Position numbers and translations under genes: made by a program. Shown in pieces: positions 1 through 64,000 of a stretch of DNA of 64,000 bases. This DNA comes from Microthyrium microscopicum (Eukaryota). Below the pieces are notes generated by a model. That model had not been told where the DNA came from. It ran no database searches and was given only the letters and a program-made list of their open reading frames with translations. The stretch is from positions 1,189,530 to 1,253,529 of the forward strand of contig MU004238.1 in the NCBI GenBank assembly GCA_010405405.1, in the 5' to 3' direction. Within the stretch, counting starts at the first letter, position 1. Each line of letters starts with the position of its first letter.

Positions 1-9
1 AGTACTCAC

Positions 10-320
10 TATTGACCTTGCTGCTGCTGCGAGTTGTTGTAGTCTTGATAAGGCGCCATTTGACCATGCTGGAAGCCTCCTTGTTGGGGTGGTCCATAAC
101 CGCTTGGTTGTTCACCATATGTGGGCTGAGGAGGTGCTCCGTATCCGCCTTGCTGTTGTGGATATGGCGATTGTTGGCCTGGCGGTGGGTATTGGCCTTG
201 CTGTCCGTATGATGGAGCTGGCGATTGCTGGCCGTATTGAGGTACTGGAGGGCCCTGTTGAGGATATCCGCCGGGTTGGCCGTAGCCACCTTGGTTGTAC
301 TGATCGTAAGGTCCGCTCAT
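10..320 (-). CDS. First exon of a Gln/Pro/Gly/Tyr-rich protein; gene continues off the left edge
   Basis: ATG at 320 opens MSGPYDQYNQGGYGQPGG...QQQQGQ. It is followed by a GTGAGT donor (reverse complement of actcac at 4-9). Low-complexity sequence, so no family can be assigned. Confidence 0.7.
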
Positions 321-1379
321 AATGACGAAGTGTTGATAGAAAAGTGGAGTAGGTTGGTGGATGTAGAAGATGTGTATGTGTGAGGAAGAGGATGATGGAG
401 AAAGGCAGAAGTAGAGCAGTCGGTAGGAATTAAATACCTGCTTGTCAGTGATCCCAGGATAGTGACGGAAGGCCGGCAGCTAAGTTATTGCGCAGTTGTA
501 GAGGGGTTGGATTGAGGGGAATATCGAAGGTGGCTCTGGTCGCAAGGGCTCACTCAGCCTCGTTACGACGAAGCACTGCCCCGTTTTGGAAATTCGCGAA
601 CAATAATCGCTGGTAAGGTACCTACAATTCGCCCAAATGCCTTGCATACTCTAGAGTATTCCATCAAATGGAAGCTTGAAACTGATGAGCCACAATTTCA
701 TTTGAAGCGCGATGTCCTTTCCCTTTTGGCAAGGCACGCATGGCCACAGTCTGCGCACATCACCGCGTACATCAAAGGCGCTTCATATCTAGCATTTTGA
801 CGGCGGCTAAGCAGCCTGTGGCATGATAGTCATCTGTTTGACGCGTTTTGCCCCCTGCTTCAAAGGCGCAGAGGCTCTTAAAAACAGTTCAAATTCATCA
901 GAGCTACATTATGCCTGCAACTCAGGAAAGGCTTCATGTCCATGCGTCAGCCATATCATGTATTCCAAGCTCTTCTTCTCGTGAGCGAATATTAAAAGGA
1001 GAGTATCAGGCAGTTGAGGTGATCTAGCGCGCTCTTCGAAATCCGAGTAGATGGAACAGTATGTTCATAGAACGAAATGAGATCTTTTGACATGAGATTG
1101 AACGAATGTTGAATTCGAGATGTGAAAAATGCACTAGCTCGATTTGTGAGACCCAAGACTGCGCTAAAAATTATGTAATCCAGTGCCAAGCCTCAACTCT
1201 CCACTCCCACACATCGTTTTTGACTACCACCAGAAATACAGTCCAACATTCAACCACGACGACCCTCTACCATCTGCACCCGTAGGAACACCAGTACGCA
1301 AATCCCACTCTCGAAATATATCCCCTCAACTAATTCCCTAGCCACAGCCGTCAAGTACCGTTCCATCTCCACCACAATC

Positions 1380-1661
1380 ATGTCGTTCGAAACCGTCTGG
1401 TTCTCCCGCCCACGAGGCTACGGCAAGGGCGCACGCCAATGGTACGATCGCACAATCATAAATGGATGATAGGTGGATGGATTTGCTGACAATGGGGATA
1501 CAGCCGCGTCTGCGCTCATCGTGCTGGTCTCATCCGAAAGTACGGATTGAACATCTGCCGTCAATGCTTCAGAGAAAAAGCCAACGATATCGGATTCGTC
1601 AAGGTAGGATTCACAACTCTTGAGGAAGTCCTTTGACTAATTCTTTGTCTAGAACCGGTAA
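1380..1661 (+). CDS. RPS29: 40S ribosomal protein S29 (uS14), 56 aa, 3 exons (1380-1441, 1504-1603, 1653-1661)
   Basis: Spliced translation [56 protein letters not shown] has the CxxC...CxxC zinc finger. Introns are GT-AG with CTGAC/CTAAT branch sites. Missed by the ORF track. Confidence 0.97.
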
Positions 1662-1892
1662 GTTTCGTCCGTATGGCGAAGCTCGAGAGGACGGATCAAA
1701 ATCATGGCACCAAACGAATACCTTTGAGAAGCTAGGCTTTGCATGGCTTCGAATGGTTTTGCTCAAGTGGCACCAAATACAGCATTGTTTCACACAGGGG
1801 GCGGTGTTATGAGGGTATAGGAATGAACTTTTTCCCTGACAAAATATGAATTGTCTGTCTACTCTTATGTCCCATTAACAGCACCTGCAAGC

Positions 1893-3391
1893 TCACTCCT
1901 TGATTACCGCCTTTCCACCTTGGGAGTCTGGACGAACACCAGACATGAGAAACAACATATCGGAAACGCGCCCCCAACGTAGCTTTGAAAATATGCCCAA
2001 TGTACCGCCAGTAATGCAAAGCATTAGTAACAATTCAACAAAGGTAACTGCGCCCAAAAACGTCGACATTGCGGCCCATCCAAACCGAATCCTGAAATAC
2101 CCAATACCGAGTGATCCTACGGTAAGTCCAATGCCTTGCACTGCAACACCTATGCTATAGGCTTGCGCTGCTGGGCTGTGACCTCCGAAGACTCCAGGCG
2201 TCTTGAGTGATATTGCCTCGACAGATCGAACGATTTCCACGGCGACAGCAGGGTTGGCCAGTGCGAAAGTGATCCCAAGAACAAAAAGCATGGCACCGAA
2301 GAGAACCATCTCGCGAACAGTATGCTCGGTGACGAATCGAAGTAGTATGAAGGCCATCGTACTGAGTGAGAATGCAAAGACACCGACGACCTTGGCCCCA
2401 AATCGGTCTGTCGCGGATCCAAATAAGGGGGCTATTAGTAACGGGACCAGGAGAATCAGCATGAAAAGAGCTACATGTAAGCTGTTGAAGTTGAAAGTGT
2501 CTTTCATGAAGACTGGAAAGATTGTGTCCATGGAACCAATCCCAACGATAAGAACAAACTGTCCAAGAGCAGCTACTAGCACCCGCGGAGATGTGAGTAG
2601 AACGAGTATAACGTGCCTGTGAGGTGTGACTGGGATGGCCTTTATCTCGTCAGAAACCGGATCAACCAGGGTTTGATTACTTGGTCCTGCAATGGATGGC
2701 TCTGGCGATATTGGCTCTTCCTGGCAAATCTTGGGGCCACCTTCGTTTGAAATCATCAAGAGTCGAAGGGTGCCGTCGATGAGGATTAACACCATCCCAG
2801 GAACAAAAACGGCTAGATAACCCAGCTTGTCGAAGAGAAGACCACCGATTGGAGGACCCATGAACCACCCCAGGCTCATGCTCAGGTTGAGGTAGCCAAA
2901 CACTTTCCCCAGGCACTGACTACCTACTTTGTCAACCACCAAGGCGTAACCAACAGTGTAAACGATTCCACATGAGAGGCCTTGCAGTCCCCTGGAGAGA
3001 ATTGTGACGGGCAAATTAGGAGTGAATGACACTAGTGCTGTACCTAGAGCTTCGAAGAGAAGGCCCACGAGATACGGAGCACGTCGAGAGTGAATGCGGT
3101 CTGACAGGTATCCAAATATTACTTCTACGAATTAGCTTAAGCAGCTTAGGGAAAGTTGATTTGCTCACAGCTTCCCAGGAGCATGGAGGCTCCGAAAGTG
3201 CCGAGCATCACTGCGTTCCATTTCTGAACCTCGTCCTCCGGGACTTTGAGTCGAGAAGTAAGAGCGAAGGGTAAAACAGGTATTGTGGAGCCATAGATAA
3301 AGAGATCGGTGAACATGGCTAGAGACACAACGATCATGGCGAACTGTGGCGATGCTCGCACATCGCGAGCGAACATGGTGGAATAGGTCAT
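1893..3391 (-). CDS. MFS transporter (vesicular amine transporter-like), 2 exons (3391-3169, 3121-1893)
   Basis: Many hydrophobic helices. Motifs FTDLFIYGSTIPVLPF, GYLSDRIHSRR (MFS motif A), RGLQG, GPPIGG and GSATDRFG. GTGAGC donor at 3168. Confidence 0.88.
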
Positions 3392-6300
3392 AGGTTGAGG
3401 AACGGAGATGCATGGAACAACTCATTATCAAGAAGATGGAGTGTTGTAGGCAGATTGTTTCAGCATAATGGAAATTGGCAGTCTTCACTCAGCCTTTGGG
3501 GTAAGTGACTGGAATCTGGTGGGCAGTTATATCTCACATATCCATGGGGATTACTCGACTGTCTTACCTGTAAGGCTGTAACGACGCACAGTGAACAGGT
3601 AGAGTTTCCCACAAATCAAATCCAAAGTGACCTTCGGATCTCGGATAGTCGCTGTTGCCATCTCGAGAAGTAGTGAAACACCGTCTGGTGAGGATTGGAA
3701 GGTGCTCATCTTTCACTGTTGTAATGATGAGGAAGTCGCTTGTGCCATCACCCTAGCAATGTCCCCTTTTCTCCTAATACGCTCATTGACTGCTTTTGTA
3801 TCATGTGAGTTCATACAATAGTCTATACGTAGGTATACTATATAATATATTTCAGAGAGTGCTTCAAGAGATAGGTAACTTTATAGTACTGGTCGTTCTC
3901 TGCATATTGCTGAACGTGAGGACTTTCAAATGGTTACTCGTAAAGTCCATGTGCCATCGGTCCAGGATAGGCGATAGCATGGTCTATAAGACGTAGATGA
4001 ATATATCTTTGCTTAAGTAGCCTACTTTCAGTCAGCTTGTTGCGCATGACTACGATTTCTTCTTGGTCGCCGGCTCTATAGCAATCGAAACACTCCTGAG
4101 ATGTATGTTCTTCGGAGCACTCTCCAGATACCTCTATTTGCGATAGGGGCCTTATTGAAGCGATTGCTCTCCATCAAAGAAGGTCTCATATGTATTCAGT
4201 ACCCTCGCAATGTACGAATCACAGTTTTTAGAAGTCGTATGATGGTCTTGTGCACAGAACTATCTACAATGTGCGCGCCAAGCGACCGTCGTTTGATTTT
4301 GACCCCAGAGACGCGGTGTAAGTCATGGAAGTCCTGGTTGATGGTCCAATTGATGGTCCGTAGTCGATACGTATTAGGACTTTGTGAAGGTTTAGTTCCA
4401 AGTCAGTGGATTGTACATGAATGATGGAGCGAGTCCAGTGACTTGGTTTGGGATGTAGTGATGTACCTCAGTACTTCCAGAGGTACGGCGAAGACCAAAA
4501 TATATATAGGATGATCATAGATGTAGCCGACGGTACATCTAGATGTAAGCTTGTTCTTGTAGGACCAATGCGGAGGTGGTGCCGTTCAACCGATCTCGCT
4601 TACTACGTGTTCATGATTCAACGAAGGACGGAAGCGCAAGTTCTGTACACCGTTGGCGCAAGCTCTGTACTTCGTTGCTCAAGTGTGTATACCCTTCATA
4701 AAGACACGACCAGATTGCACTCATAGACAATCGGCCCATCAACGTCTGGTACAATTACTCTCGTATCGTTCCTTCTGAATTTTTCAATTCTACAATCCAC
4801 TAGTAGCATTTGGCAAGTGTCACCATTCGCAACCATTATAATGGGACTCAAGGATACCAATATCGGCCGATGCCTCTAAATGACAGCCAGATAGTTTACT
4901 GCCCTCATTCGTCTTTCGCTTTCTCCTTTCCAAGCATCCCAGAAGCCGTACTTGTTGGTGGGTAGTGTTATTCGAAAACAGTCCGACCATCTGAATCTGT
5001 TAGTATAATTTGGTCGACAGGGGTCAAGAGGATTTGAAATTAGCTATTACAGTCGACTTTTACAGGCGACTTGACATGGTGTCGCTGGATAGCAGTTTTT
5101 GAGGGCGGAATACCTCTCACAAGCAGCGAGCCATGCAATTGCTGTCTAGAAATATGTGTGGGAAATACCTACGAAGTTGTTTTTCCGAGTGGATCCGGAT
5201 TTGGTCCTACCCAAAATGACGGTTTCTAATTGATAAACGGCCAGAACTATCTCGAAAGGTGACGGCGGTAGTATGAAACGGCATTCAGATGCAGTATGCT
5301 ATTGCGCAAGTCGAACATATCGTCATAGTCACTATGATCTCTATAGCCAGGACTCGATGCCACGAAATTCGGTTGGAGTTTTGGTCTGAAAGCCCTGTAT
5401 CAAGTCTCTCCTATTGGTATTTTCGATCTGGGAATGCTTCAACGGGCTGCCAAAAGAGCTGCCTCAAGGAAAGCCGGCAAGTTTCCGTCTTGTCCAGTGT
5501 TCTGCAGATCATCCAAAGAGCACCGCACATGTTTACCATCCATCCCATGATGCATTTTTCCATCGCCATGGACGATTGAGATATTTGTCGTATGCGAATG
5601 ATTCCTGACTCCATAGGTGATTCGCGTTCGGTTGTATGGCGATGCCATGGTTCCGGAATCTATGCTGAATGGGATCATCCTATCAAAGTTGCTGGCAGCC
5701 CACTCAAAATTACCAATTCCCCAGAACCTCAGAAACTCTTCTCGCTCTTGTTAAGCTCTGTACATGCACTGCGAAGAGCAATGATGAGATTTCAGGAGAT
5801 GTCATGTGAGACGGCGGCATTTCGAGCTGGCAAGTAGCAAACCAAGGCCACTCAATTTCATGGTAAGCTTGTGGGCCGTGGCATAGCCAAGCTGATGAGA
5901 CGAATTCACCTGCAGTGATGGTCCTCAACCCCCAATCGAAGATCACAAGGCCAGCCAACAGCCCATTTTCCGGATTTGATGACATCTCGTCTTGGCTTGG
6001 CCGAGTCAAAGTAGCATATGCTGCTAGCGTCTATGCTGGCATCAATGCTATCTACAAGCAGCTTTGCTCGAAAGACCGGTATGGAGATAAGAAATTCATG
6101 GTGTTGTACGTTCGGAGATCAAGTTATGCATCGAAAAAGCTTTGTAATGCGGTCCAGTCCCGAAAAGGAGATAGTTTCCTGATTAGGAAGATGCGGCTCC
6201 CGATTAGGCAAGTGCAGGGTAGGTTAAAGTTTCGGACTCAATGGGCTCCACTACTACTCGGCCGAATGTCAACGCACTCACCCTCAATGGTTTAGCTTCA

Positions 6301-6679
6301 AGAGCTAGCAAACCTTTCAGATATGACTTGGTCAACTGTTTTCTTGCGACTCCTTGACGTCCTTGCTGATTAAGTATTTCCAGCGACTTTCCAAAGTCTT
6401 CCATCGCACGTCAACACGTAGCGTCATGTAAGAGCCGGTTCACTGAACTAATTGCAAGCGCTGTTCAGCTTATCAGACCATAGCAAGCAACGTCATGACA
6501 TGCACAATCAAAAATGCAGGGACGACCATGTGGGTTAAGCGGATTAGCTTTGTTCTTTCCAAAGGTATAAGTACTGCTGTGCGCTGAACAACCGTATCGA
6601 TGATGCTTCCGCAAACTACTCAACCTCCATTTACAACACCAAATCCTGCCATTGTTGAAAGTTCATACCAACCACAACA

Positions 6680-7684
6680 ATGACTTACACATTCAACATC
6701 TTCAAAGGCTCATCCGACGGCTCCATCCACGCCGCCCAAACCACCCGCCCAGCCCTCCAAGCCGACCAAGTCCTCATCGAAATCACCGCCTCCGGACTCT
6801 GCGGCACCGACGAACACCAACGCCACAACGACATTGCCCTCGGCCACGAAGGTGTCGGCCGCGTAAAGGAGCTTGGTCCCAATGTCCGTGAACTCAAAGT
6901 CGGCGATCGCGTTGGCTGGGGCTACATCCACGGTTCCTGCGGTCACTGTGAGCAATGCCTCACTGGTGCTGAAACTTTCTGCCCAGATCGACAGATGTAT
7001 GGGCAAACGACGCTGGACCAGGGCAGTTTTGGTGACCACGCGATATGGAGCGAGTCGTTTTTGTTTCGCGTGCCGGATGGGATGAGCGATGAGGAAGCGG
7101 CGCCGATGATGTGTGGTGGTGCGACGGTGTTTAATGCGTTGCATTATCATAATGTGCAGCCGACCCATCGGGTTGGTATCGTTGGTGTTGGTGGTTTGGG
7201 ACATTTGGCGATTGGATTTGCGAGCAAGATGGGCTGTGATGTTGTGGTTTTCAGTGGGACTGATTCGAAAAGAGAGGAGGCGATGAAGCTTGGAGCCAGT
7301 GAGTTCTATGCCGTCAAGGGTGTAGAGGAATTGGATATCGGGAAGAAGATCGACTTCTTCCTGGTCACTGCGAGCGCGCAGGTGGATTGGGAGTTGTATT
7401 TGCCAATTCTCGCGCCTGGGGCAGTGGTGTTGCCATTGTCAGTCGCCGAAGGCAACTTTGTGATGCCCTATATGCCGATTATTCAAAAGGGATTGCGCAT
7501 TCAGGGAAGTCTGGTTGCATCGCGATATGTCCATCAGCGCATGCTGCATTTTGCGGATCGGCATCATATTGCTCCTGTTCTTCAGAGATATCCTATGACG
7601 GAGGAGGGGATTACTCAGGCAATGAAAGACTTGAATGAGGGAAAAGTGCGCTATCGAGCGGTTCTTATCCCACAGAAAGCCTGA
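6680..7684 (+). CDS. Zinc-dependent medium-chain alcohol dehydrogenase (cinnamyl-ADH-like, probably NADP-dependent)
   Basis: Intronless 334 aa ORF. Motifs GLCGTD, GHEGVG, structural zinc CGHCEQC...C, and Rossmann GVGGLG. Confidence 0.95.
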   Translation: MTYTFNIFKGSSDGSIHAAQTTRPALQADQVLIEITASGLCGTDEHQRHNDIALGHEGVGRVKELGPNVRELKVGDRVGWGYIHGSCGHCEQCLTGAETFCPDRQMYGQTTLDQGSFGDHAIWSESFLFRVPDGMSDEEAAPMMCGGATVFNALHYHNVQPTHRVGIVGVGGLGHLAIGFASKMGCDVVVFSGTDSKREEAMKLGASEFYAVKGVEELDIGKKIDFFLVTASAQVDWELYLPILAPGAVVLPLSVAEGNFVMPYMPIIQKGLRIQGSLVASRYVHQRMLHFADRHHIAPVLQRYPMTEEGITQAMKDLNEGKVRYRAVLIPQKA

Positions 7685-8394
7685 GGTCAATGTGGTGGGA
7701 ATGGCATGACTCTATGAGCTATGCATGGCCGTAGTCGCCGACGCATTCTAATGATTCTATAAAGGAATATACTTATTTGCCAATCATGTCGTCTATTGTC
7801 CATTGTTCTACGTAAAGGATCCGATATCAGCATTCTCAGTTATGAACGACAGATAGCCGTCGCTCGTAGTTATGACCTGAATTTTGTCTCGGAGATGTCT
7901 CCGACATTGGCTTCGGTTGGAGCCTCAAAAGACTCCGTACTCCGTAGTGTTCACGAGATTGAAAAATGAAGATGGGCGGTTGCAGGAGCCAATTGTAAGT
8001 TGATGTACGAATTGGGAAGTGCTATCCTAGGCAAGCACTCGAATGGATTTCTGGCGCATGATCAAGTGTCGAAAGGTTTGATTTGCAGGTCACTTGATGG
8101 CCTGGAAATCGTCTCACCGAGTGTGACGGCAAAAGTTCATGGCAAATCCAATCCTGGCAACAACCTATTCTCTTGACCAGACTCATTAGGTACTCGTTAA
8201 TAGTATTGACATATTACATGTACTTCTCTGCAAGTCTTCATATGTAAGGTTCTCTGTACTATGTATGAAATGACGTTGGGATAGACGTGTTACTGAGACA
8301 TACAGCGACCTCTGTAAATCAGTTGCAAAGGTCAAGCTAAGTGTTGGTCAATTCGGCCAAAACCCCCACGCTTGCCAGAGAGGACTCGCAGGTG

Positions 8395-8427
8395 TTGTGC
8401 ATATTGTGCATATTGTGCATATTGTGC
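8395..8427 (+). repeat. 9-bp tandem repeat (TTGTGCATA) x3.7
   Basis: ttgtgcata ttgtgcata ttgtgcata ttgtgc read directly, ~450 bp upstream of the kinase ATG. Confidence 0.85.
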
Positions 8428-8870
8428 CTGTTCAAATGGTTGGCATTTGGGGGAGAGTTGAGTCAACGAGTGGTGTTATTGGCGCGGCAAACGGCAAGAC
8501 AGGGAAAGGGCCAACTAAAAGAGCGGGCCAGAGCCGCTGGGATTTAGTGGGGTACATTCCCTGCCAAAATCGCCTGCGGGCTTGCGTCTCTTGAGTCCTT
8601 CTCCGCCTTTGACTTTGCTTGCTTTGGGAAGGAACGGCAATTCAACCACCACATCCTCCAAATACATCACCTTTACCGTATCTCCTTCCTCCATACATGA
8701 ACGACCCCTCTCTACACCTCTGTTTTCTAGCGATTGTATGGTCTTGATCTACTGCCTCCCTCTGTCATAATCTCTTCGCCTACATTTTGCCAAACATTTA
8801 CAATACTACATTTTTCACCCACATCATTCAAACCTCTCAGTTCTAACCGCCGTCCTTTGATAGCCATTTT

Positions 8871-10856
8871 ATGGCGCAAGAGCACTCCCAGAACCTTCCA
8901 AACAACAGTGCGCCCTCACCACCCTCAGATATACCCGACCTTGCCAAACCCCCGCATGGCTTCGCGCCCGAGAGCCTTGCCTTCATGGGCTTCGACGCTC
9001 CCACCATCGACACTGTCGTAGAAGAAGCTGTCGCTGACGACTCGGACAATACCAAGGACGGCGATGTCTCGGACCCCAATCAATCAGACCACGAAGCTGG
9101 ACTTGTGATGCGTTCAGTTCATCACTCCCATCCCAACGAATCCGACGTGTCGCGTTTGCGCGAGCAGCTACAGAATCGCGGAATGAGCATCAAATTTGAT
9201 AATGTGGCCAAGACGGATGATGGGCTGGAGCACGAGTTGGAAACTCCATTACCCAAGAAAGATACACCTTTAACGGAGAACTTTGAAGAGGATGCACGAG
9301 ATCATCATTCAGAGCATACACATTACCACCATGACGGTCAACACGGACAAGAACATGTGCAGTCACATCCACAGGGCATTGGGATACCCATGCGACCACG
9401 GCCGCGAAGACATAGTGAAACAGAGAAAGAAGATTTTGACGCAATCACGGGCGCGCCACTACGTGGACCGGGAAGAGCGCGGTATCATCATGGGGAAATG
9501 CGTTATCCACTGGTACAAACCACTGTAGATGAACTCGCGCGTGAGAGAGGGTATGGAGAACCACCATCTTTAACTTCGGAGAGAACGGCATCACCAGTTT
9601 TGGAGGAGATACAAACACCTATAAATGGGAATGGAACAGTCATGTCGCCTGCTATCACAACCTCACCCATGGAATATCCACAGCCACAGGAGCAGACGAG
9701 TGCCTTTCCCACTCGCCGGTCTGTTTCGCAACGTAGTTTTGGAAGCCTAGGAAGTGTTGGCCGGCGACACACAGCAAAATCTAATGCATCTTCGCTTTCG
9801 TCGCCGGCTCGTTCCTTCCTAGCACAATGGCACCAACGGGATCAGGCTGTCAAGGAACCAGATCCAGATGAGGAAGGGTCAGAGATTGCTGGTACCGGCG
9901 CCAGCGGATATATTATAGGCCGTAAGATTGGATATGGTGGTTTCAGTGTCATCAAAGAAGTTACCACAATGGGCGAAAATCACGAGCAAGTCGTTTGCGC
10001 TGTCAAAATTGTTCGCAAGCAAATCAAGGGCAAATCAGATGCAGACAACGAGCGCGTTCAAACTGATTTTGAGCGGGAAGTCGATGTCTGGCGCTACCTG
10101 AAGCATCGCTACATCCTGCCTTTAATCGCCGTGTACGATACACCATTTGCCACTTTCTGCATCACCAAACTCAACAGTGGCGGCACTCTCTTTGATCTCA
10201 TTCGCACACGCCGGAAAGAATCCTCATCTATTGCTGAGGCTGGTCTACCTGTCGCCCTCGCTCGTCGCTACATCTACCAACTCGGATCGGCAATACGATA
10301 TCTCCACGAAGACGTACGTGCCGTCCATCGTGACATCAAGCCGGAAAACTGCCTTCTTGACATGAGCGCTCCCAATGCTTCTATCGAAGGTGGCAATGTT
10401 CTGCTTTGCGATTTCGGCATGGCTGACTTCATCCACAACGAACATCGACAAACGTCCGACGCGCATGCTAATATCGGTCCTTCCCAGACGTCCACCAACA
10501 TCCAAGGTAGTCTAGAATACACGGCTCCTGAGCTCATATCACAATCGAGCCCAGTATATTCTGCCGCGGCCGATATATGGGCTTATGGCTGCGTTATGTA
10601 CACTCTCCTCACAGGCCGAATGCCTTTTACACACGAATTCCAACCTCGTCTTGTGCTAATGATCGAGACTGGTGCATACGATCGCGAAGCACTACAAACC
10701 TGTCCTGCTGTTTCCGAATCTGATGCTAGTGCCATCGACTTAGTAGAGAGATGCTTGACACTACATCCAGACGACCGCGCATCCATCGCAGAGGTTCTAC
10801 AACATCCGTGGCTTCGTGGCTGCAAAGAGCTCTATGAGCCTTCTGATTTCGATTAG
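8871..10856 (+). CDS. Ser/Thr protein kinase (CAMK-like) with long disordered N-terminus
   Basis: 661 aa intronless ORF. Motifs IGYGGFS, AVK, HRDIKPEN, DFG, GSLEYTAPE and DIWAYG. Confidence 0.95.
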   Translation: MAQEHSQNLPNNSAPSPPSDIPDLAKPPHGFAPESLAFMGFDAPTIDTVVEEAVADDSDNTKDGDVSDPNQSDHEAGLVMRSVHHSHPNESDVSRLREQLQNRGMSIKFDNVAKTDDGLEHELETPLPKKDTPLTENFEEDARDHHSEHTHYHHDGQHGQEHVQSHPQGIGIPMRPRPRRHSETEKEDFDAITGAPLRGPGRARYHHGEMRYPLVQTTVDELARERGYGEPPSLTSERTASPVLEEIQTPINGNGTVMSPAITTSPMEYPQPQEQTSAFPTRRSVSQRSFGSLGSVGRRHTAKSNASSLSSPARSFLAQWHQRDQAVKEPDPDEEGSEIAGTGASGYIIGRKIGYGGFSVIKEVTTMGENHEQVVCAVKIVRKQIKGKSDADNERVQTDFEREVDVWRYLKHRYILPLIAVYDTPFATFCITKLNSGGTLFDLIRTRRKESSSIAEAGLPVALARRYIYQLGSAIRYLHEDVRAVHRDIKPENCLLDMSAPNASIEGGNVLLCDFGMADFIHNEHRQTSDAHANIGPSQTSTNIQGSLEYTAPELISQSSPVYSAAADIWAYGCVMYTLLTGRMPFTHEFQPRLVLMIETGAYDREALQTCPAVSESDASAIDLVERCLTLHPDDRASIAEVLQHPWLRGCKELYEPSDFD

Positions 10857-12024
10857 CGTAGCCCGTTTTTCTTCTATCTTTTGCATCTGTATTTCCTTTC
10901 TGTTTATACCCCCTCCGCTTGCTTTTTTTTTATTCTTGTGTGCTCCTGGAGAGTCGTGGGTAGCGGACCCCGTTGTACTGTATGATATGTAGCGCATGGT
11001 TTTGGAGCGAGATGAATGATGACTGTTAGTAGCGCTTTGTTGAGGATACCCCTCTTGTGTATCAAAAGAGCGTCGAATCTTGAATTTTTAGCGCCAAATG
11101 TGGGCTCCAGCGCGGGGCGTTGTCTGGCTGTTTTGGTGGTACTATGGATGATTATTATGAGGTCAAAAGCATCAATAGTTTATGAAAATGGCATTTCACC
11201 AATCTTCTCGTGACTGAAACATGTGCTTTGCGTTGGTCAAAATAACTGCCTGGTCCGAATACGTGAGATTTTTGTTCAGCCTTGCCCTCAGCCTGATGGG
11301 TGCATATGCCATCTCTACCGCTTCTCTGACATACCAATGTGATAATGAAAGAACCAAACTGGCTTATAAAAAATCAAACACGGGAGAAAGTTAGTTTACA
11401 GAACAAGGTTTTCCAAAATTCACAAGTATAAAATAACTGGGAATGAAAGTCCCACAGTCACTGGTTGTTCTTCCCCTCATAAAAGGCTCCCAAAACGTAG
11501 ACCTCATAGCCACAGAAACTTCGCTATCCTACCAAACCACTTGAATACCTCCAAAAGTATGCCCAAGAAAATTGCAAAAAAGTTCACCACACATCTAAGT
11601 GGGGCTCTTAGATGTGTGGCTATGAAAACCAGGCGACCTGATTTTACGATGCAAACGGGGCTCGAACTGGGGTTGTTCGGCACGCTTTCGTTAGACTTGG
11701 GTTGGACTACTCCCTTATTTACGCATCGGGTTAGTGCTACCTGACTCTTTCGAGATTCGACATCAGATATTAACCGTCAAGTGCGACCAGATTATCCTAA
11801 AAGGATATCAGTAAATCTCCAATGCTTTGAATATATACAGAAAATGAAATGTCTGCACACAATGTTATTGAATTAATTGATTGGAGTTTCGTCCACGAAG
11901 GAGTAGAATCCTTTTTTTTTGTACTATAAACTTTACAATATTGGGTCAACGAAGACTTATGCTTATTGTTTCTTGGAAAAAGCTTGTAGTAATCTCCCGT
12001 CTAAGAAGGCTGATACTTGATATT

Positions 12025-13233
12025 CTACTTGAGATTTTCCAAATCCCGCTGAAATTCAGCAAGCAATTCTCGAAATCTAGCAGCGTATACATATGTCCAG
12101 TTGCGGACTTGTTGTAAACTTCTCACCGTCTTCTGCACTTCGTGCTCATTAGGCACGTCTAGTACCAATCCTGCCCCAAGACCGACCATCAGTGCCTGCA
12201 CTGCCTGTGCCGTTGTCTCGAGACCGGTCAACGAGCGAAGTTGCGACGCTGGGTGGTCTTCGCTCACCTCCAGAGAATCCATCATGGTCAGATCTGCCTG
12301 GTACACAATACTATGCTCTTGGCAAAAGGCACGAACTTCACGATCGCCTTGATTCTGGGTGAAGGGCCGATTCATTACAGTTGATGGTTTGGTCATCGCG
12401 GTGGAATAGATGAGCCGTAAGGAGGCTATGTCCACGTCTGCCAGACCAAGAAGAGGAAGTCCGTTGGAAGTATGAGACTCGATTGTTCGCCAAGCAGTGA
12501 CTATTTGATCCGACGGCGTGTGGGATGAATTTGCTCGAAGATTCAAACAGTCAATTGAGACGCTTCCATGGCTCAGTCGAGCCTTCAGTGATGATTCGTG
12601 TACTGGAATGGCCACGTCCGTCTGCAACTGTGAAAATGTTAGTCAAAGCCTTGACAAGAAAAGTCATTATGTGGGGTGACGATGGCTGTGTTGTTATATT
12701 ATCTAGAAATATCATTTAGTGTGTGTAGATCTACTCGCTTCCGTTGCAACGGTCCGTGCAACCGGATCTCTCTACATCACTGCGTATCTGCCTTGTGGGC
12801 TGTATTTCATATTCGGAGTCAATTCGCAAGGGACATGTTAGAAACGTGGTGACAGGAAGCTAGCCGGACGTTACAAGTCCGAAGCATATATTTGTTCCTG
12901 GACTAAACGTATGACTTGCAGTAATCTCATAATGACGGGTATCGTCATCGTACCGGTTAATCATGGCAGGAAAGTAGTACAAATCCACGATGCGAAACAG
13001 AGACGCATGTTTTATGAAAGGTGTCTTACAAAATGCATGTTGTTTCCAGTCTTTAGTGCCTCACAGGCTGCCTTGCCTGACGGTTCGCGCAATGCCTCCA
13101 TGTCTGTACAGAAGGCCCTTACACCAGCATCCAATGAAGCTTGAAGCAATCCTGGCAAGGTGCTGATTCTGACGATCAATGGAGGTCTGCCGGCAGATCG
13201 CAACAAGGTGCTTGTGAACCCTTGGAAGTTCAT
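12025..13233 (-). CDS. Degenerate aldo-keto reductase-like protein, 2 exons (13233-13030, 12627-12025), ~268 aa
   Basis: AKR-like segments in the correct order: LDAGVRAFCTD, HF|LQTD across a phase-0 GTAAGA...CTAAC...CAG intron, SIDCLNL, AWRTIE, LGLAD, KPSTVMNR, EVRAFCQEHSIVYQA. Start codon uncertain. Confidence 0.65.
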
Positions 13234-14708
13234 TATCGGATGCGGGCCAGCGGTGGCATCCGACACAAGACAAGTGACGATGATTATGTGATGATAGTAC
13301 GATGTGGTTGAGAAGTAGGCTCAGTTTGCTGTGGCTAGTGGCTGAGGAAATGCTGATATAATCGTCCACGGCATTGCTGTACATACTGTGGAATTGATCC
13401 CGTGGATTATTCATCTCTTTTGGTGGCCGAGTGTCCCGAATGTGGACCGATGGTCTAAAAATACTTCAATTGTAACTGCAGTCTTTCAACTCTCTTTCTC
13501 TCCATGCTCTCTCCTTCTTTTTTGTGCCACATTGTCCATTGAGATCGTTCATGCGCCTCTTCATCCATCGAGCGGCGTGGAAGCCACAGTCCATTCGCTA
13601 CGCGATCGTATGGTGAGAAATAAGGGAAGCCAGTAGGAGTTCATGCCGCCCTCGCAATCTAGGCCATCTTTCACACTCGCGGTGAGCAGCAATTTGTCCT
13701 CTGATGCTGGATCCAATCATCTCCATGCATTCCCAAACTAAACTCACCGTGGTGTAGTTTATATGCACGTTTAAATGCTCAGCCTCTCTATCGACCAGCC
13801 CTACGTTGAATACACTTGGCTTACGATTTATTCTCCTTCTATAGCCAATTGCTGCGAGTTATTTGAATTACTAAATATTCACTACACGTAGTATTTTTCA
13901 GCCGTTTCAACCGCCACGGGTTAACTACCGCTTCGCGCTAGAAGCGGCTTTCCATATCTCGAAGCATACCGCCTTCCCTACCACTGGAATCGTGATTCTA
14001 TAGCTACACATACTCCCAAGTTGCGGGATGGTTCAAGTATATGCTTCGGATGCTGTACAGACTTTCTTATTCTATAACGAAAATCGTACCATATCCGTAG
14101 GACGTTCCGACCTTTTCAAATCATCAAAGCGCAGTGGCTTAGGTTCCGCTCAGTGTCTAATCTGGTAAAGTCTTCCACTGCCAGTCATCACGACGTTTCC
14201 CTGACTCTCAACTCTGACTTGCTGCTCAGGACTGGGTCCACAAACTATGATTCTCCCACGTTTTTGCCTATTCAGCCCGGGCTTGGCTGTGATCTATTTT
14301 CATCTTTAACCATCACTGCCTAGTTCTTTATCTAGTTTACCTAATCAAGTGTCTCTTCTGTCTAATTCTTTCTACAGGTATAGTTCTTGGATTTCCCAAA
14401 GATTCGGCCTCCCCGGCTTGTGTTAGTATGTTCCACATCTCTCTTCCTGATGTAAGTTTAGCTAGCAAGACGTTATGAGCCACCATCATTGGCTATCTTC
14501 ACCTTCTTCCTATGAGGCACAGTCATGAGGTAGAGTTGCAGTTTGTCGATGGCGGTGCAAAACTCCGACATTATGGAATGAGTCGGATCTTGGCTATCCG
14601 TTCATCACTGTACGATGGAGTTGTGGCCTCTCAGGCTGCCTCATACCGTAGTACAGGCTTTGATAGAAAGCTGATAAATACTCACTTGTGAGATAATTTA
14701 GCATTCTG

Positions 14709-14716
14709 TATATAAG
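14709..14716 (+). promoter_or_regulatory. TATA box upstream of the 32-aa small ORF
   Basis: TATATAAG ~180 bp upstream of ATG 14888, followed by a C/A-rich leader with no ATG from 14725 to 14887. Confidence 0.55.
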
Positions 14717-14887
14717 AACACATGGTCATCGTCTTATCTATTCTTGCCATCACCATCACATCAGCAACTATAAACCAAACTACCTAGTTCACCCTGCTCT
14801 ACTTCAATCTTTCGTTAAAGACTTGTATAAGCTATATCAAACGCCACTCACCTACTACATTTCCAACCTCAACAACAACCAATCAAA

Positions 14888-14986
14888 ATGTCTCTAGCTT
14901 GGATCATTCTATCAACCATCCGACCAGCTTATGCTGGCGATGATGATAATGACGATGCTGTCGCTGGACGTGGAGGATACAACTAA
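14888..14986 (+). CDS. Small ORF, 32 aa peptide MSLAWIILSTIRPAYAGDDDNDDAVAGRGGYN
   Basis: Strong fungal Kozak context (aatcaaaATG), upstream TATA box and CAA-rich leader, and T-rich 3' UTR-like sequence downstream. No other convincing gene in 13.3-15.7 kb. Confidence 0.6.
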   Translation: MSLAWIILSTIRPAYAGDDDNDDAVAGRGGYN

Positions 14987-15756
14987 ATCTCCAAATCATC
15001 TCGAACCTCAAGACATCACTTCACTACTACCGCTCCACCACTTCATCAAAACGCACATCACACTTCTACAACACGCCACCAACCACATTTTCACAATTCA
15101 TATGCACAATCAGCTTCGGCATAGCGACGGCGTTTCTTCATTGGGTTGTTCTTTTTCACTTTCCCAGCATAGCAAGGCGTTCACATTTCTGGGCAGCAAG
15201 GCAACTCTTTTCATTGCCCAGTCGATTCTTTCCCGGGGTCCCATTCAGGCACCCACCCTCGTTCCTTTTGTTTTGGAATTCATTTCTGGGTTTCCATTGG
15301 CTTCTTGTTCGCAAGGGTGATTTTTGGCATGTATAAATAACAGCGGTTGCATTGCATCGGTATAGGCGTTGGAAGTGTTCGTGGACTGAGATGATTCGGC
15401 GCCAGGATATTTGATATTTGGATATCTTGTCATCATTTGAAATAGTCATTGGTTTTGTTTGCTTCGCACCTTTAGATACTGTATTCATACCCCATTTTCA
15501 TACCTAGTAACCACCTCAAGTAATGTCTACCACATGCATTGTTCTATGTCTATATCTAGGTAGCTTTTCGGCGAAAGTTGACCAGAGCAGGAAACCGCAT
15601 CAATGGCGTCAGATTGCTCATATTGCTCTCGCTCGAGATTCCCAGGATTGTGATGTCGGTTCGGTCAAATGCTGTTTATCAAAAATCAAGTCTGCACTCT
15701 GGAACTCAATCAAGCGGACTGTAACCTGTGGTTCGGGTCCAGCGTGAGTCTTGTAC

Positions 15757-16984
15757 TCATGATGACTCAATGTCGGGCTTCCTAGCGGCAACAATGTGCC
15801 TAAGATAGGTCAGCTTCATCCTCTACTTGATCCATAATAAACTCACATCTGAACATAGTAGTGTTGCGTACGATCTTCCAAGTCTTTCAGCACTGACGGC
15901 AGAAATTCCTCCACTTGTTCGACTGTCCAGCCTAACCGCTTGGTGTACAGCGCCATAGCACTTGGCTTGTAGAATTGCCTGAGGTTATCAATCATGATTC
16001 GGCCAATGATCTTCTCGCGCTCGCCCTTGGGCCATCCGCCAATCGGCCATTGTAGTGGTTGTTCTCGTATGTCAATGAAGCCAATGTCTTCTAGCATCCC
16101 CCTGAAGCGTTGGGTGGGATCGGCATCAATTCCATCGTTGGCGGCAGCTTCCTTGATGTATTGGCTCCATTGGAGGAACGCAGACTCAGAAGGCCCTTTG
16201 CCATCGGCAGACATGAGCGGGAATTTTGTTTCTTGTACTTCCATCCATCCTCCAGGCTTCAAGTTATCCCAGCATTGCTGAAAATATTTTTTCCAATCGT
16301 GGATCCCTTGAAGACTTAGTTGTTTCCTCAAAAAATGTAAAGCAAGACAAAAATGGCGCAAGAAGGTATTGACTTCAAGATTGTATAAGAAATGCTCATT
16401 ATCCTACCTAAGCACAGCATTCGGCTGTGAATGTAATCAAAAGGCTCTGAATAAACCCACTCCTCTTCCACGTTGTCCACTATAAAGGAGCAATTCGAGG
16501 GTAAAGAATTTGGCTGAATAGGACTCAAATCCGTGCCAATAACCTCAGCACTTGGATGCATATCTGCAAACTCGATCGCCCACTTTCCAGTTCCGGTTCC
16601 TAAATCAATCACACGATGCACATCTGCAGGTACTGGTGCAATATGTAGCCGTCCGTTCAGACAGAGCCGCCATACAATGTGCTGCAGCTCGAGCCTGGAA
16701 ATCTCCTCATCGTCGTTAGGTAGCCAATACTGGTTCTCCTGGAAAGCATGGTAGCGACGATTGTTGAATTCACGGAAGTCTGTCACGTCGCTTGACAGCG
16801 ATGAGCTCGAGGAGCTGAGGCCATCACCAAATGCAGAGTCGCCGTCATTCAGATCCGCTTCCGACGCCGCTGCTGAGTCGACAAGCAATAACGTGCCGAC
16901 AAACTCGTCAGGCTGAATTTCGTTTCCTGTGTAGCCGGACCGGGTCGCAGGTGTGGCCTCTGGTTCAGTTGGCGGGGCGCTCAT
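15757..16984 (-). CDS. SAM-dependent methyltransferase (LaeA-like / Methyltransf_23), 3 exons (16984-16408, 16306-15847, 15799-15757)
   Basis: Motifs NNRRYH, YWLPNDDEEISRL, VIDLGTGTGKWA, GTDLSPIQP, FDYIHSR, NLKPGGWMEVQE and WPIGGWPK. Canonical introns restore the frame. Confidence 0.93.
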
Positions 16985-17940
16985 GACGGCCGGTTATTGG
17001 CGATAGAGGTGTAAGCGCAGCGTCGTACCAAAACGGGCGTGGGGTTGATGTTTTGTGACCGTTGGAATGTAGCTCTCAAATCATCGGGGATCCACCTACT
17101 ATTAAGCATTTTCGTCATCTTTCTCGAGCTACAAATGAAATCGGGTCCTCTGCCGATATGCTGGGGTTGGCCAACTTTTACCCAAGACATGACGAGAGAC
17201 TCGGAGTCGCATTCCCCATCTCAAGGCTAAGAGAACGGCCGGATTGCGAAGCCGCTTCCCCTTCCGTGTGGCGGCTGATTCCTCATGCTGGACTACTGCA
17301 AAGTATGGTGGTCTTTGGGTGAGCAGAAGAAAGAAGGCTTCAACAACTGGTGCAAAGCCTAATCATAGCGGTTTGGCTGCAGATAAAATTTAGACGAGGC
17401 TGTAACTGGTTTGGCGTGTTATGCACAGGCAAGACAGGACTGGAGGTTGGGTTTCGCGGCCCACGGCATCGGATAGGCTAACCGTGCCGCGAGCAGGGTT
17501 CAAATAAAAAGAACTATCAGGATTGCGTGAAGATACCTTGCGCTTTGATGCAAAGCTATTCTCTACTCGCTGCACACCAAAAGACAAATTGAAATAATCA
17601 AAGTCGAATGCAAAGGTGCGCGCTCAAAAGGAGCATGCGCCACAGGGCCATATTCAGGGGCTGATCGACGCCTCATACGCACGAGTAATGCTTCAGCAGC
17701 CTAGCAAAGTATCAGGCTGAAATAAGAATGAGGGTATCAATGATTGATTGGAATGTTGTTAGATGCGCATGCTGAAAATTCATTTTCACCAATCAAGAAG
17801 CAATGATTGTGTGGTTCATCAGCACCGTTTGGTATTTTAGTCCTTATTCGGTATCTATCAGCTGCTAGTCAGCAAAGCGCGGCATCAGTAGCGTCCTCAT
17901 TAGGTTTAACAAATTTTACAGTGCACCTTAGACATGGATC

Positions 17941-17982
17941 TGACTCCCATTTGAGTCATGTTTTAAATCTTGTGCATGACTC
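17941..17982 (+). promoter_or_regulatory. Cluster of three TGACTC/TGAGTCA elements (Gcn4/CpcA- or Bas1-type) upstream of ADE13
   Basis: TGACTC at 17941-17946, TGAGTCA at 17952-17958 and TGACTC at 17977-17982, all 75-120 bp before the ADE13 ATG. Confidence 0.6.
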
Positions 17983-18058
17983 TATTCTGTATTTCAAGCA
18001 TCGAAGTTCGTTCTCTCACAAAAGATTTTCCACTGAGATATTTCTCATCACATCAAAC

Positions 18059-19866
18059 ATGACTTCACAATACGATACCTACCAAACTTCTTTGACGGGC
18101 CGCTATTGCAGCCCGGAAATGTCCGGTCTTTTCAGTCAGCGATCTCGGCATTCGGCATGGCGCAAGTTGTGGCTATATCTTGCGCAGAGTGAGAAAGAGC
18201 TTGGGATCGATACCATCACTGATGAGGGGCTTGAGCAGATGAAGGCGCATCTCACGGTGACAGATGATGACTTCGAAATTGCTCGTGTTGAAGAGAAGAA
18301 GCGCCGTCACGTAAGCAATGGCGATGAGTTCAGTCAATATAAAAAATCTAACTGCTATACAGGATGTTATGGCTGTAAGAACTTTGATACTCATGAGTCT
18401 CATGTACTAATACTGAGCTTCAGCATGTCCACGCCTTTGGTCAAGTGTCCCCTGCTGCTGCTGGCATCATTCATTACGGAGCCACGAGTTGCTATGTGAC
18501 TGACAACACTGAACTGATTCTAATGCGTGATGCCCTGGATATTGTGATACCAAAAATTGCCAAGGTCCTTCACAATCTTCAAACTTTTGCTCTCCAGTGG
18601 AAAGCAGAGCCAACCCTTTCCTTCACACATCTCCAACCTGCTCAGGTCAGCACGGTTGGAAAACGAGGTCAGTGGAATTGTTGATTCGTTCTTCTATGAC
18701 ACACGACTTATGTTATACCAGCCGCGGGATGGGCACAAGACCTGATGATGGACTTGGACGAGTATCAACGCGTACGAAATGAGCTTCTGTTCCGTGGTGC
18801 GCAAGGCACAACAGGAACACAAGCAAGCTTCCTCGAGATCTTCGACGGTGACCACGGAAAGTGCGATCAGCTCAATGAGCTGTTGTGTCAAAAGGCTGGC
18901 TTCAAAGAATGCTACGATATCTCCACGCAAACATACACGAGAAAGGTCGATTGCCTCGTCGCAAACGCTGCTACCGGGCTGGCCACGACTGTGACGAAAA
19001 TCGCCTCTGACTTGAGGCATCTCGCTTTCTTAAATGAGGTGGGAGAACCAAGAGAGGCTGATCAAATTGGTAGCAGTGCCATGGCCTACAAGCAAAACCC
19101 AATGCGGTCTGAGCGAATTGCAAGTCTTGCCAGGGCGTTGCAAGGAAAGGCTGCAAATTTCATGAACACTCATGCCACTCAGTGGATGGAGAGGTCGCTG
19201 GACGACTCCGCAATTGTAAGTTGCTTACTCTCTTGCATCTCGGTGCAATTATCCACCCAATCTTGGGGGCTCTGCGCTGTCATAGGTCTTCCATTGAGAT
19301 TCTGTTATAGTCGCAAATCTCCGATAGATCCCTATTTTCACTCAGGCTAACAATACTACAGCGGAGGATGGATATTCCTGAAATGTTTCTTCTTGCAGAT
19401 GCCATCACTATCACGCTGCAAAACGTAACCGAAGGGCTCACTGTATTTCCCAAAAAGATACACTCCAACCTCATGCAAGAATTGCCATTCATGGTCACGG
19501 AAAGTATCATCATGAGGCTGGTGAAGAAGGGAGTGTCAAGACAAGAGTAAGTTGCCCCACCACTGAAGACGAAAGGCTAACAACCATTGCAGTGCTCATG
19601 AGGAAATTCGAGTTCTTTCCTTTGAGGCATCACTGCGGGTCAAAGGTGATGGATTGCCAAACAATCTAGTTGACAGGATCAGAGATACCGAATTCTTCAA
19701 ACCAATCTGGGCCGATCTTGACGAGATGCTCAAGCCAGAGCTGTACACTGGCCGCAGCTCCCAGATTGTCGACAAGTTCTGCGGGCCAGGCGGCAAACTT
19801 GAGCAGAAGCTTGCGCCCTATCAAGCATCTATCAAGGCCGCAAAGGCGGCTCACTTGAGTGTTTAA
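18059..19866 (+). CDS. ADE13: Adenylosuccinate lyase, 6 exons (18059-18310, 18363-18374, 18424-18667, 18722-19215, 19362-19546, 19593-19866)
   Basis: Motifs [56 protein letters not shown], the fumarate lyase signature [11 protein letters not shown], and ERSLDDSA. Confidence 0.97.
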
Positions 19867-20111
19867 ATATCCAGGAAGCTGTTGAGCGTACTTTGAGCAA
19901 ATGAAATGATATGCCATGTAGCATCATGCAAGAATTCACCGAGCTATATGGCCCATAGTATAAAGTGAAGCTCAAAAGAGTGATGTGCTGTTGATAAAAA
20001 CATCTGATTTTCTGGCATTAGTAGGCAGAATAAGTGTCTATCCTCAGTGGTCGTAAAGGAAGGGTGTCTATGGCTTCTGGCCACCACGATCGTCAGGGAA
20101 GGTGGCAGACT

Positions 20112-20745
20112 TCAAGACTTTTTGTCTCTGAAGATGTCGCTGAAACTGCCTTCCACCCAGCGCATAGTCGGCCTGAGTCCAGCAAGTTTCCAATGCCCAT
20201 CAAGCTTCTTGTAGTAATGGCGTATAAGACCGTATCCGTGACCTTGCACTTCCGCAGTGTTCTTGTCTATCGTATATCGCTGATGAGCTGCGCGAATCTG
20301 ATGATCCCCAAAAATCTCCGTGTCTGATGTCTTCTCGTATTTGCATAATCCGATCAAATGTTGCAGGTCGACTAAGGGGTCGTCGAGGAAAGTTTTGTCA
20401 CTGAATATGGCAAGAAACTCGTCCGTTGACATCTCATCCCATTTTTGTCCCGTCACTTTACTGTAGTCGACCTATTCCAAAGGTTACAAATCACTCGTTA
20501 CACGAAGTTGTCAGTGACATACAAACAATGTTGGTGCCAGTATTGCGCGGAGTCTATCCCAATCCTGTTTACTATATCAATAATCAACCTAAAGTATGAG
20601 TTTGGAGGAACCGACCTTTGTATCAAGACTTTCTGCCCATTCGAAAGTTATGTCGGATAAGATTCGTGCTTCTAGGCTAAGTTAGATTATGTTATTAACA
20701 TACAACGTAGTGCGGATAGAAACCTTCTGGAGTGACTGATGCCAT
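20112..20745 (-). CDS. Scytalone dehydratase-like (NTF2/SnoaL fold) protein, 4 exons
   Basis: Spliced MASVTPE|EARILSDITFEWAESLDTK|DWDRLRAILAPTLF|VDYSKVTGQKW...LQHLIG...HQIRAAHQRY...WKLAGLRP. Confidence 0.88.
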
Positions 20746-21255
20746 CTCGAAATTGGTAAGGCCTATGATGCTTGAGGAAGATTTCTTTTAACCAACGTTT
20801 GAAAACTGTTCCTAAGTAAGAGATCGCTCAGTCTCCCGAGAGTTGGTTTCTGTCCCTTTACGTCGTTGTAAGCGGCACTTCATTACACGTTAGTTGTCGG
20901 TCAATGATGCCCAATACGTATAATGCGTGAGGGCGCTCAATATTTCCTAAAAGGGATAATGCGCGTTCGAGCCCAAAGTAGTCGACCAGATATTTCTTCG
21001 AAATTTGATACCATATAAGCTAGATCTATAGGCATGTCCATGCAGGAAAGGAGTTTCATAGTTTTGGGTAGAAGCAAGAAGTGTTCTTGGTATGGGAGGT
21101 TAATATCCATATACTCGCTCCAGTTCAACCCATCAATTTGAACAAAAGGCTAGGAAGGCCTCCAGTGATAGTAAAGAAAGTTGATTGAGCAATGCATTAT
21201 AGCTTTAGAAAGCTAGAAACACAAAGTCATTCTGAACATACTGTGGTTCGTACTA

Positions 21256-21874
21256 CCGTAGCGCGCGACGGGTAGTAACAGAAATCGTCTAGTAATTATA
21301 CTATTATGCTTTTTTTGCAGAAAATGTATGTTTCTTATAGTGGTGCATCGTGCGCGTTCTTTCGAAGAAGCATTTTTTGTTAAGAAAAGCATTTTTCTAA
21401 AAAACTATTTTCTAGTCATGTTTTAGTCATGTTCTAATAGTGCAAAAGAGCAAAAAAAAGGGGCATTAAGGTTGATCTACTTAACAGGTCTAGCAATTTA
21501 AGAAATAATCACTACTTAGATTTTATATATTACAATTCGAACTACAAAAAAGGCTAGATCGATACGGCAAAGCTTAGTCAGGCGAGGCATAATTACGGCT
21601 TAGATTTACTAGGATAATCACAATTACTAAATCGGATTTGCGGGGCAAATGTATATAGCTAAGCAACCTTGAAGCCTCTTCTTCTATAGCCTTCGTTCCT
21701 TCTAACATGCTATCGTACCTTCTTTATCTTTAGTCGTAAGTGCTTTTATTCACAGAACATAAGATCTACTTAAGACATCATCTTCTAGAGAAGAATAGTC
21801 TTCTAAAAAGACTTTAAAAGGTGATGTAGTAATATCAAAAGATTAAGTCCACTACTCCCCCCTCCACGCTACGG
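21256..21874. mobile_element. Non-autonomous DNA transposon relic / MITE-like (Tc1-mariner type ends), AT-rich
   Basis: TA|CCGTAGCG... at 21254-21263 and ...CGCTACGG|TA at 21867-21876, with imperfect extension (GGG-TAGT...AATC on both ends). The interior is strongly AT/TpA-rich relative to the flanks. Confidence 0.6.
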
Positions 21875-22387
21875 TATGTTTTCAGCGACCCAAAAGACAC
21901 GAAATTGAGACTTGCTTGATTTCTCTCGTGAGAAATTCCTCATGATGTTTCTTATCTTTCTGTGTAGCATGAAAACATGTATTTTGTACCTTGAGTCCAT
22001 CAGCTGATAGCATCATGTTGGTCATTCCGGCAGGTATCCGAAGCTTACGGAGTAAGAATCGCCCATCAATTTTGGGAGCTGCAGACCCATGCAATCAACA
22101 TTTGGTACCACTTTCGTCCCGACACCCAATGAGAAATTCCCCGACGCGTTCAGCTCTTCTTTACGCGGTTAGTTGATGTTTTGAACCCTTCAAATGCTTT
22201 CATGAGAACATAATATGACGAATGCCAAGAGATCACCATTCCACTCACGTCACTGTCTTTGAGGAAACCATATGGCCTGGCCCGCCTGATATGGAACAAG
22301 ATTTCTTGAGTTAGAACCTTTCAAATCACATTTTGATATATTACTGCAATCTTCTAAACAAAACAGTCCCACAACCATATTAATACA

Positions 22388-23126
22388 ATGCCACCACGCA
22401 AACGAAAGGCACTTTCAGAGGTTGATCCAAATCAAGAAGCTGGCAACGTCTCTTCTGAGCAACATAACCTCAAGGCTAATGCAGTTACAGAAGAGGTAAA
22501 GCTATGTCCACATCTTCGCAGACAGTTTGCTTACTATAGGCTAGACTAGCAAGGCAAACAATTCCAAGAAACGCAAGTCCAATTCAACTGAGGACAGCAA
22601 ACCCAAGCGTCCTAAGTCTTCCACGACCGCACCAAGCAGTCTACCATCAGATGGAGACATTCAAACCATCACTCTCGCGGGCGAGGACGACGATACTGTT
22701 CCCGTATACGACACTTGTGACATGATCCGCAAACGCATCACCTCATTGTTCAAGAAACATCCCAAAGAAACGAACGTATCTCTTGCCAAACGTATCTCAG
22801 CTGCCGTGCCTCATTCTGAGATCACTGCCAAAGTGTTGGGTCGCTTTCGCAACAAGGCTGGCTACGACAAGGGAAACACATGTCAATCGTTTTATCTTGC
22901 CTACGTTTATTTCGAGAAGGTGAGGCTGTTTCAAGGCGTTGAAAAAAGCGAGGATAGACTTCATATGGAGAAGCTTTGGGGCAAAAGTGGCTTCAATCGA
23001 AGGACGGAAAGCCATAACAAAAAGAATCTTCCGTTTTGGATGTTGAACCGGCCAAGCAAACCCAACAGATTTGGTGAGGTCGACTTCTACTCCTTCAGTG
23101 GTAAGCCAAGCCATGGAGTTATGTAG
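22388..23126 (+). CDS. Basic fungal hypothetical protein (resembles DUF7726-type proteins), 2 exons (22388-22495, 22545-23126)
   Basis: MPPRKRKALSEVDPN start with NLS-like segments. Conserved-looking core TLAGEDDDTVPVYDTCDMIRKRI...FYLAYVYFEKVRL...KSEDRLHMEKLW. Family name is from recall. Confidence 0.75.
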
Positions 23127-23669
23127 AAATAGAATATTCAATGTAAGGCCATCAGATGACAAAGTCTTTGCATAATTCTTTCACAATACAATTGTCCTGT
23201 GCTTCGTGTGTCATGGCATACTACGTTATACCGTACCACGTATAGAGTGCCGTACAGGCAACAGCAGTATACGTTACTAGCGACATAATTACGTACACGA
23301 AACTATCAAGAATAGGTTACCTTGCTACCTCTCAACCTGTAAGCAAGCTTTGAAAACTGTCCATGTTCTGTTCATCAGTTCTCGTTGAAGCTGAACAGAT
23401 TAATTCAATACTTGAAATTGGTCGAGTTTTGTGTCTACCGTATCCTTTTTTACCCCAATTCGACGAAGAATAAGTACCCCTTTCGAAATACTTGAAGAAA
23501 CTTACCAAGTCGTCATTTGTCTCTTGGGTCGGCACTACCGCAAGAGGTAGATCAGCACAGAGAATGACAGAACGACCCTGTCAAACTTTTGAAAATCGAA
23601 CATTTAGAAGTCGCTAACCTCAAAGACAAATAACCTTCTGTCACTTCTGGAAGAATTATTATCGTTATC

Positions 23670-24892
23670 ATGGCTATCTTTCAACTGCTTGCCCTCATGG
23701 TGTTGACATGGGGAGTCATTGCGTCCAATTACTCCCTCCAAATGGCACAAAGTATCATGTCCAGACAACATGGTATCCTCAAAATCCCGTCTGACATCCT
23801 CAACACCGGGGTCACTCAAAAGGCATTTCGAAAAGTTGTACAGCTATACCCGGACCACCCGCTCACGCCCGCAATTGAAGACTACATCCAGAAGAGCGTA
23901 GACTCAACATTGGAAACCCTGGCAGATCCGCAAAACGATACAAAACTACCGTTAGACCGCCTCTCGAATGGCAATGAACTCATAAATCTCTTTAAACAGA
24001 CCACAAATTTCACATACAAGGATACAATCCTAGCACTACGTGACTCCATTGATTATCAACCCAGAAACTCGGAAAACGGCCTTTGGTACTATATCTACCC
24101 CAACTGGTCATATCTCGACGGCATGTACTCTTTCGGACCATTCCAAGCAGACTACATCAAGTACTTCGGGGACTGGCTCGGCACCAAAAGCCTGGACCTC
24201 CTGGACCAGTTCTATCTGCTGAGGGAACACTGCAAGCACAACAACACCGGCCTTTTAGTCCACGGCTACGATGAATCCAAAAAAGCGGTCTGGGCTAATC
24301 CAAACACTGGGGCAAGTCCACATGTCTGGGGCCGCAGCTTGGGTTGGTATCTTACGGCTTTGGTGGATACACTGGAAGTCTTCCCGTTTCCTCCACACTC
24401 CCCACAACATGACTCTTTCAAATCGCTACTTAACAACGTCGCTTCTGCTGTGATGACAGCGACTGATCCGGCGTCTGGACTCTGGTGGCAGGTTATGGAT
24501 TCACCCGGAAAAGAGGGAAACTATATTGAGTCTAGCGGCAGTGCCATGTTCATCTATGCGCTGTTCAAGGGTGCAAGGCTAGGATATTTGGATGCTCCTG
24601 TAAGGGCCAAAGGTATCGCGAAGAGGGGTTATGAGAATCTAGTTGATAGATTTGTTGTGCGGAATGATAACGGGACGCTGGGATGGAATGGTACTGTTGC
24701 GGTGTGCAGTTTGAACTCTACTGCATCCTATGAGGTATGTTTGTCTAGTTAAAACTGACGGGGTCGTTTTTGCTAATGAGGAGGCAGTATTATGTTGGAC
24801 AACCTATACTCTATAATAGTCCTTTGGGTGAGGGCGCGTTTGTGTTGGCATCAGTGGAGTATGAGATGTTTGATAATGGTAATTTGAGTTGA
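23670..24892 (+). CDS. Secreted glycoside hydrolase family 105 (GH88/105; unsaturated rhamnogalacturonyl hydrolase YteR-like), 2 exons (intron 24735-24787)
   Basis: Signal peptide. Motifs WSYLDGMYS, GLLVHGYDES, WGRSLGWY, GLWWQVMD, NYIESSGSAMF and VCSLNSTASYE|YYV. Confidence 0.93.
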
Positions 24893-24964
24893 GAAAGGAA
24901 CATTCGATGAATCGATATACTTCATTACCAAGACCAGCTTCTAGGCCATATTAGAAAGCCATCT

Positions 24965-26777
24965 CTAAAGCTCTTCTGATACAGGTCTAGCTACAGGAAC
25001 CTCGAACCGTTTATGACCAGTGATAAACCAATCTATCAAAGCTGCCACGATAACAGCTCCAATAAGAGGCCCAGCATAGTTGAAGTTGTTTGCTGTGACT
25101 GGCAATTCAATCGGGAACGGCATCCATATTATAACGAAGCAAAGATAGCAAAGTGCTAGCATGTTGATTGGAATCCCCCAGCGTCCAAGCGAAAAAGGAC
25201 CAAATGACACTGGTGGCCCACGTAGTTTCCGAAGTAGGAAGAACAAGATTGGAATAACGTACGAGATGTGAAGCCCGATTGCAGAGAGTGAGATTATGGC
25301 GTTGTAGGCTGTAGATGATCCGATATAAATCAGCGATAGGATAAAGGTGATGACAGATATTAATCCGAGAGCGTTGAGAGGCATCTTGAACCGTGGGCTC
25401 ACCTTGATTAGGATTAGAGATAGCTCATTCGACAGAGTGATTACGTACCCGAGAAAAAAAAGTATGGAACGGTAGCCCATGATCCCTTGCAAAAGCCCAC
25501 GTCAAGCGCGAAACTGATGCAAAAACATTAATCATAGCCACAAAGATGATAATGCAAAGCATAGCGACTAGGAAATTGGTCGCGGGTTTAGACTTGGTAG
25601 CCTGATAGTAAACTTCGATAATTGGTAATCCAGTTGGACTGTTCGCGACTTGGTCGACGTTGCCAATGCTGTATAGCAGACAAATAACGAACGCAAATTG
25701 CATTATAGCATTAGAAATGGTGGAAGTGATGATACTGTATGGAACTCGTTTTCTGACACCTTTGACCTCGTCACCTACAATTGTTAGACTGAAAGACCTT
25801 GATATGTTCGAGGAACTTACTCATGTGAAGGAGACCATCAGCCCCTGAGATGGGATATGTTACAGTCAACAAACCTATGCCGAAAGCGACGCCTGGATTG
25901 GTCCAGCCGCTAAGGTCGTTTGTAAGGGTGTTCCAGACATAATCATTTGAGCTTCGTACGGCGAGAACAGGCAAAAGGACGATATTAACGATGAAAAAGA
26001 CAATGTGAATAACACCCCCAACAGTTTCCAGGGTGTTGATGACCTTTCGAAACCATATGTTGAATACAACAGGTACAATGATAAAGAGCCACATGAACAT
26101 GGCTGTATGCCAGCGCTTTGGGCTATATGTCTCGTCGTTGAATATCATCAAGGCAGTGATCATGTTGGCCAAAGCAGCAGGATTCGCAGCAGCAGTGAAG
26201 ATCCAGGCAGCAGTAGTTATCCAGCCTGATTGAGTTCAATGAGAATTTGGAGAGTTGACAGGCAGATCACATACCTTGAATCAAGCCCCAGAATCTAGGT
26301 GCTGATCTAGCAAATCTGGCTGACCAGCGGTATTGAGCTCCAACCGTTGGATCCCTATATCGCTGTGAGTATGGAATGTGGCATACTGCTAGGAGAATCA
26401 ACAAACATGGACGCCATTTCAGCCAGTGATAACGCGACAAAACTGGCCCCAAAACCAGCGAAAATACCTCCGTATACCATGGATGCCGGGCCACCATTGA
26501 GGAGCGAGAACTGAAAGTTGATTGCAATGGCTTCCCATGCTGATTGAAGGATAACTTCGAAGTTGAACACCGAAGGCAGGTTGATATATCGCTAAAGATG
26601 GTGAGTATCCCCATTGATATATTGAGTGGATGTTTTTAAACAAACCTCGAGCGCTGAGGGCGGTGAATCTTGATCTAGCTGCTTCTCTTTGGTATCCAGA
26701 TCCGTGTCTTTTTCTATTGGTGTTTCTGGATCACGTTGGTATATCTTCGAAGCAGCCATTTCCTTGATGGAAGACAT
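24965..26777 (-). CDS. APC-family amino acid / choline / GABA permease, multi-exon
   Basis: Motifs QSAWEA, NGGPASMVYG, SLAEMAS, PTVGAQYRW, SGWTNPGVAF, SRLTWAFARDHGLPF and NFNYAGP. Several short GT-AG introns join the ORF fragments. Confidence 0.92.
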
Positions 26778-27507
26778 AACTGGATGCAGTCGCCAAGGCC
26801 CAGGATACTTAGTATACCTGGTAAATCAGAACAAGGTAAGTCTTTTGTAAAGAACGAGCCTTGGCCCTTTGCGATAAGAAACGGGCCGTCCTGCTGTGTC
26901 TTTGCAACACTGATTTATGAAGTCAGGTCCTGGAGTGGCAGAGACGCTAATGATGTGATTTACGCAACTGGAGAGCAGCTACATGCAGCTCGAGCGGTGC
27001 ATATGTGAACCATACATCCAATGGGATTACGAGAACGATCAGTGTTACCAGTCGTACTAGTAAAACTAACACATATTGATGCATGTTTAATGAGGCAGAG
27101 ATTAGTCATATAAGGTGCATCCATATATCAGTTATCATGAAGAGCAAAACTCGCTTATGCATTTAGTCTTATATGACTGTTTTCCATGTTCGGTTGTCGT
27201 AACGGTCTGCAACTACAACTGTGTGATTTGATCAAACAAACTTGCCATGCATAAAACGCTGTCAATCGAGGTGGCAGACATACCTATGACTGGAACACAA
27301 TGCTCAGGTCGAACACAAGAGTATTCAGTCTCTAAAGCCTATTTGACTATACCGCATAAGTCACGGTACGAAAGTCAGATAGTCAACTAAACTGGGTATT
27401 GAGTCTGCCTAAGCAGTTGGCCTATGTTCACCATACATTGAAAGCCTCATTGTGACACCGAAGAAGCTAGCAGGAGCAAATCTCTGTTGCAAACGCTTTG
27501 CGCAAGA

Positions 27508-28655
27508 TCAATTCAGCAGATCATTGTCTGCCCGATCTGGAAGAATCCTTGCTTCTATTCTACGCATAATCTTGTTCGTTTGCTCTGCTAAACTGAGGGT
27601 GAGGATCTTGCAACGTTCTTGTTAGTTCTGGTTTCTGATTTTAGGTTGTGAGAACATACCGTATGTGGCCATATCCGCGCTAGATGGGCGAAAAACCCCT
27701 TGTATAGCGCAAACACACCCTCCGTACTCACTGTTCGATATAAACAGTCGAAAGCACTCTTATATAACGTCCCCGTTTGGTTGTACATGCGGCTCATAAT
27801 CGTGTCTGGTGGATGCATAACACAGCAAACCACAAAGCCTGATACTGTGCTGCTAAGAAGATGCGCCGCCGGTCCATCCTGTACTCCGAATTTGTTGGCA
27901 AGTGTACGCTTGGCTAAAAAGTACGTAGGGAGCTGCACACTGCTGCCAAAACCAGTGCGCACCATGGCAGGCCCAACCCCTCGGTATAGGCCGCGTATGC
28001 CCTCCGAAGTGTATATTGACCGTAGCCCGTCCCATGCATTGCGGTAGTGATGTTGTGTGCCTACTGGAAGAACGGGAGAAAATGATTGTAGGCGCGTTTT
28101 TACGAGGAAGAAGGGAGAGCCGGCGGCGGCGCCAATGATGCCGGACGCTGCGCCGGAGAAGATGTTGACGCCTGCGGCTTGTTTTGTGGGATCGCCGTGT
28201 AGAGCTGTCGTAGTAGCTTTCCGAATGGGCTCGTAGAAACCAAGACGGCAGCCGTTGAGCATCATTTGGTATATGTACTAGAATCTCACTGTCAGCACAC
28301 TTGGCGCAACTTGTGGATCGCACATACTGCACAATTTAGACCTCTCATAAGCCCTTTGACCCCCTCATGCTTGAGAATGACGCTGTAGCCATGGAATACG
28401 CCACGATACATTCGCTTGACTTCCTTTTTCGATTGTAGTTCGCCCTGCAATTGTAACCTGTGTAAATCGAGTCCTTAGCGCGCAATTCGGAATCAAGGCA
28501 TGAATAGGCGCATACCGAATTTTGGTGGTTTCAAAGCCATGGGTTACTGTAACTGCTCCGCATGCTGCTATTCCGCCTGCAATGAAAGCTCTGTTTTGTT
28601 TGTTAGCTTTGCGCTGGCCTTGTCAAGGAGTAGCTTACCCAGCGGTAGTTGACAT
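27508..28655 (-). CDS. OAC1: Mitochondrial oxaloacetate/sulfate carrier, 5 exons
   Basis: MSTTAG|AFIAGGIAACGAVTVTHGFETTKIR|LQLQGEL...; YQMMLNGCRLGFYEPIR, SPFFLVKTRLQS, MHPPDTIMSRMYNQ, LARIWPHT|ILTL. Confidence 0.93.
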
Positions 28656-29521
28656 GGCAAAGTATTCGCACAGGGACCTCAGTCCCTCGTGCGTACGGTA
28701 AGAATGTTATTGAGGGTAGGCGACAACCACGCGCATCCCGAGTCAATAGGGACTCGAAAAGAGGGAAAAAGTTGTCGGGCGTAAGGACAGGCGTAGTGGG
28801 TGTTGAAGTTGAGAAAAAGTTTAGCTTACACTCTAGTAGCTAAACATTTTGGCATTGCAGCCGATGGTCGGAAGGGGACCGTCAGCCCGGCAAAATGTAG
28901 CCGCCAATCATCGCTTAGTGTGGGGTGCTTATTAAGTCATCAGGGTCTATATATATATATGTATTTCTTTGGATCATGTAAACTGCGTATGTATTATTGT
29001 GATCAATCTGTTCCGCGGCCTCTGGGCGCAAAGCTTGATACCACTATGGTTATAGAGCTCTGCGAGCTGGCAAAAGAAGGCAGGTTGCGCATTGGCAGGT
29101 CCATCTCTTGCACAACCAGAAACAAGCCTAAATCTCAAAATCAGATCTAGAAGTTTAAATCTGGACTACAGTGTACCAAACGAAAGCTATGAATGATCAT
29201 CATTATTATATCAGGAGAGCTACAGCACGTTGAACATCCCTGCAACATTGAGTACCCACGTTCCTGGTCGCAATAGCTCTGGTTGGATCCTCAACGCCAA
29301 GCTCTGTATCCGTACAGTACATCAGACATGCGAATCAAGATGTCACGATATCTTTCGCCCTGCCAAATATCTCCTTCTCTTTCATCATGCAACACCTTCC
29401 ACCTGTCAACCTGTGACACCCCAACCGACATCCGACTGATGTAGCCATCCCTTCCACAATTGAGTCCATCTAGGGGGCGTCTCGCTCCTTCCCGAGAGCT
29501 ATCTTCTCCCTGCAGAGCCTC

Positions 29522-31307
29522 ATGATGCTCCCTCTATCTCGCCAACCCTCTCCTCGCAATACACCCTCTCCCATGGCCCGCCCAGTACATAGCAACCCAG
29601 AACCATCTTCTCCGTCTCCCCGCGCCTCTATCGATTCCTATACCGACTCTCAACACCTCCTAGCCCACCCAGCAGCTTCCAACACCCTCAAACTCACGCC
29701 CCTCAACGGCCTCGCTCTTGTTCTCGGCCTACAAATCGGTTCTGGTATATTTTCCGCGCCTTCCACTGTCAGTCTACATGTCGCCTCGCCCGCCGAAGGA
29801 CTTGGTATCTGGCTTATCGGAGGCTTGCTCGCGTGGACCGGTGCCTCATCCTTTGTCGAGCTTGGACTTGCCGTACCACGCAATGGCGGTATCCAGGAAT
29901 ATTTGCAAGAATGTTATGGCGACTTCATGGCGTTTCTGTTCACGTGGACATGGGTAGTGATCGTGAAGCCGTGCGCCAATGCGGTCATTGCTACAGTGCT
30001 CGCAGACTATGCATGCTCGGCTGTGTTGCCAGGAAAGCAGGAGGCCGCGCAGGTGGTTACCAAGGCGGTGGGAGTGCTGGCGGTCGTTGCGATTTCGACG
30101 TTAAATTGTCTAGGTGCCAGGACAGGACCGCAGGCAGCGAATGGTTTTCTGGTGTTGAAGCTGGGCCTGGTACTATCGATCGTAGTGCTTGGACTAGCGT
30201 TTTGTGTGGGCAGAGGAGATGGGATCCCAAAGTCGAAGACAGGTTGGCTCGGGAGTGATCCATTAGAGGATAGGGTTATCTGGGTGAGGTTCGGGGATCT
30301 AGTAACAGCTCTATTTGCAGCGTTGTTCTGCTATGGAGGTTGGGAATCGGCAAGTTCTATTATGCATACCTGGATTGTGCTAACCGATTGAAAGATTGGA
30401 TTTGTCGTTGGTGATATGAAAGCTCCAACCAAGAATCTGCCTAGAGTATTACACTCGTCGATGACGATTACCATTTGTAGCTTCTTTGGACTTGTAGTGG
30501 CTCTGTATCTATGCCTTCCGATGGACAATATTCGAAGCCATACTACACTGGCAGCAGTAAGTAGGAAGTTCAGACCAATGACTATGCTAATAACATTAGG
30601 ATTTTGGTGAAAAGGTTCTAGGCCAGGTAGGCCGACGAGCGTATGCATTTGCAATCGCAATTTCTACTCTGGGCGCTCTCAATACCAACATATTTGCGAC
30701 GGCGAAGCTGTGCGAATCGGCCAGTCAAAGAGGGTACTTACCTGCTGTTCTAGCAAACCTTCATTTCGAGGATGAAGAGGATGAGATGCTTTATTATGAT
30801 AAAATCCTGCGAAAGTGGCCATTATTCCTCTCATATCCCATTATCAAGTTTGCTAAATCTACAGCCAAGCTTCGTATAACCGGACACATCCCGATGTAAG
30901 TTCATGATACCATAAATTTGCTTTCAAATGAGCTAATGCTACTCAGCTATGCTATTATGCTCAACGCCTTCATGGCAATCTTCTACGTCGTTGTAGGAAC
31001 ATTCAATGGCCTGGTTGTTTTCGTCGGTATAGCAGAATACTTCTTCTTCTTTTTCTGCGTATTGGGTGTCTTCGTCATCCGCGCTCGAAGAGCTCGAAAT
31101 TCCGAACCACATCTCTACCAAACTTGGACCATCAATCCTCTTATTTTCATTACTTTGAGCTCCCTCTTTGTGATTCGAGGACTTGTTGCGAATCCGTTGC
31201 AGGGCGTGGCTCTTTGCGCCGTGTCTTTGGTGGGCTGGATTGTGTTCTGGATCCGGTTTCCATCTCGACATCATCATACTAGCATTCGGGCTGAGCCACC
31301 AGCTTGA
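29522..31307 (+). CDS. L-type amino acid transporter (LAT/MUP1-like), 4 exons, first intron GC-AG (30350-30394)
   Basis: Motifs GLQIGSGIFSAP, SFVELGLAVPRNGG, YGGWES|IGFVVGDMKAPTKNLPR, and GALNTNIF. Confidence 0.92.
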
Positions 31308-32072
31308 CAGTCTAGCACTTGAAGGAGTCGATTCATGATTTATTTAGCGAAGGCGTTGGGAAGATAGGTTGTAGGGATACACCATGGGGTTGTTTACTAT
31401 ATGATACCAACTATAGCTGTCAATGCTTTCTGGACACACACGTTCGGTGCTATTGGGTTGAGCTTAAAATACCAATTCTGATACTGGAAGTTTTGGTGCC
31501 CAAATTAGAGTATGCTTTGTGGTTTCTCAATGTGTTTGTGGTTAAAAACACCCAGCTTGGCCTCCACTTACCTCCACCTCCAGGAAAACAAAGAAATCAC
31601 CTAGCACAATTGTACCTCGTAGCTGCTCACTTTTCAGGTGCAGTTGACAAAAAAGTCAGGGTCCGCATTACCATCACTCGCACCTGGTGACCTGATAAAA
31701 CTCTAGAGTAGACTAATGGAAAGTTAACCGACGAACTTTGTTCACTGGATACCTTAACCAGCTTCAGTGAATCTGATTTTCATTGAGCGTCCACGAAATA
31801 TTGTAAATCAATCTCTCAGCCTCATTATTTGATTCTCAGAAAACTTCAGCCTTGCCTTGTACCTGGTCGGCATTCAACAGCGCTTATTGGCTCCTGCGAC
31901 TATTGTTGCCCAAGATCCTCCCGCCTTCCTTGAACCTCACTCAACAGACCGAGCTACCACCAAACCATTCCTTAGCCCGGCAGCCTCCCACCGCCTCCCC
32001 TCTTTTGACCTCTTCTCTACATCGACACGACGCGGAACAATACGACTTCTTTAGCTCATCTCCCCCAAAAGC

Positions 32073-35000
32073 ATGGCAGAGCCCATAGCTAATCTCTCCG
32101 AAGCGGGTCTCATCCAGGCACTGGAAGTCGTCTACAATCCACGCTCCAAAAATGAGACCCGTCAAGAAGCCACCATCTTCCTCGATCAAGCCAAACAATC
32201 CCCCGAAGCACTCACCCATGGCTATTTGCTTGCCTCAGATTCCTCGCGGCCAGCAGTGTTGCGCCACTATGGCATGTCCATGATGCTCTTCTACCTCAAA
32301 CACGTCTACACCGGCGGCAACGAACAAGAACTAAAGGGATATGTTTTAAACCTGACCGAATCACTTCTCGAAAACGACCCCTCCTTCCTGAAAAATAAGG
32401 TGGTGCAAATATGGACCGAAGTGGCCAAGCGCATATGGGGTCAAGGTTGGGACAACATGGACGAACAACTCGTGAATCTCTGGAGATCTACGCTGTCGCA
32501 CAAGGAGTTCGTACTGCTAGCACTCGAGCAGTTGTCGGAGGATATATTCTCTCGTGAAGACTACGTAGCTGCGCTGCGGTCGGATCTAGGATCGTCATTT
32601 GCGCGCATATGTGTGACAGAAGCTGTGATGAAAGATCACTACCTTCCGGTACAGGATGCGCCCTTGTTACGGTCTGGCAAGGAGGGTTGGCTACAGCGTA
32701 TCTGTCTAGGACTGAATGCCTTTCTCGAACAGCATTCGCAGCAACCGCAGGATGCGCAGATACAGGCTTGTATCGTGCGGAGTCTCGGAGTTATACAGTC
32801 TTTCTGTGTTTGGATCTCGCCACAAGCCATAATAACATCACGATGTGTGGAGATGATAGGAAGCGCCTTTGCCTCTGGTGATACGGCGATGCGAATGGCG
32901 GCAATGGATGCGTTTATATCTATATTCAACCGAAATCGAGTCAACATCGAGACTGCTGAGATGGAAAAGATAATAGGTCCCATATTCAACCAAGGAAGCT
33001 TACAATTATTACACGAAGCGTATGGCTGGGCAAAAACAGCGGGTGCGGAGGAGGACGATGAAAAATACTCGTTCGCGAAGAAACTGTCAGAGGTAATTTG
33101 CCTGTCCACGCTTTGAGGCTCATCGGCTAACAATTCAGGTCCTCGCGTCTCTCGGTGTTCTCGTGGAAATCAATCCAGACGTCGTTGAAAAGACTGGGAA
33201 CCTCCCTCTTTTTTTCTCGTTACTCCTCGAAATCACCACACATCCTAGTCTCCTCGTCTCTCTACCTGTTCTTGACGTGTGGCTACGGCTTCTTCGTTCA
33301 CGAACTCCCCAATTTACCAATATCATTAATGAGTCCATGGGCGCTCTGTTGGAATTGTGCACCTCACGAGCTCTGAAATTCGATTCATTATCTGAAGATT
33401 CAGGCAATGCAACAGTAGCATTTCTTGCCTCAGATTGCGATACAGTCGCCCAGCGTGAACTCATCTTGGGTCAATATAGAACGGCGTGTGTTCATACCAT
33501 CGAAATAGTTGTACGCCGCGTGCCACTAGATGCGATGAAGCATATACTAGATGAGGCCGCGACCTTCTTCCACAGCCTTAGCTCTCGGCCCTTCTCCCGA
33601 GAGACTTATTCCAAGCCATCTCCAGAATCTTTACAAGCGGACACTCACTTCACAGCTATTGAAGCGGGATCCAGAGGTTGTCTAAAATGGCTGGCAACCC
33701 ACGTAGAAGCGAATAACGACTCGATGAATCAAGCTGTGGACGCAAAAGGCGCAAACATTGAGATTGCATTTGGTCAATGGTGCGATACAGCATTAACCAT
33801 TCCTATACAAGATCCAGATATCTCGCGAAAGATGATTGCTCAAATCGTTTCTTTAACATCAAAGGTGCTAAGCCGTTATCCTCAAACCGCGCTTACCATA
33901 CTCGATCGTTTATTGGATATTCGAGGCGACAAGAATCCGTCTTCACAATCTTTCAAAGACGCAACCAAAGAATTGCTCGAAACCTGCGCTTTTGGAGCGC
34001 AACGACTTGCCACAACTTTTGCAGATACGTTTCTCGGCATATATGATCAGCTGGAGAGCCGGATACAGCAGATTCTGAACGTTGAAGGCGCAGACTTGCA
34101 AACTAGATGGATGCCATTCATGCTCATGATCATACATCGAGCATCAAATCTGGATGCTGAAACCCGAACCGAAAAGTTAAGAAGAATGATACAACCTGTC
34201 AAAGAAGCATGGGAAAGTCCGGCGCTTCACACAGCTTTGACAGACTACTCGTCATTCTGCAACTACCTTGGATGGGATCGCCTTCCAGATTTCCTGCATC
34301 AGAACAATTTCTATAGCACCCAAGAATGGTCAGAGAAATCGCTCGGTGAGGATGGTTTGCGATTACAGCAAGACCTCTTAGATCGGAATGACCAGATACC
34401 AATCAAAATGACTAAAGCACTACTACATGCTACGACAGAAAAGCTGGAGGAGGGATCTCCTATCTTCGAGATCGCTTGCACTGTCTGGGGAGAAATCATG
34501 CCGGTCATTCTCCCAAATCTCCTCAAAATGCTCAGCTATGCAACCTCCTTCCATAGCAACGACCGATGGACATCATTTCCTGGAGAAATACAGGCCATCG
34601 TTCGTCGCATACTGACCGATCGCTTCTGGCAGAATGGAATCTCTGCCGAAAGTCGGGACGCTTTCGTGTCGAAAGTCAATAATACAAAGACAACCTTTGA
34701 AGGATTTGGCTCGACTGTAAGACGTACAGTACGGCAAATTCGGACAGGCGCTTGCGATCTCCTAATGTTCTTCTCGAAATTGGGAGATGTATTCTACGGT
34801 ATCCCAGAACTTGCGCCTCCGTTAAGCCAGGCTCTCTACGAAGGCGCAGCTAGTTTATCTGCACATCATTTTGCTGTGTTGATTACATTTTCCAGCAACA
34901 TGATCAAGGGATGCCCAACACCACTGCGCGCCCAATTCCTCCCACCAATTCTAGCGAATCTATTTCAACAACTCAAATTCAAAGTGGACACCGAATGGGA

Positions 35001-35736
35001 TGTCCTCAATCGACGAACCGAAGAAGGCTCTGCCGACGATAACCTCGACGACGAAATGAAGAACCAGAGTATCTTGCGATCAATGACATATAATGGCTGC
35101 TATCTGCTATTCACTCTGACCAACGCGGATCTATATAAAGGCGAAGATCCCACCCCCCTCTCGCTCATCACTACCGACGTCTCCATTCTCGAGCCAGTAC
35201 TCACATTTACTGCTTCTGCACTACGTGTGCGCGACTTTCACTCCGTCAAAAGCACCTGCGTCATCCTACACGACCGCATCATCCCTCTCTTCCGCGACCC
35301 CGGCGCTGTGCACGACTACATCTGCAATGACTTACTCAAAGCCGCCATTTCCTCAATCCACGAACCATACTTCGTCGACCTGCAAAAGGATCTTGCCAGC
35401 CTTATTGTACAAATAATCACCCTCGACTCGGACATTGCTGGCAACGTCATCGCCTCACTGCCTGGCCTATCTTCCCAGCCACTCAAAGTACACACTGCCT
35501 TAGAGCGCGTACGCACCAGCGGCAACGAGAAGATCGGGCGCGCTCTCGTGCTCGAACTTCTAGAGCATTTGCGCGGCGTGAGCATCCACGAGATGGGACG
35601 CATTGGCGGCCCCAAGAAGAGTCGAAATCAAGCTCGGCTGTTGCAGCAGTTTGACATGCAAGCAGAGCCAACGGCGGTGCAGATTGAGCGTGGAGGCAGT
35701 CCTGGGTTGGAAGGAGTAGCGGACTTGTTGCAGTAG
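32073..35736 (+). CDS. MSN5: Karyopherin / exportin-5 homolog, 2 exons (intron 33093-33138), ~1200 aa
   Basis: Importin-beta N-terminus QALEVVYNPRSKNETRQEA...RHYGM, EVAKRIW, LSEDIF, YSFAKKLSE, ILTDRFWQNGIS, IHEPYFVDLQKDLA. Confidence 0.9.
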
Positions 35737-36562
35737 ATCCGCGACTCGAATTTGCGGGAAAGGCAGGGATCGGAAGAGGAGCATGTTGGGCTCCATGAAA
35801 AGGACTGGAGATAGTGAAAAGTTATAGATGCGGGTTGTTGTTGTTGCTGTTGGCATTGCGACGATGGCGTTGGTGGTTGCTTCATTGTTGCTTTAAGCTT
35901 TGTATACCCATGTTATGGCACTTTGGTATGAAATAGTATAAACCAGCATTGTTCTTATTCTTTACTAGTCCTAGATGGCTCCTATCTAGGTGATGTTTGT
36001 AGTACTCGATCTGAACGTTGGTGAAGCAAGATATTGACAAAATAAGCCTCACGCTTCCTTGCAGTGCTATGCCCACTAGTACCACATGCTACGGTACACT
36101 ACGAGATGCTTTATGTCCTACGGAATCCTCAGACACACAGATACTATATCGAAAGCAATGGGAACTGTAGCATCTTTCATTTAAAAGCGTGGTCGGAGTC
36201 AACGTGGTCAACAGGAGCGCGCCATTATTTTGTCACTCACATGGCAGTTGGGAAGCTACACCGTAGTCAACCACCGTATCACATTCACAGTTGCCCGCAA
36301 TGTTAGCTCTTACTTCGATATTGCTTCCTACATGCAAGCAAAGCTATAATAACTACCGCTGCTATCCAGGTTGTGTTGAGTTCCTTCTCTCCGCCCAGCT
36401 GAGAGCCTACCAACGAAGTGACGACCTTTCGATGATCAGATATCTTTCCACTTGCGAGCTGCTGTGCATGAAGTGCGGTGGATAAACAAGCATCTTGTAT
36501 TAGACAAATGCTTTGATACACTCATCTTTGGCGGCCTATTTTTGGATACGGTAGGCTCAGTC

Positions 36563-37609
36563 ATGTCGAATCCATTTCAAGAGGCAGCTCAGAGACGACC
36601 CTCTGCGGCGGCATCTAGCTTGTCCAGTCAAACGACCTCAAAGACTGATGTTCAAATCGTCCAAGATGCTGGATGGAACGATTGGAACGATTTTCTCACT
36701 TCACTTCGCTCGAGCAGGATTTACACGGACGCAAAGGAAATAGTCCTCGCTCTTCGCATAAGTGCCGACAGAAAAGCGCAAAAGGTCGTTGAAGAGGTTG
36801 CTGCGCGGCATAAAATCGATCTATCCACACTTTCCAACACATCGTCGCCATTCCCAGCTCGAAAATCTCAGAGCACTGCCATCGCTGGACCGTCAACAAG
36901 CACGAGAGCAAGACCAGCCGCGCCCACACCCGAATCACCAACCTCATTCTTCGCACCAAGCGGAAGCGAACCGTCTATATACGCTCCTCGAATATCCGGA
37001 GCCATAGCACCGCCCTCATCGTTCATTCCTCGTCCGATAGCAAGCAATCCCTTCTCCAACAACATTCCGCAGCCCGCGGCTCATGCCTCTCCACCATTCA
37101 CGCACATTTCACCCACAAGCATCCACAAACCGCCGTCCTTGAGCAGGTCCAGCATGCCCACCTTCAGTCCAACCACTGCGCTGCCACAAGCAACCGCTAC
37201 CAGCACGTTTTCATCCAGTCATACCAAACGCAACTCGATCGCACCCTCCGACTCCATCTCCTGCGTCGGTCAGCGCCGCGTGCCCAAGGCCAGTAATATA
37301 CTCTGTCCACACGGCTCAGCCTTACAAAACTGCATACCAGAGAGCAGCCTGATCGGCGTGTCACTGATAGGAGAAGGTCTACCAATCGGGCTCTCACAAT
37401 CCCAGGCGACAGAACGGGCCGCGTACGCACGCGGAGAACGGGATGGATGGACGCTGGGCAACAAGCATGGCGAGGATGTAGGCTATGGAGATGGGTATGA
37501 TGAGGGGATTGAGCAGGGATATTTCGAGGCGATGGAGGACGTGAGAAAGTCGACGATAAATATGTATCGAGAGCAAAAGGAGAAGGGGTTTGGGCTGCGT
37601 GCTGGGTGA
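36563..37609 (+). CDS. Hypothetical Ser/Pro-rich protein with C-terminal GX3 repeat helix
   Basis: 348-codon intronless ORF from ATG 36563. C-terminal GERDGWTLGNKHGEDVGYGDGYDEGIEQG. Confidence 0.65.
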   Translation: MSNPFQEAAQRRPSAAASSLSSQTTSKTDVQIVQDAGWNDWNDFLTSLRSSRIYTDAKEIVLALRISADRKAQKVVEEVAARHKIDLSTLSNTSSPFPARKSQSTAIAGPSTSTRARPAAPTPESPTSFFAPSGSEPSIYAPRISGAIAPPSSFIPRPIASNPFSNNIPQPAAHASPPFTHISPTSIHKPPSLSRSSMPTFSPTTALPQATATSTFSSSHTKRNSIAPSDSISCVGQRRVPKASNILCPHGSALQNCIPESSLIGVSLIGEGLPIGLSQSQATERAAYARGERDGWTLGNKHGEDVGYGDGYDEGIEQGYFEAMEDVRKSTINMYREQKEKGFGLRAG

Positions 37610-37873
37610 TTAGGGGTAATGTTTACGGTTGAGGAACCGGTTGATATGGCGGATATGAGCGGGTTTGTTGGCCAGAGAATACCTTGAATTGGCTCATGGG
37701 GTGATCATTGTTGGTATCGACAATTTATTCATTTTTATGACACCTGGTCGTTGCGACCGACTGGTCAATGTGCATACACCGTGACTGACATGAGAGAATG
37801 AATCAACAGTTTTGTCATTTATCATAACGTAAAGTTCGTGGACTAGTGAAGGACGAATAAGGAGTACATCGTG

Positions 37874-38554
37874 CTAGGAACTACATCGAAGGCAGCGTCG
37901 CATGCTTGCTACACCAACTGAGCACATGTCACATACAGATCGTTGGCAGATATGGCACCTGGACTCTTCCACAATATAGTTCGAATCGATATCCATGGCA
38001 TTATCATCGCGTAGGCTTCCGTCGCAGTCGTTACATCGTAGATCGTCCAGGCATGTCTGAGTAGACAGCTCAGGCGTTGAAGTTGGGAAATGCATGGCTT
38101 GGTGCGGCAGAGTCCAAAAGGCGTGAAGTGTTCTTTGTGGTCGTGATATTGTTCTTGATGAAGAATCAAGAGGGGATGTGGCGGCGGACGTAGTGTCCTG
38201 TGTTTGTTTTTGAGCACCAAATAGTTTCTGTAAGGTGTTTTCTGAAGTATGAATTAGATCATGTCGCATTCAGTGCATATAATAGGAAGACTTACTGTGG
38301 ATGACGTCCTCGTCAGGTCTGTTGTCTCTGAATCTCTTGCGCGTCCGGCTATTTAGCCCATATCGCGTGTCGTCCTCCCAGTCATACGTCCATCCTGCTG
38401 AACAGAAAGACATATTGGTGTCTAGATCCATTGAAACCGCGTTTGGAAACTGCCGCACTGGTGTTGGGCTGACTGGATCTGATGGTGGAGAGAAAGATGA
38501 AGTTGATGATGAAGGCGATACATCGCATGATGACCGCTTGCGTTTAAGAGCCAT
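37874..38554 (-). CDS. Fungal hypothetical protein with C-terminal Cys zinc-binding cluster, 2 exons (intron 38295-38242)
   Basis: LNSRTRKRFRDNRPDEDVIH|KNTLQKLFGAQ, QRTLHAFW, and CNDC...CHIC...CDMC...CLRC. Confidence 0.85.
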
Positions 38555-39501
38555 TGTGATTGATATGGTGATTCTAAGTCTATGCGGCTAAGTGAGGTAA
38601 AATTGCTGATTAGAAAGATCAGGTCGATGGCTGGGAGCAGTATCGAAGTGGGAGTTGAATGAAGGATGTCGCGCTCAGACGCGACCTGGCACGACCAGGA
38701 CGCGCTTGAGTGGTTGCAGTTTTCAATCACCCCTGCCATGACATTCATGACATCCTTCTCTTTCACTATTCAAGTATTCACATTATTATCCTTACTTTTA
38801 TATTTACTACTAGTCGGGTATGATTAACTTTCAAGGGTCAGCCTCTTTGCTTCAATATATTTTGTTCCAGCTTTAAGCCAAGCGCTTTTGTAGCAGCATT
38901 TGCAAGAGTAGATAAAGCCACATGAGTGGCCGAGCACACCAGAACAATTCTATTAGTCCAGTCAGATATTTGTCTTTTTATGATTATCTTAATCTCATCT
39001 TATTTCCCAAATTTTTGTGCTTGTCTTGGCTTGTGTACTATAGAAATCTAAAGATGTACAATATCTGATATCTCATAGCAGATGGATTAGATTAGATTAG
39101 ATATCAAGTCTACTCCAAATGTTGCCACTTCTATACTTCAAATGTTCTACACCTTCGCTTCTTCAAAAGATAAGTTACGAGAACTTTGGTGCATTTCGGC
39201 ATAATCAAGCACCCAGTATCTGCGGGCAGTTACTGGTCGACAAACACGGCTGGCTGTTGCTCAACTGTTGCTCAGGGACTGTCTTAGACTGTGTACGCTG
39301 GACATGATTAGGCTGCGACAAAATATCGGTAGGGCGTGAACCGTGGTTGTAGGTTGTAAGAATCGCAAGGAAAGCTACAAAAGAAGCAAGACGAAGGGTA
39401 TCGAAATCCCTTATCCCTTGTTTACAAGGTACCCATCTTGCATCAAACTCTTATCCCTCATCAAGCTACTCTAGCACTCTGCCTCTATCCCCAAGGGTAT
39501 C

Positions 39502-41485
39502 ATGGCTGATTTGATATCCGCAGAAATGAGTAAGATATTCCCACATCAAACAGTCCTTTCTTAACGCAAACACTCGCTGTTAACCACATAGCATGCTCCC
39601 TTCAAGTGAGCTGCCTATGATCTTAAGCGACTAACAGCCTTTAGGTAGCCTAGCTCTCCTCGAGTCTGATACCAAGAAACGTATTCAAGACGCCCGTAAT
39701 CTACTTGCAGAGCTTGATTTCTTTCTGGCTATCGCTTGTTCAGAAAAGAAATTCGATATAAACAATGCGAAAGCTTTCCGATCCAGAATTATCACTGAGA
39801 TTCGCAACTTAGAAAAGGTATGAGGCGCAACGACATGGCAAAATAAATGGCGTTCTCCCATCAACTCTGATGACAGCTACCAGAGCTCTTGAGCAAAACG
39901 TGCTATATTTCCCATTGTATTCGATAAATCATTCGAATCTGAACATCCTCCATGGCAAATAAAGCACTTGATAAGCGGGCGTAGCGTCTGCGAGCCAACG
40001 AGGCTGATGGGAGCGCCCCATTTATTTTGCCAAACCATTGCCAGTAAGCGGTCCAAAACTAACAGTTTGTAGTTATCATCGTCTAGAGTAACCGATCAAG
40101 ATAGGATTAAACTAGACTCGTCGAACCTTTCGTTCTTTGAGGCTATTTGGAATGTTGCGAAACAATCTGCTGGTGTGACGGGAATCCGCAGCCATTTGAC
40201 AGCAAACTACACCATCAAATGTGATATTGTTGCTGAAGGCGGATCGAAATTGATCAAAGTTTTAACAATAAGTGAAAAGCGTCTTGTAAGTCGAAATATT
40301 GTTGCTAGGATTCCGCCGCTCCTCCAGGGACGAGATAAGTAAGCCGTTTAGATGGGGCTCCAATCGATTATGATGGGAATAGTCGTCGAAGCAGCTCACT
40401 TATTTTGTCCCCGAAGAGTCTCCACCGCTTCGAATTTTTAGGCTACAGAATCATCAGCACTAACCTTCGAACAGTTATACGAAATGGCAGCACAGGGCTG
40501 GCACTGGGACGACCCTGACTCTGATTCCGAGACTGAGTCCGATGAAGAACACGGTCGCGAAAAGGATGACGATCTCCCAGAACTCTCTCTTTTCAAGATC
40601 GCTCGAGCTCTCATCGATCAGGTCAAAGACACCAGAGTCCGGTATCGACGCCCTCGCTTAGTTCTGACATTAACCAGGCTACGCGAAGGCTCAGTCAGTG
40701 CGATCGATACTATTCTCACAAAAATCCGATCCATGGGAGTGGAAATTGTTTGTGGAAACAACTTGCCGCCACCGATATCAATACAAGATGCCCTTTCAAC
40801 AATGCTCTACGATGATACGGAACGCCTCACGAAAACATTGAACGTGGACTGTACCTTATTGTTAGCTTTAGTATCTGACATCACCAACTCGGTTGTCCAA
40901 GAGAAGCCATCGTTCAACAGAGCGCTTAAGCGCCAACTCGAAATCGAGGCCAAGGAACAACTACTGTTGAACGTCTTGGGACCAATCATCAAAGATCGCA
41001 AGCTTGTTTGTTCGTACGAAGCAGCGAAAACAATGCGAGACATCACAGAGTTTATTGGCACCCCCACCGAAAGAGCTAGATTGGAGACCATCATGGCGAA
41101 GCCGGAGGACAAACGCAGTCAGAAAGAGGTACAGAATGCTTTCCAGCAATACTCCTGCTATCATATCTCGGACAGTTGGAACTTTCCCATTGAGATCTGG
41201 GATGATGTGGCAATTGATGATCCAAGATTGCCTGAATTCGCTAGCGAAGCGGTCTCTGGATTCAACCCAGTGACCAAGTCAGTCTTCCTGAATGGATGGG
41301 CCCACGGTATCACGACAATAACCTCAAACAAAGGCGCTGTATGTGCATTACAGCGAGACGTTGAAGCGGCAAGACAGTCCAATGAGGAAGTCGGGCCGGA
41401 AGTGTGGTTCTGCAAAACTTCTCGATCTCTAATGGCTAAGGAGAAGGATCGAAGGGATGCATCGTCACAGAAAGCTCTCGAATGA
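39502..41485 (+). CDS. DUF1308 (C7orf25/UPF0415-like) protein, 4 exons (39502-39529, 39645-39817, 40073-40285, 40475-41485)
   Basis: Motifs SSNLSFFEAIWNVAK, DIVAEGGSKLIKVLTISEKRL|LYEMAAQGW, LNVDCTLLLALVSDI, IGTPTERAR and TTITSN. Exon phases are consistent. Confidence 0.85.
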
Positions 41486-41829
41486 GGATCGATTTATGTC
41501 ACTTCGAGTGAGCTTCCGTCATCGCTATGCTGGTTCACGCTATGGACACGAGGCTACGACCATATAAAGGCTGAAGTTGTATATACTTAAAAGGTAGTTA
41601 TAATGAAGAGCGTCTAATAATGAATGCATGATAATACAAACCGCTTCGAAATGCCGACTCAAACAAACGCTGAAGCCAATTCGTCATACCATCATGATTG
41701 AGTGCTCAAAAGCAGCAACGTAAAACGCTCAATTTTTTAATCCCGACCCGCTATGGTATCCAAGCAATCCCAAAATCCATAAAACCAACTCATTGTGTCG
41801 TAATGTCTGAAGCGGAAAGAAGGCCATGT

Positions 41830-43170
41830 TCAAACTTGTTCCTCCTGCTCCAACTTCGCTGCTATTTCAGCAGCTTTCTCAAAGCATGTACTTAGCGCCA
41901 GTTGCGAATTCCACTCTGGCAGGTCCCATACTTTGATAGTTTTGTTCCCGACTTTCTCTTCGCGGGTACCAGCCTCCCTCGCCTTTACTTTTGCTAGCTT
42001 GAGCCATTCTGTCCACGCTGGATGAGACGGCACAGCGGAACTTCGAACGGCCCATTCAGTTTCCTTGGTGACTACTATGGCTTTCCAGAGAGCAGTGGTG
42101 AAGGTCTTGTTGTAGTCAATGTATTTCCTGCCATGTCGCGCTTCTGGGAGCTCGCTGTCGCACGGAGCGATGACTTGATCCTCAACCACAAAGCAGGAAA
42201 CATCCCAGTGAAGACGACTGGGTAAGGCAGCGACTATCCAGTAGAGAACGTTCATGATAATGTAGGAGCCAGCGATGCCTAATTGGAGGTACACGGATGC
42301 GTTTCCCAGAAAGATGACGCCAAACATGAGCGTTATAGTCCCGACCAGAGATATCAAGCGATACTCCCATGCTTCTTGAATAAGGTATTCGATGTCCTCT
42401 GGAGCGAAGAAGAGTTCTCTCGCAACATCTTCAGTGCATTGTACGATAAGGAAACTACCCTTGGCATATCGGATGACTACATCTCCCGGAGGCGTAAATT
42501 GGTTCTTGTTCAGCCGCTTGGGTAGTTGGAGTTTCCATTTGTTTGCAATTCCGACCAGTGATGATAAAAAGGACAGCAGGATGATAGATAGCAATGCCAT
42601 TCCATCTCTTTCTCTAATTGCAAAAGCAAACGTTATGATTGATAGAGAGCAACCGGTCACTGCGACAAACCAGAGCGGTCCATACGCTTTGGATGTTATA
42701 GACTCGTTCTTCGTCGAATTGTGTTTCTTAGCTTCGAGGCTATGAGAGTCATCGTGGGCTCCGGGCTCGTGCTTGCGTTTAATCTCGACACATCGGACGG
42801 AGTAAGCTGGGTAGTGTTCCGAGTTTCTATATAAAGGTCTGTTAGTATGTACGATTTAATTGTGGCCCGTGTTACGAGATATTCGAGGATTGGCTTACAC
42901 TAAAATATGGCCAATATGATTGATGTAATCCCTAACATTACCAGACCGAACAGCAGTAGTATAACCGTTGTGCGACTTTAGCTTATGGGCGCGAGAAGGT
43001 TGAATGAGTGCCTGTGGGGCGGGCATGAAGCGTGGAAGATATGTGACTTGAGAGAGAGCTGCGACTTGGGCATTGATAAGAACTGAGCCCTCTCCTAGCA
43101 CGGCAAGAAAACCGACGATATCAAGTTGAATGCTCTCGATGCCGCCTTTGATCCAGTGGAAGTAACCCAT
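41830..43170 (-). CDS. Fungal membrane protein of unknown function, 2 exons (intron 42898-42827)
   Basis: LDIVGFLAVLGEGSV, LPRFMPAPQAL, GDVVIRY, VARELFF, several TM helices, FTTALWKAI. Confidence 0.85.
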
Positions 43171-45233
43171 GTTGAAGGATGCCGATATGGATATTTTACA
43201 TTACTGAGGGCGTTCATGAGGAAGTTTATGCTCGAAAGATATATGGAAAACTAGAACTGCAAGGCTTATAAACAAGAACGCTATGCATTACTAGCAGTAC
43301 AAACTGGAACCATTGCGGATGGTAACTCGAGGCCGGAGTACAGAGAGTGATCAAGTGAAGAAGAGGCAAGCAATTGAAGAAAATAGTCTGGCCATGGCAT
43401 TCGATGCGCCACAGAAAGCCAAGCGCTGTTGGCTCTCGGCGGCTGCTTTTGAGCTTCAGTGTTTCCTGAGCCTACGGACTTGGAGCCACAGGTCAATGTC
43501 GAACAGCTAGTTTGTGCATAAGAGCTTACACAAGCTTTGGCAGTTGGTCAGGTTGACACATGCACGAGTACAAGAGCGTGATGATATCTCTCGAGTCTCG
43601 ACATGTAGTGTCTTGGCTTGAAGAGCTATGTCTGAAAACGGACTGGATACTGTACAGCGACCCGAGTTGCGGCTAGGATGGAATCAAAAACGGGTAAAAA
43701 GAGCGGGAACAAGATTATGTAAGATCCGATTGACTCGCCATCGAACGGTACTGAAACCATACGGCAAAGATGGAGGCTGGAGAAGTATGAAATTGGCTGG
43801 GCTCCTGGTTCTCGAACGCAGCATCCCAGTAACATCTGAACCCCCGCAGTGGGTGCTTCGTTGAACAGACGAGGCATCATGGCCAAAGTGATTGCTAGAG
43901 GGCGTATTTTGAGGTCTGAGATTGGTGAGTGAAGGCTCATAAGGGGGCTGTGTGCACTAGCCTTGCCGAATTGCTCTAGAGTACAGATGGGCGTGGGTAC
44001 AGCAGGAGAACAGTACACAAATTGTAAGATCTTCAATTCTGCCTTGCGGACCGACAACCTGCGAGGCCCTGAATGTGCATTTGATAGCTCTGGTAGCGCT
44101 CTATCAGTCTTTGGCATCTGTCTACTGGTCCACTGAGTAGCTGTACTAAATAGAAGGCGATCCCTACAACGCCGGTTGATAGTTAGTGAGCTCTGAGCCT
44201 TGACTGCTGTTGCGCCCAAGTTGTCCGTAAAGATCAAACTACTGGTGACTTTGGTTTAGGTACTGGCACGTAGGTTGGCCGCCAAACTCAAAGGGAGAGT
44301 GAGAACGGACCCCATCCTGGAGATACCTACACCACGACCCTCAAACATCGCACCTCTCTTCTTCCTCTAACTTCATCCACTTCCAGAGGCGACCAAATCA
44401 ACAACTATCACCAAGGTCATCTACACATCCCTTATCAAGATTTGGCCACTGCTTGCGCGCCCTTCTCTAGGTTAACAACTCTCACCCTGGTCGCGGAATT
44501 GTCGTGGGTCGTTGTGCCTGATCGCACTTGCTGCGCCACGAAATCCAAGGTTGATTCGTAAAAAGACGACGTCGCAGAATTATTTCGAAAGGCGGCAATA
44601 AAGGTGTTCCAAGAGGCCGTTTGCGACAAGGCATCCTCTTTTCTCACCGGATTCAAAGTCAAACATCTACCACCAAGAAACGGTTTGAGCGCTTCCTTCT
44701 TCTACCACGGCTCCGCCTCACTCAGCCTACGGGATTGACTCCTCGTCGAGCTCCCCGTAATCTATCAAATCCGGAGCTTTTAAAGCCTGTCAAAGGCTTT
44801 TCTGCTGGATCAATAGGAGGTTCGTTCTTCTTGATAAATGAAGCTTGTATGTCTATCTGCTTCTTCGAGTCCTTTTACTCTTCTACCCTTTTTGTCACTC
44901 TGCCCGTTTTCACCAGCTTATACACCAGATCTGGTGGATGATTTCAATTAGCTCAAATTTCCTCATATCTTTGCGCCATGGTTCGTCCATATCCAGAACG
45001 ACGTCTCAAACTAAACAAAAGCTGGCCACAAGGTGTCCCAGGCCCTCCACTGTATGCGCGCAATGTTCTATTCTTGTTATTTCTATAGCCGTTTTGGTCG
45101 CTGTTGGGCTGCGAAAATGCATTTGTGATTTTCGTCTGCGAAGATCTCGCCAAAAGCGCATTTTTATCGATTATGTGAGAGCTCTGCTGACTTTGGCCAT
45201 AGTCGTACATCAGGAGGTGCTTGTGGACAATAC

Positions 45234-47251
45234 ATGAGCCCAAAACTTGATATCGATCTGGACGGATCAACTTTAAAACCATCACTGGGTTTAATACTCG
45301 CACTGTTTGCGGGAACCCTTGTTCTTATGAAAGGCATATTTAGATCTCGGAATCGGAACAAACGTGTCAAAACCACCAGTGATATGCTCAAAGAATCCCT
45401 GGAAGGTGGGTCAGGTACCAGTCCTACAACTCCGGAGGAACGGAGAAGGAATTATGAGCAAGACCTCAAGCTCCTCACGAAAAACGACAATAGCGTTACG
45501 TGGTATAAGAAGTCTCAAGATGTCGCCACGCCCCAGGAAGTGGAAGCCAACCAGATCGTCATCAGCATTCGAGAGGATGAACGAGACAGGCTTTTCGGCA
45601 ATCTAGCCAGTGAGGCCATTCCTGGCGACGAAACTCGGGATATGGGTGGGCAGTTTCTCACGAACAAAGAGCGGATCCAGCAAAGCATAGTATATAAAAT
45701 TGCTTGCAAAATGCCGAAAGGCGCACATCTCCATCTGCACTTCAACGCAGAACTTCCACCGGACCAATTAATACAAAAGGCGAAGGAGCGGCCATATAAC
45801 ATGTTTGTGAGAAGTACAATGCCCCTGGTTGATGCAAACTCCTTCAGAGAGACGGAAATGGTTTTCAGTGTATTAGAAGCCGGCACGCAAGTCTACGATA
45901 TCTTCTCGCCAGATTATATCCCTCGGTGGAACAAGAACATGCATCCCCAGGATGTGAAATGCTGGATGCTGTGGAAAGACTTCAGCGACAGATTTCCATC
46001 AGAAGTAAGAAGGCTAAATCCTCAAGTTCAATGGAGTGATCCAGCGACGGACAAATCTCTCGAGGATCCAGACAAGTGGATCAAGCAGAAAATGATTCTG
46101 AGCGAAGATGAAGTCTACGGGTTAAACCAAACAACCAACGGGTATGTAAAACTCATCATGTTCCGAGCGAGAATTTGCTAACTCGCGACAGTGTCTGGGC
46201 TCGCTTCAATCAAGCTACCCGCTGCTTTAAAGGCCTCATGAACTATGAATCAGTATATCGCTGGTACATTGGTCAAGCAATCGACAATATGATAGACGAT
46301 GGGGTAATGTATGCCGAATTACGGCCTATGCTTCTAGACAAATACATTCCAAGTGATGACGGCTCTACACAATTAAACCACGACCGACAAATGGAGATCA
46401 TACAGGAGGAAGTGGCAAAGAAGCAGGCAGAACTCAAAGCGCAAGGCAAGGGCGACAAATTCCCATTCGGCCTCAAAATCATATACTGTGCGCCTCGATC
46501 AATTCCTCTCTCAATGATGCGGACGGAAATTGCGGACTGCATCAAACTAAAGAAGAAGTTTGGCGACCTCATATGTGGATTCGATCTCGTGGGTGCGGAG
46601 GATCGCCCCAACCACATTGGATTCTACCGCGACTTGCTATTGGAAATGCAAGACGAATGCCGAGATGATCCGATTCCTTACATGTTCCATGCTGGAGAGA
46701 CACTTTTGGATATGGGTGGTTCCAAGAACCCCAACAACTCCAATCTCTACGATGCTGTTCTATTGAACGCAAAACGCATCGGTCATGGCTTCTCACTGCT
46801 CAAGCATCCAAAACTCGTGGACGAGTTCAAGAAGCGCAACATATGTATTGAGCTCTGCCCGACTTCCAACGAGCTTTTACATCTGTGTCGGAACATCAAA
46901 GAGCATCCATATCCCGAAATACTCGCTGCTGGTATTCCCTGCACGGTAAACAGCGACAACCCTTCTCTCTTCAGGTAAAATCCCCTTCCAAGCTTCTCGC
47001 CAAATTGAAACTAATCTGCTCCTAGCAACTCGGTGTCCTTTGAGTTCTACCAGATATTGGTCGGGTCACCTACCATGAATCTCCATGGCTGGCGACAACT
47101 CGCCGAGTGGAGTATAGAATACAGCTGTCTGAGCAAAGACGAACAGAAGCGTGCTATGGAGATTTTCCACCGCGAATGGGCCAAATTCTGTGATTGGATC
47201 ATCGAGGAGTTCGGCAGCCATGCGAAAAGCCTTGGTCCGCTCCCACTCTAG
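45234..47251 (+). CDS. Adenosine deaminase, ADGF/CECR1-type, 3 exons (introns 46142-46191, 46975-47025)
   Basis: Motifs MPKGAHLHLH, YAELR, GFDLVGAED, FHAGET, RIGHGF, ELCPTSN and VNSDNP. N-terminal hydrophobic segment. Confidence 0.93.
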
Positions 47252-47863
47252 ACATTGGTTTCAGCAGAGTATAATGATTTTCCCCCACAACTATGCCAGG
47301 CTCTACAGGTTGAAGCAGTGCTATTTGAATCGCCCTAGTTCTTGGTTCTCGTTGGTTGTTTCACGACTACACGACATACCGAGTCACCGACCATATCTTT
47401 TCGCAAGGAATTGGCAGTGAGTCGGAACGGCGATGGTAAGCATACGCAGTCTTTCGCTATGCATGGCATGTTTTGTAACAGTATATGCTAGATGCCAAGA
47501 ATTGGGATGCCATGTAAGGCGACTGGATTGCTCCATGATCGAGATTTTTGAAGACAGTAGTGATTTCTTTGAATGGCACTGTAGAGTGTCCATTAGCTAG
47601 GTATTAGATCACTCACGCAAGTCAATGAAGCACTTCACATTAGGAGAAAACTTGAAACTTGGGTTGGCATCGGCATCGATAGAAATGATAGGTTGAATTT
47701 TGAGTACACCTTAATCTACGGGAAGGCTTTGAGACCAAGTAATAGTAGTGCTACACAAGACTGTGTATCCAGGGACAGTTGAGTGTATCCATTTTGTTTC
47801 TCCGAAGCAAGCCCAACGCTCCAATGCAATGCTAAAGTTGATTTATTTTGATCTGTATCCAAC

Positions 47864-50800
47864 CTACGATAGGTTTTGACCAGTTCCCTCTGCGCCGCCA
47901 CCACCAACAATGCGTCGTGAGGCATCGTCCATCTCTTCCTTAGTAAGGCTCTCCTTTTGCATATCACCAGTGTGCTGCTCCTGGCCGGGAGAGTGACCAA
48001 CAGACATGCCTACCCGGATCTGAGAAGTGTTAATAGATGTTTAAGAAAAATATGAAGAATAACCTACCAAGGTCTCCAACGCACTGGAGGAGTTGTCAGT
48101 GAGATCCGAGTCCCAAACCATACGGCCAGGCTCAAAGAGTAGAAGAATGGTACTGCCGCCAAACTTGAAGTAGCCAAGCTCTTCAGCTCTCGACACCTTC
48201 TCGCCAGCTTTTCGGGTAATCACAGTGCTACCAACCATCATTGCTCCAATGCAAATGTACATAACTCGGCCATGGGCAACCGAGTCGATGGGGCAGACGA
48301 CGCGGATGTTCTCTCCATATACATCCAATGTTGATCGGATAGCCATGGGGTTAACTGTATAGTATTCACCTTGGATCAATTTGGGCTCGCATAGTGTTCC
48401 ATCGACTGGAATATGGAAGCGGTGATAATCCTGAGGAGCGAGACGGAATACGCCCAGCGCGCCTCCAGCATAGCGTTTGGCATCTTCTGGATAGGCATCG
48501 CCAAGTAGGCGTTCAACAGTAAAGTCTCGACCTTTGACCCAAATTTTCTGGGCTTCATCGAGTTGATTGAAGACGACTGAGCGACAGTCTGCAGGAGACG
48601 TGACAATGTTGGGGTTGTCAGGAGCAGAGCAGGGGCGAGCGTCTGGTTTTAATGCACGGTAGAAGAACTCGTTGAAGTTCTTGAATTGACCAATATCCAA
48701 GAGGACTTCTGACATGTCCAGCCCGTGGAACGCAACAAAGCTCTCGATCTGAGATATGGAAGCTGGATCGTCGAACTTTTTCCCTTGTTTGACGCTCAAT
48801 GACTTGAGCAGTTTCTTGACTATATTTTTCATTAGTCTTTTTTCCTTCGCTTGATTATAAGAAAACTTACTTCGCTTTCGTTCCATGTTGCTGGACTTTA
48901 AGCCCTTGTACATCAGGCGAATACCAAGGCGTACATAGACGCTCATCTTCTCTTCATTGATTTGACCAGTTCTACGGTCTTGGACGAGAATGTTGGCAGA
49001 ATTTGCCCCCAGTTTGTAGCCACCGTAGCTGATCTTTGTGATTACCTTGGAGTACCACTTTCGTTGAGCTTGACTGGAAGTAACAAATCCAGCCATAACA
49101 ATGTTGTTCACCTGGCGCCAATCTTGACTGGCACAAGTAGCAATATGAGTGATGATGTCGCTGTCTGTTCGCTTGTTGAGGCGTGGTTGGTGGCAGATTG
49201 GGCACTCACGGATCTCAATGACATGTTCTTCATCTTCATCATCTTCGAGATCTCGGTTACCCAGCTCGCTTTGATCGGCTTGTGCATCATCCGCTGGTAC
49301 GAGAGCTGATGGGTTGCTTTGAGACAGCGACAAGCCGGCAGTGGATGCTGTAAGGGATGGCGTCACAGTGCCAGAATCCTCTGCTGCACTAGAGTAATTC
49401 GTCGTATGGTGCATGAAACCAGGTGACTTGAAGAACGAGGATTTCTTGGACAGGCGCTGTAATTGATCTTCGAGACATATGACAGCCTCGTCGAAGCTTA
49501 CGCTTGGGACTTCACTAGACTTTTCGTTAGATGGGAACTTTTCGAAGAAGCTGTCGATTGTCGATTCGTGCAGTGTGGAACCAAGTGAGTCGAGCATGGT
49601 AGTAAGTTCAACTTTATCGATACGTCCGCTTTCATCCGCGTCATACTGTCGTAGCATTGCTCTCCAAAATTGCTGTCTGAGTGCTAAATACGGAAGATAT
49701 TTAGCTTTGATGAAGAGCTTTGGCTCCTTACCAGGCCATTTGTCCGGCTTTTTCAAAGCTAAAGGCAAGACGAATGCTTTGAGGCCGTCTTCGATAATGT
49801 CGTGGCTCTGCACCTTTGTAATATCCTGAAAGTACGAATTCCCCTGACTAGCCGATGGAGTACTTGTCGGGAGGACACTTGTCGGGACACTTGTCGGAGG
49901 AACACTTGTCGGTGGTGCCACTGTTTGCGGAGTAGCAGGCGGGAAAGCGCCTGGAATATTTGGAACACTTGGTATCGGAGGTAGACCTGAGCTGTCTGGA
50001 TGAAGAGAAGCAGTCGACGCTTCCTTTTGAACCTGCGGGCGACTAGCCATTTTTGACAGACTTTGTGAAGACGATGTGCGAGAGAGCGGCAATCTAAAAC
50101 GAGATCGCTTAGCCTCAGGTGTGGGAGTAGTCATACCATCTGGCCACTCTGGAAGATGGTATAGCCCGGTAGTTGCATCAGCGTCAGGTGCTAAAGCAAT
50201 AATCTTCTCAAGGGGTAAATCCACCTTGCCAACGTAGTCGTTTCCAGAAAAGTTGTCTCGATCTATCACGGAAAAGCACACAGAGTAATTGGTTTCATGC
50301 TTTTGAACCTGGAAGACAAGTTTCTCGTCGTAGACCGGATTCAAATTATGTCGAATGACTCGAGTTCTGTAGGTTTTCCGTCCCAGTGAACTGACGACGA
50401 ACGGATCCATATCAAACGATGTCCTGGTCACATTTCGTTCTGGGGGAAGGTCTATACACTTTTGAATCTCGATGAAAAGAACGCCCGCAACCGGAGAGCC
50501 ACTGGTGAACTCATAGCCATGTTGTTTGACTTTGTTCTTGATTCTAGTAATGCGTAATCTTCGCTTGTTCTTCTTGTCAAAAGCCTCCGGAGTAGCGTCC
50601 TGTTCTCCAGAGATTTCTTGGTCTAGCGGTTCCATGCCATCTTCATCTTCTCCTTCACCAGCAGAGTCTTCTTCGGCGAGGTCGGATTGGCTAGAGGCAA
50701 TAACAGTGGCAAGTTTTTGCAATAATTCTTGTGAAGAGGCATTAGGTGCCGCCTTGTCAATGACAGTGAACTGTAGCAAAATTGATCCGGTAACGACACT

Positions 50801-51672
50801 GTCTTTCTTTTTGCCGGCTTTCTTGGACTTCAAGGGGTACCATCTGGGCTGCCAAGCATAATTAGTAGGGGTAGCTCAATTGTATGATTTTCAACAGTAC
50901 CTCTTGTTCAGCCAGGTCATTGGCAAACAATTCTTCAAGCATCACCTCGAATTCGCCCATATAATCTTTGCCAAAGCGGTCCTTGTCCCAACATACTGCT
51001 TGGAGTATTGCGCTTTGTATGCCTACAATGGGCAATTCGATAGTTTGGTCCCACTCGGGATTTAAAGTCTTGTATATGGTGGAGCTCGCTTCCCGTGCGT
51101 CTCCGAGAATGAGAACAAGATACTGTAGCTGTTAGAAGGGCAACTCTCGGAAAGTCGGGTCAATTGGAAGCATACAGGATCGCTGGTTCCGCTCTTGTCT
51201 TTTGGAGCCAACTCTTGTCCCTAAAAGGCAATGTTAGCTGACGGATAGCGGGGCTTTGGGGTCCAAAGCAACCTACCTTGATAACGCGAACCTTCAAGGT
51301 GAGGGGAGCGGTTTTGGCCTGTTCAGCCATGCTGGAGGCTCGTGTAGGAGAGTGTCGGATTCTAAAACTAGAAGCGGAGGGAATGCGCAAAATGCGTGGT
51401 CTTGATGTATTATAGGATTTGGCGCGCGAGGTGGAGGATTGGGACTTGGCGAGCTGGGGTTGGGAAGGAGCTTCGGAGGATGATGTAGGTCCAGGAGTTA
51501 AGGCGGCAGGAGCGCTGGGTGGCAGTGGTACTTGTTTGGCAGCAACAGGTTGAGGCGAAGGAAGGTGCTCCTGATGGGTATTGGCAGGAAGGGCAGTAGC
51601 ATTGGAGCTTGAATGCTGGGTCTGGGTCGTACCTGCTTGCCTTGGCGGCGAGGTATTGACCACCATTGCCAT
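47864..51672 (-). CDS. PSD2: Phosphatidylserine decarboxylase 2 (two C2 domains, EF-hand, PSD domain), multi-exon
   Basis: C2 domains (LTLKVRVIK...; FDMDPFV), YDADESGRID, FNEFFYRALKPDARP, FRLAPQDYHRFH, and the autocleavage site FGGSTI. Start could be 51672 or 51330. Confidence 0.93.
49862..49917 (-). repeat. Coding tandem repeat (PPTSV/PTSV x4) within PSD2
   Basis: Four acttgtcgg cores in the + strand, encoding PPTSVPPTSVPTSVLPTS. Confidence 0.7.
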
Positions 51673-53022
51673 GGTTTGGCCTTGGGTCGTGAACTCTGGA
51701 GGGCCAAGATGTGCGATGGATGCGTGATGCAATACCCAACAAAGGGATCTATCACTTTGGAAGCGTCAAATTCATTCGCGACTGGCTGTTGGCCGGCCCA
51801 GCATTCTTATGATATGACGTTGTGCCTTTGTCGGAGAAAAACGAGCTATCAAAAAGGCCTTACTTTTTTCCACGCCCCTTTTAGCCGGACATATAACTCC
51901 CTTATTTCCTGCTAGTTTGCAGCTTGAGCAGAGCCTCTTATAGTCTTTATACTGTATACATGCCAAAGCAAGCACAAACTACTCCTTGCCGCGGTAAAGT
52001 AACGCGGTTCCCCAACTTTTGCTATTGTGTTGCTTGGGCGAACTTACTCTATTCCTTGTCCTTCTCTACTCTCCTGTATACGCCCTCAACCACCACTACC
52101 TGTTAGTGCTTCCTTAAACGATAACTTGTTCGCTTACATCTCTCATTTCCTTGTTCAAGTCGGAAGGTAGCTAGTATCATTTCCAGACACCCGTGTCCAA
52201 CAAAACCAAGTGGCTCAAGTCTGTTGCATCTAACGATCCCAATAGGTCAATAGTATTGTCACAGCCACAAGCCCTGCTACACATGTCCTATTTCCTAATT
52301 AGATCATCACATTCATGTCACACTCTTCATCAATGTGGTTCTATTCTGAAATCCGGGGCACCGCAGTCTAATTGTCCATACCTTCAGCCTACCGGACCAA
52401 AGTACCTTTGGTCGTGTGATCGACGTCGACATACCCTTGATTCTTATATTAAATTTCCGCTATACTTAGAGGAGCGACTAACCTCAATCGATCTAGAATT
52501 CAACGTTCTTCAACCTCGCGCCGAGCGAAGTAAGGATATTGACTATTGAACTGGACAGATATGCAAAATATGCCACTATATGGTACTATCACACAAGCTT
52601 GTCACATTGAATATTGTTGGAAAAGACAACATATCCTTGATATCAAATCTGAAATTTCAACAAAGCTCAATCCGCCAAACTCGATCGTTCGCGGGGAAGA
52701 GCAAATTAGTATGAACCTTCATGTGACAAAAGGTTATTACTTTGGAGCTTTTGAAAGCTCCTTAAGAAGAGTCAAGTCTATCTTAACTCTATCATTGCTT
52801 TTGTTCCAATGTCTGATCAGTTGTATGCCCAAGCCTCGGCGTTTGAATCCATCTTTCGATACCCCAGATTCTCTCTACTCTGCTGCTCCCATGCTGAAAG
52901 TTTCTTCTGAGCCTTTCTTTGTGCCAAAAGAGCCTTTGCTGTCCGCACATTTGCTGCTTCCTTCGCCAATCGAGCCTCTTGAGTTGCAAGGCGTCTAGCA
53001 CGAATCTATGAACAGATCAGCA

Positions 53023-53400
53023 TCAAATCAAGAAACCGAATGAGGAAGCCATTACTTCTTCTGGGCTTGGTGTAGCGTCTTGATCGTCATGCATATGATT
53101 TGAGGCCGGGGAGTCCTCTAGTTCCTCCTGCTGAGCAACCTCTTTCTCAGACTTGGACGCATCTAGACCAGATGTCGCGTGCGGCGCATCTCGAGGCGTT
53201 TTTCTGTGCTGAGTTCGGCGACCAGCTCTTTGAACATGCTGATCGTTCAGCCTTGTATCTTGTTGGAACAGCCTTCCCACTTGGTTGAATATTGTTCGCA
53301 TGCCGGTGCCTACTTTCCGCTCCATCTCTCGATCGCAGATGAACCATACGATGGCGGCCACCAGAAATACCACACCAACGCCGCTTGCGTTTGACGGCAT
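53023..53400 (-). CDS. Small hypothetical protein with N-terminal transmembrane segment
   Basis: 125 aa ORF MPSNASGVGVVFLVAAIVWFICDRE... with a charged tail. No recognisable family. Confidence 0.4.
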   Translation of the reverse strand: MPSNASGVGVVFLVAAIVWFICDREMERKVGTGMRTIFNQVGRLFQQDTRLNDQHVQRAGRRTQHRKTPRDAPHATSGLDASKSEKEVAQQEELEDSPASNHMHDDQDATPSPEEVMASSFGFLI

Positions 53401-54359
53401 TTCGAAAAAAAGGGAAAAGTATAAAGAAAATGTCACCTTTGCCTAAGGACGTTCGCCAATATTTAAATATCTACAGCACCCGTGTAAGATGCGACAGGCA
53501 GCTGCGCCCCCTGGCGCGAAGGATGATGGCGGCGAGGCATAGGCATCCGCGTCGTTAGTCGCAATCTGGTGGCGTTCCAAAGAACCATTGAAATGTCTGA
53601 TTTATGCTGACATGTACTGTCAAAGTCCTCGTTTTAAAAACTTGGAGCCTGACTTGTCTAAGCCTTCGGGAAAGGCTGTGGTAAAATGGAATTTACGAAA
53701 CGTGACTGTCAAAAGGCAAACCATGTGGATTTTGACAGTCGTTGAATCCTTCTGCATAGAACTAAAAATAGATTTATACGTTACTGTTCCACTTTTCTTT
53801 TCTTTGTAGCATTTTAGTCTTTTGTTGAAGGCATACCCATAGATTTTTGTGATATTCATACTTTAGACACTGGCAGTTGATAGCAATTCCATTGGGTGTT
53901 GATTAGATGTACCTAATATAGGCTTCGCGTTGAAGCCTAGAGTTGGCCATACCTGGTAGTTGTCCAGCAATTCTGGCCAACCGATAGACATAATAAATGG
54001 CGTGCCCCATGGACTTCAATGGCTCTCACGAACGCTACTGAGCAAAAGATGCTATGTTTTCAGGTGAGTTCGATGAGCTATGCTAGCATAAACGCCCTAT
54101 ATTGAAAAAGGCACTTAATAGCAAAGCGTGTTATGTAGCAGCTATTGAAGCCGATAGGAGCACGCCAGTCATCTTGTGTACCGCTTGTTAGACGTATAAT
54201 GCGAGTGGAAGCATAATATAAATATCCTTGCAAGTTCGTGACAGAGTCAAGGTCAGATCCATAACTCTTCTTCCTAACCAAGATGGGAAAACAGATCATT
54301 TGGTGCATCGGCTCATCATCGTATATTACATTCTACCAATTGACAACAACCATATCGCC

Positions 54360-56408
54360 ATGGAAACCTATGTACGTGAAATAATGCTTGATCGCAGGCC
54401 TCTCAGCACCTCATCAATCACCAAGAAGTCCATATGCAACACCTGTCGCCTGTTTCTTTCAACATGGAGCTCACGAAAGAAGTTGTACACTACTATAGAT
54501 GTTCCCAGATCTACTCTGAAGGATTGCAGCTTCTGCGCTTTCCTTTCTCAAGCTATCGATATCTCAAATCTGTCGAACAATACCAGCAGCCCGATCAGGC
54601 TCAAAATGTACCACGATGTATGCTCTCTTCAGACCATGGATAGTCTTGAGATAAGCGACATAGAGATATCACGAAAACCATCAGCAAAGTTTGACCTTGA
54701 TACCGTCGATTTCGAAGCGATCAATACGTGGCTTTATGCCTGTAAGCATCATAACCACCCGAGGCTGGATAGTCTGGGGCCTGGGCTGCTTGAAAACATG
54801 CAGTTCTTCTTGGTAGACGTACAAGAGCAGTGTGTTATCGAAACTTCGCCCACAGTACATTATGCTGCACTGAGTTATGTCTGGGGAGGAGTATCACAGT
54901 TATCCTTAACGACAGCCAACGTAGATACGCTACGAATACCTGGGGTTCTAGACACGGAGCAATCGAACATACCAGCAAGCATCAAAGACGCCATGCAAGT
55001 TTGCTTGAGAACAAACACACGATACATGTGGGTGGACAGTCTTTGCATTCCGCAAAACTCTCCTCTCAAAGCGCAGTATATCAAGAACATGCATCTGGTA
55101 TATTCTTGTGCGGATTTTACTATCGTTGCGGCTGATGGACTCGATGCGAGCCATGGAATTGCTGGCGTTAGCCGTCCGAGACAGAATGTTCACTTTGAGT
55201 TCAGCAGCGAAGGACTTGATCTCACGACAACCATACGAAGTCCGGTTCGTCAGTTGGATTCATCAAAATGGTACTCCAGGGCATGGTGAGTGTGATTCCG
55301 CGCAGTGTCTGTACTTGACCAGTACTAGTAGGTTGAAACTGACAATCTGGCCTATAGGACCTATCAAGAAGCCGCTTTCTCTCAAAGACTGCTAGTGTTT
55401 ACCAACTACATGTGCTATCTTCTATGCCCTAGCATGAATCAACGTGAGGATGGCAAGCAAGATATCACGAAAAATGGCCGTTCATCGAATCCCTGCGATG
55501 TTACATCTTTTCTCCTTCGCTTCAGCGACTGGAATTCTGGCCCAAAGGATAAGATGATCGAGATCGCAATGCTATTGACAAATTACCTCGGTCGTCAACT
55601 TTCAGATCAGGACGACATCTTGAATGCCTTCAGTGGCACAATGACCGCGTTTTATCCAGTGGTAGGACATTTTTGGTACGGAATTCCAGTATCATACCTT
55701 GCGGTGGGCCTCTCGTGGATGTATGCTATAGACCAGGACAAGAAGCAGACTGATTCGAAAGCTCAAGTTGGCAGGAGGAAAGGCTTTCCGTCTTGGTCTT
55801 GCACCGGGTGGTTTCATCCTGATAGAAGTACCCTCATGTTCACACTGAACAAGAGTAAAGCATACGAACAGGAAGCGTACGTTCAACTGCTCCGAAGGAC
55901 TCCTAGGGACGAGAGGGTTGAAGTTTTGAACTCAATCGCTCTGGTAGAAACCCAACATCACGCATATCTCAGTTCAAAGAAACACTTCTCTGAATTGATA
56001 CGTGAGCTGGAAAACGCCATCGATGCTACCCAACTCCTAGGTCTGTGGACGCGATCGGTACGGTTGAGAGTTAATCAGACACCACTATGTTGTTTTAACG
56101 GATTGGGGAGTTATGAACTCTGCGCAGATGATCGCGCACGGTATAACATCCATAATTCGAGCCAGATACACATCGAGAAAAGATGGCGTGATACAGCCGG
56201 CGAATCCGTCAATTTCATTCTTCTCGGGGCCATCGAGGCAGATGTCCGCATCGAGGACCATTCTACCGTGTCACTGGTAGCCGTAACCATGATCGGACCG
56301 GTAGCATATAGGGTTGGTATTGCAGCTGTATACCTGCAAGCATCAGTTCCTTTCCGGTCTCAAAAACTGTACCGAGAATCTGAGCAGCGATTAGTGGTCA
56401 TGGGTTGA
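54360..56408 (+). CDS. Heterokaryon incompatibility (HET, PF06985-type) domain protein, 2 exons (intron 55286-55357)
   Basis: Motifs WLYACKHH, LVDV, YAALSYVWG, IKDAMQV, YMWVDSLCIPQ, MHLVYSCADFTIVAA, WYSRAW|TYQE, DILNAFSG and FPSWSCTGW. Confidence 0.93.
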
Positions 56409-57360
56409 AGGAGTGGAATATCATATAAAGCCTCTGAAGCCGTTCAAAGGTGGTCATGGGCCGTTTAGGTATCCATCTTTTAGTTCAAGGCAATCAGTAA
56501 AAGAGATCCGAATCGCATCAATATCATTACCTAGGACTGATCTGCACTATCTAGCCAAACCCCCAATCGACCTTCAACAAGCAGGCCACCGCAACCGCAA
56601 TAACAGGCTAAATGCACCATCGTCCTCGACACGAGGTATCCATATCGCAAGAGCACGTCGCAAACTTGACTTGGTAAGCAGAAAAGTCGTGTTCAGGCCA
56701 TATAGAGCCAAAAGAAGCAAGGAAAAGGAAAAAAGAATATAAGCACAGAAAGGAATTGAGAAAAAAAGAAGTATGACGAGGATTCGGCTGGTAAAAGTAG
56801 AATAGATGTGTTTCAGCGTAACAAACAAGAAAGGGAATATTCTTCCCGCGAGATAATGATGATGTGATGATGATGATGACAAGAAGTTGATTTGTGAAGT
56901 AATTCGCTTTGACATAGGCGGGCTGGCTCCTTTCATTCGCTCAGCAGTACGGGAAAAAGAGGTGTGACAAACAGTACAGCAAAACGCCCCAGTCAGTGGT
57001 GGACAATATATGATCCTGTTTCGACCTTCCCAATCCCCATTCCCACCATAACGTCTTGAAAAAGACAAAACACCCCTCCAATAACAAGATAGATAGGAAA
57101 AAGGACTCAAGAGCATAGACAGACGACGACGAAGGTGATAGTTTCTTTCGTTCGTTCGCAGAAATGCCATACAGGACCGTTTGTTTTTGAAGCTCCTTCC
57201 GTCGAAATAAATATGACCCTTCCAGTGGCGTATTTCTTCGGACATCTCCTGTTCATATCATTTGCAGCACAATGACCCGCAAAGTTCCCGCATAAGAAAA
57301 CTCAGCTACAGCAAGCACCTCCCGCCGTACACCGATCAATATTTCAATCGGAGTAATCGA

Positions 57361-58617
57361 TCATATTAAGCCACACATGCGGAGATTCTCTTGGATGATG
57401 ATGTCTACAATAATGTTAGTCACTGATTCTCGAGGCATGAATTGGAACCATACCATTAACAGCTGCCATCACAAAACGGATCTGCATGGTGTCGGTAGCG
57501 CAAGTGAAATGTGTGTAAATTTGCTTGGTCTCATGTTGGTTGAGGGAAACAAATCGGTTGAGGATATAATCGCAAGCAGCTTGATAATCCGCGCCACCTA
57601 ATTTTGTTAGCTAGAGATTGACGAGTAGAGAAGAAGGCGCATACCTTCGTAATCGGGGAAGTAGTTCTTCATTGGGCTGACTGGCAGCTTCTCCTTGAAA
57701 CGATCGATCTTGTTGAGGAAGAGGATGATAGACGTCTTCACAAACCATCGAGAGTTGCAAATAGAGTCGAAAAGCGTGAGAGCTTCTTGCATACGATTGA
57801 CAGTTTCGTCCTCGAAGAGGAGTTGATCGTATTCGGAGATGGCGACAAGGAAGAGAATAGTGGTGACGTTCTCGAAGCAATGGATCCATTTCTTTCTTTC
57901 AGACCGTTGACCACCAACATCGAACATTCTGTATGTGAGATCTCCAATGATAAAGGTTGTTTCGGTGATACCGGTAGTCTTGACACGAGATCGGAGGACA
58001 TCTTGATCGTTGGGGATATAATCAGGCGCAGCGATGCGATCGATAGAGTCGAAGTAGCTGTGCTTGGATTAGTAAAGAAACCAATTGAGGCCGAGGGTTA
58101 TCTCACTATTTGGCAGAATCGTTGAGTTGATACTCGCGCGACCGCTGGAAACATGACTGAACGCCGGTGTCTTTCCAAAGAGAAGCGATAGCATTCCCAA
58201 CTTCAGTTGGCAACCGATCGCCTTCAATTTGTGATGGCTGCATGAAGATGGTTTGAACGTGGTATTCGGCGGATCGATTTTCCAGAGGCAACTCGAGGGA
58301 ATCCATCGCTTCGAGAATGACGCGCATAGATTGGACAGTGTTACTAAAGATAATTTCCTTGAAGGATTCACGTTCGTCTCTCGAGTATCCACCCTCATGG
58401 ATAAGCTTCATTTGTTTGAGAATTGTCGATTTTCCAGATTCACCAGCACCTGTGCGACGGGTTAGAGATGTCAGATTAAAAAGGGTTTGATGGTCGTACC
58501 CAATAACAGCATCTTGATTTCATTGCGCTGCATCATGCGATCCTTCTTGAGCTGATTCTCAATCTCCTCGTTACGGGCCTTGCCCTCCTTCTCCTCCGTG
58601 CTCATTCCACAACCCAT
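57361..58617 (-). CDS. gna-1: Heterotrimeric G-protein alpha subunit, group I (GNA-1/FadA type), 5 exons
   Basis: [57 protein letters not shown]-terminal LRMCGLI. Confidence 0.97.
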
Positions 58618-58726
58618 TGTGACGGTGGTATATTTTGATGTGTTGTGTAAGTGATTATGGTGGATGAGGCGAGATGGTTTTTAGGAGGATTCGTAAGGCG
58701 GAATCGAGCAGTGATGGCTGTAGGAG

Positions 58727-58933
58727 CTGAGATGGTTGTTAGCTTGACAGCCAGCAATGAATGCGTAGCGGCCGGAGGGTAGATGGAATATGGATGGCCA
58801 GCACAAGGAGAAGAGATGAAAACTGAGATGGAAACAAGGTGGTCGGATGAAGAAAAGAGGTTTGTTGGATGCTGGGGAAAGGAGGTGGGACAAAGTTCCG
58901 GGCGAATAAGAGGAAGGAACGGGTGAGCCTTAC
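58727..58933 (-). other. Putative 207-nt intron in the G-alpha 5' UTR
   Basis: CAG|GTAAGG donor at 58933, GCTAAC branch site and CTCAG acceptor at 58727, 110 nt before the ATG. Confidence 0.55.
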
Positions 58934-61838
58934 CTGGAGTCTTGGGAAGGAACAAACGGGTGATAGGGAAGAGGCCTGTTGCTATTGCAGTTGTTGGAAG
59001 CGGAAAGAAGCAAAGGCGTGCAAAGTCTGGGGAATAATGTAGGATAGGCAAGGAGTGGAAGAAATAAAAAAACACGCAGGTGCAAAGGCTGGGGAGATGG
59101 AAAAGGCAAGTTTCAATGTTGGGAAACCTGGACGAAATGATGGATGGAGGAGGTTTGGGGAGAGACTGAGAGTTGCTGCGAGGCTGCGAGGTAAGGTTGG
59201 GTTTGGCTTGGTTTGGCACTGCACTGCACTTTGGACCAACAAAACTCAAGAGCACGGGGACGAGGTTGGGACCACCAGATAATAGCAGAGAGCAGACTCC
59301 CTGTACTTTCTTCGTTCAACCTTCTTTCACTCTTTACGCCAGGACCGCGTAGGTCTCTTTCCGCGATCTGGATTCTGGAAAACGCTGCTACTTTCTGGAG
59401 GGTTGGTGAAATTGATGTGAACGGAACTACTGGATACTGGTAGAGTCTGGTACGGAGCGGCCAGCGCAAAATGGGCCGATTATTTGAGAAGTCACCAAAC
59501 CGACTTCTCTCCTCAGCTCCTCGACCTCCTGGACTCTCCACTCAGAGAATGACAGGCCCAAATTGGGTTCGTCGGACTGCGTTTTGATAGGCTGGTTGAC
59601 TGCATGGCCCTGCCTGCCGGCGCCCAAGTTGACGGGATCATACAGTTTAAGACTCAAAGGTTCTACGCCATCCCAAGTTCCCAACACGCTTTAGCTGATG
59701 CTGTTGTTTGACTTCGTCTGAATTCTGATTACATGCTTCCTCTTCAATCGCAGGTCTTTCAGAGACATTGCTCAATTACTAAAGAGCCAAAATGCTTGCA
59801 GGACTGGTCTCCAACTCCAAATTCATGCCGATACAAGCACCTACCGCATATCTCCAAGTATTAATTAATGCCTGTGTTGCAGGGGATATATTGATCGCCG
59901 GTAACCTTTGAATCCTAGTCTTGCCCAGATCTGCCCCTTTCTGTTTTTGACTAAGCACAAAATCCCCTGTTTCATGCTCCACTTGCCTCATTGAGGAATA
60001 GGTTGAATCGCTTCAAAGTTGTCTTTGTCTGCACACCCTTCACTTCGAGACATGGTACTTTCTATCTCCCTGCACAATTGTACCTGGTCATCAGCCTTGC
60101 TGGTTCTCTTTTCAAAAGGAACGCGCGCCTACTTCTTCCTCTGTAGTTCGTTTGAAGGTTGACGGGAACCAAGGAAAGAGCAACAAACATCCCAAATGCT
60201 TCTAGAAACCGTTCTCAGCCTCAGTTGCTTCCATATCCTTACTCCCTAAGAAAAACTTAATCATGGAACTAGTAGAAATCAAATTCCAAGCTAAATCAGC
60301 CTAGCGATCTCGGGAATTTCTTGAGTATCTGCCATTTTTGTCTTTTTACTGCACTATTGGTACTTAGCATATAAAACGGTTATAACTACTCATCGCAGAG
60401 TTGCGTTTCGCGACCGACTCACCGTCCCGCGTTTCCGTTTTATATGATTGCTGCAATACCACCTTGTAAGCATAACCTTGTGCCAATCATCATATCAATA
60501 AATTCACTCTTCCATCCTTGGAATCCTGGCTGGTTGATCTTGAAACTCATTATACCTGCAGTGCAGTTATGGTAACTGCATGTTGCTCGTCTATCTCCTA
60601 CGCAACATTCACCTCCAATTTGGCAACATAATCCAGCTTTGTTGTTGTGCCAATGATCACTATCACATACTTCACACGAGTACATGCTACAGCCATGAAT
60701 CCTACCGGCCCTTCCCCGGATGTATTTTGGACGCCTTGGGCCTTGTCAAGTTGTCTCAGCTGATCCTGGAGCTTCAATAGAGTTTGAACGAAAGCAGTAC
60801 AAAAGGAAAAACAAGGTATCCTCAGATTAGCCAATTCCCTACTATGCATATCTCATCGGTAGTTTTTGAGCTTTTGAGGCCGCTGCGTAACCGTACAATC
60901 GTGACTTGCTTCTTTGGCAAGTCAAGTCAGCTCCCCACTGCCAGCAGTCTGTGGCCGGCGACTTGTTCTACTTTTGTGCTGCGGTGCACCCTTTACGGCC
61001 ACGTTCGAGTCTTTGATTGCAACCAACGCTTCTGTGCTAAAGAGTGAGATGTCGAGTGCCGATACGCCTGCGGACGCTTTTCTGGCTTCCGTCGGTTACA
61101 TGCAGTACCATCCTCAAGCGTCGGAGAGAGCAGAGACACTTTACAGGTGTGCATGATTCCATCAAGGACAGTTCACGCAAATGGGTGATCGTTTTATGCA
61201 CATGGATTGGAGTGGGGGAATATGTTTTCTTGATCCGGCTTGATGTTTCTCCAAGGTCTGGGGAAACGGCAGCCGTTCAAGACCCCATCATATCTCCCTT
61301 TGGGATGAGATGATGAGGTTTGTTTAATTTTGCTTCTTTGTCCACACTCGCAGTCCACTTATCAGGTCGGCAAGCTCTAGCTTAATTAGAAGCGGGATGG
61401 GTATGTCATATTATCGATATTTGTGATCTCAATCAGGTCCACAAATGAAATCAGATGTTGAGAAAGGATGTACTAGCCATAGCAGAGCAAATTAAACTCT
61501 TCCCATGACATCAGCAGCTCAATATCTTCAATTCAGATGTGTTGCAAGGCTCGCTTCTCGAAACAGGTTGCTCGAATGGTGATGAGAGCTTGGAGAAAAT
61601 TGAAGATGAAGAGCTTCAGAAGAGGAGGTGGGAAAAGTATGTCAGCAGATCGGCGTTTCCTTTGCCCGTTAGCACGCTAGTGGGTCAAAAGACAGGCTAA
61701 CCTCGATTGGCTAATATTTACTATTAGCGCAGCCTCGCGCTCATACACATCGTGTGAATCATCAATTGATATTCTAAACCTTTTCCAACTTACGAAAAGA
61801 ATCACAACAGATCTAAAGCAAGTTCAAAACTCTCCACC

Positions 61839-62522
61839 ATGGTACGTAATGCTACTCTATACGAAACTTCCAAAACTAAGCCTCAACAGCCTCGAACCGC
61901 CAAACCAAAACCGAAAGCATCAACCACCAAAGCTCCCACAGCCCGCAAACCACGCCTCACCAAACTCGCCAAAGAGCACTCCATAACCAACGAACAAGAA
62001 GCAGAAATCAGCGATGCTTTCGCCCTCTTCGCCACATCCTCCGACTCCGACGCAACCAACGGCACCCTCCCCACAACCCACCTGCAAAAGAGCCTTGTGT
62101 ACACATTGCCAGCCGTCCCTTCCATACCGTACATAACTGACAACTATAGCGCACTCAACATATCAATCCCACGTGCCGAACTCACCGAACTACGCGCAAC
62201 TCTCGACCCTGACGAAGAAGGCGAAATCAGTTACACACATTTCCTTGCGTACGCAGCACTACGGCTAAACGAAGCAGCGGATGACGCGGACCAGGAGCAG
62301 AAAGCGGAGGAGGTGAGGGAAGCATACGGGCTATTCACGCGTGGCGGCGAAGGGCCGATTACGATTGCGCATTTGAGACGGGTGGCGGGGTTGGTTAAGG
62401 AGGAGGTCGATGATGCGACGTTGAAGGATATGATTGCGGAGGCGAATGGGAAGGGGTGGAAGGATGGTGTGAATGCGAGGGAGTTTGAAACGATGCTGAG
62501 GAGGGCGGGGGTGTTTACTTGA
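61839..62522 (+). CDS. Centrin/calmodulin-like EF-hand protein, probably 3 exons (introns 61842-61889, 62099-62149)
   Basis: EQEAEISDAFALF, LDPDEEGEISYTHF, EVREAYGLF, ITIAHLRRVA, LKDMIAEAN, GVNAREF. Confidence 0.88.
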   Translation: MVRNATLYETSKTKPQQPRTAKPKPKASTTKAPTARKPRLTKLAKEHSITNEQEAEISDAFALFATSSDSDATNGTLPTTHLQKSLVYTLPAVPSIPYITDNYSALNISIPRAELTELRATLDPDEEGEISYTHFLAYAALRLNEAADDADQEQKAEEVREAYGLFTRGGEGPITIAHLRRVAGLVKEEVDDATLKDMIAEANGKGWKDGVNAREFETMLRRAGVFT

Positions 62523-62767
62523 TAGTTGCGTTTTATGGAGTGCAGACATGACCTATTTGATGATTTATGATATACCCAACGTAGATTTAGTAGATGATTG
62601 AATGTGAATGGATAATTCATGCTATTATATTGCTGGGGATATTCGATTACTAAATTTCAGCCCATTGACCATTCCAAAGGTCGTAACTCCAAAGATATGC
62701 TTTCATCGTCAACCATTAAATCTTCTCAAATGCTATCGCAAGTTCTTTGCTCAGATCTGCAAGTTTT

Positions 62768-63618
62768 CTATCGCTGATCCTCAATCGGCGTCACATTGGT
62801 CGTGATTGGAGTCGCATTCGAGGACGTCGGCGTCGGACCGGCAATTGACTCTGGTGCCTTAAAACCAGCATGCTCTGAATGAGCCTTATAGTAGTACATG
62901 TTCTCTCGTGGCTGTAGCTCCGGCGGAAGTTCAGTAAGAACTGTCTCCAGAATGCGCTGCTTTCCCTCCGTATGATTGGCATCCCGATTCCAGATTGTGA
63001 TCAAATAGGACGTGAACCGCACACTCAATGAAACACCGCAAATATCGTCAATAAACGCTACAACATCTTATTAGTCATATCCTACCAATGTCAAGATCCA
63101 TACATACTTATCCGCTTACTCGCCACAGCCGCCTGTAGCTTCTCTCCTACTGCCATCAATGCGACATTCTTCCAGAACTCCGCCGCCTTCTCCTTCGGCA
63201 CGCGAAATGTCCACGCTCCTCCCTTCATATTCCGCGGATCCTCCCACACCGGCTTCACACCCTTGTGGAACATATGGACCGAATCTCGTAGTGGCATGTT
63301 TCCAATGTCGAAGTTGTTGAACACCTCCCAGAACTCGCGAACATCCGACATGACGCTCAGCCTCACCAATCGATCCTCATAGTTGTCGTCCGCATCGCCA
63401 GTCGAGGCCGCTGGTTCAGGAGATGACGCCTTTTTGCGATCTTGTCGGTCGTGCCAAAACTCCCACTGATGAACGAGCGGTGGTGCGCGTAATTTGTTGA
63501 GCAGATTGGCTCGCATTTCTCTGCCGCGCGCAGGGGAGGCTGTGGATGCTAGGTCGGCTTCTGAGATACCGGGTAGACTGCCGGTTTGGAGGGGAAGGCG
63601 GGGGCGCTGGGAGGCCAT
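62768..63618 (-). CDS. Translation initiation factor eIF4E family member (class II-like), 2 exons (intron 63107-63058)
   Basis: PLVHQWEFW, VREFWEVFNN, HMFHKGVKPVWEDPRNMKGGAW, ICGVSLSVR, ITIWNRD, YYKAH. Confidence 0.93.
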
Positions 63619-64000
63619 AATGTGTATAGATTGTAGGAGGAAGATCTGAAGGTAGAGTCAGTTGGGATATATTAAAAGATGGAAGATATACGGCGGTTGA
63701 GGGGTGAAAAGGGGCGCAAACAAATCGTGTTGGATGGAATAGTCACTCGAGTAGCCAACAAGGAGCTATGATGTAAACAGCATTAAATGCACTGTCCCAT
63801 GAATGCTCCAGGGCTAGCAGCAGAAGCTATGGTGAAGTTGAATAGTATAAGATGTATAGCGGGAATGAGACTGCAATGAGACGCAGGCGGCTAGGAATAT
63901 AGATTTACCTTTTGTGAGGTTTCAAACAATGGTGAAATGGGCTGGCGCCGTAGTCGAGATGATCTGATACAGGTGAACCAATGGGAGATGTATATAGAAA

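Follow-up and report, generated by a model that had tools for sequence, protein, structure and literature searches.

The intergenic DNA between two (-)-strand genes of Microthyrium microscopicum, a leaf-litter fungus, holds a 32-codon ORF on the opposite strand, which raises the question of whether so short a frame encodes a real peptide and, if so, where and with which partners the peptide might act. The window, the whole 64-kb stretch of DNA that was analysed, corresponds to C9:1189530–1253529 of the 37.1-Mb assembly. The original prediction regarded the ORF as the precursor of an uncharacterised signalling or RiPP-like peptide that is served by the two flanking genes. The analysis supports the ORF as a real micro-gene of an uncharacterised peptide family with a conserved GRGGYN unit, and signalling is plausible, but the part of the proposal that invoked tailoring by the neighbours found no support.

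The 32-codon ORF and its transcript

The ORF occupies positions 14888–14986 on the (+) strand and reads MSLAWIILSTIRPAYAGDDDNDDAVAGRGGYN*, as predicted. The peptide is disordered and consists of three parts. The N-terminal 16 residues (14888–14935) form a hydrophobic lead that ends in P-A-Y-A and may represent a weak signal-peptide look-alike, for which hydropathy and the A-x-A end (A-Y-A) are the sole criteria. The 9-residue hydropathy peak of the lead is 2.28, compared with a family median of 0.71, and is reached by 2 of 106 family leads; the hydrophobic core spans only ~9 residues and lacks a basic n-region. The lead is followed by an acidic spacer, GDDDNDDAVA (14936–14965), which matches the spacer of the last unit in the family, and by the near-invariant GRGGYN unit with its TAA stop codon (14966–14986). 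The ORF contains no cysteine and, as originally noted, neither the C-terminal CaaX of an a-factor nor a KR site.

The surroundings of the ORF largely agree with the initial description. A stretch of ~2.5 kb (13233 to 15757), close to the ~2.4 kb proposed, lacks a long ORF. The start codon stands in a caaaATGt context, the trailer is T-rich, and a TATA-like box, TATATAAG, is present on the (+) strand at 14709–14716, where it lies inside a longer RNA contig and may serve as a proximal promoter. The leader is CAA-rich but, contrary to the initial statement, contains an ATG downstream of the box: at 14722 a 21-codon upstream ORF begins (14722–14787, + strand), in a different reading frame from the main ORF.

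RNA evidence for the micro-gene comes from sequencing run X1, in which the region is transcribed. No run is recorded as RNA, and X1 was taken as such because it splices introns. Its contig 4 covers the (+)-strand stretch that contains the ORF (13532–15756) and runs on into the convergent gene, spanning 13532–17649 without a break. Because the contig is unbroken from 13532, the start of one or more transcripts lies ~1.2 kb upstream of the TATA-like box. The resulting long 5′ leader contains a 65-nt GT..AG intron (14165–14229, + strand), which is apparent from the sequence and spliced at an RNA joint in run X1. A possible second leader intron (14452–14701, + strand), with a consensus GTAAGT donor, a branch site and an acceptor, is retained in the sole RNA contig; its removal would take out several upstream ATGs. 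The only transcript seen carries 21 ATGs above the ORF, so translation of the ORF needs a shorter or more extensively spliced RNA. Judged from assembled contigs alone, a main transcript shorter than the RNA contig is possible. Run X2 yielded a 179-nt piece that is over 99% identical at a depth of 2.8 but bears the label of another organism, and it was excluded as evidence of conservation or expression level.

Chance expectation and the GRGGYN family

The relatives of the ORF were reached by a motif scan and a profile, and not by single-sequence searches. The exact 32-residue sequence has no match in a collection of 15 billion proteins and no Pfam match, and as a single query it retrieved no relative from Pfam, the Atlas or 1.84 billion representatives. 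A 51-residue open frame around the ORF likewise retrieved none, and no orthologue of the 32-aa form was found in the single-sequence searches, including that of the 1.84 billion representatives. The one match among the representatives, a 2389-aa repeat protein, was rejected, as its score derived from its acidic repeats.

The C-terminal motif exceeds its chance expectation. The GRGGYN codon pattern occurs once in the window versus 0.04 expected, and six times in the genome versus 0.6 expected and one match in a reversed control. GRGGYN directly followed by a stop codon has an expectation of 0.023 per genome but is seen twice, in the 32-aa ORF on C9 and in a 14-aa ORF on C3. The remaining genomic matches comprise three in one gene on C4 and one in a glycine-rich RRM-type protein (L002). 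Looser motif patterns applied across the genome gave, besides the C3 and C9 ORFs, chance frames only. The spacer was scored separately with a profile of the ten residues preceding the motif, which was built from 55 distinct family spacers with the query left out. The score of the query is reached by one of 4584 stop-ended frames in sampled genome DNA, namely the 32-aa ORF itself, and by 0.025% of 145,918 10-mers. G.?DD[DE] precedes the terminal motif in 96 of 112 relatives, and the 32-aa ORF has the same acidic G-x-DDD spacer before its last unit in addition to an exact GRGGYN C terminus on a short, ATG-led frame. Given the rarity of the motif and the independence of the spacer score, GRGGYN and the spacer represent two separate matches to the family, and the two values together exclude pure chance. 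On these sequence grounds, the 32-aa ORF genuinely belongs to a fungal family that is widespread and apparently undescribed.

To survey the family, metagenome contigs were scanned for GRGGYN-TAA (TGA and TAG stops lay outside the scan), which gave at least 119 loci. The scan pattern also admits GSGGYN, which provides an internal control. After removal of identical flanks, an ATG directly precedes 26 of the 91 distinct GRGGYN-TAA sequences among the matches listed, compared with none of the 21 GSGGYN-TAA sequences (Fisher p=0.003). In the 26 ATG-led matches, all four glycine codons are used at every glycine and the arginine codons vary too, indicating that the constraint acts on the peptide. 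Many of the other 65 GRGGYN-TAA matches look like chance frames. At the DNA level, the family comprises bare M-GRGGYN ORFs, which stand alone or in arrays of 2–3, and 42–85-aa carriers that hold several units; motif arrays on one locus are found at L029, L046 and L053. The unit is thereby packaged as one to three bare ORFs per locus or as one to five copies in short, disordered, acidic carriers. As a predicted peptide, GRGGYN is shown to be kept across distant filamentous ascomycetes.

A profile built from eight carriers and the query, with which 8000 candidates were scored, matched 195 proteins at E≤10. Among the 120 of these that were listed, 118 carry GRGGYN, 66 contain three units and 112 end in GRGGYN. 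The proposed conservation of the C-terminal GRGGYN is thus borne out; a W-x-I N terminus, which had been put forward alongside it, is not conserved in the relatives found. The named matches among those listed are hypothetical or unnamed proteins, mostly from Leotiomycetes, plus Thermoascus, but the profile is itself Leotiomycete-like, and the matched taxa therefore do not delimit the range of the family. One matching Atlas cluster has 195 'hypothetical' eukaryotic members, most commonly from Ascomycota, and no common Pfam family. KAG4411763.1 from Cadophora malorum and KAL2007231.1 from Thermoascus crustaceus share GRGGYN and the acidic spacer with the query and are family members. They differ from it in having 2–5 units rather than one and a Ser/Thr-rich instead of a hydrophobic lead. 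In the proteins P0116, P0052 and P0090, several or all units are changed together (GRSGYN, GRGAYN/GRGSYN), and these changes are of use in mapping tolerated substitutions.

No description of a GRGGYN family was found in the literature searched, which largely excluded subscription papers, and FGRGGYN, DGRGGYN and EDGRGG were not found among the literature matches listed. To our knowledge, fungi have many peptide precursors without an assigned function, and few of their peptide signals are known besides mating pheromones.

MSS1 and the three GRGGYN genes of the genome

The M. microscopicum genome contains three GRGGYN genes, which encode the 14-aa ORF on C3, the 32-aa ORF on C9 and a 290-aa precursor on C4. 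Across the family, MSS1 is convergent at 15 of the 30 loci listed and at 12 of the 16 that have at least 1.5 kb downstream, counts that still contain some near-duplicates of one species. Four loci with a long flank lack a convergent MSS1 (L040, L075, L085 and L094), and the lack of an MSS1 match at L075, L094 and L040 indicates that the gene has moved or been duplicated in other fungi too.

The 14-aa ORF, MLAQSIVLGRGGYN (C3:905381–905425; L003, match 1501–1521), is convergent with MSS1 and has a likely 5′ leader intron. It is the main-locus family member of this genome and looks unannotated. The 32-aa ORF on C9 has no convergent MSS1, the mark of the main locus, and is a paralog, given that the C3 copy adjoins MSS1. 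In a DNA alignment, the C9 and C3 loci are alike at the motif only. QSIVL is common to the C3 copy and the first unit of P0004 and P0007; the query matches the last unit. With a paralog located away from MSS1, single knockouts may be masked.

The C4 precursor (P0003; L004:1159–2031), which is 100% identical to BT63DRAFT_423284, combines a hydrophobic N terminus with five dibasic sites; of its seven units of the form GRG[GA][YH][NQS], three are exact. From its sequence features, this protein has the layout of a Kex2-processed repeat protein of the signal-peptide type. No homologue was found among 5600 candidates of 159–508 aa. It combines the GRGGYN unit with the layout of the KEPs, repeats between KR, RR or KK, as given in the available portions of PMC6339444 and PMC7329392; the 32-aa ORF differs in having neither a dibasic site nor a repeat. 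GRGGYN is absent from the main texts of these two KEP surveys, whose sequence tables may bear on the matter. Outside the motif, the likeness between the query and the C4 units stays within composition (best p=0.11 of seven units), and a special kinship between them was rejected as not significant. Two findings are new: a single-unit paralog that has a hydrophobic lead and lies apart from MSS1, and a precursor of the secreted type encoded by that same genome.

Possible modes of action

A hexapeptide that is below the reach of gene callers and nevertheless near-invariant across distant mould lineages implies a conserved, unnamed binding partner. The best explanation, to which we assign a probability of roughly 45%, is that GRGGYN acts in the producing cell as a short ligand of a conserved fungal protein. 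On this view, an old fungal micropeptide gene with GRGGYN as its active unit would have gained a second, lineage-specific copy in the 32-aa gene. The hexapeptide would fit, as a short linear ligand, into a pocket of one conserved fungal protein, much like the tarsal-less/pri peptides of insects; copy number would set the dose, and the flanks would merely serve as a carrier. The 32-aa form would supply one unit under a control separate from that of the MSS1-linked copy and would act in its own cell without a dedicated tailoring cluster. The initiator methionine is removed before glycine, and the bare M-GRGGYN ORFs would therefore yield exactly GRGGYN.

Several observations favour this intracellular action. 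The bare heptapeptides are too short to include a signal peptide; of the 106 family leads, 104 fall below that of the query in hydrophobicity. The ATG bias and free glycine codons of the bare ORFs, the terminal position of GRGGYN in most profile matches listed, the recurrence of MSS1 next to family loci and the C3 copy, and the transcription of the C9 locus are also consistent with it. The architecture parallels that of tarsal-less/polished rice in arthropods, in which, according to the available part of PMC1852585, a non-coding-looking transcript carries one 7-residue motif repeated in tandem 11-aa ORFs and a longer, 32-aa ORF. The two systems differ in motif and kingdom and share no homology, and a function has been shown for tal in that part of the source (PMC1852585). 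Moreover, the 32-aa locus has a single unit and a hydrophobic lead, and the window contains one motif rather than several motif ORFs per transcript. The missing orthologue of the 32-aa form and the 21 ATGs above the ORF weigh against an intracellular ligand, and the Kex2-type precursor on C4 and the hydrophobic lead of the query point outside the cell.

Secretion is a possible but rather unlikely alternative. In that case, residues 1–16 would be cut after A-Y-A, freeing an acidic 16-mer that ends in GRGGYN. Together with the C4 precursor, this product would provide a surface receptor with an extracellular GRGGYN ligand, and the bare heptapeptides of other fungi would exit by a non-classical route. 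The occurrence of GRGGYN in the secreted-type C4 precursor hints that the peptide is a signal and bears on the location of its target; the lead of the query is also among the most hydrophobic in the family, and at a plant-like locus GRGGYN occurs three times in frame downstream of an RRxL-type site. A 32-aa precursor is, however, very short for ER import, and its hydrophobic core is small and without a basic n-region. Furthermore, the C4 precursor is without a homologue among the candidates searched, its units resemble the query at the motif only, and most family members have no hydrophobic lead. A broader proposal, which we consider unlikely, holds that GRGGYN could be an ancient, as yet undescribed peptide signal for which filamentous ascomycetes have a dedicated receptor. 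Three routes would produce such a signal: translation as the bare hexapeptide, inclusion in multi-unit carriers, and passage of the minimal 32-aa precursor and the Kex2-type C4 protein through the secretory pathway. Under this proposal, a plant-like secreted precursor with GRGGYN would suggest a cross-kingdom signal or mimic. GRGGYN can be synthesised at low cost and MSS1 marks the position of the main gene, which makes the question directly testable.

The plant-like locus (L085:1701–2143, also L086 and L130) lies on an AT-rich contig and contains a signal-peptide-like exon and an intron-like stretch. Its RRxL-type site is followed by the three GRGGYN units, which extend in frame to the stop codon, plus a degenerate fourth. 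The splice donor of L085 fits the frame imperfectly and L130 differs upstream, so the locus is possibly a broken copy. This plant-like precursor has no Pfam match. The soybean Pep914 motif RGGNY bears a possible resemblance to GRGGYN. At L092:5004–5078, a short ORF that ends in GRGGYN runs antisense to another gene, which we take to be a GPI mannosyltransferase; this ORF is possibly a paralog in another fungus or a chance frame.

It is quite unlikely that GRGGYN serves as an RGG-type module, that is, as a substrate or decoy of arginine methyltransferases, methyl-arginine readers or import receptors, or as a tuner of RNA–protein condensates. RGG boxes are degenerate and basic, whereas the GRGGYN family is near-invariant and acidic, has no PY motif and can consist of a lone heptapeptide. 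The same six letters do occur in the glycine-rich RRM-type protein of this genome and, according to the available text of PMC8140498, in the PY-NLS of yeast Hrp1, but the 32-aa ORF contains no PY and thus does not match the R/H/K-X2-5-PY pattern given there. Par32/Amu1 offers a further likeness as a disordered fungal protein that depends for its function on a small number of strictly conserved GRGG-containing motifs; its GRGGAGNI repeats are required for nuclear accumulation, as stated in the available part of PMC6249832. Par32/Amu1 is much longer and has a different motif, GRGGAGNI is absent from the 32-aa ORF, and no Pfam match links the two families.

That the ORF arose by chance, or is a decayed frame, within a long non-coding RNA is improbable. 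The 32-aa form is without a detected orthologue and its long leader contains many ATGs, as would suit such an origin, but the motif–stop expectation and the spacer score argue against it. With pure chance excluded, what is left of this reading is that the ORF may be a recently silenced copy.

The flanking genes bear on the last alternative, a RiPP-like precursor tailored by the products of its neighbours. The (-)-strand gene at 15757–16984 encodes an intact 359-aa class I SAM methyltransferase (PF13489) and has two introns that are spliced in the RNA. The gene at 12025–13233 on the (-) strand, originally described as a dead AKR, is intact, as an RNA joint at 12627/13030 removes a 402-nt intron (12628–13029) and gives an open 268-aa frame. 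Its AKR identity is weak: the likeness to aldo-keto reductases is faint, with no Pfam match, no place among the PF00248 matches and a best PDB match at E=0.02. By sequence likeness, the product is possibly a non-catalytic member of the aldo-keto reductase fold.

Both genes behave as neighbours rather than the partners that had been proposed. The methyltransferase, the AKR-like protein, adenylosuccinate lyase and a scytalone-dehydratase-like protein gave tblastn matches at none of the 119 motif loci listed, 39 of which are shorter than 1 kb and limit this neighbour test. PF13489 is matched at least 24 times in the genome, the adjacent methyltransferase included, and the six closest methyltransferase paralogs are located away from GRGGYN genes. 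The 22 UstYa/DUF3328 matches in the genome are not near any of the three GRGGYN genes, with none on C3 or C4 and the nearest on C9 ~627 kb away, which makes a dikaritin-type RiPP cluster unlikely. Dikaritin precursors of the ustiloxin and asperipin type resemble the family in their short Tyr-containing unit, which is repeated in some members, but most GRGGYN members have neither a signal peptide nor a Kex2 site. Tailoring by the adjacent methyltransferase and AKR-like protein is thus without support and very improbable, despite the adjacency of the three genes, the intact and transcribed state of both neighbours and the Tyr and Arg residues of the core, which in the query is single and lacks a Kex2 site. 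Further downstream, the (+)-strand adenylosuccinate lyase gene contains an 11-nt micro-exon between two short introns (18311–18424), which is seen in both runs.
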